Source: an uncultured archaeon (GTDB lineage Archaea; Thermoproteota; Bathyarchaeia; Bathyarchaeales; Bathycorpusculaceae). From it: DNA of 64,000 nucleotides. The DNA lies in assembly GCA_963782915.1 (NCBI GenBank), contig CAWALK010000012.1, forward strand, positions 389,169 through 453,168, read 5' to 3'. Of this stretch, positions 1 to 64,000 are shown piece by piece. The position numbers and the translations under genes were made by a program. The notes under the pieces are model-generated. The model did not search any database. It had not been told where the DNA came from and saw only the letters and a program-made list of their open reading frames with translations. Position 1 is the first letter of the stretch. The number at the start of each line of letters is the position of its first letter.

Positions 1-185
1 TAAATTTAAGATGATTATCGAAAAGATCACTACAATAAAAATAACGCCAGTTCCAGTTAATACCAATATGTGGATACTCCTTTACACCTGCAAAGACTTA
101 CAAATGACCCATTTTTCAGAAGCATAAATTGGTATATGTATCCGTGGAGATCTTCAGCCATCTTTACGCTTAAAAATAAAAATTA

Positions 186-215
186 TAGTGGCGGGCGGGG
201 AGGGATTTGAACCCT
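186..215 (-). repeat. att-like copy of the tRNA-Arg(CCU) 3' end (distal)
   Basis: 30 nt identical to 4018-4047 (tagtggcgggcggggagggatttgaaccct), covering most of the T-arm, the acceptor 3' strand and CCA. Confidence 0.9.
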
Positions 216-470
216 TGCTTAGTTGTCGATTTCACCCAAACAAACCCATGGCTCTTTCTATCCTAAAAAAATTATGGGAGAATTATTTTTTTAGCTGATT
301 AATTTATATCATATTGATATTCAAGAAAAACGTTACATTAAAGTGAGCGCAAAAATAGACGTTTTTGACTAACTCTCAACGGTGAAATACAGCTGTTAAC
401 TATTACCCTGCTTAGTAAACATGAGGAAGGACGGTGGCTCTCCAGTGCCTTAGAGTCTCTACCTGACAAT

Positions 471-1391
471 GTGAGTGAGGATTCGGTGTTGTGGGTTGAT
501 GCGCAGGATCCTTCTGATGAAGAAACAGAGACATTGAAAGAATACTTTGAGTTAGCGGATGAATTAAACTTAGAAGAAGTAACTAAAGAGGGGCAACGGT
601 CAAAAATTGAGGAAAAAGAAGACAACATTTCTTGTCTCGCAATTTTTCCTAATCAAAACGGTTTTGTTCCTGATGCAAAAATGGATTGGCTGCTGACTAT
701 TGTTTGTAAACGTTGGATAATTACAGTTCACAAAGGTTACTCTGATATCACCTGTGCTGTCTACAAAAAAATTAGCACCCATGGTTACTTCGCGCTTTCA
801 CTCGCACCTTCTACAGACATACTTCTATACATTTTTTTGGATTTGATTACTAACCAATACTTTTTGGTCTCTGACTTGGTACATGAGAGGCTGCAAACTC
901 TGGGGAAAGAAGCGGGAAGACTCTTCCGGGAAAAGCCAAAACAGGTGAGCACTAACTTTGGCTTAGAAATCGCCAAATCAAGAGACGAAGTGTTAGCCTT
1001 GAGGCAATCAATAGGTCCTCTTCGCGAGATCGTGGGAAGAATCACTAGAGGCGAATTTGCTGTAGTCTCAAACAACATTCTGGCACGGTTTGAAAACCTC
1101 TACGACAGAACCATTTCATTAATTGACCGAGTGGACAACCACCGTGAAGAAATAAGCGATATTGGAAACCTGCTGATCAATGTACAAACACTAACAACAA
1201 ACAACATTATCCGCTTACTCACAATAGTCTCAGCCATATTTCTTCCCCTTACTCTTATCGCCGGAATATGTGGAACCGCTTTTTCGATACCTGAAGCAAA
1301 CACCACCTTGGGTTTCTACCTTATGATAGGCTTAATGGTTGCCATATCTGTTAGTCTAATCGCCGTTTTCAGAAGCAAAGGCTGGCTTTAA
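471..1391 (+). CDS. corA: CorA-family Mg2+/Co2+ transporter
   Basis: 306 aa, LWVD..DP N-terminus, long coiled coil, two C-terminal TM helices with LPLTLIAGICGTAF (canonical GMN motif degenerate to GTA). Confidence 0.85.
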   Translation: MSEDSVLWVDAQDPSDEETETLKEYFELADELNLEEVTKEGQRSKIEEKEDNISCLAIFPNQNGFVPDAKMDWLLTIVCKRWIITVHKGYSDITCAVYKKISTHGYFALSLAPSTDILLYIFLDLITNQYFLVSDLVHERLQTLGKEAGRLFREKPKQVSTNFGLEIAKSRDEVLALRQSIGPLREIVGRITRGEFAVVSNNILARFENLYDRTISLIDRVDNHREEISDIGNLLINVQTLTTNNIIRLLTIVSAIFLPLTLIAGICGTAFSIPEANTTLGFYLMIGLMVAISVSLIAVFRSKGWL

Positions 1392-1433
1392 AAAAATTAT
1401 AAGCTTTTCTTTTTTGCAACGTTTATTTGATTG

Positions 1434-1532
1434 TCAGTGGCGGGCGGGGAGGGATTTGAACCCTCGACCCTGAGGACTTTCTTGAGAAGAAAGCCCTGCC
1501 AAAGAAACGTAAGTTGTTGTTTGGTTTTCCAT
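1434..1532 (-). pseudogene. int(N) fragment of an SSV1-type partitioned tyrosine integrase
   Basis: ATG at 1532 reads MENQTTTYVSLAGLSSQESPQGRGFKSLPARH* through the att copy, in the same frame (GRGFKSLPARH) that leads into the int(C) fragment at the tRNA; TTAAAG box ~20 nt upstream. Confidence 0.65.
1436..1470 (-). repeat. att-like copy of the tRNA-Arg(CCU) 3' end (proximal, attR of the 1436-4053 island)
   Basis: 35 nt identical to 4019-4053. Confidence 0.92.
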
Positions 1533-1842
1533 ATATTTGCTCCGTATCTTTAAGTGATACAATAGCTAACTATACAATAGCGTATCCTCATGTGATACTT
1601 TATGCAAAGAGCTATCTTTTCCGCCAAGAGAGAGGGATTTACTATCCATGTTCCTAAACAATGAATCCATAACCGATGAAACCTTTCGAATGCTTAAACT
1701 TAGAGTCAAGCGGAATTATCCAACCCTAAGCGAAGATTTTAAATTAATCACTCAAGTCACGAATAAGGAATTATTTTTATAAACTGTCTTTGCTTGTTGG
1801 AAATCACATAGGGTAGGGTATACACGGCTGTGGGGAAAAGGT

Positions 1843-3615
1843 CTAAGGGGTTATTGGCAACTCTATTTTGAAGGTTGTTCCTTTGCCTTCTTGGGTATCG
1901 AAAGTTATTGTTCCACCCAATTGCTCAACGAACTTCTTTACGACTGGTAACCCAAATCCTTGACCTTTTGATTTTGTGGTAAACAAGGGCGTGAATATCC
2001 TATCTTGAATTTCCTTTGGAATTCCATTACCCGTATCGCTAACAGAAATCTCAACTAATCGCTTGTTCTGCTTTACATTGAGTGTTAGCTTGCCACCATT
2101 TGGCATTGCTTGAATTGCATTAGTGCTTAGATTTGTTATTATGCGTCTGAGGTAGTCATGGTCGCTCTTCAGTTGAGGATTGCCTTGCACAGTACATTTT
2201 GCTACAATATTGCTTGGGATTGTTAATGCTGAAAAGGTGCTATCTATTAGGTCTTTTATGTTTACGTCATGTGAAGTCGGCTTAGTATTTCTTGCATAGT
2301 CTTGTAAATCCGCAACTATCTTGTTGATATAGTCAACTTGCTCTTGAATGAAAGTTATGCTTTCAAGCGTTTCCTGTTTAACTTCCCCGTCTGGAAGATT
2401 AGAAATGTTCTCTTTTTCCAAATAAAGTTCACTAACAATAGCCTGTAGCGGATTACGAATATCATGACCCACCATACCAGCCGTAGCACCAATAGCAGCC
2501 AAACGCTCTTTATCCAGAAGCTGTTGCTCCAACATCTTTTTCGCAGTTATATCCCTGAAAAGAATGCCTACTTGACCTTTAGAATACGGAAAGAAGTAGG
2601 AGTCATACCACTTGGAGGAGTATTTGTTATACGCTTCATTGTGAACTGGTTTTCCTGTTTTGGCAACGTCACCGCTTAATAGTACTATTTCTGGCTCAAG
2701 CTCAGGGGTGACCTCGCTTGCCAATTTTCCTAAAACATCAACTGCTTTAGCTCCCGTTTGACGCTCATAAGCGGAATTAAGCTCCAGAAATCGAAAATCA
2801 CAGCCTTTACCATTCTTATCTAAAATTGGCTCAAGCAGCATAAAGCCATCTTCACTATTATCAAACAATGTATGATACAGCTTTTCGCTATCCCTAAGTG
2901 CCTCTACTGCTTTCTTGCGTTCAGTTATATCTCGATGGATAGCAACGATTAGTTTCTTGTTTTCCCACTCAACAATACTGGCATGAATCTCTACAGGTAT
3001 CAAAGATTTGTCTTTACGCACATGAAACGCTTCAAAAAATGCACTACCTTGTTCAACCAATTGTTTAAATCTGGATTTAAGAAGGTCGGCTGATTCAGAT
3101 GCATTTAAATCATTAACCTTCAGTTTAGCCATTTCTTCTCTACTATACCCACGCATCTTGCAAGCGGCATCATTAAATCTGATAATGTTTCCATCTAAAT
3201 CTGCAACAACTATTGAATCAGAGGATAAATCAAAAATAGTCGAACCCAATTTAGCGGCTTCTTCGGTTTTTTTCCGTTCAGTAATATCTTTTCCATGAAC
3301 TGTTATTCCTAGAGCAGAGGGTGATACTGTAAACTCTCTTATGCTTGGTTTGGCGTAGATAGTTTTCCATTCAAAAACTTGGGGTATTTTTTTCTCCATT
3401 ACCTGATTATAAATCTTCTCTAGTTCAGTTCCGACAAAACGTGGAAACATTTGCCAAAAATTCTTACCGATGAGGTCACATTGACTAAACCCAAAATCAT
3501 CAGCAGTTCTTTTACTTATGTAAAGAATATTCCAATTTCTATCGAAGGAGCTAATGTATTCATCTATACTGTCTAAAATTTCGTTACAGTCAACTTTTTT
3601 GTTAGTTGGCATCAA
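1843..3615 (-). CDS. PAS-domain sensor histidine kinase
   Basis: Three PAS/PAC repeats (DITERKK), H-box GHDIRNPL, N-box NLSTNAIQA, G-boxes DTGNG and GQGFGL. Confidence 0.95.
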   Translation of the reverse strand: MMPTNKKVDCNEILDSIDEYISSFDRNWNILYISKRTADDFGFSQCDLIGKNFWQMFPRFVGTELEKIYNQVMEKKIPQVFEWKTIYAKPSIREFTVSPSALGITVHGKDITERKKTEEAAKLGSTIFDLSSDSIVVADLDGNIIRFNDAACKMRGYSREEMAKLKVNDLNASESADLLKSRFKQLVEQGSAFFEAFHVRKDKSLIPVEIHASIVEWENKKLIVAIHRDITERKKAVEALRDSEKLYHTLFDNSEDGFMLLEPILDKNGKGCDFRFLELNSAYERQTGAKAVDVLGKLASEVTPELEPEIVLLSGDVAKTGKPVHNEAYNKYSSKWYDSYFFPYSKGQVGILFRDITAKKMLEQQLLDKERLAAIGATAGMVGHDIRNPLQAIVSELYLEKENISNLPDGEVKQETLESITFIQEQVDYINKIVADLQDYARNTKPTSHDVNIKDLIDSTFSALTIPSNIVAKCTVQGNPQLKSDHDYLRRIITNLSTNAIQAMPNGGKLTLNVKQNKRLVEISVSDTGNGIPKEIQDRIFTPLFTTKSKGQGFGLPVVKKFVEQLGGTITFDTQEGKGTTFKIELPITP

Positions 3616-3683
3616 TTAATAATCGATGTCTTTTCTTTATAAGACTAATTGTTCGTGGAACAAAGATAAGTTGACATCTTGAT

Positions 3684-4016
3684 CTAGGTATCGGCTATTA
3701 AGGCATCTAACTCGCTTTCAAGCGGTAAGAATATGGGAACGTCATCTCTGGTGAATCTAGGTTTAATCCATGTCAAGCCTTTGAACTGGACATAATAATC
3801 ATAGGCATTGGTCAGTAATTCTTTTCTTGTTTCAGAAACGTTGTAGGTACAAATTAGTGTCTTAATTCTATCTGGACTATTGATATCTCCAAGCTTCATT
3901 AAAACCTTCAAACGTTTGCAATATGAGTGGGCTGTAACTTCTCTCACATGTAATAGAAGGATCTTTTGAAATTCTTCAATGTTAATTCCTTTTAATTCAA
4001 ACGGTAGTGGGTTCAA
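3684..4016 (-). pseudogene. int(C) fragment of a tyrosine recombinase, truncated before the catalytic domain
   Basis: Starts immediately after the tRNA CCA, in frame with GFKSLPARH; WIKPRF...PIFLPLESELDALIA resembles the core-binding/catalytic linker of archaeal integrases; TAG follows and no R-K-H-R-H-Y motifs are present. Confidence 0.7.
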
Positions 4017-4020
4017 GTAG

Positions 4021-4124
4021 TGGCGGGCGGGGAGGGATTTGAACCCTCGACCCCCAACTTAGGAGGCTGGTGCTCTATCCGTACTGAGCTTCGAGGAAGC
4101 GCCGTTTGGCGTTCTTACTCGCCC
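4021..4124 (-). tRNA. tRNA-Arg(CCU) with 26-nt BHB intron at position 9/10 (intron 4090-4115), CCA encoded
   Basis: Spliced sequence GGGCGAGUA^GCUCAGUACGGAUAGAGCACCAGCCUCCUAAGUUGGGGGUCGAGGGUUCAAAUCCCUCCCCGCCCGCCA folds as a cloverleaf; BHB helices UGGG/CUCA, CGAG/CUCG, GAA/UUC with bulges UAA and AAG. Confidence 0.93.
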
Positions 4125-4914
4125 ACTTTTCCCGTCCAGCACCTCAGTAAGTTGGTTGGGTGTAATAACTGTAACGTTCAAGTTAGCGAGCAATTCAGAA
4201 TATTTTTCCAAATAATTGTCGGTTGTAACAACAATTGTTTTAAGGTTTAGTTTATGATAATCTGTAATCTTTTGACTTAGCTCTTTTGCCTTTTGCTCTA
4301 CATCATACCAAAATGTGCACTCAATCACTATCTCGCCAAGTATGAAGTCAGGGAAATAAAATCTATTACCGCATTTCAACTGGTGTTCATATTCGAAAGT
4401 GCGACTTTGCTTGGCAAGGATTTTTGCAACCTCTAACTCTAGAACGTTTCGATATTTTTGCCCATTGAATTCATGTTTGTATTTCAATGACTGCTTTATC
4501 CTTTCGTACTGGATTTTACTGTATTCCTCAGCATGCTCCTTTTTCATTCTAACATGCCAATTTCGGGTACCAGTTTTCCCTCCTTTAGATTTCCAAGAAC
4601 TGCTTTGTTGCGTATACGCTTGATCGAAGAAACCATGCATAAGTCGTTTTGTGCTTAAGCCACCGACCTTTTGGCCCCATGTGTCCTCTTTTTAGTTCTA
4701 TGATATACTGTTTAAAAGACTTCTGCTCAGGGCAGACTACAATAATTCTGTCAAAGATGTCTTGCCTTATTGACCACTTCTCATCCCGCCATTCTCTGAT
4801 CGTCGTATAACTAATCCCTATTTTTTGGGCTAATCCTCTCCATGAAAGCCCCAACGCTACCTTGGTGCTAATCAGCAGTTCTTTCTGTTTGCCTTTGCTA
4901 AGCACGCATCGCAT
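4059..4914 (-). CDS. XRE-type HTH + PD-(D/E)XK (T7 endonuclease I-like) nuclease, putative homing endonuclease; one frameshift near 4690
   Basis: ORFs 4585-4914 (LSWRGLAQKIGISYTTIREW) and 4059-4640 join by removing one base of an A5 run (..ELKEDTWGQKVGG..); motif YRNVLELEVAKIL..FEYE..YFPDF..IEC; TTTTAAG box ~27 nt upstream of the ATG. Confidence 0.75.
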
Positions 4915-4963
4915 AGGTTGTAGTTTAGGGGATGTTTACTTAAAACTTAGGTTAGAAAAAAAA

Positions 4964-4983
4964 GTACTGAGCTACTCGCCCAC
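4964..4983 (-). repeat. Orphan intron-less 5' fragment of tRNA-Arg(CCU) (2-nt leader + nt 1-18)
   Basis: GTGGGCGAGTAGCTCAGTAC equals 4126-4081 with the intron precisely removed; followed by T8 and preceded by a TTTTTAAG box near 5031-5039. Confidence 0.9.
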
Positions 4984-5271
4984 GACAAAGCTAAGGTCAA
5001 CTTAGCTAAACAAAAACCTATCGACCAGCTCTTAAAAATTGAGCGATTGTAACCTTTCAAACGTTTGTAACCCAATACGCACATACTGCAATCGCAAAGC
5101 ATCTCATCCACATTAACAGGCAGGTGCTTGGCAACAAAAAATTAACTATCTATATGCTATTATTCGTTATTCCCTATTGGATTCCACCATAAAACATTTA
5201 AATTTGTGACCGTTGATTCAGAAGTATTAATAGCGTTAACACGGTAAAATCTGGCTATCGGAGAAATATAT

Positions 5272-7155
5272 TTGACCTCTAAAACCCAAACAGCAACAAT
5301 TTTTCTAGTTCTAATTATCACGGTTTCAATGCTGGCAATCATACAGCCCGCAAAAAGCCAACAACCCACCTCCTACACAGCTTATGGCCCAATAGGCACA
5401 GGACCCTACATCTACATGGGAACAGACCCTATCACTGGCGCCGTAAAGTTAGTGAAAAACGAGAACTACTGGAACAAAGATGCGCTGCAAAGTATTGGTG
5501 CATTTGGAGTTCAGGAACTTGATTTACAGTACATCCCGGGCAGCAGCGCCGCAGTTGCAGCTCTTAAAGCAGGCAACGTTTCAGTCATAAGTCCATATTA
5601 CAAACTAAGCGAGGTTACCACCCTTTCCACCTCAGGGGAAGACTATGTTAGTGCTTATGCAGGCGATGTCTTCCAGATAGACATCAATTTGCAGCATCCA
5701 GTCTTTGGAACAGGTGTAGATACACCCCTTGGCAAAGCTAACGCTTCCCGAGCTGCAGAAGCCGCACTTTACGTTCGCCAAGCTATAAGCCACCTCATTC
5801 CAAGGCAAGAAATCGTTGACAACGTATTTGACGGCATCGCTATGCCCGGAACCGTATCTGGTCTATGCCCTCTCACCACCGGATTCGATTCAACAATTCA
5901 GCCCTACTCCTACAATATCACTTTAGCAAAGCAGCTCCTCACAAAAGCCGGATACGACACAACATCAAATACAGCCAATCTATTCCACATAACCTTACTA
6001 GTTGGATCCAACATCGAAGCAACAAAAGCTACAGCTCTTTTAGTAGAGGCTAACTTGAATGCAGCAGGCATAAAAGCAGATATAGTCACTATGGATTTTG
6101 CTGGCATCATTAACCGACTATACCCTGAATCAATGGATATGCTGGGCAAAAGCTATGACCAAGGCGGCTTTGATGCCGCTTTCATAACATATGGCTATGG
6201 CGAAAATAGTACGCCCTATGACAAGTATGATAGCAGCCAATTTCCACCTACAGGCGAAAACGATAACCTTTGGAACAACACCCAAAGCGATAGCCTATGC
6301 AGTTTAATTAAGCAAACCACAAACGAAACCCAACGCCTCGCATACCTGAAGCAATGGCAACAATTATTCTACAACGAACAGCCAACTATCGTTATTGCCT
6401 ACCTTAAGGAAGCTGTTGCTTTTGATCCTCAAACCTTAGAGAAGGCACCTTTTGAAACTTACTTCCCATATATGTGGCCGGGCGCTGAAAACTGGGTGCT
6501 AAAACAGCCAACTTTGCAAGCTAAAATAGTCATGGCTGTACCGCAGCATCTCCCCGTAACGGGATATATTTTCTACTTAGGTGGATCTTCCTATGATTAT
6601 GAAGTGATTGCTGAAATTTTTGAGAGCCTAGCAACACAAAATAGTAGCAGTTTGTTTATCCCCGCTTTGGCAACTAGTTGGGAGGCTTCTGCTGACCAAA
6701 CAATTTGGACATTGCATTTACGGCAAAACGTAACTTGGCAAGACGGCGAAAAATTCAGTGCAAAAGACGTAAAATTCACCTATGACAGCGTAATGAACGA
6801 TGTAGGGCTTACAAGTACTCTAGGTTCAGCCGATAACATCCAAGTAGTTGATGAGTACACTGTGAAGTTTACTCTACCTGTTGCGGACCCAAATTTTGTC
6901 AGTGATGTCTTATTTTATCCAATTTTGCCTGCGCATATTCTTCAAAGCGTAGCATACGATGATTGGGCAACACATCCGTTCAATACTGCAGCTAACACTT
7001 ACACAGTAACTTTAAATCAAGCCGCAACTGCAACCACAAATGGCTTCTTCGACCAATACAGCATCTACATCGCAGCCCTCGTAATTGCAATAGTAATAAT
7101 CGCTACCGCTCTAGTCATTCGACAACGCCGCAAACCTAAAACAAAAAATATCTGA
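5272..7155 (+). CDS. Family 5 (peptide/nickel) ABC substrate-binding protein, circularly permuted, with C-terminal TM anchor
   Basis: Signal peptide; PIGTGPY..KNENYW at the N-terminus; IFESL..PALATSWE..LRQNVTWQDGEKFSAKDVKFT..DEYTVKFTL near the C-terminus; TM helix + basic tail. Confidence 0.85.
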   Translation: MTSKTQTATIFLVLIITVSMLAIIQPAKSQQPTSYTAYGPIGTGPYIYMGTDPITGAVKLVKNENYWNKDALQSIGAFGVQELDLQYIPGSSAAVAALKAGNVSVISPYYKLSEVTTLSTSGEDYVSAYAGDVFQIDINLQHPVFGTGVDTPLGKANASRAAEAALYVRQAISHLIPRQEIVDNVFDGIAMPGTVSGLCPLTTGFDSTIQPYSYNITLAKQLLTKAGYDTTSNTANLFHITLLVGSNIEATKATALLVEANLNAAGIKADIVTMDFAGIINRLYPESMDMLGKSYDQGGFDAAFITYGYGENSTPYDKYDSSQFPPTGENDNLWNNTQSDSLCSLIKQTTNETQRLAYLKQWQQLFYNEQPTIVIAYLKEAVAFDPQTLEKAPFETYFPYMWPGAENWVLKQPTLQAKIVMAVPQHLPVTGYIFYLGGSSYDYEVIAEIFESLATQNSSSLFIPALATSWEASADQTIWTLHLRQNVTWQDGEKFSAKDVKFTYDSVMNDVGLTSTLGSADNIQVVDEYTVKFTLPVADPNFVSDVLFYPILPAHILQSVAYDDWATHPFNTAANTYTVTLNQAATATTNGFFDQYSIYIAALVIAIVIIATALVIRQRRKPKTKNI

Positions 7156-7390
7156 TTGAGTAAACAACCGTTTACTCCTTCTTTTTTCAACCCATAATTA
7201 TTGCATTAAAAATAAGCGATAAATAACGGTTTTTTCTGATTTTAAAGTGATGCCTGCTGTTGTGTATAGAGGTTTCTTGCCAACAACTAATAGAAAAGAC
7301 ACGGTGGGATTGACGGTGGGACTTTAACCCCTGAAGGTTTCTGTAAGAGGTTTTTCTCTTTTAGAGTATTAACAACCACTCTTAGAAACA

Positions 7391-7436
7391 AAAAATACTG
7401 AAAGGGTTTGCCAGGGATAAACCCTCAGTATTTTTG
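7391..7436 (-). terminator. Long inverted repeat/T-tract immediately downstream of tRNA-Leu
   Basis: aaaaatactga(a)agggttt ... aaaccctcagtattttt hairpin. Confidence 0.5.
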
Positions 7437-7443
7437 AACATAG

Positions 7444-7569
7444 TGGTGCCGGGGGTGGGACTTGAACCCACGAAGGCCTGCGCCAGAGGATCTTAAGTCC
7501 TCCTCCATATCTTAGGGGCAAATTGTTTTTATCTGGCCACCTATTTAGACCTGGCTCGGATACCCCGGC
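7444..7569 (-). tRNA. tRNA-Leu(UAA) with 38-nt intron at position 22/23 (intron 7507-7544), CCA encoded
   Basis: Spliced GCCGGGGUAUCCGAGCCAGGUCUAA^GGAGGAGGACUUAAGAUCCUC + long variable arm + GUGGGUUCAAGUCCCACCCCCGGCACCA; relaxed BHB GUCU/AGAU, bulge AAA, UAGG/CCUA. Confidence 0.92.
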
Positions 7570-7677
7570 ACCAGCACCGATAAAGTTCAGCATGGTTCTG
7601 TTTAAGTTTTCCGATTGTACTGTGGAGTCTGGTTGTTGCCAACATAGAATTATATTTGATTCTTGAGCGTATTTGTT

Positions 7678-7829
7678 TGCAGGTTGGGGAACACGCTCCA
7701 CTAAGGCATCTGTACAAACCATGAGTAACTATTGAAGAACCCAACCAAGACAAGAATGTCAAGGAAAGGTCTTGGTAAGCACTTATGGTCGTGTATGTGC
7801 TAAGAAGTGGGGTTTAGACTCAACCTGTA
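7678..7829 (+). ncRNA. Candidate structured ncRNA, copy 1 (unknown family)
   Basis: TTATAT box at 7650-7655; rod-like fold with helices CAGGUUGGG/CUCAACCUG, GCUCCACU/AGUGGGGU, ACCAUGAGU/ACUUAUGGU, ACCAAGAC/GUCUUGGU; T-rich downstream. Confidence 0.6.
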
Positions 7830-7970
7830 ACTACTTTTAACTTTAGATTTGACCATAATTTTTTAAAGTTTAATATGCCCTTGGCTGCTTTTCCCTTGCC
7901 ACGGCTTTGTTTTGTTGCTAGCGCGTTGTAGTCACACACTATTATATCAGATGGAAAGAAAGGTGTATTT

Positions 7971-8117
7971 GCCGGTTGAGGAACACGCTTCACGGTGACA
8001 TGGGATCAGTCCTTGGTAACTGCTAAAGACCGACTCTGAGATAACATCAAGGAAATGCGGCTTTGTCAAGTGCTAAAGATGGTCAGTGATTGCTGTGGGG
8101 TTTAGACTCAACTCGGC
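7971..8117 (+). ncRNA. Candidate structured ncRNA, copy 2 (paralog of 7678-7829)
   Basis: TTATAT box at 7942-7947; GCCGGUUGAG/CUCAAC(U)CGGC closing stem; shares GGAACACGCU, GUAACU, UCAAGGAAA and an identical 18-mer gtggggtttagactcaac with copy 1. Confidence 0.6.
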
Positions 8118-8264
8118 ACCCCAAACCCTTCTCGCATAGCTTTTTTTATGTCATTACTTTTTTTTCTGGAGAATGCGCTAAATGAGCTTCAATTTATAAT
8201 AAAAATAAACACTGAAGTATGCCAAATTCCAAAAAAGAAGGTAAAAAAGGAAGCGAATCTCTTC

Positions 8265-10994
8265 TTATTGATTCGCCAATTTCTTAAACAATCCCTGTCT
8301 TCCTTCCTGAACTGCCTCTGCTGTAGCTGTACCATAAAGTTTCAAGAGAACAGAAACTAAACCCGTCCAACCTGTTTGGTGGCTTGCTCCTAACCCAGCT
8401 CCATTATCACCGTGGAAGTATTCATAGAATAATATGTTGTCTTTCCAGTTTGGGTCTGTTTGGAATTTTTCTGTACCCCCATAAACTGGTCGTTTGCCAT
8501 TACTATCGCGCAGAAAAGTCTTTGTCAATCGAGATGCAATTTCTTTGCTTACCTCAAACAGGTTCATCATTTTTCCTGAACCTGTGGGGCATTCGACTTT
8601 GAAGTCGTCACCATAGTATGAATACAGGTTTAGCAGAGCGCGACCGATGAGGATGTTTATGGGGAACCATACGGGTCCTCGCCAGTTTGAGTTTCCGCCA
8701 AAGGCTCCAGTGGTTGATTCTGCAGGTGCATATGCTATACTGAATGATTCGTTGCCTAATTGAACGTTGTAGGGGTTTTCGTAGACACGGGATAGCGATC
8801 GAATTCCGTAGGGGCCTAAAAATTCGTTTTCATCTAGCATTCTTGCAAGTACTCGACGGAGTTTGTCATCGGTCAACAAACTAAGTAAAAAGCTGCCGTT
8901 AGCGCCACGAACACCTGGTCTATGAATGTTAGCGACTAGTTCGGGATGGTTTTGAACAAACCAAGTCACGCGCTCCATAAAGTGAGGCATCTTTTCGATG
9001 TTTTCGCCTGTGAAAACGCTGTTGGCGCAAAGTGAGATTAAGCCAACCATTGAGCGGACTTTTAGCCTAACTGCCCTTCCGTCAGTATGCCGTATTACAT
9101 CATAGTAGAAGCCGTCTTCCTCATCCCATAATCCGATTCGGTCTGGTCCGCCGCTATTGAGGGCATGTGCAATCCAGAGGAAGTGTTCAAAGAATTTTAT
9201 GGCTTGGTCTTCGTAGGCTGGGTTATCTTTAGCGAGGATTGAAGCTAAAGTTAGCATGTTTTGGCTAAACATTGCCATCCATGCTGTGCCGTCTGCTTGG
9301 TCTAAAGTTACGCCTGGAGGAAATTTGGCGCTTCGGTCGAAAAGTCCAATGTTGTCTAATCCAAGAAAGCCGCCTTGAAAGAGATTGTTGCCAGCGTTGT
9401 CTTTTCGGTTTACCCACCAAGTGAAATTCATCAGCAATTTTTGGAAGGCGTTTTCAAGAAATTCTGTGTCAGCTTTGCCGTATAGCGCTTCTTCTAAGTT
9501 ATGGTTAAAAATAATTGCCCAAGCGTGAACAGGGGGGTTGACGTCGTTAAAGTTCCATTCGTAAGCTGGGAATTGGCCGTTGGGATGTAGGTAACGTTCG
9601 TTCAGCATCAGGTTTAATTGTTGCTTGGCAAAGTCTGGGTCAACCATGGATATTGCAACTGTGTGGAATGCTAAATCCCAAGCTGCATACCAGGGGTATT
9701 CCCATTTGTCAGGCATTGAGATGACATCGCTGTTAACCATGTGGAACCAGTTTATGTTTCGAACTGGTCTTTGAGATTCAGTGTAGAAATCTACATTGTG
9801 CTCGTTTAACCATTTGGCTATGTCGTATTCGTAGTATTGTTTGCTCCAAAGCATGCCCGAGAGTGCTTGCCTTAACACGTTTTTTTCGTCGTCATTAAGA
9901 GTCATTGGGCTGATTGATTCATAGAATTCGTTTGCTTCTTGTCGGCGCATGTCAAATACTCTATCGAATTCTCCATCGAACAATGTTCTACCTTGGAGGT
10001 CCTCGGGACTCATAGTGGTTAATCTTAGTTTGATGGTCTGTGACTGTTTTGCAGGTATGGTGAGTTGATAGTTTGCTGAGGTTTTGGTTCCTATTTTCGC
10101 TGGATTGATTGCGTTGTTGTCTTTGTTTACGATGTAGTTGTTGATTCCGTCTTTGACGTATTGGGTTAGGTTTGTTGTTCCGAATAGGCGTTGGTTGTTG
10201 TTTTCGTTTTCTGTAAAAAGTAGAGGGACTGTTCCTTGGGCGTATAAGTAGCGTTTTCCTAAAAATTGATGCTCGGCTACTGCGGCACTTACATTTTGCA
10301 TTTCGACTAATTCTTTTATTATTGGACGTTCAACTGGGGTTTTGCTTCCATACCATATGTTGCGGAACCATAGGGTTGGAAGTATGTTTAGTGTTGCAGC
10401 TTGGTCGCCTCGGTTGTGCGCGGTTATTTGGATTAGGATGTCTTCGGGTGATTCTTTGGCGTACTCTATGAATACGTCGAAGTAGCGGTCTTCGTTAAAG
10501 ATTCCAGTATCTAATAATTCGTATTCGAATTGGTATCTGTTTCTTGATTTGTTTGTGTTGGCTAAGTCGGTGTAGGGATATGCGTTTTGGGGGTATTTGT
10601 AGAGGTACTTCATGTATGAGTGGGTGGGTGTGCTGTCGAGGTAGAAGTAGTATTCTTTTACGTCTTCGCCGTGGTTGCCTTCACTGTTGGTTAAGCCGAA
10701 TATTCTTTCTTTGAGGATTGGGTCTACTCCGTTCCATAGTGCAACTGAGAAGCATAGGTATTGTTTGTCATCGGAGATTCCGCCGATTCCGTCTTCTCCC
10801 CAGTGATAAGCTCTGGAGCGGGATTGGTCATGTGAAAAGTAATCCCAGGCTGCTCCGTCGTTACTGTAATCTTCCCTTACTGTTCCCCATTGCCGCTCGC
10901 TTAGGTAGGGTCCCCATTTGCGCCAGGGTACATGCTGGTCGCGTGCTTCGTCTAGCCTAATTTTTTCTATAGACAAATCATTCAACCTCTTCAA
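8265..10994 (-). CDS. GH63/MGH1-like glucosidase
   Basis: WGPYLSERQWGTVREDYS, SMPDKWEYPWYAAWDLAFH, SNWRGPVW, FYEYFHGDNGAGLGASHQTGWT. Confidence 0.9.
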   Translation of the reverse strand: MKRLNDLSIEKIRLDEARDQHVPWRKWGPYLSERQWGTVREDYSNDGAAWDYFSHDQSRSRAYHWGEDGIGGISDDKQYLCFSVALWNGVDPILKERIFGLTNSEGNHGEDVKEYYFYLDSTPTHSYMKYLYKYPQNAYPYTDLANTNKSRNRYQFEYELLDTGIFNEDRYFDVFIEYAKESPEDILIQITAHNRGDQAATLNILPTLWFRNIWYGSKTPVERPIIKELVEMQNVSAAVAEHQFLGKRYLYAQGTVPLLFTENENNNQRLFGTTNLTQYVKDGINNYIVNKDNNAINPAKIGTKTSANYQLTIPAKQSQTIKLRLTTMSPEDLQGRTLFDGEFDRVFDMRRQEANEFYESISPMTLNDDEKNVLRQALSGMLWSKQYYEYDIAKWLNEHNVDFYTESQRPVRNINWFHMVNSDVISMPDKWEYPWYAAWDLAFHTVAISMVDPDFAKQQLNLMLNERYLHPNGQFPAYEWNFNDVNPPVHAWAIIFNHNLEEALYGKADTEFLENAFQKLLMNFTWWVNRKDNAGNNLFQGGFLGLDNIGLFDRSAKFPPGVTLDQADGTAWMAMFSQNMLTLASILAKDNPAYEDQAIKFFEHFLWIAHALNSGGPDRIGLWDEEDGFYYDVIRHTDGRAVRLKVRSMVGLISLCANSVFTGENIEKMPHFMERVTWFVQNHPELVANIHRPGVRGANGSFLLSLLTDDKLRRVLARMLDENEFLGPYGIRSLSRVYENPYNVQLGNESFSIAYAPAESTTGAFGGNSNWRGPVWFPINILIGRALLNLYSYYGDDFKVECPTGSGKMMNLFEVSKEIASRLTKTFLRDSNGKRPVYGGTEKFQTDPNWKDNILFYEYFHGDNGAGLGASHQTGWTGLVSVLLKLYGTATAEAVQEGRQGLFKKLANQ

Positions 10995-11289
10995 AAATCT
11001 ACATGCAATTGCTAGAAAATGATGGGAAACTGTGCTAAATTAATATGTGACTTCAGAAATGAACTACATTCTAAAAATGCCTATTATATTTATCAGTTAT
11101 CCGCGAGTTGTGCAATAAGCTTAGCGTGTTTATTTTTATTTTTTATTAGTTGATAATGGCAGGGATCCTCTATACTCATCTTCTTCCAGCGGGCTTTGCA
11201 ACGCCAGTGTTTTTTGGTGTCTGCGTTTGGGTTGGGTTGCAGGCTCAGTTGTGGAGCTTGCCTCAAGCAGTACAGAACAATTATATCCG

Positions 11290-12121
11290 CTAAGTGGACG
11301 CATTAAGCGTCTCTAGCATACTACCACTTCGGTAACCTTCCAAATCAAACGTAACATACACAAACCCCAATTTTTTGAGCTCCACCGCAACCATATCTAA
11401 AACATCCACATTACAGAACAGCGACCGCTCATCTTCGCCCGACTTCGATACGTGCTAAACCATTGTGGTCCCGCACCCTTAATTGGCGGACATTCACGAC
11501 TTCCCGTATTGCCGCCTCAGCCTGCTCAATGCGCTTAAGCTTTTCAGCCGTTATCTCTTCGTTAAAAGGAATCCTCGACGCTAAACAAGCCAAAGAAGGC
11601 TTATCATGAACGTTTAAACCCAGATTTTTGGCGACTTGGCGAATCTCTTCTTTGCTGAATTTGCATGCGACCCATGGGCTGTAGACGCCTTCGGTTTCCT
11701 GTACCGCTTTGAAGCCTGGTCGGTGGTCGCTTAAATCGCTAAAGTTTGTGCCTTCAAACACCGCTGAGAAACCATGTTCCTTTGCAAACGAGGTTAGTTT
11801 TTGCAGCAGTTCCTTTTTGCAGTAGTAGCAGCGGTTTTCTGGGTTTTTGGTGAACTCTTTGTTTTGTAGTTCCTGTGTTAATGTGACGTAGAGTTTGATG
11901 TCGATTTGTCTGGCGGTTTTTTGGGCGTCTCGCAATTCGTCGGCTGTGTATGTGGGTGATTGAGCGATAACAGCGACTGCTTTGTCGCCTAAAACTTGGC
12001 GGCTTATGGCAGCTAAGGTTGCGCTGTCTACGCCGCCGCTGAAAGCGATTACTGCGCCGTTTTTTGCTTTGTCAGCGATGAAAGCTTTGAGTTCTTCTAC
12101 TTTACGATTTAATGCTTCCAT
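11290..12121 (-). CDS. larE: ATP-dependent sacrificial sulfur transferase LarE (frameshift near 11430)
   Basis: PP-loop AFSGGVDS, RCYYCK, ACLASRIP, RVRDH; C-terminal FDLEGYRSGSM in another frame. Confidence 0.88.
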
Positions 12122-12129
12122 TTTATCGC

Positions 12130-13383
12130 CTATTTTTTAGGATACATTTCCTGGGCTTTTGAAACTGCTTGGTCTAAGAGCACCCGCAGTGGCAGCTTCG
12201 TCTTCTCCGCCAGCCGTTTGAGGTCTTCATATTCAGGTTTAATGCGCACAATCTCGCCTTTGGCGTTCTTGGAGACCTTCACGCGCACGGACTCCTTATT
12301 GCCCATAACAGACAAATCCACCATAAGCAGCTCCCTATTGATTATGTGGCGTTCGCAGTAGTAAACTCTAACGCCTAACGTGCCTGTCTCGGCGATGAGC
12401 ACTTCTGAGAGGTGGGAGACGTCTTTTTGGTCAGCGATGACTTTGATGATTTGGGCTGGGCGATTCTTTTTTGTGAAGACGGGTAGTATGCTTACGTCTT
12501 TGGCGCCCTCCGCCAGTAGCCTGTCGACGGTGTAGCCGAGGACTTCGCCTGTGGCGTCGTCGATGTTGGTTTCTAACACTGCGATTTCGTCGCGGACAAG
12601 CTCCATTTCGGATGCTTCACCCAAAGTGAGGCGCAGGACTGCGGGCAATTCGGGGTATTCTTTGGTTCCAGCGCCATACCCTACCTTAAGGGGAACAATG
12701 GATGGATAGAAACTGTTCACTTCGCTTACCAAATTGACAAGCAGTGCTGTGCCTGTGGGTGTAGCCAACTCCTTTTCGATGGGTCCACCATGGAACGGGA
12801 AATTCTTTGCCTTGCAAAATCGCCAAAGTGGCGGGTGCAGGTGCGGAGACGATGCCGTGGGAAAACTTGAATACGCCGCCGCCAACCGCCAGAGGCGTCG
12901 AGATAATTTTTGCTTCGAAGAGGTGCAAGTCGTCGAGTGCTACGGCGCAGCCAATGATTTCGGCGGCTGTATCGATCAAGTGCGACTTCATGGAGGTGGG
13001 CATCTTCGAAGCTTGTTTTATGCAAGTCAGCTTCGGCTTCGATGATTGTGCGGATGACTTTGGAAGCGAATGCTCTGGCTTTATCTGACATGTAGATGCC
13101 CGCTGCTGCTTTCTCCACGATGGCGATGAGTTCGCCGCCATGCCTCTTCTCGGCTGCGGTTGAGGTTACGTCGATTTGGGTAGCACGGAACTCGCCCCGC
13201 GTTACCTCATCGATGGCTATATCGATGTGCCTATAGCCAAACTCAGGGGCTCTCAAGCGTTTTAATCGCGGAAATAACCCGTTCAACATTCACACCCAAA
13301 TCCAACAATGCGCCAAGAAGCATATCCCCCGCTATCCCAGACGCGTTACAATCAATAACAAGAATTTTCTGTTTTTCAATCAT
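12130..13383 (-). CDS. larC: Nickel pincer cofactor Ni-insertase LarC (several frameshifts)
   Basis: SGIAGDMLLGALLDLG, HLHEV, FSHGIVSAPAPAT, ELATPTGTA, LETNIDD, KPEYED distributed over shifted frames. Confidence 0.88.
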
Positions 13384-13462
13384 AGGTCATCACAAAAAAC
13401 GGTTCAGACAAGCAAGCATAATAGATATATTATTATTTGGTTTTTTAAGTATTGTCTACTTT

Positions 13463-14251
13463 ATGTTATCGCTAAGGGAAATTTTAGACAAGGTTTCTCG
13501 CAACGAACTCTCCGCGGCTCAAGCAGAGACGATGCTTAAGCTTTTGGCGGTGGATGAGTTGGGTTGCTTAGCGAAGCTGGATGGCAACAGGGAACTGCGT
13601 AAGGGTGTGCCTGAGATTATTTTGGCTGAAGGCAAAACCCCCGCTGATGTAGCGGAAATCTGCCAAGTTATGCTGTCCCATAATGGCAGGGTGATTGTGA
13701 GCAGATGCAGCAAAGACCACCTTGACGCAATCAAGGCGATACCGACTGATGGTTTGCAGGTTGAAATCAAAGAGCGCGCACGCATGGCTGTTCTCAAAAA
13801 GAAAGGCTATGTTACCACAGCTTACGGCGGTCGAGTTGGGATTTTAACGGCTGGAACATCGGATATTCCTGTGGCGGAGGAAGCTAAAGTCGTCGCGGAA
13901 GAGATGGGCTGCAAAGTCACCGTTGCCTACGATGTTGGTGTAGCAGGTATCCATCGTTTGCTTGAACCAATAAAGGAAGTCATCGCCAACGACGTGGATG
14001 TTGTGGTTGTTGTGGCTGGACGTGAGGGCGCTTTGGCTTCGGTTGTTTCGGGATTGGTGGATGTGCCCGTAATTGCGGTGCCGACTTCTAACAGTTACGG
14101 TTTTGGCGCGAAGGGTGTGAGTACTTTGATGGCTATGTTGCAGTCTTGTTCGCTTGGTTTGGCGGTTGTTAACATTGATGGCGGCGTGGCGGCTGGTGCG
14201 GTTGCGACTTTGATTGCGAATCGGGCTGCGAAATTCCGCAAAGAAGCCTAA
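13463..14251 (+). CDS. larB: NPN cofactor carboxylase/hydrolase LarB
   Basis: PEIILAEGK, AGTSDIPVAEEA, DVGVAGIHR, VPVIAVPTS, LQSCSLGLAVVNIDGG. Confidence 0.92.
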   Translation: MLSLREILDKVSRNELSAAQAETMLKLLAVDELGCLAKLDGNRELRKGVPEIILAEGKTPADVAEICQVMLSHNGRVIVSRCSKDHLDAIKAIPTDGLQVEIKERARMAVLKKKGYVTTAYGGRVGILTAGTSDIPVAEEAKVVAEEMGCKVTVAYDVGVAGIHRLLEPIKEVIANDVDVVVVVAGREGALASVVSGLVDVPVIAVPTSNSYGFGAKGVSTLMAMLQSCSLGLAVVNIDGGVAAGAVATLIANRAAKFRKEA

Positions 14252-14325
14252 GTTATTGTAATTTTTGGGTAGAAACCTAATTTTTGTGTAGTCTATCGGA
14301 AAATCGTGAGGTAATTGTTGAAACA

Positions 14326-14384
14326 GTAGCACGAAATCACAAATCTTTAATACTGTGTAGCACCTTTCCACCATATCGTGTTAC
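14326..14384. promoter_or_regulatory. Two tandem NikR-like boxes (GTA-N22-TAC) overlapping the cbiM promoter
   Basis: GTAGCAC-N14-TTAATAC (14326-14353) and GTAGCAC-N14-GTGTTAC (14357-14384), upstream of a Ni/Co ECF operon. Confidence 0.65.
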
Positions 14385-14402
14385 TGGAGGAGACCAAATA
14401 GC

Positions 14403-15089
14403 ATGCACATACCCGACGGATACCTCACACCAACCGTTTTGGCAGCTGCATTCGTAATCACAATCATCTTCTGGGCAATCTCCTTCAGAAAAATAAAGTT
14501 AACTGAATCACAAGTCCCAATGATGGGGCTATTAACCGCGCTGTTCTTCGCAGCCATGTTCGCCAATTACCCCGTCTTCTTCGGAACCACCGCCCACCTG
14601 CTCGGTGCAGCAGTCATCGGACTCATACTCGGTCCCTTCGCAGGTCTAATTTCCATAACTATAATCATGGTACTACAGGCATTCCTATTCGGCGACGGAG
14701 GAATCACAGCTCTTGGCGCTAACGTGCTAAACATGGGCATCATCGGCGTATTCATCCCCTGTGCACTATTCTTAGTACTGAATATGGCACTCAAGCCAAA
14801 ATCGAGTAGAACCATACTTGGAATGGTTTTTGTATCTGCCTTTGTCGGTGATTTACTTGCAGCAGTCGCGGCAGCAGTAGAACTAAGCCTATCTCAAGGA
14901 GTGTTCCAGTATGGCTTAAACGTCACACTTCCCGCCATGGTCATTAACCACTCAGTAATCGGCGTCGCCGAAGGCGTAGTCGCAGTTATAATCATCGGCA
15001 CTCTGCTAAAGCTGCGCCCAGACGTTTTGCAGAGTAGCCCCATCTTGGGAAAACTTGGATTATTCAAAAACAAAGAGGTTGAAGCATAA
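14403..15089 (+). CDS. cbiM: Ni/Co ECF transporter S component CbiM/NikM
   Basis: N-terminal MHIPDG metal-binding motif, HLLG, QAFLFGDGGITALGAN. Confidence 0.93.
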   Translation: MHIPDGYLTPTVLAAAFVITIIFWAISFRKIKLTESQVPMMGLLTALFFAAMFANYPVFFGTTAHLLGAAVIGLILGPFAGLISITIIMVLQAFLFGDGGITALGANVLNMGIIGVFIPCALFLVLNMALKPKSSRTILGMVFVSAFVGDLLAAVAAAVELSLSQGVFQYGLNVTLPAMVINHSVIGVAEGVVAVIIIGTLLKLRPDVLQSSPILGKLGLFKNKEVEA

Positions 15090-15392
15090 ATGGCAAACCA
15101 TAAAAAAATGAATCAGAAAACAATCGCCATTGGCTTAGCCGCCGCCTTAATCTTTGTTATACTCGGCACTTTTGTCTTCTCGTATGCCATGGAAACCTTT
15201 GACTTAAAAGCCGAAGAGTTGGGTGCACAAGAACAGCAAATCTGGACTGCACCATTCAAGGATTATACCATCGCAGGTTCTGACAGCCAATGGATTGCCC
15301 TAATCGTGGGTATCGCAGCCACGTTACTGCTGTTTGTTGTTGGGATAGGTGTGGCTAAATTAATCAGGAAAAAGAAAGGTGGAAAACAATGA
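15090..15392 (+). CDS. NikN/CbiN-like auxiliary membrane subunit (PDGLE-type)
   Basis: Two TM helices, APFKDY motif, position between cbiM and cbiQ. Confidence 0.75.
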   Translation: MANHKKMNQKTIAIGLAAALIFVILGTFVFSYAMETFDLKAEELGAQEQQIWTAPFKDYTIAGSDSQWIALIVGIAATLLLFVVGIGVAKLIRKKKGGKQ

Positions 15393-16200
15393 AGGTACCG
15401 CAATCGCTTAGAGATTTAGCTGAAGGTGCAGAATCACTTGTTTATGTGGAAGATTTAAGCGGCAAAAAAGGCGTCATGCAAGCCATAAACCCAGTCGCTA
15501 AACTCGTCGCCATCATCGGCATGATCATCGCTTCCCTCTTCATCACCAACCTCACCTATTTACTTGCAATCTGCGTAGTTCCATTGGTGTTGGTTTTGGT
15601 TTCTCGGATTCCGCTTAAACACTTCTTCTTAAGAACCGCGTTTGTCACAGCATTAGCCGCCGTACTCTCAATACTCACCCTATTCACTACCGCAGGTACA
15701 CCCGTTTGGGCGGCAAGTTTGGGCGGATTAAACTTGGCAATAACAGTCGAAGGAATGACAGCAGCCGCAGTCTTCACGGTTCGTGTATGGTTCTGCGTTG
15801 CATCACTAATCATGCTGATACTCTCCACTGGCTTTGATAAAACCCTAAAAATGTTTGCAACCCTCAAAGTCCCAACCCTAATCATACAACTCTTCAGCTT
15901 AACCTACCGCTACTTCTTCGTCTCCATCGAGGAAGCCCAAAGCGTACTCATCGCCAAAGAAGCAAGAACCTACGTCCACAAACGCAGCCTGAATCTGCAA
16001 TCCCTCAAAGATTTAGGTGGCATCATCGCTTCACTATTCATCCGCACCTACGAACGCTCGAACGCGTCTACTTAGCCATGAAAGCCCGAGGCTTCCAAAT
16101 AGAAAACGACAACAAACATGCTATGCCAAAGCTGCGCATCCGCGACGTCGCCTTTGCGTCATCGATAATAATTGCGTTTGCCGCAATTGCACTGCTTTAG
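15389..16200 (+). CDS. cbiQ: ECF T component CbiQ (frameshift near 16060)
   Basis: YRYFF..EAR; continuation RVYLAMKARG in a shifted frame. Confidence 0.88.
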
Positions 16201-16212
16201 GAGACCCCTGTT

Positions 16213-17054
16213 TTGTCTGAAGCCATCGTTTCAGTGAAAGATGTAAAATTCAGTTACCCCGCAGGCGTAGCTGCACTCCACGGCGTCTCCCTTGAAATAA
16301 AGCAGGGCGAACGGGTGGCATTGCTGGGTCCGAACGGTTCAGGAAAATCCACACTGATACTGCTTATTGCAGGGCTTCTGATGCCAAAGAAAGGGGAAGT
16401 CACAGTTTTCGGCGAAAAAACCTCGTCAAAGGACTTCCAGAAGTTCCGTTCACGCATCGGCATAGTCTTCCAAGACCCCGACGACCAACTCTTCACCCCC
16501 AGCGTCATCGAGGATGTTGAGTATGGACCAAAAAACCTCAAGTTACCCCCTGAAGACATCAAAGCCCGAAGCGCCCATGTGCTTGAGAAGATGGGCATTG
16601 AGCATCTCAAGGACCGCCCGCCTCATCGGTTGAGTTTTGGCGAAAAAAAGAAAGTCTCACTTGCAACGGCGTTGGTGTCTAAAGCCTGAACTGCTCATCC
16701 TCGATGAACCCACCGCCAACCTCGATTTAGTCTCTCGGAAGGGGCTTGCTCGATACACTCAACGAACTCAGCAAAGCCGGCACAACCATCATCGTTTCAA
16801 CCCACGATGTTGAAGCCATCCCCGAATTAGCTGACCGCATAGTCGTCATCAGCCATGGTAACCTGCTGGGCGAAGGCAAAACCAGCGAGGTCTTGCAGGA
16901 CAAAAAGATGCTGGAAGCCTCGGGTTTGGAGCCGCCGACGATCGTGGATTTGTTCGGTGAACTGAAAGCACAGGGACTAATCGATGAGGTGCCGCTGACC
17001 GTGACAGAGGGCAAAGAGACACTGCTAAAACTGCTGAATGATAAAAAATGCTAG
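16213..17054 (+). CDS. cbiO: ECF ATPase CbiO (frameshift near 16680)
   Basis: GPNGSGKS, FQDPDDQLF, LSFGEKK, LILDEPT, STHD. Confidence 0.9.
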
Positions 17055-17069
17055 TACCCGCTCACCCAC

Positions 17070-17852
17070 TTATGTAGAGCGAACAATCAAACCCAAATGC
17101 CGTCGATAAAGGAAAACTATCAGAAATGTACCGGCAGTGACGAGACTAACAGCACCAATAATGATTAACGTAATCTCGGCGGGTGGATTGGTTTGTATTG
17201 TGAAGTTGAAGGTGTTAGTTTTGGCCATGTTTCCAGCTGTATCATTAGCATAGATGACTACGTTGTGAGCTCCGGCTGCCGGTGTTATTGTTGCGTTTCC
17301 TGTAATTGTAACATTTGCGGTATTGTCTAAGCTGTAGCCTACCCACGAAGTCGCCTCGTTTATCGTAAAGTTCAGGGGGATGACAGGTTGATTGCAGATT
17401 TGGTCCTGAATCGTGATGTCGGAAAGACTGGGGGATTTTGTGTCGACTGTAAAGTAAACGATGGTTTCCCGTGTCTTCCGCGTTGGTGAACTGCCACTCT
17501 GGCACTCTATATAGACAGTGACGTTATGTTCCCCGTCACTCAACTTTGGAATTGTGTCTACGCCCTGATAGCTTCCGCTGAAGAAGGTTTGGAGGTCTTT
17601 AAAGTTCAGTTCCATGGGGAGGTAGCGTCTGTTTTGGTTGTCTATACTGTAGGATACACCGTACAAATTTGCCCATAGCCATTGAACTGATACGTTTAGA
17701 GTTAGATGATCTTTACTGTAGGTTTTGTTTTCAGCAGGTGTGTTTACTGTGAATTCTATGTAGGAACCACTTTCTGCTTCTGCAGTTGATAGTGCTGTTA
17801 GGGGAAATAGAAGACAGAAAATAAGCATTATTGGCACCAAAGTTTTCTTCAT
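17070..17852 (-). CDS. Secreted Ig-like surface protein with C-terminal TM anchor
   Basis: Signal peptide, GEHNVTVY and GAHNVVIYANDTAGN Ig-like repeats, TM + RRH. Confidence 0.75.
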   Translation of the reverse strand: MKKTLVPIMLIFCLLFPLTALSTAEAESGSYIEFTVNTPAENKTYSKDHLTLNVSVQWLWANLYGVSYSIDNQNRRYLPMELNFKDLQTFFSGSYQGVDTIPKLSDGEHNVTVYIECQSGSSPTRKTRETIVYFTVDTKSPSLSDITIQDQICNQPVIPLNFTINEATSWVGYSLDNTANVTITGNATITPAAGAHNVVIYANDTAGNMAKTNTFNFTIQTNPPAEITLIIIGAVSLVTAGTFLIVFLYRRHLGLIVRST

Positions 17853-17978
17853 CTGGGTTCACAAGTTAAAGAAGTGCTGGAGGGGCTTATCACTCTCCCC
17901 AAAGAACAGGGCGTTCCCCCAAGAGAACACCGTTGCAATGCATAAACCGCTTTTCTATGGGTGAAAATATTGGTTCTA

Positions 17979-19811
17979 CTATTTTCTGCTGTTTTTTAGC
18001 TTGATGGTAACTGCAAGCAATGTGGCAAAAAGTACTGGTAATATTATGATTGATGTGAATTCGGGCGCGATGGGTGTAGCGGTTGGTGTTGAAGACGGGT
18101 TGGAGGGTGTAGAACTTGGTGGGGTGGATGCGCTGGAACCTGAAGGGGAAGGTGATGGTTGATTTTGAGTGAAGGTAGCTGTAACTGTTTTGTTAGTATC
18201 CATAGTGATTGTTGTGTTGCTTGCCCCGGAAGCGTCGCCGCTCCAACTGCTAAAAGTCCAGTCTTGAGCGTTAATGGCTGATAGGCTGACAGTTGTTCCA
18301 GGAGTAAAACTTTGGTTGCCGGGATAAACAAATCCACTGCCCACAGTGATAATAGTCAAGTCGTAGGGGATCTGAGTGAATGTGGCAGTTACTGTTTTGT
18401 CGTTGTTCATTGTGATTGAAGTGTTGCTTGTACCTGAGGCATCTCCGCTCCAGCCGTTGAAAATCCAGCCGTCAGCCGGTACAGCAACCAAATCTACAGT
18501 GTCTCCTGACATGTACGTCTGATTGCCAGACGATATAGTTCCTTGACCCACAGTGCATGTAGTTAAATTATAATTAATTCGCCCATTGTTATCCGTTAGA
18601 ATTAACCAGTATTGGTTGGTTGTTAAACTGTTATATGATTGTGATTCGCCGCCCAAAGCATAACCGAAAGGTGTCTGGATTATGTTCCAGCCTTGGTCAT
18701 ATTCTATTCCGCCGAATGTTTGATTCCATTCCATATTTCCGTTCTTATCTATTTTAAGTAACAAAAGGTCGTTGTGATTTCCCGTAACGGTTATGAAACC
18801 TGTTAATGCATATCCTACATCCGATGTCCTGATAAAATCGTTAACTCCACAGTAGGCATTTTCTCCGTATGCTCGGCTCCAAATCACAGTACCGTTCTCG
18901 TCAACGTTAACAAGCCAACAGTTACTTTTGTTAGGACCCCCAATGGATCCTACCACGGCAAAACCCGTAGATGTCCTTAAGATTCCACGAAAAGTACTAC
19001 TCGCATTGGCTTCTCCGTAGGTTTGGTTCCAAAGTTGGTTGCCTTCTGAATCCACCCTAATCAACCAGCCTTTAAAACCCGATTGAGAAGTGTTAGTACT
19101 ACCTGCTATTACATAGCCTTTGTCAGCGGTTTCAACCACTCCATAAGCAACATCCCAACCATTATAACCGAAGTATTTACTCCATTGCATGTTTCCTAAT
19201 GAATCCGTTTTTACGATAAAAAAATCGTAACTCCCCGCTCCATAGGAGTCAGTACAACCGATTACCATATAGCCGCCATCAGAGGTTTCGATAAGATTCA
19301 TGCCGTAATCAGTACCTGTTCCTCCGTATGTTTTCATCCACTGTTGGGTACCGTTCTCGTCAATTTTAACCAACCATACATTGGCATCGCTGAGGTTTGT
19401 TCCATAGGAGCTAGAATAACCCGTAAATGCGTATCCTCCATCAGAACAATTAACTATACTATACGCAAAATCGGCACCTATAGAGCCGTATGATTTGTTC
19501 CATTGCTCAACTCCTGCTGAATCCACTTTAACAAGCCAAGCATCAAAAAATGTTATTGGTATATTCAATTGGTTACCTGCGATAACGTATCCTCCATCGG
19601 TGCCCATGGCTAACCCATAACTCGAACATGAGCTACCGTTACTGTATGTCCAATTTCCATATGTTGCAGAAATAAGTGGTTGATAAGCTGCGTCAGAGGA
19701 TATTTTGGCAGGGTCTTTGGTTGCTGAAACCATATTTTCCGCTAAATTCAAGCATAAGGATAATGTTAGTATACAGAAAATGAGTGTTGTAGCGATTTTA
19801 TTTGCTTTCAT
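17979..19811 (-). CDS. Beta-propeller surface protein with two InlB B-type repeats and a PEF-CTERM-like sorting signal
   Basis: Repeated DGGY..WLVK.D..G..W.KTYG units; FxxWSGDASG..TVTATF repeats; S/T/P linker; APEF + TM + basic tail. Confidence 0.8.
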   Translation of the reverse strand: MKANKIATTLIFCILTLSLCLNLAENMVSATKDPAKISSDAAYQPLISATYGNWTYSNGSSCSSYGLAMGTDGGYVIAGNQLNIPITFFDAWLVKVDSAGVEQWNKSYGSIGADFAYSIVNCSDGGYAFTGYSSSYGTNLSDANVWLVKIDENGTQQWMKTYGGTGTDYGMNLIETSDGGYMVIGCTDSYGAGSYDFFIVKTDSLGNMQWSKYFGYNGWDVAYGVVETADKGYVIAGSTNTSQSGFKGWLIRVDSEGNQLWNQTYGEANASSTFRGILRTSTGFAVVGSIGGPNKSNCWLVNVDENGTVIWSRAYGENAYCGVNDFIRTSDVGYALTGFITVTGNHNDLLLLKIDKNGNMEWNQTFGGIEYDQGWNIIQTPFGYALGGESQSYNSLTTNQYWLILTDNNGRINYNLTTCTVGQGTISSGNQTYMSGDTVDLVAVPADGWIFNGWSGDASGTSNTSITMNNDKTVTATFTQIPYDLTIITVGSGFVYPGNQSFTPGTTVSLSAINAQDWTFSSWSGDASGASNTTITMDTNKTVTATFTQNQPSPSPSGSSASTPPSSTPSNPSSTPTATPIAPEFTSIIILPVLFATLLAVTIKLKNSRK

Positions 19812-20561
19812 CTTAGCGCCGACTACAATTTAAGTTGGTATTTGATCACGTAATACATAAAAGGTTAACTCAAAAACCGCTGCTTATCTTAGCCGATGAA
19901 AAACCGGATAATAAACCCGATCAATAGAGCCTCTATAGATTATTTGTGGAAGCATTAAGAGCGCATTCCCTGATCAATAGTGATTGCCCATAAATGTTAG
20001 ACAAATTGGCTGGCGAATCAGCGTTTAACTATCCACATAGTTTTCGCCACTTCTAACGTCCCTTGTTAAACGCTAGATTCGACCAGCAATAAATCTTTTC
20101 CAAACAAACTCTTGGCATAAAGTTGACGACTCTAAAGTAACACAAGCAGTTGAAGCATAGAAGGGGAGGGGAGGTACCTCTGAGACAGGTAGGTCCTCTT
20201 GTTGCTGCTTTTTATAGGGGATAGGGCGGTCTTGGCAGAGCAACAAACCCCTATCTAAGTTGACTTCGGCACTGCTTGCGAAAAGCGCCATAACCAGCCA
20301 GCAAACCCGCACGAACGCCGAACCCAAAACAGACACACCAATTTAAACGGACACAGCCAAAAACAAGTGCCCAAACAACACATTATTTACCCAACAAACG
20401 CCCATCAACCAGCACTCTTACCTAACACACACTGAAGCCTGCCAAAACAGCGTATGCAACCGTTGAGCCTATAAATAAGGGGGATAGAGAAAAAAATCGC
20501 ACGTAAGAGCATCCGCTTGGATGTCATCAAAAATAAAAACCCCCGAAACTCATTTTCTATT

Positions 20562-20948
20562 ATGACAAAAGCACAAGAAAAACAGCAAACAATAGACGAA
20601 GTATTAAACAGCCTAAACCCCCAACAGAAAGAAACCCTCCAAAACCTCCGCCAACTCATCAAAAACGCCGTTCCCGAAACCGTTGAAGTAGTCAAACAGG
20701 GCAAAATCACCTACAAACTCGAAGGCAAAGACTTCGTATGGATAACCAATTACCAGCAACATGTTGACCTCGAATTCGCGATGGGCAGCAGCCTCTCCTC
20801 AGAATTGCTCAAAAGCCGAGGCGTGGCTGAGCAAAGCCAAAACGTGCGCCATGTCGCGGTAGGAAATTATGTGTTGGTTAAGCCTGAGTTGGAGCGGCTT
20901 GTTCGGGAAGCAGCAACATTAGGTTTCGAGCACTGCACAACCAGATAA
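20562..20948 (+). CDS. DUF1801/YdhG-like protein
   Basis: IDEVL..LRQLIKNAVPETVEVVKQG..HVDLEF..G..RHV pattern. Confidence 0.7.
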   Translation: MTKAQEKQQTIDEVLNSLNPQQKETLQNLRQLIKNAVPETVEVVKQGKITYKLEGKDFVWITNYQQHVDLEFAMGSSLSSELLKSRGVAEQSQNVRHVAVGNYVLVKPELERLVREAATLGFEHCTTR

Positions 20949-21088
20949 CTGCTTGGTTTTGGGTCTAGGAAGCAGACTTAACAGCTTGCACACTGCACTT
21001 CGCAAAACAGCAAAGCCGTCTTCACAAAATTAGCGAATTTGCTTTCTTAAAAAGTGTTAATTTGGCATAGCGCTAAGTAGGTTTCCAA

Positions 21089-21430
21089 GTGATTGGTATG
21101 GAAGCGAATGCATGTTATGGTTGCCGGTTTGGTTCCATAAAAATCGACATCTTGGCACCCGAAGACATTGACCAGAAAGAATTAGTCGGGGAAACAAAAA
21201 AGTTTACAACACACATCGCTGAAGCAACCAAACACAAACGTATCCACTATTCAGTAACTACTAAACCCCAAAAAGCCTCTAACATAGACTTCAACGTTAA
21301 CTGCACCTGCATCCTAAACGTGAAGAAACATGATTGCTCAAACTTCAATCATGCCCATAACCTAAGAATAAAGCATCTTGACCGCCAGAGTAAACTGCCT
21401 CACTTAGAAGTTACGCAACGGTTTTGGTAA
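21089..21430 (+). CDS. Hypothetical protein
   Basis: 113-aa ORF with no recognised motif. Confidence 0.35.
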   Translation: MIGMEANACYGCRFGSIKIDILAPEDIDQKELVGETKKFTTHIAEATKHKRIHYSVTTKPQKASNIDFNVNCTCILNVKKHDCSNFNHAHNLRIKHLDRQSKLPHLEVTQRFW

Positions 21431-21474
21431 TTCTAAATTCTATTTCTTGGATCGGATTTAAAAATTTAAATCGC

Positions 21475-21666
21475 TTACAGCAGCGCCGAAGCCACCAAAG
21501 CCAAAACCAACCCCACCACAACTACACCGACCACTATGCCAACGTTTGAGAGCATCCGGTAAACTTGCCCATTCTTACGCAGTTTCCAGAGAACCAATTC
21601 AACAACAACAGCAAAAACCACAACAAACAGTACGGAAAGCGGGAAAGGTATCAGCCCAAACGCCAC
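21475..21666 (-). CDS. Small two-TM membrane protein
   Basis: Hydrophobic ORF directly downstream of cysteine synthase. Confidence 0.5.
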   Translation of the reverse strand: MAFGLIPFPLSVLFVVVFAVVVELVLWKLRKNGQVYRMLSNVGIVVGVVVVGLVLALVASALL

Positions 21667-21679
21667 AGCAAACCATTCC

Positions 21680-22666
21680 TCAGATTGTGTTTATGTCGCC
21701 TTTTAGCACTGGGTCGCCATCACGGTAGCTACAGCGGATACCAAACTTTCTGACACATTCCAAACACAGATTCGGATCGCACAGTGTGGTGCTCAGATAC
21801 TTTTCGCCGCCATCTGGAGCAATGCAGACGATTACGCCTTCTTTGAGTTCTTTGGCTTTCTGCATGGCAACATGGAAGATTGCGCCTGAGCTTGGACCCA
21901 CAAAAATTTCTTCCTGCAAAGCCATCAACCTTGCCGTTTCATCCGCAACTTTCGGGTTAACATACGCGATTTCGTCAACGAGTTTAGGATTCCAAATCTT
22001 TGGGATATGCTGCGTTTTTAGGTCCTTTAAGCCCTGAATGGCTGTGCCTACTTCGGGTTGTACCCCAATAATTTGGACTTTGGGATTGTACTCTTTTAGG
22101 CGCTTAGAAATTCCCATTAAGGTTCCTGTAGTGCCCATGCCAGCCACTAAATGGGTGACTTTGCCGTCTGTGTCCCGCCAAATCTCAGGTGCAGTCGTTT
22201 CATAATGCGCTAAAACGTTGGCTTGGCTTGCGAATTGGTTGGGCATGAAGTATTTGTTTGGGTTTTTAGCGGCGATTTCTTTAGCTAAATCCTCTGCGCC
22301 ATCCATCCCTTTAGCGCCATCACTAAGCAGCACCTTTGCACCCAAAGAAATCAGCATTTGCCGCCGTTCCATACTCATGGTTTCAGGCATAACAATCACC
22401 GCATCATAGCCTTTAGCACGGCAGACCAATGCGATGCCGATGCCTGTGTTGCCGCTTGTAGGTTCAATAACGGTTTTGCCGCTGGTTAATTGCCCTGTTT
22501 TTTCGGCTTGCTCAATCATGTAGAGTGCGATGCGGTCTTTTATGGAGCCGCTTGGATTAGCTTTTTCGAGTTTAACGTACATTTCAAGGTCTGGGTTTGG
22601 GTTTAAGCGTTGGATTTTGACGAGGGGTGTGTTGCCGATTAAGTCGAGGATAGTTTTTGTGTTCAA
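21680..22666 (-). CDS. cysK: Cysteine synthase (CysK/CysM family, PLP-dependent)
   Basis: IGNTPLV, NPSGSIKDR, EPTSGNTG, GMGTTGT, GPSSG, PDGGEKYLS. Confidence 0.92.
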   Translation of the reverse strand: MNTKTILDLIGNTPLVKIQRLNPNPDLEMYVKLEKANPSGSIKDRIALYMIEQAEKTGQLTSGKTVIEPTSGNTGIGIALVCRAKGYDAVIVMPETMSMERRQMLISLGAKVLLSDGAKGMDGAEDLAKEIAAKNPNKYFMPNQFASQANVLAHYETTAPEIWRDTDGKVTHLVAGMGTTGTLMGISKRLKEYNPKVQIIGVQPEVGTAIQGLKDLKTQHIPKIWNPKLVDEIAYVNPKVADETARLMALQEEIFVGPSSGAIFHVAMQKAKELKEGVIVCIAPDGGEKYLSTTLCDPNLCLECVRKFGIRCSYRDGDPVLKGDINTI

Positions 22667-22796
22667 CTGTTTGCACCTTGAAGTGGTGATAGCTAAGCAG
22701 TCTGTATTAATAAAATATTACCAAAATGCCAAAATAACGTTAAACAAAATTTTTTGCGATGAATCCTTTACGAAGAAGACCCAAAAATTGGGGGAA

Positions 22797-24128
22797 TTAG
22801 GTGTGTTTTGTGTACACCAACACAAACGTTAATGCAAGGACCAGTACACCGACCGCTATTATTAACGCTGAGGTTAAGTCTGAAATTTGGTTTGTAGGTT
22901 GTGTGGTTGGGGTGGCTGTTGGTTGATCTGTAGGTGATTCAGTTGGCGTTGGCGTTATGGTTTGTGTGGGTGTTGGAGTTGGGGTTGGTGCGGCGGTTGG
23001 TTTGGGTGTGGCTGTGGGGTTAATGGTTACTGTTGGATTGGGTGTGTTGGTGGGTTCGGGGGTTGGTGTTGGTTGTGTGCTTGGGGTGGGTGTTGTTGTT
23101 GGACTTGTTGTAGGTGTAGGAGTTGGAGATGGTGTCGGGGTTGGGGCAGTTGTTGGTGTAGGGCTGGGTGTTGGAGTTGGTGTAGGCGTTGGGGCTATTG
23201 TTGGAGTGGGTGTTGGGCTTGGGGTTGGTGTCGGAGTAGCGGTTGGTGTTGGTGTAGGAGTTGGCGTTGGTGTGGGTGTTGGGGACGGTGTAGGACTTGG
23301 AGTCGGCGAAGGCGTAGCCGTGGAGTAGGAGATGGCGATGGTGTAGGTGTTGGGGTTGATAGCGGCGTTACGTCAAAGAAAACGTCACTCAACGTCTTGA
23401 CCGTATAGCCATTGCCAGCCAGATAAGCCATCTGTGCTGCGAAGTTATCGATTGTAACTGTCTCGTCAGCAGTGTCAGTATTGTCTATTCTATGGTAGAG
23501 TAATATGGCGATGTTTGAGCCCTGGACATTGTACAGGGTTGATTCGAAATAGGGTAAATTGGTTGTGATTCCAATGGGATCAGAGTTTAGGGCATAATAG
23601 TCCAATGCTGGATTGCTTAGGTCAATGGGTCCATCTACTGTTCCTCTTGCAATAAGATAACCCGCATCTTTCACGGCTTGTTTTACTGTATCGTTATCGA
23701 ATCCTAAACCTTCAGGGTAAATCAAAGCTCCCGCTTGAATGCCATGTGTGCTCCAAGATTTGCTTACTATTTACTAATTCCATGTGTAATACTGAAGTGC
23801 TTACGTTTATGAGGTCTAAGTGGCTGTAGGTGTGGCTTTCTATGTCATAGCCGGTTTTTGAGAGGGTTTCTATCTGTGCCCAGGACATGTAATCTGGATA
23901 TTTACCGTCGATGGCTTTTGGGTAAATTGCGAAGCTTGCTTTGAAACCATAGCTTTCTAGGATGGGTAAAGCGTTTGTGTATTGGCTGATCCATCCATCA
24001 TCAAACATGAGGACAACTACTTTTTCGGTTGATGCCGGAATTTTCGGCGCTAACGTGACTGTTGCTTGCACAGTAATCAAAGAGGCAAGCATGATTACGA
24101 TGAATAGGATTCCTATTTGACGTTTCAT
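22797..24128 (-). CDS. Secreted polysaccharide deacetylase (NodB) with Thr-Pro linker and C-terminal TM; frameshifted
   Basis: MFDDG, ESHTYSH, YPEG, LLYHRI; ORFs 23712-24128 and 23195-23725 plus a TP repeat frame ending in a TM helix. Confidence 0.8.
22900..23360 (-). repeat. Low-complexity (Thr-Pro)n coding repeat
   Basis: ggtgtt/ggagtt/ggcgtt hexamer tract. Confidence 0.85.
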
Positions 24129-24391
24129 ATTTTTTTCTCTCCCTTCCTTGTTTTCCTGATGTCTTCCATGCTGTCAAGCGGAGGATGTCCTGTTGGCCAA
24201 TGGAATGACATAAGGGCACCGTTGGTCGGTTGTGTAGTACATGGTTCGAAAAGGAGTTATAAAAATCTATTGCATATTTTAGGATAATAAACAATTAAAC
24301 AAAGGCGTTATCTACAGACAACCAAAAGCTCACTAAACTGCTCTATCTCAGGGGCAAACTCTCAAAAAACAAGGCAACACGCGATTATCGA

Positions 24392-24616
24392 CTAAAGTCC
24401 CGTTAGAAGCCTCAATTCTTCATCGATCACTCTAATCCGTTGTAGTGCATCAAAATTTATTTGCTTCCAATGATTAACACTTTCAGGCAATTTTTCATTT
24501 TTAGTGGCGTCTTCGGACATTTTAAGAATTATTGCCCATTCACGTTTGCGTTCCTCAAGAAAACAAATCTTCACGTTTTCAGGTAAAGACTCAGGTAATA
24601 ACGTTTTAAGCATCAA
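24392..24616 (-). CDS. Hypothetical protein
   Basis: 74-aa ORF with protein-like composition. Confidence 0.35.
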   Translation of the reverse strand: MMLKTLLPESLPENVKICFLEERKREWAIILKMSEDATKNEKLPESVNHWKQINFDALQRIRVIDEELRLLTGL

Positions 24617-25200
24617 TAACCAACTCCATTTCTAAAAATACTCGTGGAAGGCAAATGCTTCAAAAGGGCGATTGCCCCAATTCTAAACAATTGTCTGCAC
24701 TTCCGCCCTGATAGCTTTCTAAATGCCAATTCTGGATGAGGCGATCTTAAAACTATTTTTCAGGTATTCGCACTGTACTTAGCAAGGGTAGACACAACCA
24801 AAAAACGACTGAAAACCAACTTTCAAGCCGTGAACTTACAATATAGGTATAATTCTATTCAATTTATTTAACATTTTGCTACGAAAACAGGGGAGCACTA
24901 ACTCTAAAAACAACAAATTGCTGATAAAACAATGCATGCCATGCCTATTAGAAAAAATGAGGTGTACAAATAACTCGCATGGAAGTCCAAAAATATCATT
25001 TAGTAATCAAACAAGTTAGTTTATGCGTTGCCGAAAAAGAGTGAAATGGGCTATCTTCCTGCGTAGGATGTTCAAGTCCTGCCTCTGCCAGACATTTTTA
25101 AATTAAACTGGAGTTTGGCGGCTGGTGGGTTTGTTATTGTCTTGTGATAACACGATTTGGAAAAAGAATGGAAAGTAATAGCAGCTAAGATAGTTGCCTA

Positions 25201-25479
25201 TTACTTGTGTTCTTTGAGAACAGTCATCGGTGAAGTGCTAGTTTCCGCGATGCCCGGCATAGCCCTTAAGACCTCGCCTATAAAGTGAAGGCTATTTTCG
25301 TTGCTGTCGGCTTTGAAGAAAAGAACGAAATCCCAATATCCATACAAGCTCCAAGAAGACTCCACCATTACTCCCTTCATTGGTTCAGTAGGCATCTTTT
25401 GGAATGCTTCCCAGAATTCGCCGCCCTTCCCTGAAACTGTTTTGATTAGAACTTGATATTTGTTCATTGTTTTTTCCAT
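25201..25479 (-). CDS. Stand-alone Lrp/AsnC ligand-binding (RAM/GYD-like) domain protein
   Basis: SLYGYWDFVLFFKA...LRAMPGIAETSTS. Confidence 0.7.
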   Translation of the reverse strand: MEKTMNKYQVLIKTVSGKGGEFWEAFQKMPTEPMKGVMVESSWSLYGYWDFVLFFKADSNENSLHFIGEVLRAMPGIAETSTSPMTVLKEHK

Positions 25480-26231
25480 TTAAAACACCTTTCTTATTTT
25501 TTGTTGAGTCATGCCTTTAAGACTCTGTGATTGCATAACACCAACCACAACCGCTCAACCACCTAAACTAAATCAGGCTATAACTTTTGCAATTGGGCCG
25601 TTTTAATATGAAGTAAATAACGAATGACTTCTTTTCATTTGTTGCTTTGGGAGAGGCAAACCGAATAAGCGCGGGTGACCATTAGTCACTGTAAGGGGGT
25701 AATCAAAATCAAGAACAAAGCAAAGAACAAACCGAAAAGCGAAGTAAAAGGCCAAACAAAAAACAAAGGCAAAAAAGCTTGGAAACAACAGTAAAAACGC
25801 ACTCAATGCGTTGGTAATGGCAGTCTAAGGCTATGTCTTTTCGTGGCCTATTCCCATTGCCGGTCTTAGCAGAAAAGGTTTAACTCTGTATAGAAAAACG
25901 TTGTCCGCAATCAAGAATGGGTTGAAACGGCGTATCTATATTATTCTGTGGTTCAAGTACAGCCTTCGAATCACACTTTTTCAGAACAGTTGGGTTGAGT
26001 TGTGGACTCTTGTAGTAGTTAAAATCGTTCGGATGATTCTGTTTTATAGTGCAAGATTTAATTGGTTTCACATTTTTCAGGTGTGTTTTTTATTCATGCA
26101 TTGCCCGCTAACTTTTCAAACAGGTTAGCAACTTATTGTAACCTGATCGATGTGTAACATACAGAAATAATAGGGTATTATACGCAAATGTTTTATGTGC
26201 TAGTGCTCCAAATTAGAATGTGGAGATGCAA

Positions 26232-26541
26232 GATGCCAAGTGCATATGTATTATTCAATATCTCCCCCGGTTTTGAAGACGCAGTTCTACAAGAAGCTAG
26301 AAAAACAGGCGGAATACAAGAAGCATACGTTTCTTATGGCGTCTACGACTTGATTGTTAAAGCCACAGCTAAGTCAAATGAAGAACTAAAAGAATTAGTG
26401 ATGTTCAGACTGAGAAGAATCCCAAACGTGACGGCTACATTAACGTTAATGCTAAACGACCAACAAATCCCCATAATAGGGCCAACCAAACGAAAAGAAT
26501 CTCATCCGCAACTTCCGCCAATAGCCCCCCTTATTCATTGA
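26232..26541 (+). CDS. Stand-alone Lrp/AsnC ligand-binding domain protein
   Basis: AYVLFN..G.E..V..YGVYDLIVK..LRRIPNVTATLTL. Confidence 0.8.
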
Positions 26542-26544
26542 GGG

Positions 26545-27399
26545 TTAATGTGGCTGGACTGCTTTTCTCTGCAAAAACGTATTCACTGAATCAATGAGTG
26601 TTTCGCATGCGAACCAACGTTCCTCCAAGGATACATCTGTCTCTAAATCCTCAATTTTTTTCTGGAACTTCTTGATATCCTCAAGCACCGGTTCTTTTCG
26701 CTTGTCAAATTCTTCCCGAAGTTTCTTCTGAGCTTGCTTTAAATCAAGCATTGCTAGTTCAAGCTGAGTTTGTTTTTCCGTTAGTTCTTCAATTATCGCG
26801 ATTTCTCGGCGTTCTCTCTCTTTTTTGGAAACGCGATGGAAAAAACCACTTTTCATTTTGATAATGGTTTCATGTTCCTTTTTAAGTTGCTCTATCTGGC
26901 GGTTTAGGTGCCTGAGTTCGCTGTTTTTTTGACCCCTGACACTGCTTGTTTTTGTTGCGTATTCGTTGTTTATTTGTTGGAGGCGATTTTTGTTTTCTGC
27001 CAAGTGTTTTACTTCTTTATCGACTGTTGTTTCTCTGCGGCGTATCTGTTCAAGTGTAAGCTTAATGCCTGATAGCGCTTGTGAGCATTCAGCGGTGAAT
27101 TCGTTGTCTATGCCTATATTTGGGTTAGATGTGAATTCTGCTAAAACAGTTTCCACGGTTGCGAGCCAACGATCAAAATGTTCGCTGTAAGGAAATGAAC
27201 CAAATTTTTGATTACCCAAAGTGTGGAGTCGCTTAAGGGTATCTTCTGTAATCTCTTGTTGGGTGGCAATATGCCTCTGCTCTTCCACTGATTGGGCATG
27301 GCTTTTGCGTAGTCTTTTTTTGTCTTTGCCTTTTTCGCGGAATGGTTTTTTGTATTCGCGATTAGTGCCTTTAGGCGATTTTGCAGGCTGGTAACCCAT
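26545..27399 (-). CDS. Coiled-coil hypothetical protein
   Basis: 284 aa, basic N-terminus, E/K/Q-rich heptads. Confidence 0.7.
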   Translation of the reverse strand: MGYQPAKSPKGTNREYKKPFREKGKDKKRLRKSHAQSVEEQRHIATQQEITEDTLKRLHTLGNQKFGSFPYSEHFDRWLATVETVLAEFTSNPNIGIDNEFTAECSQALSGIKLTLEQIRRRETTVDKEVKHLAENKNRLQQINNEYATKTSSVRGQKNSELRHLNRQIEQLKKEHETIIKMKSGFFHRVSKKERERREIAIIEELTEKQTQLELAMLDLKQAQKKLREEFDKRKEPVLEDIKKFQKKIEDLETDVSLEERWFACETLIDSVNTFLQRKAVQPH

Positions 27400-27580
27400 G
27401 ACCCAAGGGTATTCTTTTTGAAGTATTTAGATTATGCCCAATTCTGCCTTAATTATCGTCAAATTTGGGCTGTTTTTAATATTTCACAAGAATTGAAAAT
27501 ATTGTTTCGTACTATACAATGTATATAACCTCCAGAAACAATACACCGCTAACAAGAAACCAAATTAAGGGAAAATAAAA

Positions 27581-30034
<2,454 letters not shown>

Positions 30035-30184
30035 TAACCCACAACCAATCCTTTTCTTTTTTCTTTTATTTAGTCTCTATCCCTTCTAGTTGATTACCTA
30101 AAATCCAACGCGAAATCCTGAAGAAAACTGCTTTTGTTAGAGAACATAAATAAGCATTAATCTCCGTTCCATTCTTCGACTAAT

Positions 30185-30754
30185 ATGAAATCAATCTGTC
30201 AAGTCTGCAACCAACCCTACCGAGGAATAGCATTAAACACAGTCAAAGACGGCAAAGCCGTTGAAGTCTGCCCAAACTGCTACAAAACCCTCGATGCAGA
30301 ATACCGAAAAAACAGTTGTTTAGCGTGTGTCTTATTCCATGTAGGAACATGTGAACTCTATGGAACCGAACTAGAGGAACCCTACGTACAGAACGCTAAA
30401 TGTGAACACTTCACAACCAGCACAGACTCAAAAAATGCTTCTGCAGCGAGGATTAAGAAGTTTGAAATGATGGGTCGCTTTGAAGATGCCGCTAAAGAGT
30501 ACGAAAAGCTCGGCAATAAAGAAAAAGCAGAGGAAGCACGCAAGCAAATCAAAGAAAAATCGTTTACTTTACTGAGTATTGACGAAGCTATCGAACAATT
30601 GGGCAAACGAGGGCAAACATTAACTTATTTCTGCTGCCACTGTGGTGCTTCACTAAAAGTTGGCGGAAAACAAGAAATACAAAAAACATGCCCCAACTGC
30701 AAGTATGACTTGTCAGCTATTGACCTTGGAAAATTAATCAGTCAACACCTATAA
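30185..30754 (+). CDS. Multi-zinc-finger hypothetical protein
   Basis: CQVC, CPNC, CLAC, CCHC and CPNC motifs. Confidence 0.7.
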   Translation: MKSICQVCNQPYRGIALNTVKDGKAVEVCPNCYKTLDAEYRKNSCLACVLFHVGTCELYGTELEEPYVQNAKCEHFTTSTDSKNASAARIKKFEMMGRFEDAAKEYEKLGNKEKAEEARKQIKEKSFTLLSIDEAIEQLGKRGQTLTYFCCHCGASLKVGGKQEIQKTCPNCKYDLSAIDLGKLISQHL

Positions 30755-31222
30755 TTGCATTGACTAACTGTATCGAAGCTGACATCCCCTCGCAGTGAAA
30801 GCGGACGTTTTTACATACGTTCCGCATTTTAATTTCTAAAAACCTGTTAGCATTTGTATGCTATGCTACCGCTTTATCACTAATTATCCTGCAAAGAAGT
30901 GGCTATATTGTCTGTTTGTATGTTTTGCAAAGAAGCATCAAAAAAACTGCAGATGTAACTATTCATAGCTCTTCTTTCGGTTTACCGCCAAAAAGCTTTT
31001 TTAGGCCGCTGTAGTGGGCGAATAAGATTCCCATGAATAACAGACTAAAAAAATTAGACACCTGTCCAATTTGTTTAGTCGTCACCATCGAGGTGCCCCA
31101 TCAGACGGCACCACCGGTTAATTCTCAAACTTAAAAGGCACCTTCTATGCTTGAAATTTTGTTTCCCTGTAGCTTAGCCGTTTTCCTTTTCTCTTCAATC
31201 ATGCCCACTGGTAGGTTCCAAG

Positions 31223-33088
31223 TTGGGCAATAGCAAACTAGCCCGACAACTCGCTTTGGTTTGCGCTGCTGTTGCCAGCGTTTTAATGTTAGCTTTCTCA
31301 GCTGAAATACTCCTTTCAGACACCACCTACAACCTTATCGCTTACCAAATCACATCAATGTTCCAGTTCTCGTTTATGGTTGACAGGTTAGCCGCGTTTT
31401 TCTTGGCACTTGTCAGCGTCGTATCAGTCGCTGTCGCGGTTTATTCCGTGCAGTATGTTGAGCATGAAGCGCATGAGGGCAGAAAAAACCTCATTGTTGG
31501 GCTGATGAATTTCTTTATTTTCTCCATGCTTTTGGTTATCGCCTCGTTTAGCATGTTTTCATTCCTGTTTTTCTGGGAAACAATGGCTTTATCCTCATTT
31601 TTGCTGGTTATGACTGACTTCGAGAAGAAGGAAACCCAGAAAGCAGGCATATTCTACTTCGTCATGACACACCTTAGCACCCTGTTTCTGTTCTTCGCTT
31701 TCCTATTCATCTATCTCCAAACAGGCACCTTCGACATGGTAGCCTTACATGCCGATCCACTGATAATCTCAGTAGCGTTCGTGTTTCTCTTCTTGGGCTT
31801 TGGCATAAAAGCAGGCATAATCCCCTTCCACAAATGGCTCCCATACGCGCACCCAGCAAGCCCATCCAACATTTCAGCGCTCATGTCGGGTGTAATGATT
31901 AAAGTTGCAATTTACGGTTTAATCCGCTTCCTCTTCCTCTTACCCATGGAGACTTGGTGGGGCATATTGTTGCTTGCGTTTGGCGCCGTCTCCGCATCCA
32001 TCGGTGTAATCTATGCATTAAAAGAGCATGACCTCAAAAAGATGCTGGCTTACTCAAGCATCGAAAACATCGGCATCATCCTGCTCGGAGTGGGCTTATA
32101 CGTTACCTTCGCAACGTTGGGCTTCCAAACCATCGCGTTGCTTGCATTAATCGGTAGTCTTTTCCATTGCTTTAACCATGCCTTATTCAAGAGCCTCCTA
32201 TTCATGACTACTGGCTCCGTCGTCAACGCCACCGAAACACGGGACATCGAAGACATGGGTGGCTTAATCAAACGCATGCCCAAAACCGCCGTTCTCTTCC
32301 TCATCGGCGCAGTCTCCATCTCAGCGTTGCCACCGTTTAACGGCTTCGTCAGTGAACTCATGCTTTTCCAAGCATTCTTCCAATCAACAGCTCTCACCAA
32401 CACCTTCCTCGAACTGGTCCTAATCGCGGCGTTAGCCGTTTTTGCCCTAACAAGCGCGTTGGCGGCGGCATGTTTCGTTAAAGCGTTTGGTATAACTTTC
32501 CTTGCACTGCCACGTTCACATGAAGCAAAAGAAGCCAAAGAAGCACCCAAACTCATGCTGGTTGGACCCGCAATATTGGCGGTTCTCTGTGTTGCGTTGG
32601 GCGTTTTCTCGCTTCAAATCTTTGGCATGCTGGGCTTTACCTTGGAGATTCCTAACATGCTCTTTATTGGCGCTATAATGGCGGGCTTCTATGGGTTCGC
32701 TTTCTTGGCGATGCGTGAAGTCGCTAACCGGCGTGAAAGAGTCGCTGAGACATGGGGCTGCGGTTTCCCAGTGCAAAACGCAAAGATGGAGTATTCCGCT
32801 TCAGGCTTCTCAGAACCAATCGTAACCATACTCAAAGGTATCTTCCGCACCCAAAAGAAAAGCGAACGCACCTTCTACGACGACAAAAACGCAGTATTCA
32901 AGGAAGGCAAAGCCGAAATCCAGTTACTCAAGTTCTTCGAAGAACGCCTCTACATGCCAGTCGCCAACTGCATCCGCAAAGTCGCACAAAAAGTTAACAA
33001 TATCCAGCGGGGCGACGTTGACTTGCATGTCGCATACGCGTTTGTAACCATAGTTGTTTTCCTATTGATTATTTGGTGGTTCGCATGA
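31223..33088 (+). CDS. hyfB: Hyf/Ehr antiporter-like subunit (HyfB/NuoL-like)
   Basis: FWE.M, KAGIIPFHKWLPYAHPASPS, AYSSIENIG, NHALFK, PPFNGFVSE, TWGCG. Confidence 0.88.
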   Translation: MGNSKLARQLALVCAAVASVLMLAFSAEILLSDTTYNLIAYQITSMFQFSFMVDRLAAFFLALVSVVSVAVAVYSVQYVEHEAHEGRKNLIVGLMNFFIFSMLLVIASFSMFSFLFFWETMALSSFLLVMTDFEKKETQKAGIFYFVMTHLSTLFLFFAFLFIYLQTGTFDMVALHADPLIISVAFVFLFLGFGIKAGIIPFHKWLPYAHPASPSNISALMSGVMIKVAIYGLIRFLFLLPMETWWGILLLAFGAVSASIGVIYALKEHDLKKMLAYSSIENIGIILLGVGLYVTFATLGFQTIALLALIGSLFHCFNHALFKSLLFMTTGSVVNATETRDIEDMGGLIKRMPKTAVLFLIGAVSISALPPFNGFVSELMLFQAFFQSTALTNTFLELVLIAALAVFALTSALAAACFVKAFGITFLALPRSHEAKEAKEAPKLMLVGPAILAVLCVALGVFSLQIFGMLGFTLEIPNMLFIGAIMAGFYGFAFLAMREVANRRERVAETWGCGFPVQNAKMEYSASGFSEPIVTILKGIFRTQKKSERTFYDDKNAVFKEGKAEIQLLKFFEERLYMPVANCIRKVAQKVNNIQRGDVDLHVAYAFVTIVVFLLIIWWFA

Positions 33089-34029
33089 ACATCCTACTAC
33101 TCTTAGCATACGGCATCCTAAACACACTCTTTGTTCTGCTGATTTCGCCTCTATTCATCAGTTTAATCAAGATTGTTAAAGCTCGTGCGCAGGGACGAAA
33201 GGGTCCATCGGTTCTGCAGACTTACCGCAACCTCGCCAAATTGCTCAAAAAAGAAACCGTTTACTCCAAAAACTCATCTTGGATTATGCGTGCTACGCCC
33301 ATAATCAACATGGCTGCGTTACTTGTTGCCAGCCTCTTTGTTCCAATGCTCGTCATTCCTGAGCCAACTGATTTAATTGGAAACATTATTCTTTTCCTTT
33401 ACTTGTTGGCGCTTGCAAAATTCTTTATGGCACTTGGGGGGTTGGATGCAGGCAGCATTTTTGGCGGTATGGGTAGCAGCCGAGAAATGGCAATATCCGC
33501 ACTCATCGAACCCGTTATAATCATGGTTTTTGCTGCCTTGGCATTTGCGTTTCACACCGTTAACATTCCTGACATGTTCAGGGGTGCCTTAACATCAAAT
33601 GTCCTAATTGACCCAGTTATAATTCTAATTTCAATCTCTATTTTCATCGTTATCATCGTTGAATCAGCCCGTGTACCAGTCGATAACCCCGAAACCCATC
33701 TGGAATTAACGATGATTCATGAAGCCATGATTCTGGAGCAATCTGGCAAGAATCTTGCCATGATGGAACTCTCAAGCGCAATGAAACAGCTCCTACTCAT
33801 GGGTGTACTACTCAACATTCTCTTCCCATGGGGGTTAGCATTGGACTTCTCCGTGCCCTCGCTACTGATTTCGTTGGGTGCCTTCTTAGCAAAAGCCGTC
33901 GTATTGGCCGTTATCATCGGAGTGTTCGAGTCTTCATGCGCCAAATCCCGACTGTTCCGTCTGCCAAGCCTCTTTGCAATTGCACTGTTCCTCTCGATTA
34001 TAACTTTGATTATTGAGGTATTCGCATGA
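33085..34029 (+). CDS. hyfC: HyfC/HycD (NuoH-like) membrane subunit
   Basis: QGRKGP, GGMGSSRE, RVPVDNPETHLELTMIHEAM. Confidence 0.9.
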   Translation: MNILLLLAYGILNTLFVLLISPLFISLIKIVKARAQGRKGPSVLQTYRNLAKLLKKETVYSKNSSWIMRATPIINMAALLVASLFVPMLVIPEPTDLIGNIILFLYLLALAKFFMALGGLDAGSIFGGMGSSREMAISALIEPVIIMVFAALAFAFHTVNIPDMFRGALTSNVLIDPVIILISISIFIVIIVESARVPVDNPETHLELTMIHEAMILEQSGKNLAMMELSSAMKQLLLMGVLLNILFPWGLALDFSVPSLLISLGAFLAKAVVLAVIIGVFESSCAKSRLFRLPSLFAIALFLSIITLIIEVFA

Positions 34030-34736
34030 TAATTGCTCCAATGGAAAACATCGCGCAAATCCTGATAGTTCTCGTCTTAGTTACGGCAGCTATCATCATT
34101 ATGAAACGCGACATACGTTCACTCATTAAGACCTACGCGTTTCAGTCGCTGCTTTTGGCAATTATGGCATTGTTCTTCTTCGTTGAAACAGGAAGCACTA
34201 CCATTCTATTCTTAGCCGTCATAATTTTAGTGAGTAAAGTCTGGATTATCCCCCACTTCATGGGACAAGTGCAAAAGAAACTCAACATCAAACGAGACGT
34301 CCAATTCCACTTCCTATCCCCAATCACCGCACTAATAGCCAGCTTATTCATCATGCTATTCGTCTACCTCTCCTTTGCACCGCTCATATCCGAGTTAAAC
34401 CGCTTCGACTCAAGCCTATTCTTCTTAGGTGCAACAGTCGGTGTCTCAATAGTTTTCATGGGCATGATCGTAATCTTCACCCGCAAACAAACCCTCACCA
34501 ACATCGTCGGCTACTTAACCATGGAAAACGGTGTAGTCTTATTCAGCCTCTTCTTAACCGAGTTGCCCCTACTCATTGAGATACTAATCATCATCGACTT
34601 GATTATGCTCACTTTAATTGGGACAGTTTTAGCTTTCGGCATCGACTCTACCATCGAAGAGTTCCATTCACGCCTCAACCCGTTTGCGCAACCTAAGAAA
34701 GCAACTCAAAAAATGCCTGAGGAGGAAACCCAATGA
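34026..34736 (+). CDS. hyfE: HyfE membrane subunit
   Basis: YAFQS, K..IIP, GYLTMENG. Confidence 0.88.
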   Translation: MIIAPMENIAQILIVLVLVTAAIIIMKRDIRSLIKTYAFQSLLLAIMALFFFVETGSTTILFLAVIILVSKVWIIPHFMGQVQKKLNIKRDVQFHFLSPITALIASLFIMLFVYLSFAPLISELNRFDSSLFFLGATVGVSIVFMGMIVIFTRKQTLTNIVGYLTMENGVVLFSLFLTELPLLIEILIIIDLIMLTLIGTVLAFGIDSTIEEFHSRLNPFAQPKKATQKMPEEETQ

Positions 34737-36208
34737 TTTCGCTTACTTGGATACTTGCACTCTACATAATCATCGGCGTCGTTATAACCGTATTAACTGT
34801 ATTCTCCAAATCACACAAGACCCAAAACACCCTATCAGTGATTCTCCCCGTAACCTATCTGGCATTAACCTTGTATACTCTCTTGTCAGCTACGCTTCCC
34901 TCTTATGGATTAGGCGGCAACTACTTCCTCATCGACCACCTTAGCCTCTACGAAATCCTCATAGCCGCCACCCTATTCCTGTTAGCCGCCATCTATTCCC
35001 GTCAATACGTCAAAGACTCGATTTTCATACATGAAATGAACGAAAGCAACCTCAAACTCTTCTACGTCGCCTTCAACTTGCTCTTAATGGCAGTTGTGTA
35101 TACCTTCTTTGCAGATAACTTGGCGTTGTTCTGGATACTAGCCGAGTTAACCACTGCCTTCTCAGCAGTCCTAATAGTCATGCTTAACGCTCCAAAAAAC
35201 ATCGGCGCCGCACTCAAGTACATCTTCATAACCTCCACCTGCATGCTGTTCGCCTTCATCGGTTTAATACTGATTTTCACGCTTACCGAAGACCTGCTTG
35301 GCGTAGGCACACTAAACTGGAGTACCCTGATGTCGGTTGCAAGCAATTTATCGCCTGGAATTATGTTTGCAGCTTTCATATTCACCTTCGTCGGGTTTGC
35401 CGCTAAAAGCGGAATTGTTCCCCTACATGCTTGGTTGCCAACAGCCTACTCGAAAGCGCCCGGACCCATAAGCGCCATCCTATCTGGAACCGTAACCACC
35501 ATCGGCATCTACGGCATCCTAAGAATGTACACGATTGTCGCACAAACCGAAGTGATAGGCAAAATCTCAATCTTCCTCATCGCCATCGGTGTATTGAGCA
35601 TGGTCGTTGCAGCGTTGACGATGCTTCGCGAGCCAAACCTCAAGAAACTTATCGGTTACAGCTCAATCGAGCATATGGGTTTCATACTAGTCGGTTTAGG
35701 CATAGGCACCCCTATCGCTATTTTCTGGGTAATCTTCCATTTCCTTGCCCATGGCTTTACAAAGTCCTCGCTGTTCTTCTCGGCAGGTATAATACATCAC
35801 CAGTTTGGCAGCGTTAGATTGGAGAAAATCAAAAATGTTTTCCAACTGCAACCATTCGCCGGCTGGAGCTTAATCCTTGGGACAGTATCCATAATCGGTA
35901 TGCCCTTATCTGCGATTTTCCTTGCCAAATTTTCGATTCTGCAACAATCCGCAGCCGTCTCGCCTGTTTTGCTTATAGTGTTGCTAACGGTTTTCCTGTT
36001 TGCAGCCGCCGCGTTTGGTATATTCATGATTAAAATGTTATCCAGAAAAGAGGATTCCACTGCCGATGTACCGCCTTTCCGTGTAGGCTGGGGCATGAAG
36101 ATCCCAATCATTGTACTATTGGTCATAGTTTTCACGTTGGGGGTCTTTTTCCCACAGCAACTAACAGATTTGATTAACACTATAGTTTCAGAGTTGGGGG
36201 TTAGCTAA
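34733..36208 (+). CDS. hyfF: HyfF antiporter-like subunit
   Basis: ELTT, ALKY, KSGIVPLHAWLP, YSSIEHMG, HGFTKSSLF. Confidence 0.88.
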   Translation: MISLTWILALYIIIGVVITVLTVFSKSHKTQNTLSVILPVTYLALTLYTLLSATLPSYGLGGNYFLIDHLSLYEILIAATLFLLAAIYSRQYVKDSIFIHEMNESNLKLFYVAFNLLLMAVVYTFFADNLALFWILAELTTAFSAVLIVMLNAPKNIGAALKYIFITSTCMLFAFIGLILIFTLTEDLLGVGTLNWSTLMSVASNLSPGIMFAAFIFTFVGFAAKSGIVPLHAWLPTAYSKAPGPISAILSGTVTTIGIYGILRMYTIVAQTEVIGKISIFLIAIGVLSMVVAALTMLREPNLKKLIGYSSIEHMGFILVGLGIGTPIAIFWVIFHFLAHGFTKSSLFFSAGIIHHQFGSVRLEKIKNVFQLQPFAGWSLILGTVSIIGMPLSAIFLAKFSILQQSAAVSPVLLIVLLTVFLFAAAAFGIFMIKMLSRKEDSTADVPPFRVGWGMKIPIIVLLVIVFTLGVFFPQQLTDLINTIVSELGVS

Positions 36209-37768
36209 ATGACGATACAAGATGAAATCTCGCAGATGCTTGGGCAATTCGTTGCCGTTGAGGGCAGAAACAATGAACTCTATGTGTCTATAACTCGTGA
36301 GGACCTGCAGAGAGCGATTCCTTTCCTTTCCAGTAACAGTTTTGAATTGGTTAGCTTGTTCTGCGTTGAAAACTTCGATAATTCTGGCGGGTTTACGCTT
36401 TTTTATGTCTTTGAAAAAGCTGGGTTCCAACAACCGCTCGTTATCCAAGTGGATTTAAGCGGAATTGAAGGGGTATCCATCGCCAAAACCTATCCCTCCG
36501 CTTGTTGGTATGAACGCGAAGTCACAGATGGCTTCGGAATCCAATTCCAAGACGCTTTCGACACAAGAAGATTATTCCTCCACGAAACCTACCCCCTGGG
36601 ATTCCATCCACTGCTCAAATCCTATAAAAACAGCAAAATCACAACAGTCGAATCCAACAGCCAAAACCAATACCAATTCAAACAGATGTCAGGCGACGGC
36701 GTCTACCAAATACCCGTAGGACCAGTGCACGCCGGCATCATTGAACCGGGGCATTTCCGCTTCAGCGTAATAGGAGAAACCATATTCAACCTCGAAGTCC
36801 GCCTCTTCTATAAGCATCGTGGGCTCGAAAAACTTGCCGAAGGCAAAGCACCACAGGACTGCGTAAGACTCGCTGAAACCATCAGCGGCGATGAAACCGT
36901 CGCTAATGCAGTAGCTTATTGCACTGCAGTCGAAAAGATCTGTGATGCGTCGGTGCCTAAGCGGGCTCTGCAGTTGCGAGTGGTGCTTTTGGAGCTTGAA
37001 CGGATTTACTCTCATCTGGGTGATTTAGCTGGTATGTGCGTTGACGTGGCTTACCCAGTCGGTGCAAGCCCATTCTTTATCTTAAGGGAAGAGGTTTTCC
37101 GCCAAAATGAAGCCTTGACTGGTTCACGCTTCATGAAAGGAGCCGTAGCAGTCGGCGGATTAACCAAAGATGTTGGAGTTGAAGCACTCAAGAATCTCTC
37201 GTCCTACCTTGTTGAGTTTCAGGGCCGCTTTGAGGTGGCAACACATGTTGACAGCACCTACTTCTCAGTTATCGACAGATTCGAAACAACAGGTAAAGTT
37301 AAAGCAGAACTCCTCGAGCCATTACACATTACAGGGCCGGTTGCACGGGCAGCCGGTAAAGCAGTTGACACTCGCGTCGACCACCCGTATGGGTTATACA
37401 AGGAATTGAACCTCAAATGCAAAACGTTACCCAACGGCGACGTATATGCACGCTTTAACCTCAAAGCCCAAGAAGTCTTCGAAGCCATACGGATAATACA
37501 AACAATAATCAACCAACTCGAAGACGGCCCCATATCAGTGCCCTGCCAAATCCGAGACGGCTACGCATTATCCATGATCGAAGCTCCACGCGGCCAAAAC
37601 ATCCAATGGCTAAACATCAAAGACGGCTTAGTAGACCGCTATAAAGTACGTACAGCTTCATTCTGTAACTGGCAAGCCATGGAACACGCCGTCTTAGGCA
37701 ACATCGTACCAGATTTTCCACTCATAAACAAAAGCATGAACCTATCCTACGCCGGAACGGACCTGTGA
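36209..37768 (+). CDS. Ehr large subunit (NuoC-NuoD/HyfG-like fusion lacking Ni-binding cysteines)
   Basis: YERE..D.FG; VGPVHAGIIEPGHFRF; YKHRGLE; L1 site reads TISGDE and L2 site DFPLINKSMNLSYAGTDL, with no CxxC. Confidence 0.9.
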   Translation: MTIQDEISQMLGQFVAVEGRNNELYVSITREDLQRAIPFLSSNSFELVSLFCVENFDNSGGFTLFYVFEKAGFQQPLVIQVDLSGIEGVSIAKTYPSACWYEREVTDGFGIQFQDAFDTRRLFLHETYPLGFHPLLKSYKNSKITTVESNSQNQYQFKQMSGDGVYQIPVGPVHAGIIEPGHFRFSVIGETIFNLEVRLFYKHRGLEKLAEGKAPQDCVRLAETISGDETVANAVAYCTAVEKICDASVPKRALQLRVVLLELERIYSHLGDLAGMCVDVAYPVGASPFFILREEVFRQNEALTGSRFMKGAVAVGGLTKDVGVEALKNLSSYLVEFQGRFEVATHVDSTYFSVIDRFETTGKVKAELLEPLHITGPVARAAGKAVDTRVDHPYGLYKELNLKCKTLPNGDVYARFNLKAQEVFEAIRIIQTIINQLEDGPISVPCQIRDGYALSMIEAPRGQNIQWLNIKDGLVDRYKVRTASFCNWQAMEHAVLGNIVPDFPLINKSMNLSYAGTDL

Positions 37769-37772
37769 GACT

Positions 37773-38300
37773 ATGACAACAAAAGCACTATCAAACGTGT
37801 TTAGGAAGAAAACAACCGAGACTTTCCAGTTTAAAGACGCAGAATTCGAAGCCCTCGGAGTCCAACTTAAAGAAAAAGTTGACAAAGTATTCGGCCGAAG
37901 CTTAGCTATCCGTGAACTTGACGCAGGCAGCGACAACTCTACGGAGATAGAACTAAACAACCTCTCAACACCCTACTATGACGTTGAACGTTTCGGGATC
38001 GGTTTTGTTGCTTCGCCACGGCACGCAGATGTGTTGATAGTAACAGGTGCAATTACGCTTAACATGGAGATCGCCGCCAAAAAAACCTACGAAGCCATGC
38101 CCTATCCAAAATTTGTCGTTGCGGTCGGCGATGACGCATGTGGCTGCGGAATCCTAAACGATTCATACGCGGTATTGGGCGGCGCAGACAAAATCTTACC
38201 AGTAGACCTCAAAATCCCGGGCAATCCACCCTCTCCTAAAGAGATCATCCGCGGATTATTTGCCCTCGTAGATCAGATTGAGAAACAAAAAAGCCCCTGA
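37773..38300 (+). CDS. Ehr small subunit (NuoB/HyfI-like), canonical Fe-S cysteines substituted
   Basis: YDVERFGI.FVASPRHADVL.VTG, PKFVVAVG; GSDNST, GDDA and PGNPP in place of GSCNGC, GxCA and PGCPP. Confidence 0.88.
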   Translation: MTTKALSNVFRKKTTETFQFKDAEFEALGVQLKEKVDKVFGRSLAIRELDAGSDNSTEIELNNLSTPYYDVERFGIGFVASPRHADVLIVTGAITLNMEIAAKKTYEAMPYPKFVVAVGDDACGCGILNDSYAVLGGADKILPVDLKIPGNPPSPKEIIRGLFALVDQIEKQKSP

Positions 38301-38342
38301 TACTGCCAAAGTTTAAATTGCCGATTAAGCGTTTACTCGTTT

Positions 38343-38430
38343 GGTGAGGAGAGCCTGTGAAGCAGTTAAAGAGCCCCTCTCCCTTCTAAATTGGGGTTTC
38401 CTTAACCGTTGGAGTAGGAACAGACTCACC
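38343..38430 (+). ncRNA. Candidate small hairpin RNA
   Basis: TTTAAA box at 38312-38317; helices GGUGAG/CUCACC, CCUG/UAGG, GUUAA/UUAAC, GAGCCCC/GGGGUUU; pyrimidine tract follows. Confidence 0.4.
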
Positions 38431-38521
38431 CTTTCTTCTTATCTAAGCTGAATTGTCCGTGCAATAATTTTAAAAGCCGCCTGCATTCATAGAGCCAGCT
38501 TGATTGGCAGGTAACAGAACA

Positions 38522-41500
38522 ATGGGTAATACTAGATTTTACAAATTATTTGGGTTAATTTTAGTTGCAGTATTGATTGTAAGCAGCAACATCGCTGTCG
38601 GCATCAGCGTATCCGGGCAAGAATCGGTTCCGAGTCTTGGAACCGCTGGAGGCAGCATGAATCATAAAGGCGAATCTTTAGCTACTCAGGATGCCTTCAA
38701 CTTTACAGAGTTTGATTGGAGCCCAAGCAGTATAAGTGCCCTTGCAGAGGGCGGTTCATCAGTCGAAATAATAATCGGCACAAACAGCACCGCAAGCTCT
38801 CAGGTCTTGTCAGAAATTGTAGGCAAAGCAGGCGGCCAGATTACTGACACCATTAAGATGGATTCAGCTTCAGCCATGGTGGTCACTGTTCCAGTTGCGA
38901 TTGCTTCTGGCTTTGTAAGCCAAGTGAGATCTTCAGGCGCATCACAGTACGTTGAACCAAACGGACGGTACTATGTCGATTCCACACCAAACGATCAATA
39001 TTACAGCCTCCAGTGGGGCCTCCAAAAGATGAGTGTTGACTATGCATGGAACACAACCGCTGGTGACGATGCCTTATTGGTGGCAGTCATAGATACAGGC
39101 ATAGACTATAATCACCCAGACTTAATTGCAAATTATGTTCCCAAAGGATATGACTTTGTGAATAACGATAATGACCCAAAAGACGATGTTGGTCACGGTA
39201 CCCATTGCGCTGGAATCATCGCTGCTTCTATTAACAATTCAATAGGTGTCGCCGGTGTAGCGCAGGTAAAAATTATGGCTGAAAAAGGCCTTGGTATCAA
39301 CGGGGGCTCCTATGATGCTTTGGCAAAATGTATCATTAACGCCACTGACGCGGGTGCCGACATCTTAAGTAACAGCTGGGGTGGCTATGGCTACAGTCAA
39401 CTGGTTTCAGATGCAGTTGAATATGCCACTGCACATGGTGCTTTGGTTATAGCGGCTGCGGGGAACGAAAACACATCTCAGCCCATGTATCCCGGTGCAT
39501 ATGAAGGCGTGATTGCAGTAGCGGCAACAAACACAACCGATACACGGGCGAGTTTTAGCAATTTTGGAAGCTGGGTAGATATCTCTGCGCCAGGCGTCAA
39601 TATTTACTCTACTATGCCAACCTACAATGTTGACTTTAATAACGACCCAAGGTATCTCCCAATGAATTACTCCTACATGAGCGGCACCTCCATGGCTTGC
39701 CCCAACGCTGCAGGCGTAGCCGCATTGATATGGAGCCAATACCCAACTATGACTGCTGAATTCGTGCGCCAGCAGCTGAGAATCCACATGTGACGACTTA
39801 GGCACGCCGGGTTTTGACATCTACTTTGGACAGGGAAGAGTAAACGCGCAAAAAGCCATTGAGCAGTCGCCGCCAAACCTTGAACTCATAGCTGATAAGT
39901 GGATTCCGCCGGTATGCGGTATGCTTGAAAGACCTAACGTTTTCAACGTAACAGTACTGAATGCCGGTATTGAGGCTCAAACAAACATTGAAGTCAACTT
40001 AATAGTAAACGGCTCGGTAGTTAACTCAACATCAATTACATCTCTCAACCCCTTTTCACGCGGATCAGCGCTGCTTTCATGGACACCATCCACAACAGGA
40101 ACATACAACGTCACATACGCAATCACCCCTAAAGCTGGCGAAGCATCCATTCTAAACAACAAGTTATCGCAGAACTACACAGTTGTTGCCCCACCTGAAA
40201 CTGCAAACTGGACCCTACTCACCGCAGACCCCGACGAAGGAACCGGGTACAGCTTAAAAGCAGCCTACAGCCAAATGCAATCCAACATTGTATTCTTCAA
40301 GGTAGACTTCCATCATCCATGGATAAACGCTTTACAAGACATAAACACCGGAATTATGATTGATGCCGACAGAAACATCAGCACAGGCATGCCTCCAAAT
40401 TACTATACCGGTGAAGCTGACTGCATCGGCTCAGACTGCATGATTCTAGTTGGCAACGAAGGCACAGCCATATGGCGATGGAACCAAACCCAAAGAAGCT
40501 ACGATACCAGCCGCCCAATAGACCTACTCTACCTCGACGCCCCTGATGGTTCAAGCTCTTTTGTCGTCGGCGTCGCTCTATCTGATTTGCAATCTGACGG
40601 AGCCTTTGACTGTTCCTTCAATGACATCACCGAATTAGCTTCCTATGGTGTATGGGACTGGATGCCTAACTCAGGCTATGTTCCATTTGTGCCTCAGAAA
40701 GCCCAACATGACCTAGTAGTCACATTGGAGACGCCGAGAATATGGCAGCCGCAAGAAACCTACACTTTAACTGCAAAAGCGTTTAATTTTGGACAAACCT
40801 CTGAAACAAGCGTAAACCTGAAACTGTACATAAACAGCGTAGAAATAAACAGTGCAAGCTTTGCCAGTATAGGCAGCGAAGGCTTCAACCAGTTAACCTA
40901 TGTCTGGACTCCCACTGAAGGCTACTATAATATAACCGCTTATGCAGCATCCGTTGCAGGCGAGTCCACTGTTGCGAATAACCAGAGAAGCCGACTTGTG
41001 TCGGTTACTGAAAAAATCGCTGTGATTTCTGACAACACCGAGTTATGGCGTACACTAAACGTTCTCGACTCTATGAACATAAACTATGACTACTACAGCA
41101 GCAATGGCGCTCAACTGTACACGGCAAACCTGAATCTGCTGAAGAATTACCCAACAGTAATCTACTATAACTATGGTCGAAACATATCAACGGCCGAGAA
41201 AAATGCTCTTGACTCATATTTAACCAACGGAGGCAACCTGCTAGTAACAGGCTATGACTCACTATATTTCACTGACAGCAAACTCGCACAGGTCGTCAGA
41301 GCAACCTCATTTGGAGACGACAACAGCCAAACCGACCTCTATGTTAGAAACGCTTCTCATCCAATAATGAACGGTCCATACGGGCAATTTAACGTAGGAT
41401 ACCATATCTCTGGCCTATTCCGGGATAATGATGCCATAGAAGCTAACACAGGCCAAAAAGGACGTACAATCGCGGAGTTAGCTGACGGAAAAGACAAAAT

Positions 41501-42965
41501 CATCGCCGCCGAATCGCTTCCGGGGAAGGTTGTTTTCTGGAACGGCGACGGCACCAGCGACTGGTATTACAATGCTGACTGCACCGATATGCTCAAGAAC
41601 CTGCTAATCTGGTTCGTTGATACCACATCGCCCGCCACGACTGACGATTATGATGGGGAATGGCACACAGCCGACTTCACCATTAACCTCGCTGCTAGCG
41701 ACTACTTCGGCGTCAACCAAACATACTATAAAATCAACGGCGGCCTAACAAAAAGCGTAAGCGCAGACGGGCAACCGCAAATCACAGTGGAAAACGCAAA
41801 CAACACCCTAGAATACTGGAGCACTGACATAACCGGCAACGAAGAAACCCATCATTTTCTAACCCAAATAAAACTTGACAAAACCATTCCCACTGGTACA
41901 CTGCAAATAAACAACGGCGCAACCTACACCAACACCACAGCAGTAAGCCTTGCCCTCACGGTGTCAGACACTAACTCCATGATGCGTTTCTCAAACGACA
42001 ACACAACATGGGATAATGGCAAGCATACTCCTCTACAGCTACTTGGACATCTGCAAGGCACAGATGGAACAAAACTCGTCTTACGTGCAATTCAAGGACA
42101 ACGCTGGATTAATCTCCGCTTCCGCTTCAGCCCAAATAATACTTGACACTACAGCCCCTATTGCAGATGCAGGGCAAAGCCGAACCGTAACATTAGGCGA
42201 TAGCTGTTACTTTTGATGGAAGCGGCAGCTCAGACGTCAACGGAATAACAAGTTACAAATGGGACTTCGACGATGGCTCCACGATAGCCACAGGTGCAAC
42301 CGTAACCCATACCTACACAGCCACTGGACCATACTATGTTATTTTAAATGTTGAAGACTCTGCAGGCAACAAAGCCACAACAACCATAACCATTACAGTT
42401 CAACGCAAAACCAACTCCCACACCAACCCCAACCCAAACTCCTTCACCACAACCTCGCCTACAACCAACACCCACCAATCCACACCAACGCCACACCAAC
42501 TCCCTCCAACTCCAACACCATACCCGTAACAGTACCTAACGGCTCAACTGAGCAGTTCACTATCACCGGAAACATAACCGCCTCACCAAATAACTCAAAC
42601 GCCAAAATCCACGTAAACCAAACCGCTGAAACAACAACCATATCCTTTACCATAACAGGACAAGCAGGAACCACAGGTACAGGCAACATAACAATACCCA
42701 AAAACCAAGTTCCCGTCGGAACAGCACCGGTAATCTACATAGACAACAGAACAGTTGAAGACCAAGGCTACACCCAAGACGCAAATAACTACTATGTGTG
42801 GTATACGACGCATTTCAGTACGCATGAAGTGTCGATTGTCTTTACAGGGACAGTTGCTCCTCACCAAATGATTATTTCTGGGTATATGTGGCGGCGATTG
42901 TGATAGTGTTTGCCTGTGTAGCCGTGGCTTTTGTTGTGCTGCGGCAACGCAAAAAGGCAAACTAA
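38522..42965 (+). CDS. Large secreted subtilisin-like (S8) protease with CARDB/Ig/PKD domains and C-terminal anchor; multiple frameshifts
   Basis: Catalytic triad VIDTGID, HGTHCAG, SGTSMA; downstream ORFs 39921-42146 and PKD-like YKWDFDDG continue the same protein. Confidence 0.85.
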
Positions 42966-43139
42966 ATCTTTTCTTCTTTTTTGTTATCTACCTGCGTTTT
43001 GCTCCACAACCAGCTTGAAACTTAAACTAAAACGCAGACACCAAAAAGCATTGCACCACCAAACCCATTGGTTGTTGTTATATAGGGGCTTTTCGGCACC
43101 AACAATATGAATAAAAAACAGCTTTCAAAAAAGAAAAAG

Positions 43140-44414
43140 CTAGCTGGTTTGAAGATTATACAGCTCTGTTAAGGCTGATTTCTTCACTACAAACTCAACA
43201 TCGCCCCTAGCAATCACACCAAAAGCATGCATTGCGACTTGTTTGTAGAATTCGCAGTAGTAGCTTTTCTGCAGCATCTTGGGATCTGCACTGTACATTT
43301 CTGCTGGGCATGGGGAACCGCACATGTTACGGAAAGTGCAGGCTCTGCATTCTGGTATGTCATCGACTGTTCGTTTGGTTACTTTTAGGAAATTCTTTGA
43401 TGCCCCAATATCCTCGATGCTGTTGTAAAAGATGTTTCCGCCGTTGAAATCTTCCATGCCGATGAATTCACCGCAGGGGTAAGCGTTGCCGTTTGCTGCT
43501 ACAGCGAAGTATCTTCTGCCTCCGCCGCAGGGTGAAATATCACACATCATAACTCTTGCTGAAGGAGCAATTATTCCCAGTAGGATGTTGGCGAAGTCTG
43601 CGACGACTATGCGTTTGCCTTCTTTGGTTAAGCGTATGGCTTCTTCTGTGGCACTGATAAATGCCGCCGCTGCTACTGCCGGGTCAGGTCGCAGGGCATG
43701 AGCGCTTTGTTGTGTGCCTCGTACGGGATTCATGAGGCATAACGTAACACCTTTGCTTTGTAGCAACCGCACCATATCTGTGAGTTGCCCAACATTATAG
43801 GTGGTCATGGTGGTTACAACGTTCAAGCCCCTGTAACCTTTGAACCATTCAAGCGCCTTCATTATTTGCTTGTATTGCCCTGGTCCGCGTAGGAAATCGT
43901 TGATTTCCTCGACCGGTGAATCTAGTGAGATGCCGATGTTGACTTTGTATTCTTTTATGAAATCAGCATCAGCTTCTGTTAATGCTAACCCGTTAGTTTG
44001 CAGCCCAAAAAACACGTCGTTGTGGTATTCTTTTATGATTCGGAAAAGGTTATCCTTGTTAAGCAATGGCTCTGTTCCGTGAAAGATTACTGAGCCTTTT
44101 CTTTTTTGGCTTTTGAAGAACTCGGCGGCTTTCTCGACGATGGCTTTGAGTTCTTGGTAAGTCATATTTTTGCCTCTGCTCTTAACCTCTTTTGGCAGGT
44201 AGCAGTATGGGCAGTTGGCGTTGCACATGTCCGTTGGGTTAACGTAGAAGAGGATTAACTCGGTGCTGTAGCGGAGTTCCTTCATTTCAGCGACTAATTT
44301 TGTTTGCATTTGGCTGTAGAGTTCCTCAAGTTTTGTTGCGTCGCCTGTGCCCCAGAAGTTTGTTTCTGGTTCAATTTTGAATTCTGTCCCGTTAACGGTT
44401 AACTTGTCAAACAT
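43140..44414 (-). CDS. Peptide-modifying radical SAM/SPASM enzyme (CbpB / Mhun_1560-like)
   Basis: CNANCPYC, FHGTEPL, SPASM domain CDISPCGGGRRY..YPCGEF..CRAC...CGSPCPAE..YC. Confidence 0.85.
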   Translation of the reverse strand: MFDKLTVNGTEFKIEPETNFWGTGDATKLEELYSQMQTKLVAEMKELRYSTELILFYVNPTDMCNANCPYCYLPKEVKSRGKNMTYQELKAIVEKAAEFFKSQKRKGSVIFHGTEPLLNKDNLFRIIKEYHNDVFFGLQTNGLALTEADADFIKEYKVNIGISLDSPVEEINDFLRGPGQYKQIMKALEWFKGYRGLNVVTTMTTYNVGQLTDMVRLLQSKGVTLCLMNPVRGTQQSAHALRPDPAVAAAAFISATEEAIRLTKEGKRIVVADFANILLGIIAPSARVMMCDISPCGGGRRYFAVAANGNAYPCGEFIGMEDFNGGNIFYNSIEDIGASKNFLKVTKRTVDDIPECRACTFRNMCGSPCPAEMYSADPKMLQKSYYCEFYKQVAMHAFGVIARGDVEFVVKKSALTELYNLQTS

Positions 44415-44437
44415 GAATGTAAAGCTCCAAAAAAAGT

Positions 44438-44548
44438 TTAGAAGGGAGACTCATCACTCTGCATTACGTAGTGAGTGAGTCCTGCCCCTTTGTATTTGCA
44501 TTCTAATCTGTAGCTTATTCCTTGCATGGTTTTTGTTGCTTTTTCCAT
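44438..44548 (-). CDS. 36-aa RiPP-like precursor peptide (CbpA-like), absent from the ORF track
   Basis: MEKATKTMQGISYRLECKYKGAGLTHYVMQSDESPF*, ending 23 nt upstream of the rSAM start; YRxxCxxxGxGL(S/T)HY core. Confidence 0.8.
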   Translation of the reverse strand: MEKATKTMQGISYRLECKYKGAGLTHYVMQSDESPF

Positions 44549-44598
44549 GTGGTTCACTGAGGTAGCTTGCTTTTGTTTTGATTTAAGCCTTGCCAACC

Positions 44599-44616
44599 GT
44601 ATTACAATTGTAATAC
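44599..44616. promoter_or_regulatory. Perfect 18-bp palindromic operator between divergent promoters
   Basis: GTATTACAATTGTAATAC. Confidence 0.6.
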
Positions 44617-44680
44617 AAAGGCGAATGCTTTTATGTAAATTCCCGTTCTAAGCACCAAAAACATTACTGGAAGAACGTTC

Positions 44681-45271
44681 ATGGTACTAAAATCTCAAAG
44701 CAAAGCAAAAGAAGTCTCAATAATGGCTATGGTAGCCGCACTCTTCGTAGTATTCTTCTATCTCTCAAAAATAATCGCGCTACCATCATTCACGTTCCTT
44801 TATCTGCCAATAATCCTGCTAGGCGTCATCCCAATATGGTTCGGTTGGGGCGGTTTAGTCGGCAGCATGATAGGCGCCTACATCGGCGGAGTCTACGTTG
44901 AAACATTACCCCTACACTTAGCTTGGGTGGAAGTCACTACAGTTTTGGTTATTTATCTCATAAACTGGCTGCTGATTCCAAGATTCGCTGCAGAAGCAAA
45001 AACCAAAAAGGGCCTCATCGTTCTGGGAAGCGTCTATGCTCTATCACTCTTCATCGGCACAGTAGCTATTCTCTGGCAATACGTCGCCGTCGGATTATTC
45101 CCCGCTGAAATCGCTTGGCCTTTCTTGCCTGGTGTCTTTGCCCTTAACTTTGTCATTGTAGTGATTGCTTGTCCCGCACTGATTAGGGCAGTTTCGCCTA
45201 GACTTCACATGTGGGGCGTATACAGCGGCAGTTTCGCTGAATGGCGTGCTAACAGAGCAACCCAAAAATAA
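44681..45271 (+). CDS. ECF-type S component-like membrane protein (QueT-like)
   Basis: N-terminal AMVAALF motif, about six TM helices. Confidence 0.55.
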   Translation: MVLKSQSKAKEVSIMAMVAALFVVFFYLSKIIALPSFTFLYLPIILLGVIPIWFGWGGLVGSMIGAYIGGVYVETLPLHLAWVEVTTVLVIYLINWLLIPRFAAEAKTKKGLIVLGSVYALSLFIGTVAILWQYVAVGLFPAEIAWPFLPGVFALNFVIVVIACPALIRAVSPRLHMWGVYSGSFAEWRANRATQK

Positions 45272-45398
45272 ACCCCTTTTTTCCTTAACCTTTTCTTTTT
45301 AGATAAAACTTCTAAACGTTAAACTGCATCTATGCTGAGTGGTTGATGGCAATACTTTTATGTTATCGCCTCCTTAAGGCACCATGAGCGGCTAAACT

Positions 45399-45947
45399 TT
45401 GAAACTACGAATACTGAAATTAACGCCCCAACAGCTCGCTGGGTTACTTCTGGGAAAAGCTGTTGCTAATGTCTCCAAATTGCCCAGTGACTTGGAAGTG
45501 TTGGATGCAAAAGTTGACTTGTTTACCGGACAGGTTTCGATAGTTGTTAGGAGCGATAGTTTTGAGCATGTTTCTGAGTCTTTGCCGATTCCGGAATTAA
45601 CTTCAATTGTCACCGCTGCCATAACCCCAACTTCAACGGTCGAAACCAAGGCTGCACAAAAGCCTGCTGTACCTGTGCACAAAGTTGAGCCTAAACCCGA
45701 AATCGGCCCCACCATAGCGAAGCCTCCAACGCCGCCCGCAAGCCGTTACGCTTCAAAAATGGAGAACGAATTCAGCCCAGACCAACGCAAACTACTCAGC
45801 TTTACTGTAAAAGATGATTGCGTTGTGGTGAAGCCTGTGTCATTCTTGAAAGAGGAATGGGACGACATAAACGAGGTTGTCCGCAGCCTACATGGCAGAT
45901 GGGTTAAAGGCAGCATTATCAGTTACTGGGAGATTCCTCTGCAGTAG
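45399..45947 (+). CDS. Hypothetical protein
   Basis: 182-aa ORF with a P/T/A linker between two small domains. Confidence 0.6.
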   Translation: MKLRILKLTPQQLAGLLLGKAVANVSKLPSDLEVLDAKVDLFTGQVSIVVRSDSFEHVSESLPIPELTSIVTAAITPTSTVETKAAQKPAVPVHKVEPKPEIGPTIAKPPTPPASRYASKMENEFSPDQRKLLSFTVKDDCVVVKPVSFLKEEWDDINEVVRSLHGRWVKGSIISYWEIPLQ

Positions 45948-46004
45948 AGTTAACGAAAATTCTTTAAACAAGAATAGCACTATTCAGAAGTTGAGTGAAG
46001 CAAG

Positions 46005-46397
46005 ATGGAGAACGATAAACCCCTTACAAGAGACGCATTAGTTTCAATGGAAGTCATCGATGCAAAAGGAAGGCTAGTTGGTAAAGTGAAGGATGTCGCG
46101 TTTGCCATCGGAAAAAACGGCATCTCACTAACAGTTGAAGGCGAAAATGGTCAAATCCAGAATGTGGCTTGGGAAGAAGTTCAAGCAGCCGCAGACTATA
46201 TCATCTTAAAACCTGTTGCTCAAGCAGTTTATCAGCAGAGTTATCAGCCACAGCAGCAAGCTGCACAGCCAGTTCAAGCCGCTCAGCCAGTCCAGCAAGC
46301 TCAGTCGCAGCCGCTTTGCCCAACATGCGGGAAGCCCTTGACTTGGATTCCTCAGTATCAGCGTTGGTACTGTTATAACGACAAAAAATACGCTTAA
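46005..46397 (+). CDS. PRC-barrel protein with Gln-rich linker and C-terminal zinc ribbon
   Basis: VIDAKGRLVGKVKDV; CPTCGKPLTWIPQYQRWYC. Confidence 0.75.
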   Translation: MENDKPLTRDALVSMEVIDAKGRLVGKVKDVAFAIGKNGISLTVEGENGQIQNVAWEEVQAAADYIILKPVAQAVYQQSYQPQQQAAQPVQAAQPVQQAQSQPLCPTCGKPLTWIPQYQRWYCYNDKKYA

Positions 46398-46730
46398 ACC
46401 CTATTTTCAAATTTTAAATATTTTTTCTTTATCTTTTATTTAACCGATTGAAAATGGGTGTTAGTTCTTTTTTTATCGTTTTTTGGGTTTAGCCCTTTTT
46501 TCTATAGTTGTTGTTGCCGAAAACCCCCTATACACTACAACAACCAGCAGCTTGTGCAGAAGGTTGTGTTTTGGTGTAGGATTGCGGAGCAGGTTGTAGG
46601 TTGGTTGTGGAATAAATGGCAAGCAGAGCGGAAAAAAATTTAATCTGAATTTTATAGACTCTGCCCAAATAGTGACTGCATAATTAGTTTCAGATTACTT
46701 GTTAAAAATTGACCCTAAAAGAAAGAAGGT

Positions 46731-47354
46731 TTAGTTTTCAAGCGGCTTCTCAACTATGGTAACTGAGCCGTTCTTGCCCAGTCGTAGTTGCCGTTCACCC
46801 TTAAACATTGCAACATGCGCATTCTTGACTTCAACGTGATCGCCCACGTGGACGGTGTTAACTTGTTGGTCCCAGAGGCATAATAGGATTTTTCCGGTAT
46901 CATCTTGAATTACTGCGTTTGAGACTACTGCGTTGTCGCGGAATTGTGTGTGGACTTTTGATGGCTCTGCAACTTCGGTTACTTGTGCGGTAACATTGAT
47001 TTTTTTCATGCCGACCCGCAGATCCTCGACTTTGAGATGTGAGGGTGCAGGGTTTTGTCTGGCTATTTCTTTTTTTACTCTACCTGTATCCATAGAGTTG
47101 TCAAAGGATACGTCTGTTCTGGTTAGTGTTTCTTCTGGGACGCGGAATTGAGCGATTACTTTTGCGTCTTTTGTTATCAAGAATATGGCTTGATTGTTTA
47201 CGCTGCCACGGTACTCTATTGTTAAGTCGCCAACCGATTTTTTGCCTTCATCTTTGGATAGCACTAAGGCTGAGAAGAGCTCGGTTGGGTAAACGTCATG
47301 CTGCGCTGAGATAAACGCTAGCTGATCTTCTAGGGTTGGCTTTTTCGGTTTCAT
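46731..47354 (-). CDS. OB-fold single-stranded DNA-binding (SSB/RPA-like) protein with N-terminal extension
   Basis: KVEDLRVGMKKINV..IQDDTGKILLCLWD..VKNAHV..FKGERQLRLGKNG. Confidence 0.8.
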   Translation of the reverse strand: MKPKKPTLEDQLAFISAQHDVYPTELFSALVLSKDEGKKSVGDLTIEYRGSVNNQAIFLITKDAKVIAQFRVPEETLTRTDVSFDNSMDTGRVKKEIARQNPAPSHLKVEDLRVGMKKINVTAQVTEVAEPSKVHTQFRDNAVVSNAVIQDDTGKILLCLWDQQVNTVHVGDHVEVKNAHVAMFKGERQLRLGKNGSVTIVEKPLEN

Positions 47355-47627
47355 CTTTCATTATCTCCCCCAATTTTATATGTGGCGAATTATCTTGAAA
47401 AAAGCAAATTGGTAAGTTAGAAATTACCTTTTTCTTGATGAAATTCTGCAGTTCTTAATATTAACGCGTTACCTATATAGGTCTAACTGTGTTATAATCC
47501 ATTTTCCTTGGAGAACTTGCACTGTTTGGGTAAGCTGTCCAAAAGCGTGCGGGTTTTCCAAAAAGCACAAATCACTGTTCCCCAGTATCTTCTGTAGTTT
47601 CTAACCCTTTTTTGGTGCAACCAGCAA

Positions 47628-48512
47628 ATGATTGAAGACCTCAAAGAACTAACTAAAGTTAAACTAAAAAACCTCGACAAATGCTTCTACCCCGACGCCG
47701 ACGTAACCAAAGGACAAGTCGTCGAATACTACATCAAAATGGCACCCAAAATCTTGCCAATCATAGCCAACCGCCCCCTCGTCCTAACACGGTATCCTGA
47801 TGGCATAAAAGACGCTAAACTGGGCAAAACCAGCTTCTTCGAAAAAAACGCGCCAGAAAGCACCCCAGAGTGGGTTAAGTTACAAACGATTTATTCTCCC
47901 ACTTCAAAACGGGATGTACGCTACATAGTTTGCAATGACCTTGACACCCTGATATGGTTGGCGAATATGGCGGCGCTGGAAATCCACATGCCTTTCTCCA
48001 CCGTAGACGATTTGGATAAGCCTGACTTGCTGTTCTTTGACGTTGACCCTGAACCGCCCGCAACACTAAGCGACGCAGCAGAGGTGGCACTTCTGCTTAA
48101 GGATAAACTGTGCGATATGGGGTTGACGCCTTTCGTGAAAACCTCGGGCAAAAAAGGCTTACACGTCGTGATACCGATTGAGCCGCAGCCTAGCTTTGAG
48201 GAAGTCCGTGGTTTTGTGCATAAAGTCGGCATCGAATTAGCCAAAGAAAGCAGCATAGTCGTCTCCGAATTCAAGGACACCAAGAAACCCGGCAAAGTCT
48301 TCGCTGATTACCTCCAAAACTCGCCCATGCGCACCATGGTTATCCCCTACAGCCTCCGTCCCACCCCGGAAGCCACCGTGTCAACGCCTCTTGAATGGAG
48401 TGAAGTTAAGAAAGGATTAAACCCCAGTGACTACACCATTTTTAGTGTGCCCAAGCGGGTTGTGAATCCGTGGCGGGACATTTTCGGGTATAGATGTCAC
48501 TTGGAGATTTGA
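47628..48512 (+). CDS. NHEJ polymerase/primase domain (LigD-Pol)
   Basis: NLDKCFYP, RYPDG, FFEK, FDVDP, KTSGKKGLHV, DYLQN, PYSLR, VSTPLEW. Confidence 0.92.
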   Translation: MIEDLKELTKVKLKNLDKCFYPDADVTKGQVVEYYIKMAPKILPIIANRPLVLTRYPDGIKDAKLGKTSFFEKNAPESTPEWVKLQTIYSPTSKRDVRYIVCNDLDTLIWLANMAALEIHMPFSTVDDLDKPDLLFFDVDPEPPATLSDAAEVALLLKDKLCDMGLTPFVKTSGKKGLHVVIPIEPQPSFEEVRGFVHKVGIELAKESSIVVSEFKDTKKPGKVFADYLQNSPMRTMVIPYSLRPTPEATVSTPLEWSEVKKGLNPSDYTIFSVPKRVVNPWRDIFGYRCHLEI

Positions 48513-48569
48513 TTATGGAACAAGAAAACGAATCGGAGAGTGTAGAGCAACCTCAAACGGAGAAAGCCA

Positions 48570-49352
48570 GTGCGCCGGCGCCTAGTCAGCTCGATTTGGT
48601 CTGGCTCTATCACGATTGGCTTGGTTAATGTGCCAGTGAAGTTGTATTCGATGGTTTACGATAAGGGTATTGCTTTTCATTTTTTGCATAAGACTGATGG
48701 GCAACCTGTGAAGTATGTGAAGGTTTGTACTAAAGAGGACAAAATTATTCCCTGGAACGAAGTTGTCCGTGGCTATGAAGTCGCCAAGAATGAGTACATA
48801 ACTTTTGAGAAGCAGGAACTCGATGCCGTGCGCCCGGAATCGGATAAACGCATCCGCATCAGCAAATTCGTCGATTACTTCTCAGTTGACCCCATCTACT
48901 TCGACCGCACCTACGCATTGCTGCCCGATAAAAGCAAAGAAGCCTACAGCTTGCTGCTAAAAGCTTTGGAGCGCACCAACAAAGCCGGCGCTGGACGCAT
49001 CACCTTGCGCACCAAAGAGTACCCTGCGTTGCTGCACACCTACAAAGGCGCCATGGTCATAACAACACTACGCTATGCCTACGACGTCGTTGACCCGCAG
49101 GACTTCGAAAAACTCCACAAACTCGGCGAACCCGAAAAAGCCGAATTAGACATGGCAGTCAAAATCGTCTCTGACCTATCAGGCGAATTCGACATAACCG
49201 AATTCAAAGACACCTACATGCAAAAAGTCCAAGAACTGGTAAACCAAAAAATCAAGGGCGAAAAAATCACAGTCGAAAAACAGCCCGAAGAGGAAGCTAA
49301 AGGACTCATGGTTGCCCTGCGCGAGACGCTCAAGCAGCTGGAACAGAAATGA
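48570..49352 (+). CDS. ku: NHEJ Ku protein
   Basis: SIWSGSITIGLVNVPVKLY, VDPIYFDRTY, LMVALRETL. Confidence 0.93.
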   Translation: MRRRLVSSIWSGSITIGLVNVPVKLYSMVYDKGIAFHFLHKTDGQPVKYVKVCTKEDKIIPWNEVVRGYEVAKNEYITFEKQELDAVRPESDKRIRISKFVDYFSVDPIYFDRTYALLPDKSKEAYSLLLKALERTNKAGAGRITLRTKEYPALLHTYKGAMVITTLRYAYDVVDPQDFEKLHKLGEPEKAELDMAVKIVSDLSGEFDITEFKDTYMQKVQELVNQKIKGEKITVEKQPEEEAKGLMVALRETLKQLEQK

Positions 49353-50824
49353 GCCGCAGCCACTACTACAAACCCATGCTTGCATTAGCAGCTAAAGAAG
49401 CCTTCACTAATAAAGATTGGATTTTCGAGATCAAATGGGACGGTTTCCGCGCAATCGCCTATGTTGAGGAACCGTTTAGTCTGCGGAGCCGCAACGGCAA
49501 AGAACTCAAAGCGAATTTTCCTGAACTCCAGCAATTAACTGGTTTAGCCAAAAATATCGTCGTAGACGGCGAAATCGTCGTCATGCAAGAAGGCACACCC
49601 GACTTCCAAACCCTGCTCAAACGAGGTCAAGCGGTCTCAGAGGGAGAAATAAAACGCCAAGCCCAACGTGCACCCGCCATCTACATCGTCTTTGACATCC
49701 TCGAAAAAGACGGCAAACCCCTCAATAAGGTGCCCTTGATGGAGCGCAAAGCAATCCTCAAAGACTCCCTCAAAGAAGGCACCAACGTTTTGCTCTGCGA
49801 CTACATTGAGGAGAAGGGCGAAGCCTACTTCGGGTTGGTGTTGGAGAAGGGTTTAGAGGGAGTTGTAGCTAAGAAAAAAGATGGTTGTTATGAGGAAGGT
49901 TTGCGGACTGGGAGTTGGTTAAAAATTAAGAAGCTGAAAACTTGTGACTGCATAATTTTCGGTTACACCCAGAGGCGAAAATGTTCGAGCGGAAACTTTT
50001 GGTGCACTGCTTCTGGGGCTTTATGATGAGGATAAAAAGCCCGTTTATGTTGGCAAAGTCGGTACTGGCTTCACCGAGGATATGCTTAGGCTTTTAATGG
50101 ATAAATTCGAGAAGATAACTACAGATGAAGCCCCGTTTAGGGCTGAGAGCGGCGACAACGTAACTTGGCTAAAACCCCAAGCTCGTCTGTGAAGTAGCGT
50201 TTCAAGTAGTAACTAGGGATGGGAGATTGAGAATGGCACGTTTCAAACGTTTAAGAGATGACAAACCCCCCGAACAATGCACAATAGACCAGTTAACGCA
50301 GGTCAAACCGCAAACCGAAGTTCCAGTGGAGACTTTGAACCCAAAAAAAGCTGAATCACCCGCCAGACGCGAAACTCTCGGAATATGCTTCTAAACGCAA
50401 TTTCCAAGCAACCCCCGAACCCGCAGGCGGAACAGAAAACAAAGAACCCCTCATCTACGTCATCCAAGAACACCACGCCCGAGCACTCCACTATGACCTC
50501 CGCCTCGAAAAAGACGGCGTGCTCAAAAGCTGGGCCGTACCCAAAGGCGTCCCCGAAACCACCAATGTACGCCACCTCGCCGTCGAAACCGAAGACCACC
50601 CCTATGACTATGCCAGTTTCGAAGGAACCATCCCAAAGGGGCAATATGGCGCTGGAACCGTTAAAATCTGGGACAAAGGCCACTACGAGACGAAGCTGTG
50701 GGAGAACGACAAAATCGAGGTCACCCTAAACGGCGAACGGCTGCATGGGCGCTATGTGTTGGTGCGGCTTAAGAAGTCTGAGAAACAGAACGATTGGTTG
50801 CTGCTCAAGGGCAAAGAGACATGA
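49349..50824 (+). CDS. ligD: LigD ATP-dependent ligase, probably fused to the 3'-phosphoesterase (PE) domain; frameshifted
   Basis: KPMLA, EIKWDGFR, DGEIV, FDIL, EGVVAK, WLKIK, YVGKVGTGF; PE motifs EYASKRNF..TPEP, QEHHARALHYDLRLE, SWAVPKG, AVETEDHP. Confidence 0.85.
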
Positions 50825-51570
50825 GTAAGCTGCATTTGGGTACGATTGGCTGGAGCTACGATTTCTGGAAAGGACCGTTTTATCCAGCTAAAACGGCTTC
50901 TAAAAACTTCTTAGCGTACTATTCGTCGCAATTCAATACAGTGGAGGTAGACAGCACATTCTATCGTATGCCATCCGCGCAGACGGTTGAGAACTGGCGA
51001 CTGCAAACGCCCGAGGGCTTCATGTTTTCACTGAAATTTTCGCAGTTGATAACGCATGTTAAAGCCCTCAGGGATTGCCAGCGTGAAACAGCTGCTTTTC
51101 TTGAGCGTGCCGAGTTGCTTGGTGAAAAGCTGGGTCCAATGCTGCTCCAGTTCCCGCCAACCTTCACCGCTGCCCGCTTTGCAGATTTGGCTGAGTATCT
51201 AAAGCAGTTGCCCAAGCATCACCGCTACGTGGTTGAGGTCCGCCATAAAAGCTGGTTAACCCCCGAATTCTACGGTCTGCTGCGGGAAAACGGGGTGGCT
51301 TTGGCATGGGCAGAGACCGCTCATAAGCCGGAAACCAGCGAAGTAACCGCCGATTTTCTCTATATGCGCTGGGAAGGTGACCGTAAAGCCGTTAATGGTT
51401 TGTTGGGCAAGATTGAGGTTGATCGAAAAGTGGATTTGCAGGCATGGGCAGATAAACTCAAGCCTTACTTTGGCAAAGGTACAGAGGTTTTTGGGTATTT
51501 TGGCAAGTATTATTCTGGATACCCACCGTTGGACGTAGAATTCCTTTCAAGTTTATTCGTTGGTCCGTAA
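50821..51570 (+). CDS. DUF72 family protein
   Basis: GTIGWSY, FNTVEVDSTFY, LLQFPP, VEVRH, YMRWEG. Confidence 0.88.
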   Translation: MSKLHLGTIGWSYDFWKGPFYPAKTASKNFLAYYSSQFNTVEVDSTFYRMPSAQTVENWRLQTPEGFMFSLKFSQLITHVKALRDCQRETAAFLERAELLGEKLGPMLLQFPPTFTAARFADLAEYLKQLPKHHRYVVEVRHKSWLTPEFYGLLRENGVALAWAETAHKPETSEVTADFLYMRWEGDRKAVNGLLGKIEVDRKVDLQAWADKLKPYFGKGTEVFGYFGKYYSGYPPLDVEFLSSLFVGP

Positions 51571-51615
51571 ACATTTAAGTGTATTGTAAACATTGTTTTT
51601 TAAACAGGGAAACGG

Positions 51616-51924
51616 ATGACAGAAATAATCTCTACTCGCGTGTCGGAAAGCATGGCTAAAGACCTCGAAGAGATCGAAAAAGAAGAAAAGACCGACCGTG
51701 CAACCGTAGTCCGAAAACTCTTAGCGCAGGCAATAGACGAACGGAAACTTGAAAAAGCGTTGGCTCTTTACAGCGAGGGAAAAATAACGCTTTGGAAAGC
51801 TGCAAAAATCGCAGGTTTATCTCTCTGGGAAATGATGGAAACAACAAAACAAAGAAAAGTTCTTCTACAGTACACCCATGAAGATTTTTGCAGTGACTTC
51901 GAAGATGCTTTGAAGGAAAAATAA
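51616..51924 (+). CDS. UPF0175-like antitoxin (RHH + HTH)
   Basis: ISTRV..DRATVVRKLL..YSEGKITLWKAAKIAG. Confidence 0.8.
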   Translation: MTEIISTRVSESMAKDLEEIEKEEKTDRATVVRKLLAQAIDERKLEKALALYSEGKITLWKAAKIAGLSLWEMMETTKQRKVLLQYTHEDFCSDFEDALKEK

Positions 51925-52457
51925 TGAGCAAGCCGTTAATCTTCGACTCAACTCCTCTAATCCATCTTACCAAGGCATCGTTATCCAAATTTTTCAGCGA
52001 TATTCCAACGGAAAAATTCACAACACAAAAAGTATTCAATGAAGTAGTCCAAGAAGGCCAAAAAAAGGGTGCGCCTGAAGCATCACTATTAGAACGCTTG
52101 TTTAGGGAGAAGACAATTAGCGTACGCAACTCTTCATCAAAGGACTACTTGAAATTCATTAAAGAACTGGCCTCAGAGAGTGAAAAACATCCGCTGCACG
52201 AAGCGGAAGCTGAGGTTCTGTGTCTAGCTAAAGAGTTAGACGGCATCGTTATAGCAGACGACAAAGCTGTGCGCTTAGTCGGAGCTCTTTTGGAAATTGA
52301 AGTTCACGGTACAGGGTACATTTTAGGCAAGTTGTATGCAGCAAAGAGATTGGGTAAAGCTGAGTTAATTGAAAAAGTGAACCAAATGCGTGATTGCGGT
52401 TGGCATGTTTCATCTGAGGATTATTTTAAAATTACAGAGTACTTGAAGAGTCTTTAG
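51924..52457 (+). CDS. PIN-domain (DUF3368-like) toxin
   Basis: FDSTPLI, V..E, LHEAEAE, ADD, HGT; translationally coupled to the antitoxin. Confidence 0.82.
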   Translation: MSKPLIFDSTPLIHLTKASLSKFFSDIPTEKFTTQKVFNEVVQEGQKKGAPEASLLERLFREKTISVRNSSSKDYLKFIKELASESEKHPLHEAEAEVLCLAKELDGIVIADDKAVRLVGALLEIEVHGTGYILGKLYAAKRLGKAELIEKVNQMRDCGWHVSSEDYFKITEYLKSL

Positions 52458-52793
52458 TGAAATAGAGAAAAGGTACGCAAGGCAAGCACTCGATTTGTAC
52501 TTTTTACTTGCCGCCATCTGATGTTGGGACTTTGCGGAATCTGCTTATTGGCGTTTTGTGGGGTCTATTCTATTTTTCCCTTCAATTTTTGCCGCTTTTT
52601 CTTGTGTAACCACAATCCCTATAAGTAACATTAGAATATTATAATATATTGAATGATGAGTGGTTGGGTTTGGTGCCCTCCTGAAGCATGTTTTGAGCGT
52701 TCCAAAAACCGTTTCAAAACTGTTTCACGGTCGTTTCACCGAACTATCAAATCATTCGAATAGTATAATATTAACAAGAAGGAGAAAAATAAA

Positions 52794-53594
52794 ATGAAAA
52801 CCATAAAAATAGTTGGAGCAATTTCAATCTTAGCACTCATAGTTGTGAGTGCAACTTTAGCAACAGTTTTCGCCTATGGATGGGGTGCACAAACCATCTA
52901 TAGCCCCCAAGTAGGGACACCAAACCGCATGTACTCACAGGGCTCACAAGTTAACGCGCCCGTAACCCAAACTAACACACAGACCCCAACGCTCTACACG
53001 CCAAGCAGCACAAACCCACAACAATATGGCGGATGGGGCGGATGCATCACACGCCGAGGAATGATGGGCGGACTCTTCCAAACAACAACCGCTACTCCCT
53101 TAACAATAACTCAAGCAGCAGATGTAGCAAAAGCCTATGTCGTCTCACTAAACAACCCTGACTTAACAGTAAAGCAGATCGAAGAATACCAAAACAACTT
53201 CTACGTCGCAGTGACGGAGAAAAGCACAGGCAACGGCGCATTCGAACTCTTAATCAACAAAGCCACCGGCATAGTCACCCCCGAACCGGGACCAAACATG
53301 ATGTGGAACACCCAATACACCTTCGGAGCAGGATGGTGCAACTGGGTCCGAGGCACAACAACAGCCGCCCCAACCGTAACCGCTGACCAAGCCAAAATCG
53401 ATGCTCAGCAATACCTTGACAGCTACATACAAGGCACAACAGTGGGCGATGTCACAGCCTTCCATGGCTACTACACCGTAGAAATCCTAAGCAACGGCAC
53501 ACCATATGGCATGCTAAGCGTTAACGGCGTCACTGGCCAAGTTTGGTTCCATGCATGGCATGGCGCGTTTGTGCAAGAGCAAACCGTTAGCTAA
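52794..53594 (+). CDS. Secreted PepSY-like domain protein
   Basis: Signal peptide, GMMGG linker, AFELLI..PEPGPNMMWN, MLSVNG.TGQVW.H.WHG. Confidence 0.7.
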   Translation: MKTIKIVGAISILALIVVSATLATVFAYGWGAQTIYSPQVGTPNRMYSQGSQVNAPVTQTNTQTPTLYTPSSTNPQQYGGWGGCITRRGMMGGLFQTTTATPLTITQAADVAKAYVVSLNNPDLTVKQIEEYQNNFYVAVTEKSTGNGAFELLINKATGIVTPEPGPNMMWNTQYTFGAGWCNWVRGTTTAAPTVTADQAKIDAQQYLDSYIQGTTVGDVTAFHGYYTVEILSNGTPYGMLSVNGVTGQVWFHAWHGAFVQEQTVS

Positions 53595-53661
53595 AAGGTT
53601 GAAAATCAATGAACCAATCTTTTTCTTTTTTCTTATTTATCTATAAAAACTTAAAAGAGTG

Positions 53662-53677
53662 ATTCTAATGTTAGAAT
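53662..53677. promoter_or_regulatory. Palindromic operator upstream of the ArsR gene
   Basis: ATTCTAA-TG-TTAGAAT; its 12-nt reverse complement also occurs at 52627-52638. Confidence 0.55.
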
Positions 53678-53694
53678 ATTCGAAGGAACAAGCG

Positions 53695-54033
53695 ATGACT
53701 GAAAACCCCAAAATTGACATGACAATCTACAACTTACAAGCTGAAATATCAAAAACCTTAGCCAACCCAATTCGACTTGCCATACTCCACAACCTAAGAG
53801 ACACCGAAAAGAATGTTAACGAACTCACCGAAATCTTGGGCATCAGCCAATCCAATCTATCCCAACACTTAGCTCTCATGCGGCAGAAGGGCATACTCAA
53901 AACACGCAAACAAGGAACCAGCATCTACTACAGTGTCACTAACCCAAAAATCAACCAAGCCTGCGACACCGTGCGAGAGGTCCTAATAGACCAGCTAAAC
54001 CAAAAACATGAACTTGCCCAAAGTTTCCGGTAG
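53695..54033 (+). CDS. ArsR/SmtB family transcriptional regulator
   Basis: KTLANPIRLAIL..NVNEL..SQSNLSQHLALMR..G..IYY. Confidence 0.92.
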   Translation: MTENPKIDMTIYNLQAEISKTLANPIRLAILHNLRDTEKNVNELTEILGISQSNLSQHLALMRQKGILKTRKQGTSIYYSVTNPKINQACDTVREVLIDQLNQKHELAQSFR

Positions 54034-54192
54034 GGGTGAATAATGCAATGTTTGGGTGTGGTTGCGGCTCAATCTTTGGTTCAATATTTTGGCGATAGAG
54101 CGAATAATGGTCGAACGCGCGAAGTAATGCGCGAAGTAGTAGTCATCCTATAGTTACCACTAATTATCTTTGGTTATGTGAAAAATTGGAAG

Positions 54193-54531
54193 TTAAATGT
54201 CTTCGCGTTCTCTTTGGAACTTCGCACCACATGCAAGCAAACTGCTCATGTGATTTTCTACATGGAATTTATAGGCTTGAGCGTTTCCGATTCTTCTTGT
54301 TGGTATGACAAAGCCCATCTCTACAAGCTTCATCAATGCGTTTTTTGTAGTCTTGTAAGATAGGTTCGTTGACTCACATAGCATGGAGATAGTTTGCTCT
54401 GCGTTCCCTACAATATACGCTTGGTCGAAGATTCTGGCGATTGGTCCTCCGAAAATGCTTGAGAATGGTCCTTTTGTCGCATACTCCTACGAGTCTGCCT
54501 TTTTCTCACTGCTTTTCAGGATTTTTTGCAT
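54193..54531 (-). pseudogene. Winged-helix protein with an in-frame TAG at codon 15
   Basis: MQKILKSSEKKADS*EYATKGPFSSIFGG...NLSYKTTKNALMKLVEMGFV..TRRIGNAQAY. Confidence 0.5.
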
Positions 54532-54653
54532 AAAGCTTCAACCTCAGGAGCAGTATTATTACTAATTTACACTTAAAGTTTACTATTTCCCAATAAGATT
54601 GTAAAATATTCCAAAGCCGAAACGTTTAAACGGCAAGCGGTAGTTCCTCATTT

Positions 54654-55004
54654 ATGCCACCAAAAAATCTGGCTGCAATGAATCTAAGAGAACGTTTCTT
54701 TGCAGGTTTTATATTGAATAAAATGTGGCTCGATAGATATTGGTGTGGGGAAGGTAAAAAGCAGCATTTAGGTCACACATCATTGGACAACATCCCTAAA
54801 GGGCGTCCAAGAAATGAGAAGGGTGACATTTTAGAGGTAGCTGATGATTTAAGGCGTCTCGGTTTTATTTGTATTGTTTCGGCTACGCAAGATGAGCATG
54901 TATGTGCCAGCAGGTCTCCTATAATTATTGAAGAAGGCTTGATTGTCGTTAACTTCTATCGCACCTCCGTAGGGTTAAAGCCTTTGTCGAAAGATGACTT
55001 TTAA
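54654..55004 (+). CDS. Small archaeal hypothetical protein
   Basis: 116 aa with HTSLDNIPKG motif, divergent from the wHTH gene. Confidence 0.55.
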   Translation: MPPKNLAAMNLRERFFAGFILNKMWLDRYWCGEGKKQHLGHTSLDNIPKGRPRNEKGDILEVADDLRRLGFICIVSATQDEHVCASRSPIIIEEGLIVVNFYRTSVGLKPLSKDDF

Positions 55005-55134
55005 CCTTTTCATTGACTTTTTTGTTAAAAGTAAAATATGCCTTTCATAAAAAAAGCTAAACAAACTAAGGATTTATGTTAATCAATAATTTTGTTAAAA
55101 AAGGGCATGAAGCAAAATCGCCCTTGTTTGTATA

Positions 55135-56388
55135 TCATACAAGTAGGCTTAAAATATCAATCCCTAAGGAAAGTACCTTTAAACAGACAAAGGCTACCAG
55201 GAAAATTAATCCTGCAATCAAAAATGCAGGCAAGTAACCGATAGTTCCGGCTAAGTATGGCCCCAAAAAAGACCCCATGGCGGCTCCTCCGCCTGTTAAG
55301 ACTTCGATTATGCCTGATTTTCCTTGAGGCACAAGCGCCATAGAATTGCACAACATCAAAATAGAATAGATGGCGAAAGCAAAACCTAAACCTACCAGTA
55401 TTAAACCTGTCATGGCTAAAGGATAGAAAGATAGACCCACTACTCCGACGATAAGGAAAATAAGCAAGCTTCGTAGAAGGATCATTCGGCTTATCCGTTT
55501 TTTCGCGTCCCCACCAAACGCTCGATTTCGAATCAGGAAAAACCCCGAGGTTGCGCCAATCGAAACCAGCACGTAAACGCTAAAAACTGATCCAGCCTCT
55601 AATCCCAAATAATCCGTAAAGAAAACTGGAAGCGGCGTATAGAAAATACCTGTTGCTAAAGCGAAGAACAGTATGGCTAAACCGAACCCGAGAAACCGTG
55701 TCTGTTTGAAGCCTGATGTATCCATTTGGCCGTGCCACATTTTTGCGACTGTTTGGAATCCGCTGTGGGCGTAATCGAGTGTTCTTTCCATGCGTACTAA
55801 GTTGCGTTCGAAATTCATTATTGGGTCAGCTACAAAAAACAGGGAAAGTATGAAGGCAACTAGGCTTAAGGCGCTGCAAACATAGAATGAATAGATGGCG
55901 TTGATTCCGAAACTGTATGTTGCAGTGAAAGTTACAAAACCGATTCCTAAACCTATGATGAGGCCGATTTCTGTTAGGCCTTCGTAGACTGCGTATGCTC
56001 TGCCCCATTGGTTATGTGAATAATTTTCTGCGACTAAGACGTTTTTTGGGGATTCATGCGCGATATGGAGCATGCTCATTAAAACGTACAATACGGCAAA
56101 GACAACTAAGTTTTGAGTAAAAGGGAGTGTGAACATGAATAGTATTATCGCTGAGGATAGGAATGATAGCAGGATGAATGCTTTGTAGCGTCTTATTCTG
56201 TCACATATCCAACCCCAAAAGTAAGAAGCGGGTATGGTGCAAAGCACTGAAAGGCCGATTATTATGCCTAAATCTGTGAGGCTTCCGCCTAATCCGCCTG
56301 AAATTACCGAAGTGGCAATGTACATGGGGACGAATACTGAAAGTAACCCATAAGCCATCTCATGGAAGAATGTCCCTAAACGCCACAT
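55135..56388 (-). CDS. MFS transporter
   Basis: About 12 TM helices, motif A WGWICDRIRR. Confidence 0.88.
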   Translation of the reverse strand: MWRLGTFFHEMAYGLLSVFVPMYIATSVISGGLGGSLTDLGIIIGLSVLCTIPASYFWGWICDRIRRYKAFILLSFLSSAIILFMFTLPFTQNLVVFAVLYVLMSMLHIAHESPKNVLVAENYSHNQWGRAYAVYEGLTEIGLIIGLGIGFVTFTATYSFGINAIYSFYVCSALSLVAFILSLFFVADPIMNFERNLVRMERTLDYAHSGFQTVAKMWHGQMDTSGFKQTRFLGFGLAILFFALATGIFYTPLPVFFTDYLGLEAGSVFSVYVLVSIGATSGFFLIRNRAFGGDAKKRISRMILLRSLLIFLIVGVVGLSFYPLAMTGLILVGLGFAFAIYSILMLCNSMALVPQGKSGIIEVLTGGGAAMGSFLGPYLAGTIGYLPAFLIAGLIFLVAFVCLKVLSLGIDILSLLV

Positions 56389-56556
56389 AGCAACGATTCG
56401 ATGTCATGGTAAAATTAAAACTTGACTGTAAGGCTAAGAGTTAGAACTTGAACGTTAAAGCTGTTTATGCCCTTCTCTTAATCTCACCTTAACGCAACTG
56501 TCGGCGAGCTAGAACTTCCTGAACTGCTTTTGTATAATTAGTCTATTTTTAGTATC

Positions 56557-57105
56557 TTAGGCAGGGTATTTCTTTTCTTCGATGAGGTTTCCTGTGATTG
56601 TAATCAGGAGTGTGTTGCCGTTTAGAGTGACGACTTTATGTTTTCTTTTCAAGTTGTAAAATGTAACGAATTTCTGCGGAATCTGAAAGGTGATCTTTTC
56701 TTGTTTTTTGATTAGAGTTGTTCCATTGAAGCAGGCGGATTCTTTCCATTCAGGTATTTCGCTGCCAGCTACTCCGATTGTTGTGCTGTCTAAGGCATAG
56801 ACGTAAGCTTGGTTTTGCCATTCCCCGTTTTCTGAATGCAGAAGGTTTGATGGTACTTCGATTAAGTCTTGAGGTTTGCAATCTTTTGGGTAAATTAGAT
56901 TTACTAATCGACCGTTTCGTTGTGTGCTTTTAATTAGAATTTGGGTCTCGTTTACTAGGCGTCTTATGGCACCGTCTACTTTGCCGCTTGGCCAATCAAG
57001 CCGTTTGGTGAGCTCATACTGAGAAAGTCCTGGATTGCTATTCACTATGTCTAGTAGTAGTTTGTTTGATTTTAGGCCTCTTTTGTTTTTGACTATTTCT
57101 TGCAT
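56557..57105 (-). CDS. Winged-HTH DNA-binding protein
   Basis: NPGLSQYELTKRLDWPSGKVDGAIRRL. Confidence 0.7.
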   Translation of the reverse strand: MQEIVKNKRGLKSNKLLLDIVNSNPGLSQYELTKRLDWPSGKVDGAIRRLVNETQILIKSTQRNGRLVNLIYPKDCKPQDLIEVPSNLLHSENGEWQNQAYVYALDSTTIGVAGSEIPEWKESACFNGTTLIKKQEKITFQIPQKFVTFYNLKRKHKVVTLNGNTLLITITGNLIEEKKYPA

Positions 57106-57579
57106 TTCCAGTTTTCACTTCAGAGCTTAATTTTATGATAGTAATGATAAAACATAAAGCTTTTGGAATATTCCAACAAAAATTACCGGAAGATTACTCG
57201 AAATATGCCAAGACTTTTATTACGACTTGGGTAAAATGATACAACATATATTCACCTGGCGACCGTAAAAATGTTAGACGCCGACTCTACGGTGCACCAA
57301 TAGACATCGGTCGTCAGCCTCAAACTTGGATATCCAAGCATAGAGGCTTTGCCAGCATAGAATGGATGGAAAGCCAAGTTAGATATGGCGAGTGGATTCC
57401 TGATAGATTAAGTGCACAGCAATTTCTTGTTTATTCCGTTGTTCTAGACGGTATAAAACCGTTAGTAATTGTAATCAAAGTACGCGAGTTTGAGTCGTGT
57501 GCGCTTGTTTATCATGCTCACGTTTTAAGGAAGAAGTAACAGTTTTTAACTTCAAAAGCCTCAGGTTGGGTTGATTGTT

Positions 57580-58194
57580 ATGTTCTTTAGACAGATCAAG
57601 CTGCACGGCGACAACTTTAGCTACATCATAGCTGACGAGCAAACTCGTGAAGCCGCCGTTGTCGACTCAAGTTATAACGCAGACGAAATCCTCAAAACAG
57701 TAAAAACCCAAAATCTGCAGTTAAAATACATTATAAACACTCATGGCCACTCGGACCACACGGCGGGCAACGCAGAACTTAAAATTACCCTCAACGCCAA
57801 AATTGTTGCCCACAAACAAACAAGAATCCCCCGCGACGTCGTAGTTGAAGATGGCGACGAATTGCACGTTGGCAGCATCACCTTAAAAGTCATCTATACA
57901 CCCGGTCACACCCCAGACGGCATCTGCCTGTTAGTCGACAACCAGAAGCTCTTAACCGGCGACACCCTATTTGTGGGGGAATGCGGAAGAACTGATTTAT
58001 CCGGAGGCAACACAGCGCTCCTTTACGAAAGCCTGTTTGGTAAGCTTCTAAAACTCGACGACAGTATCGAAGTCTATCCGGGCCACGACTACGGCGCAAA
58101 CCCCTCCTCAACCATAGGAATCGAACGAAAAACAAACTATGTCCTGCAACCCAGAAGCAAAAGCGAATTCGTAGCGTTTATGAGTCAACCGTAG
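57580..58194 (+). CDS. Metallo-beta-lactamase fold hydrolase (glyoxalase II-like)
   Basis: THGHSDH, TPGHT, TGDTLF, GRTD, YPGHDY. Confidence 0.92.
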   Translation: MFFRQIKLHGDNFSYIIADEQTREAAVVDSSYNADEILKTVKTQNLQLKYIINTHGHSDHTAGNAELKITLNAKIVAHKQTRIPRDVVVEDGDELHVGSITLKVIYTPGHTPDGICLLVDNQKLLTGDTLFVGECGRTDLSGGNTALLYESLFGKLLKLDDSIEVYPGHDYGANPSSTIGIERKTNYVLQPRSKSEFVAFMSQP

Positions 58195-59096
58195 CTTCAT
58201 GATGTTTTCTTCTCTTTGGAATCACCATAAGAATCGCAAAAAGCACAATCACAAACACGAGCGGAATAGCGATCACAGGTTGCAACAAAACATTTAGCAC
58301 CATACTTAAAAATTGGACGACAGGGTTATCCAACAAAGTCTGTGGAGGTGTATTCTCAGCTGAGACAGGCAGATCCTGATAACTAATCGGCATAGGCAAA
58401 GTGACCGAGTTCTGCGTTAACCATCGGCTCACAGGATGGAAACTCGACGCATTGGTCATCCACCCAAAAACGGTTGCCACACCATAGGTATCCAACGTAG
58501 AAACCCCTTCAGGTGAACCGCCTAAAGTGTAGAGTGAATACATTAAATCACCCGTAAAATTGCTGTGGCCCAAACCTAAACCATGGCCTAACTCATGTAA
58601 AGCAATATTTTGCATGTCAACGTTTCTCAATAAGTCACCCTGATTGGTGTGCACGGCCAGGCTGATTGAGCAGTTAAGTATGGAGCTATCCGAGTTAACG
58701 TAGGTTTTTGCTAATCCTACCTCATCGGAACTGTTGCTAAGCGAGGCTTCTGTCCAATTAAAATACAAATCATAACCCCTCAAAGTAACATTCGAGACGT
58801 CCCATCGAACCGCTACATTTGAAAGGTACGAAAAATCTGAGTAATTAGCCGCAAAATCAACTTAAAGCATCGTTCCATTGACCAATTGCCCGCAAAGTGT
58901 CATTGGTGTAATCGGGATTCCACCATGATTCATTTTCCGCTGTGACAACAAGCGCCGACAATGTCGAATGGTTCCATGCGAATCCTTGAAGCTGCACAGA
59001 ATAGGTATCCTGCGCTTGCACAACAGTTAAGCCACTGCTAAGGCTGCCTGCCAAAAAAATGCATGAAAGCAAGAAAAACACAAAAAAACGATGCAT
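58178..59096 (-). CDS. Membrane-anchored matrixin-family zinc metalloprotease (frameshifted)
   Basis: Signal peptide in 58857-59096; HELGHGLGLGHS + Met-turn DLMY; C-terminal TM. Confidence 0.8.
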
Positions 59097-59496
59097 AGAA
59101 TTCCTATATAAAAAAAGATATAGACCGTTTTAAACTTGCTGACAAGCAAAACCGCAGTCAACACCAAACAAAACGCCAAATACTATGCACTGCATACAAC
59201 CAACGATATGGTGAAGTTCATTTGACAGCGAACGCAAACCGGTTTATTAGGATACTTATTTATCCATCCTGTTCTAATCATTGGGTTTAATAGTTTAGCA
59301 GGCGTTGAAGACAAAAACAAAACTTAAAGAGCATAAAAGGCATATTGAAGAATGACGAAAATAATGAAGAATTACTTTATCTCTACAGCAAATGCACAAC
59401 TTGTAAGCCTGAACACTTTTCATTTCACCGCTTTGCTAGAGATAAATCACCCATATGATACAAAACTCGTATTCCAGACCAGCTGGCAGGAACTGA

Positions 59497-60771
59497 ATGA
59501 ACCTAATTTCTGACATAATCTCCATAGTGCTGCTTGGAGTTCTGCTTTTCTGGACCGTATACAATGGTTCAATCATTTACGTTGGCGTGAGAAATAAACG
59601 GAAAGAAGAAGCGCTCATTAAAAGCAAGTCTGCAGAAATTGCCAACGTCGCTGATCTTCCTACTTACTCGATTATAGTGCCGACTAAAAACGAGGAAACC
59701 GTAATCCGTAGATGCCTCGACGGTATCTTAAACATCGATTACCCCAAAGAAAAAATGCAGGTTATAGTGGTTGATGGAAACTCTACCGATAAAACCTGTG
59801 AAATATCCCGCGAATTCGAAGCAAAATACCCCGAAACTTTCAAGGTAATGTGTGAGCAAACTACTCGAGGTAAGCCTGCAGCGCTTAACCTTACATTACC
59901 CTATTTGACAGGCGATATAGTCGTAACTTTTGATGCAGATAGTTTACCTGAACCAGACGTCTTCAAGAAAGCCGCAGGCTACTTTGCTGACAAAAACCTG
60001 GTGGCTCTGCAAGGTAGGACAACTTCAATTAACGAAAGAAGCAATGCCTTGACCAGAGTTATCTCTATGGAAGAGAAAACTTGGTATCAAATGCTTCTTA
60101 GCGGTCGAGAGAAACTCCAATTGTTCATTCCGTTAAATGGAACTTGCCAATTCGTCAGACGCAATATACTAAATGAGCTTGGTGGTTGGGACGAAAACTC
60201 CCTAACAGAAGATGTTGAATTAGCTCTAAGATTAATAGAGAAGAATCATCATGTCAAATATGCGCCTGATATATGCTCTGGTCAAGAAACTCCAACGCTT
60301 CTGCGTAGCTTAATCAAGCAGCGGGTTCGTTGGTACCGTGGCTATATGGAAACAGCCCTGAAATATGGGCGCCTTCTTGATAATATTAACAAGCGGACTC
60401 TTGATGCGGAAATATCGCTTGCAGGGCCTTTTATGATGATTGTGTCTTTGCTCAGTTATGTGAACTGGTTCATAGTTGCATTATTCCTCTCTGGCAGCAC
60501 ACCCGTCTTGAACTTCACTGGTTTAGTCATCGCATTAACCGCGGTTTCATTGGTTTCAATAGGAGTTGGATTAACTGCTTCAGAGAAGCCGATTAAAAAA
60601 CGAAATGTCCTCTGGATACCTACAATCTATGTTTACTGGCTATTGCAAATGTTCATCGCTGGCTGGGCATTTTTGAAATTAATATTTAGACGTAAAAGAG
60701 AATGGACTAGAACCGACAAAAATGGCTCTCAAGCCTCAACTGGTACCGTCAAGAAGGGGTATTTTCCCTGA
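59497..60771 (+). CDS. GT2 processive glycosyltransferase
   Basis: VDGNSTD, GKPAALN, DAD, TED, QRVRW. Confidence 0.93.
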   Translation: MNLISDIISIVLLGVLLFWTVYNGSIIYVGVRNKRKEEALIKSKSAEIANVADLPTYSIIVPTKNEETVIRRCLDGILNIDYPKEKMQVIVVDGNSTDKTCEISREFEAKYPETFKVMCEQTTRGKPAALNLTLPYLTGDIVVTFDADSLPEPDVFKKAAGYFADKNLVALQGRTTSINERSNALTRVISMEEKTWYQMLLSGREKLQLFIPLNGTCQFVRRNILNELGGWDENSLTEDVELALRLIEKNHHVKYAPDICSGQETPTLLRSLIKQRVRWYRGYMETALKYGRLLDNINKRTLDAEISLAGPFMMIVSLLSYVNWFIVALFLSGSTPVLNFTGLVIALTAVSLVSIGVGLTASEKPIKKRNVLWIPTIYVYWLLQMFIAGWAFLKLIFRRKREWTRTDKNGSQASTGTVKKGYFP

Positions 60772-60985
60772 AGTTAACCCTTCATCCAACACCCTGCGAC
60801 TTATACCCAAAAAATGCAATAAAGAAAAATAGGTTTTAAGTTGACCAACCCGCTCTATTGCCTTACTAGGGAAAATGCATTTTAGGGCGTCAACCAAACA
60901 TTTTTGCAAGGTAATTAAAATCATGGGCAGGCAACCAACGTCGCCATAATCCGCCTTTTATAAATTCTGAGGGTGATTACAGAGC

Positions 60986-62119
60986 TTGAGAGTGTGCTTT
61001 GTATCCTCGTATCCGCCAAACAGAGCTCGCCTTAGTGAATATGCCCAAAATTTAGTGACTGCCTTAGCTAACCGGGAAGCGATAGATGAAATCTACTTGT
61101 TAGTAGATAAAAGCTGCTACACCGAAAAAAGTGTTAGTGAAAACCCTAAAGTTAAAATTTACAGGGTTTGGCAAGCGGATTCCTTCTTCTCAATTCTAAA
61201 TGTTATGAGGTTTATCCTAAAAATTAGGCCAGATGTGGTGCATTTTAACGTTTCCTTCCAGAGTTTTGGGAAATCAAAACTTACGAACCTCGCCGGTTTA
61301 TCATTAATTATTATCTGTCGCCACCTAGGTTTTTGTGTGCTGGCTGGTGTGCATACGCTTGCGGATATGGCTGATTTAGAAAAATTCAATGTTAAACCCA
61401 CTGTAATAAACAAGGTTGGGATTCTTGTTGCTACAAAAATTGTTCTCTCCGCCCAAAACGTTGTAGTATTAGTGAAAGGGTATGGCGATTTCTTAAAGCA
61501 ACGTTACCACCATAAAGGCGTTTTATACATCCCCCATGGAACAACTGTTGTTGTAGATCCCTTGATAGATCATCCAGAAAAAACTATCCTGCTTTTTGGG
61601 CATATGGGACCTCATAAAGGTCTTCCAGTGATGCTTGAGGCATTCAAAAAAATAAGAGAGCAAAAAGCTAACGTTAAATTGATTGTGGCCGGCACGAATC
61701 ACCCCAACTATCCGAATTACTTGCAGCAATTCATCAAAGCGCATACACCAAACGTTGAATTTACAGGTTATATCCCTGAAGGCAAGCTTGGGACGGTTTT
61801 TGAGCAGGCTGATGTGGTGGTTCTGCCTTATCATGCGGCACCGGGAACTAGCGGAGTTTTCCATATCGCCTGTGGCTACAGCCGACCTGTTGTAGCATCA
61901 GATTTACCTGAAATTCGTGAACTCGTTAATGAGGGTGCATCAGCGATTTTGGTTCCACCGGGAGATGTGGAGGCTCTTAAAGATGCGCTTATGTCAGTAT
62001 TATTCGATGAAGAGGTTGCACGTAAGATGAGTAAACAAAACCTGCTTTTTGCGCAGAAAGAAAGTTGGAGTGCAGTAGCGAAAGCGTATGAAGATGCTTA
62101 TTTCGCACTTCAGAAATAG
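60986..62119 (+). CDS. GT4 glycosyltransferase
   Basis: SSYPP, HKGL, DVVVLPY, PVVASD. Confidence 0.9.
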   Translation: MRVCFVSSYPPNRARLSEYAQNLVTALANREAIDEIYLLVDKSCYTEKSVSENPKVKIYRVWQADSFFSILNVMRFILKIRPDVVHFNVSFQSFGKSKLTNLAGLSLIIICRHLGFCVLAGVHTLADMADLEKFNVKPTVINKVGILVATKIVLSAQNVVVLVKGYGDFLKQRYHHKGVLYIPHGTTVVVDPLIDHPEKTILLFGHMGPHKGLPVMLEAFKKIREQKANVKLIVAGTNHPNYPNYLQQFIKAHTPNVEFTGYIPEGKLGTVFEQADVVVLPYHAAPGTSGVFHIACGYSRPVVASDLPEIRELVNEGASAILVPPGDVEALKDALMSVLFDEEVARKMSKQNLLFAQKESWSAVAKAYEDAYFALQK

Positions 62120-62198
62120 AACACTTAATTGAATTCCTTTTTGCAGGCTGTTTTGGGAAAATCTTTAACTGTATATATCCCTTTTTTTAAACTCTACC

Positions 62199-63684
62199 TT
62201 GAACAGAAAAAAGCTAATACTTCCGTTGCTTGCGTTCTTTATCCCACTCTTAGTCAGGTTAATTCCTGAAGTTATCATGGGACCCTACCTTGTGGGTTTC
62301 GACGTGATGGCTCATTATGTCCCAACCACACTGCTTTGGCTTAACGGCAATGTGACTCTGTGGAGTTTTGTTGCCACCGCACCATTGCTGTATGTAATAA
62401 CGGCTGGATTGACTCTCATCAGCGGATCAGTATTCATAGTCCTCAAAATTCTGCCATCAGTATTGCTCGGTTTCTTGGGGCTAGCAATTTACACTTATGC
62501 CCGACGCGGCTTGGCTTGGTCTCCTAAAAAAAGCCTCATTCCCGCCTTGGTCGGCACATTATATTTTGTCGCTTTACGTATTTCGTGGGATGCTCTGCGT
62601 GAAGAAATAGCGATAATCTTTCTATTTCTCGTGTTAACAGCAATTGCCCAGATCGCTGCAGGTAAATCCAGCAAGAAAAATTATGTTCTGTTAGCTTTGT
62701 CTTTGGGCGCTGTTGTTTTGTCTAATCAAGTAGTTGCTGTTCTGGCAATGGGTATTGCGTTGTTCACAGTTGTCTATATGTTCCTTCGTCAGGGTCGTCT
62801 TAATGCACTGCGAACACTTGTGTTCTCTTTGCCGGCGGCGGTGTTATTTCTGGCAATCTTTTATCTAAGCCCCAGTATCCCTGAATACCGTATAATTTTT
62901 GGTTTCCCAAGCACCCCCGATGGCTGGTTATCAATATTTGGTTACGCTTCATATCCAGAAATGTTGGCAAGTGAAGCTGTGTTCATCGTGTACTGTTTTG
63001 TTCTTCTTTTGCCGCTTGCACTGCTGAGTATACGGCGCTTCAAAAACTTCCAGATGCGCAGCTGGATCGTTTTAATTGCAATAGCTGCCTTCATTCCCCT
63101 GGTAAGTCCCAGCGGGTTACGGTTGATTATGTTGCTTACTTATCCTTTAGCATTCTATGCAACCGACGCGTTAAGTGTGCTCAAGTCTGTCCATTGGAAA
63201 CGTTTCACTAAACCTCTTGTTGGAGCTGGGAATGGTTTACCTTGTGGCTGTAACGGCGGTTTTCAGTTTGGGCTTCATGGTGATGCCTGGTGAAGCAGCT
63301 TTTCCATATTTCGGAGCAATGAATACTCACATCTACCAGATACCCTCCTCGATGCTTCAGAATACCGTTTCCATAACTGATTGCCCAGGGGTTGCGGATG
63401 CTATGCAATGGCTAAAAAGCAACATGACTGATGATGCAGTTTTGATATCTCATAGGGCATTTTATGGTTGGGCGCTGTCCAGTTTGGATAAGGACCAAGT
63501 TATATTGTATGAGTATGATAACCCTGCTGATACAGCAGTTAGGGTTGCTAAAGATTACAGCCAAAGTTTACTTGGTTTGGTGGGTGGATGGGCAAGGCTG
63601 GTATGGATTGCCGTCTGTTCCGTCTGTTTCCATGAAGTGTACAGTTCGGGAAGAATTGCTATATACACTTACACAGCTAATTAA
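62199..63684 (+). CDS. Polytopic membrane protein, GT-C-like (frameshifted)
   Basis: Many TM helices, VGFD loop, soluble C-terminal domain in ORF 63175-63684. Confidence 0.65.
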
Positions 63685-63735
63685 TAGTAAAGTGAGCACT
63701 CAACCATGGATTTGACAGTACTCCGCTGTTTTATT

Positions 63736-64000
63736 ATGAGGCATAAACTAGCGGCAATTCTGGTTGTAGGAGTTATTGTTAGGCTCATTTTGATGCCCAT
63801 TTCAGCGCATCCCTTTGATGTAAGCATTTGGTACAGCGTTTCTGAAAATATTTTGAAAAATGGCCCTTTTAATTTGCAGGGGGTTCCTCCGTTATGGTAC
63901 CATTACACGATGATTCCGATTGCTTATGGTTATAATTGGCTTTCTGGAGTTTTGTCTACAGGTGCTATTCCTATGAATTCCCTTCCAGCGGCATTGGATT
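63736..64000 (+). CDS. Partial GT-C-like membrane glycosyltransferase (runs off the window)
   Basis: MRHKLAAILVVGVIVRLILMPISAHPFD..PPLWY. Confidence 0.6.
   Translation, partial: MRHKLAAILVVGVIVRLILMPISAHPFDVSIWYSVSENILKNGPFNLQGVPPLWYHYTMIPIAYGYNWLSGVLSTGAIPMNSLPAALD

What the first reader, a model, noticed from the sequence alone, without database searches (positions are those of the whole stretch)
7645..8150. Two paralogous, separately promoted ~150-nt rod-shaped RNAs of unknown family
Seen: in an apparently empty intergenic region, two diverged copies (7678-7829, 7971-8117) each have TTATAT ~25 nt upstream and a T-rich tract downstream. Stem sequences differ but keep pairing: CAG/CUG vs GCCG/CGGC; GCUCCACU/AGUGGGGU vs GCUUCACGGU/GCUGUGGGGU; ACCAUGAGU/ACUUAUGGU vs GAUCA/UGGUC and UUGGU/GCUAA. 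Unpaired parts are conserved: a GAACAC/UUAGA internal loop with tandem G-A potential (K-turn-like), an asymmetric bubble AACURYURAAGA / AAG, and apical UCAAGGAAA. Covarying stems with conserved loops indicate a functional RNA. It does not match 5S, SRP, RNase P, C/D, H/ACA or the riboswitch consensus sequences I can recall. The rod-with-bubble shape loosely recalls 6S RNA or a protein-sponge RNA, which is speculation.
Basis: partly seen in the sequence, partly recalled or inferred. Interest (0 to 1): 0.78.

Follow-up and report, generated by a model that had tools for sequence, protein, structure and literature searches.

The report
Stand-alone circular RNA genes, Bathyarchaeia
These two small genes make hairpin transcripts whose bases have the shape cut by the tRNA-splicing enzyme, and in environmental RNA data the inner part is found closed into rings of about 120 bases: an undescribed RNA family of Bathyarchaeia that travels with an uncharacterised nuclease gene.

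Summary
Two paralogous hairpin RNA genes (7678-7829 and 7971-8119, + strand) each have a TTATAT box about 25 nt upstream and a T-run downstream. A third copy lies on another contig. Rfam has no match. Homologues occur in 44 of 61 genomes of the genus, and 36 of 46 stem pairs show compensatory changes.

The reading changes in one respect. The "K-turn-like" basal loop is a bulge-helix-bulge (BHB) splice motif. RNA-library contigs from four studies cover only 7695-7817 and 7987-8105, and they join 7817 back to 7695 and 8105 back to 7987. The mature RNAs are therefore rings of 123 and 119 nt, cut two bases past a covarying 4-bp central helix on each strand. The genome encodes two EndA-type subunits and RtcB.

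In other genera, families and orders of the class, a single ancestral copy lies head-to-head with a conserved gene of about 220 aa. That gene has no named family, a PD-(D/E)xK nuclease fold, and invariant E, D, E and K residues. In 212 genomes sampled, the RNA turned up without this gene only twice, both times in incomplete genomes.

Biogenesis is well supported. A ring-nuclease particle is inferred, and its function is unknown. I rate this a new variant of a known kind.

The parts
7650..7655 (+). TTATAT box (archaeal TATA-like) of copy A, 25 nt before the hairpin
   Evidence: Sequence. The same box and spacing appear in homologues of two other genomes. The transcription start was not mapped.
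7680..7688 (+). Copy A, 5' strand of outer helix A (CAGGUUGGG); 5' 'mini-exon', not part of the ring
   Evidence: Fold. Covariation of helix A across 66 homologues. No cover in RNA contigs.
7689..7695 (+). Copy A, BHB 5' side: central-helix strand GAAC (7689-7692) and bulge AC^G (7693-7695); cut between 7694 and 7695
   Evidence: Back-joint 7817->7695 in RNA contigs of X1 and X20. Central-helix covariation.
7695..7817 (+). Copy A mature product: 123-nt circular rod RNA (junction ...GGGGUUUAG|GCUCCAC...)
   Evidence: Joint 'goes back 123' in two RNA runs of two studies; cover is confined to this span. The circular fold is a closed rod at -35.2 kcal/mol.
7747..7765 (+). Copy A apical conserved element (AAGACAAGAAUGUCAAGGA; the GAC/GUC mini-stem replaces the GAU/AUC of other copies)
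   Evidence: Alignments A4 and A5.
7812..7818 (+). Copy A, BHB 3' side: central-helix strand GUUU (7812-7815) and bulge AG^A (7816-7818); cut between 7817 and 7818
7819..7827 (+). Copy A, 3' strand of helix A (CUCAACCUG); 3' 'mini-exon'
7835..7838 (+). T-run after copy A (likely terminator)
   Evidence: Sequence only.
7942..7947 (+). TTATAT box of copy B, 24 nt before the hairpin
   Evidence: Sequence.
7971..7980 (+). Copy B, 5' strand of helix A (GCCGGUUGAG)
7981..7987 (+). Copy B, BHB 5' side: GAAC (7981-7984) and bulge AC^G (7985-7987); cut between 7986 and 7987
   Evidence: Back-joint 8105->7987. Covariation.
7987..8105 (+). Copy B mature product: 119-nt circular rod RNA
   Evidence: X17 contig of 149 nt (119 + 30 overlap), depth 100.9, joint 'goes back 119'. 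X19 contig of 148 nt, depth 423, whose loose ends wrap round the same junction. No cover of 7944-7977 or 8148 onward in any of the four runs; in X17 and X19 none beyond 8113.
8036..8053 (+). Copy B apical conserved element CUGAGAUAACAUCAAGGA (core GAUNNYAUCAA kept across families)
   Evidence: Alignments A5 and A6.
8100..8106 (+). Copy B, BHB 3' side: GUUU (8100-8103) and bulge AG^A (8104-8106); cut between 8105 and 8106
8107..8117 (+). Copy B, 3' strand of helix A (CUCAAC-U-CGGC)
8141..8147 (+). T-run after copy B (likely terminator)
   Evidence: Sequence only.

Best explanation
Both loci are stand-alone genes for a stable circular non-coding RNA found in Bathyarchaeia.

How the ring is made:
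1. Each gene is transcribed from its own TATA-type promoter as a hairpin of about 150-160 nt. This is inferred from the sequence.
2. The base of the hairpin can adopt a bulge-helix-bulge. It consists of an outer helix (GUUGAG/CUCAAC), a 4-bp central helix (GAAC/GUUU), a 3-nt bulge AG^A on the 3' strand, and a 3- or 4-nt bulge AC^G(C) on the 5' strand.
3. The tRNA-splicing endonuclease cuts two bases past the central helix on each strand, and RtcB joins the ends of the excised piece. The genome has two EndA-type subunits, so the enzyme is probably the alpha-beta type. The cut positions and the ring are shown by RNA-library contigs. The identity of the enzymes is inferred from the geometry and from the genes being present.
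4. The product is a covalently closed rod of 123 nt (copy A) or 119 nt (copy B). A conserved UUAG loop sits at the junction end and a conserved GAGAUAACAUCAA-type element at the other end.

What the ring does (inferred, about even odds): it works with a conserved protein of about 220 aa. The protein has a PD-(D/E)xK nuclease fold and no named family. Its gene lies head-to-head with the single ancestral RNA gene in many Bathyarchaeia, and it is followed by a small GIY-YIG nuclease gene in this family of genomes. The ring would be a bound cofactor, scaffold or regulator of that nuclease. In this genome the ancestral neighbour copy is lost and three dispersed paralogues remain. What the particle acts on is unknown.
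For: The ring:
- Four RNA runs from four studies cover only 7695-7817 and 7987-8105.
- Joints 7817->7695 appear in X1 (depth 6.9) and X20 (depth 3.04).
- The joint 8105->7987 appears in X17 (depth 100.9).
- An X19 contig of depth 423 has ends that wrap round the same junction.
- Contig lengths of 149 and 148 nt equal 119 plus the word overlap, as a cyclic graph gives.
- Relatives' contigs show the same ...GGUUUAG|GCUYCAC junction in their loose ends.

The BHB (66 distinct homologues):
- Central-helix pair 3 is A-U in 40 and G-C in 23.
- Pair 4 is C-G in 55, U.G in 6 and U-A in 1.
- Pair 1 is G.U in 51 and A-U in 13.
- The bulges are ANG in 62 and AGR in 65.
- Helix A covaries.
- Both cuts lie two bases 3' of the central helix. 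The BHB is defined as a 4-bp helix between two 3-nt bulges (passages in PMC4090602, PMC6379350, PMC7714728).
- The alpha-beta EndA of TACK archaea accepts other bulge lengths (passage in PMC7714728).

The enzymes: two PF01974 reading frames of 189 and 184 aa, and one RtcB.

A conserved family:
- 44 of 61 genomes of the genus carry it.
- 24 of 151 genomes of the order carry it under strict filters.
- Rod covariation is given.

The partner protein:
- Seven neighbour reading frames are 53-67% identical to each other.
- The AF2 model has pLDDT 86.
- Its best structural matches all have the restriction-endonuclease-like fold (Foldseek 4g6v, E 1.2e-4; VIA 3dnx Z 9.9, 2okf Z 9.3, 1y88 Z 9.0).
- E78, D88, E101 and K126 are invariant in 40 diverse members.
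- All 24 RNA-positive genomes of the order sample have the protein.
- In the genus sample 42 have both, 10 the protein only, 2 the RNA only (56% and 71% complete) and 7 neither.
- The divergent head-to-head arrangement holds in 11 of the 15 RNA-positive genomes outside the genus.
- It holds in a further 8 of 20 loci of the same order.
- It holds in 3 of 8 loci of the genus.
- It holds in 5 of 20 loci of other orders.
Against: Limits of the RNA evidence:
- It consists of assembled contigs, not raw reads. It gives no strand, no ends and no RNase R test, and no DNA run was laid as a control.
- The runs are metagenomic. Some contigs carry differences and come from relatives.

Limits of the BHB reading:
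- The BHB conformer is not the minimum-energy fold. It costs about 5 kcal/mol (-49.0 against -54.1 for copy B; -48.9 against -54.0 for copy A).
- In that conformer the 5' bulge has 4 nt, because one G is shared between two alternative pairs.
- The bulge and helix A sequences are far more conserved than EndA is known to need. This hints at a further reader of these bases.

Against the protein link:
- The protein is found in 152 of 301 genomes of the class, but model R2 finds no RNA in 5 of 5 protein-positive genomes tested whole (4 of one large family, 1 of another).
- No RNA was found near the protein gene in 11 of 20 loci or in 13 of 20.
- Ten genomes of the genus have the protein without a detected RNA.
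- In this genome no RNA copy is near the protein gene.
- No binding test was possible.
- The stems hold all the variable sequence, so nothing looks like a programmable guide.
Confidence: 0.8

Rival explanations
1. The functional product is the spliced-together pair of 'mini-exons': a hairpin of about 35-40 nt with helix A and a 7-nt loop GAACACA. On this view the ring is only a stable excised intron.
For: Helix A and the bases that would form the ligated loop are among the most conserved in the family, although they are not in the ring. EndA needs shape, not sequence (recalled).
Against: The ring holds strongly conserved loops and 30 or more covarying pairs. It reaches depths of 100-423 in RNA contigs. 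No skip joint 7694->7818 or 7986->8106 was listed, but so short an RNA could not give a contig.
Confidence: 0.1
2. The cuts are made by the associated PD-(D/E)xK (or GIY-YIG) nuclease as a dedicated processing enzyme, not by EndA. Another ligase then closes the ring.
For: The RNA is almost never found without the protein. The bulge sequences are conserved beyond the needs of EndA. The best Foldseek match is a tRNA-cutting toxin domain of this fold (4g6v); its tRNA-cutting activity is recalled.
Against: The cut sites have exactly the two-fold spacing of a BHB around a covarying 4-bp helix. EndA subunits and RtcB are present. Most proteins of this fold cut DNA (recalled). EndA itself was not among the 50 best fold matches, so the protein is not a disguised EndA (a weak test).
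Confidence: 0.08
3. One reading: a linear rod sRNA of about 150 nt with a K-turn, acting like 6S RNA or as a protein sponge.
For: Rod shape and conserved loops. A possible K-turn-like arrangement at the apical element (CUGA-GAU...AUC-AAG-GA), from reading the sequence only.
Against: RNA contigs lack the terminal stem and carry the back-joint. The basal loop bases pair as a covarying helix. No Rfam 6S or other match. There is no large central bubble.
Confidence: 0.04
4. A selfish or virus-derived BHB cassette (intron-like mobile element) with no cellular function. Its place next to the nuclease gene would reflect a homing-type element.
For: There are 1-4 copies per genome, some in tandem. The neighbours are nuclease genes. 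Archaeal BHB introns with homing endonucleases exist (recalled).
Against: Protein E-values track taxonomy and the gene is single-copy, as expected for vertical descent. The loops are conserved across orders. Of 130 word matches in viral contigs, 98 were tested and gave one weak match, which is not a rod. No PADLOC match at E up to 0.1; in PHROGs only one match, at E 0.067.
Confidence: 0.03

Closest known systems
Circular SRP RNA of Thermoproteus, made from a permuted gene by BHB cleavage and ligation (PMC4731332; search listing and start of abstract only)
   Same: A functional non-coding RNA other than tRNA or rRNA that is produced as a ring by the tRNA-splicing machinery at a BHB formed by the ends of its own transcript.
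   Different: That RNA is a known RNA (SRP) whose gene is permuted. Here the ring belongs to no known family, and the genome has a normal SRP RNA elsewhere. Here there are several paralogues and a linked nuclease-fold gene.
Excised circular tRNA introns, including the tRNA-Trp intron that is a C/D box guide RNA (passages in PMC4090602, PMC12558985, PMC7714728)
   Same: BHB, cuts within the bulges, circular product. Some such introns have a function of their own.
   Different: There is no host tRNA. The 'exons' are only a stem of about 10-16 nt on each side. The gene has its own promoter. No C/D boxes were recognised.
BHB intron in the 5' UTR of Haloferax volcanii HVO_1309 and in crenarchaeal cbf5 mRNA (passages in PMC7714728)
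   Same: EndA substrates outside tRNA and rRNA. The excised piece is detected as a ring.
   Different: Those sit in mRNAs, where splicing matters for the host message. Here no coding host exists, and the excised piece is the conserved, structured part.
Circular non-coding RNAs of unknown function in Sulfolobus (passages in PMC3326292) and circular omega-RNA isoforms (passages in PMC12558985)
   Same: Circular small non-coding RNAs in archaea.
   Different: The term 'BHB' occurs nowhere in the main text of PMC3326292, and PMC12558985 found no BHB at its circular omega-RNAs. Circular forms there are often minor. Here the ring is the only form seen in three of the four RNA runs (X17, X19, X20; X1 also has a low-depth linear contig of a relative across the 3' cut site) and the BHB is conserved.
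PD-(D/E)xK proteins of unknown role: SPO1766 (3dnx), XisH-type (2okf, 2inb), AF1548 (1y88)
   Same: The core fold of residues 65-220 of the partner protein (Z 9.0-9.9). Conserved acidic residues and a lysine.
   Different: No sequence family in common. The partner has an added N-terminal helical hairpin. Association with a circular RNA gene is, to my knowledge, not reported for any of them (recalled, not searched).

Membership tests
Bulge-helix-bulge (BHB) substrate of the archaeal splicing endonuclease | Central helix of 4 base pairs between the two bulges | tested here: met
   GAAC/GUUU in both window copies. Over 66 distinct homologues, the four pairs are standard in 64, 65, 64 and 62, with compensatory A-U/G-C exchange at pair 3 (40 against 23).
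Bulge-helix-bulge (BHB) substrate of the archaeal splicing endonuclease | 3-nt bulge on the 3' strand next to the outer helix | tested here: met
   AGA in 55, AGG in 10 and UGA in 1 of 66.
Bulge-helix-bulge (BHB) substrate of the archaeal splicing endonuclease | 3-nt bulge on the 5' strand next to the inner helix | tested here: inconclusive
   ANG in 62 of 66, followed by CU in 61. With the covariation-supported register of the inner helix, the bulge is 4 nt (ACGC). Relaxed bulge lengths are accepted by alpha-beta EndA (passage in PMC7714728).
Bulge-helix-bulge (BHB) substrate of the archaeal splicing endonuclease | Cuts at symmetric places in the two bulges; excised piece ligated to a ring | tested here: met
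   The joints 7817->7695 and 8105->7987 put both cuts two bases 3' of the central helix. The rule that the cut falls after the second bulge base is recalled from tRNA position 37/38, not read in a paper.
Bulge-helix-bulge (BHB) substrate of the archaeal splicing endonuclease | Cleavage by EndA and ligation by RtcB | not testable with these tools
   The genes are present: two PF01974 matches and one PF01139 match in the genome.
   After a 3-nt bulge, the 5' strand has CA, not GA. The bases in question form a covarying Watson-Crick helix instead. The consensus is recalled.
6S RNA | Rod of about 180 nt with a large central bubble that mimics an open promoter; match to the Rfam 6S models | tested here: not met
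   No Rfam match. The folds show only small internal loops. The mature form is a ring.
tRNA intron / tricRNA | Excised from a pre-tRNA whose exons form a tRNA | tested here: not met
   No tRNA was found by ARAGORN or Rfam over the loci. The flanks are 10-16 nt stems ending at a promoter and a T-run.
C/D box sRNA | Boxes C (RUGAUGA) and D (CUGA) brought together as a K-turn | tested here: not met
   No RUGAUGA in either copy on reading. No Rfam C/D family match at E up to 10 over the two RNA loci; the single weak C/D-type row (Afu_300, 14.9 bits against a gathering score of 40) lies at 7217-7241, outside them.
PD-(D/E)xK nuclease superfamily (partner protein, outside the window) | Restriction-endonuclease-like alpha/beta core | tested here: met
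   AF2 model pLDDT 86.1, pTM 0.82; the other four models scored 50-66. Foldseek and VIA matches are given.
PD-(D/E)xK nuclease superfamily (partner protein, outside the window) | Catalytic D ... (D/E)-x-K residues | tested here: inconclusive
   D88 and E101 are invariant, E103 nearly so. The invariant lysine (K126) lies on the next helix rather than in the ExK position. No Pfam or NCBIfam family matched.

The most novel reading that the evidence does not exclude
The ring is the obligatory RNA subunit, or the built-in regulator, of an undescribed nuclease particle of Bathyarchaeia. The particle would consist of a PD-(D/E)xK protein, in this family with a GIY-YIG partner, and a covalently closed RNA made by the tRNA-splicing machinery. 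This would be the first case of a dedicated circular RNA gene serving a protein enzyme in archaea. Stand-alone 'intron-only' genes would then be a general archaeal way to make stable RNA rings.
Probability: 0.3. Interest if true: 0.9.

Novelty: new variant of a known kind. Interest (0 to 1): 0.8.

Why it matters
Known substrates of the archaeal splicing endonuclease are tRNAs, rRNA precursors, two mRNAs and one permuted SRP RNA (passages in PMC7714728; abstract of PMC4731332). This family is different in three ways:
- It is a gene whose only conserved product is the excised, circularised piece.
- RNA data place the junction to the base.
- It is conserved across orders of an abundant, uncultured archaeal class.

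It also gives a first functional handle on a conserved "hypothetical protein" family. That family has 4045 relatives in one search and 246 clusters in another, none of them named.

If the ring and the nuclease work together, this opens a new kind of RNA-protein system. The defined BHB cassette is also a natural design for making RNA rings in cells.

Tried and rejected
- Rfam matches on eight distant homologue loci: none.
- Identity with SRP RNA, 5S rRNA or RNase P RNA: rejected. All three are present elsewhere in the genome.
- First pattern search with too narrow a gap: it missed copies A and B.
Only 7 of the 80 fetched loci were real, all labelled Bathyarchaeota or Bathyarchaeia.
- An RNA copy beside the protein gene in this genome: none. 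There is only a 36-nt stem that may be a remnant.
- Antisense targets of the apical loop: the exact complement of a 13-nt core occurs nowhere else in the genome, and 10 one-mismatch sites look like chance. This is a weak test.
- Sequence relatives of the protein among solved structures: only a marginal partial match to RNA polymerase subunit RPAC1 (E 0.0013), judged to be chance.
- NCBIfam: only YraN at E 0.06.
- PADLOC, PHROGs and the protein atlas gave no named family.
- Model R2 on five whole protein-positive genomes found nothing. This may mean the RNA is absent or that it has diverged too far.
- Viral contigs: of 130 word matches, 98 were tested. The one weak match is not a rod.
- ARAGORN with intron search found no tRNA at 7200-7650.
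- Parts of the stretch without RNA cover (flanks, terminal stems) are not evidence of absence on their own.
- Earlier notes of this scan by sequence and by place: nothing.
Full report
**The observation**

The region between a solute-binding protein gene (5272-7155, +) and a GH63-like glycosidase gene (8265-10994, -) has no convincing reading frame. It holds two related hairpins on the + strand.

- Copy A (7678-7829) folds as an unbranched rod at -57.0 kcal/mol (z -4.72).
- Copy B (7971-8119) folds as an unbranched rod at -55.8 kcal/mol (z -4.45).
- None of 200 shuffles folds as well.
- The reverse strands fold worse (z -3.58 and -0.55), which fixes the strand.
- Each copy has TTATAT 24-25 nt before the hairpin (7650-7655, 7942-7947) and a T-run after it (7835-7838, 8141-8147).
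- The copies align at 77% mean column identity.
- Rfam gives nothing at gathering scores except a tRNA at 4031-4092, and nothing credible at E up to 10.

**A conserved family**

A third, shorter paralogue with a UUCG tip lies on contig 20 of the same genome (G000:C20:239092-239224, - strand; z -6.46).

A covariance model built from five sequences found the RNA in 44 of 61 genomes of the genus. That is 32 of 38 among the high-quality genomes, with 1-4 copies each.

Forty-one matches (40 distinct) aligned to the model gave the following:
- 86.8% of cells are paired, against 27-43% when partners are slid.
- 36 of 46 pairs have changes on both sides.
- 0 of 500 shuffles reach the observed values.
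- Two caveats apply: the alignment was fitted to the structure, and the sequences are kin.

A second model found the RNA in 24 of 151 genomes of the order under strict filters. Outside the genus it is a single copy of about 170 nt (sequences).

Named records that hold a true match are all labelled Bathyarchaeota or Bathyarchaeia. They are 7 of the 80 loci fetched by a degenerate pattern scan; the other 73 were chance matches.

The genome has ordinary SRP RNA, 5S rRNA and RNase P RNA elsewhere.

**The mature RNA is a ring**

I laid contigs of four RNA libraries from four studies on 7400-8400. Within the two RNA loci they cover only 7695-7817 and 7987-8105; the only other cover is one low-depth X20 contig over 7439-7483, in the neighbouring tRNA-like gene.

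- They contain joints that go back from 7817 to 7695 (X1 depth 6.9; X20 depth 3.04) and from 8105 to 7987 (X17 depth 100.9).
- A 148-nt X19 contig of depth 423 carries the last bases of the span before its first base, and the first bases after its last base.
- The 149-nt X17 contig equals 119 nt plus a 30-nt overlap. A circular molecule gives exactly this in a word graph.
- Loose ends from relatives show the same ...GGUUUAG|GCUYCAC junction.
- Tandem DNA copies, which exist in some relatives, would keep the terminal stem at the joint. These joints do not.

Limits:
- These are assembled contigs without strand or end information.
- They come from metagenomes.
- No DNA run was laid.

**The basal "internal loop" is a bulge-helix-bulge**

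The joints place the cuts at GGAACAC^GCU and UUUAG^ACUCAAC. If GAAC is paired with GUUU, the base of the hairpin reads as follows:
- an outer helix (GUUGAG/CUCAAC);
- a 4-bp central helix;
- a 3-nt bulge AG^A on the 3' strand;
- a bulge AC^G on the 5' strand.

Both cuts then fall two bases past the central helix.

Across 66 distinct homologues:
- The central helix covaries. Pair 3 is A-U in 40 and G-C in 23. Pair 4 is C-G in 55, U.G in 6 and U-A in 1. Pair 1 is G.U in 51 and A-U in 13.
- The bulges are ANG (62 of 66) and AGR (65 of 66).
- Helix A covaries.
- Predicted rings measure 99-138 nt, with one of 195.

The BHB is defined in the literature as a 4-bp helix flanked by two 3-nt bulges. The alpha-beta enzyme of TACK archaea tolerates other bulge lengths (passages in PMC4090602, PMC6379350, PMC7714728).

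The genome has two EndA-type reading frames of 189 and 184 aa, and one RtcB.

Two reservations:
- The BHB conformer costs about 5 kcal/mol relative to the rod minimum. In it the 5' bulge has four bases, because one G is shared between two alternative pairs.
- The bulge and helix A sequences are conserved more than the enzyme should need.

Folded as a circle, each product is a closed rod with a UUAG loop at the junction and the conserved apical element at the other end.

**A linked protein**

In seven distant genomes, the gene lying head-to-head with the RNA gene encodes a protein of about 215-250 aa. It has no Pfam match, and the seven are 53-67% identical to each other.

What the protein is:
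- It has no NCBIfam, PADLOC or PHROG family and no useful relative among solved structures by sequence.
- Its 4045 relatives in one search are all unnamed or "hypothetical".
- It forms only 246 clusters among 1.84 billion representatives.
- An AF2 model (pLDDT 86.1, pTM 0.82; the other four models were poorer) has an N-terminal helical hairpin and a restriction-endonuclease-like core.
- Foldseek gives 4g6v at E 1.2e-4, then XisH, SfsA, Can2, Hjc and FokI.
- VIA-align gives 3dnx Z 9.9, 2okf Z 9.3, 1y88 Z 9.0 and NucS Z 7.5. EndA is not among the best 50.
- In 40 diverse members E78, D88, E101 and K126 are invariant, and H57, E103, T104, R122, Y130 and S131 nearly so. An active nuclease is therefore plausible.

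How the protein and the RNA are distributed:
- The protein is single-copy in 89 of 151 genomes of the order and in 152 of 301 of the class. Its E-values follow taxonomy.
- All 24 RNA-positive genomes of the order sample have it.
- In the genus sample of 61, 42 have both, 10 the protein only, 2 the RNA only (56% and 71% complete) and 7 neither. The odds ratio is 14.7. Kin are not independent, so this figure is descriptive only.
- The divergent adjacency holds in 11 of the 15 RNA-positive genomes outside the genus.
- It holds in 8 of 20 further loci of the order searched without filters.
- It holds in 3 of 8 loci of the genus, where an ancestral-type 171-nt copy persists.
- It holds in 5 of 20 loci from other orders, plus two weaker matches and one seen by eye.

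In this genome the protein gene is at C20:87039-87698. No RNA copy is beside it. Only a 36-nt stem is there, which may be a remnant.

In all 11 loci of this family that I examined, a GIY-YIG gene of 84-102 aa follows the protein gene; Pfam confirmed it in 3 of them. In another family a DUF123 gene precedes it.

**Evidence against a strict link**

- Model R2 finds no RNA anywhere in 5 of 5 protein-positive genomes tested whole.
- It finds none near the protein gene in 11 of 20 loci or in 13 of 20.
- The protein is thus more widespread than the detectable RNA. Either the RNA has diverged beyond the model, or the protein can work without it.
- No tool here can test RNA-protein binding.

**Reading**

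Shown:
- a conserved, covarying RNA family with its own promoter signals;
- a ring with a base-exact junction in RNA libraries;
- cut sites that match a covarying BHB;
- the presence of the enzymes.

Inferred:
- that EndA and RtcB make the ring;
- that the ring works with the PD-(D/E)xK protein, at about even odds.

Unknown: what the pair does. All variable sequence is in paired stems, so a programmable guide is unlikely. A bound cofactor, scaffold or regulator is the more natural role.

Rivals:
- the ligated mini-exon hairpin is the real product;
- the linked nuclease itself makes the cuts;
- a linear K-turn RNA;
- a selfish cassette.

**Comparison and novelty**

Full-text searches turned up no description of this RNA or of stand-alone BHB ring genes in Bathyarchaeia.

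- PMC7714728 lists tRNA, rRNA, cbf5 mRNA and one 5' UTR as BHB substrates (passages).
- PMC4731332 describes the circular SRP RNA (listing and start of abstract).
- PMC3326292 reports circular non-coding RNAs of unknown function; the term BHB does not occur in its main text (passages).
- I did not open any supplementary files, and they could list further rings.
- Earlier unchecked notes of this scan predicted stand-alone BHB ring genes in Asgard archaea from sequence alone. I saw them after reaching this reading. They add that the design may be widespread.

I therefore rate this a new variant of a known kind: BHB-made rings are known, but a dedicated, conserved ring gene with a linked nuclease gene is not.

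Noticed in passing
window 7447-7572 (-): Probable tRNA gene of about 126 nt. It has a clear T-arm (GUGGGUUCAAGUCCCAC), a matching acceptor stem and an encoded CCA, so it must carry one or more insertions or introns. ARAGORN (also with intron search) and Rfam at gathering score miss it; Rfam gives only a 16.3-bit match of the tRNA clan.
   Followed up: partly
window 7300-7345 (-): A second short stretch that reads like a T-arm and the 3' part of a tRNA (GGGGUUAAAGUCCCACC...). Not examined.
   Followed up: no
L203:2187-2453 (+) = G000 contig 20, right after the PD-(D/E)xK gene: A GIY-YIG nuclease gene of 88 aa (PF01541, E 3.8e-19) overlaps the stop codon of the PD-(D/E)xK gene by 4 nt. A like-sized GIY-YIG frame follows the gene in all 11 loci of this family that I looked at. 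In another family, a DUF123 gene sits just upstream instead.
   Followed up: partly
L203:1246-1281 (-): A 36-nt stem (UUAGUUG...CAACUUGG) lies where relatives have the ancestral RNA copy. It is possibly what is left after deletion of the ring-coding part.
   Followed up: partly
L190:1499-1728 (-) (genome G189): A 230-nt variant of the RNA with an internally duplicated module (predicted ring of 195 nt). It lies far from the protein gene on the same contig.
   Followed up: no
G148:C6:53494-53792 and G046:C1:410083-410393: Head-to-tail tandem RNA genes that abut or overlap by a few bases, so one transcript could yield two rings.
   Followed up: no
G000:C25:81043-81180 (+): A weak second match to archaeal RNase P RNA (33.7 bits, below the cut-off) a few kb from a 5S rRNA gene. 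The true RNase P RNA is on contig 15.
   Followed up: no
L256 about 210-360 nt upstream of the protein gene (genome G212): A GC-rich rod with the same BHB (GGGU/GCUU, bulges AAG and AGA) but no recognisable apical element. The model barely sees it, so the RNA is probably under-counted in GC-rich lineages.
   Followed up: partly
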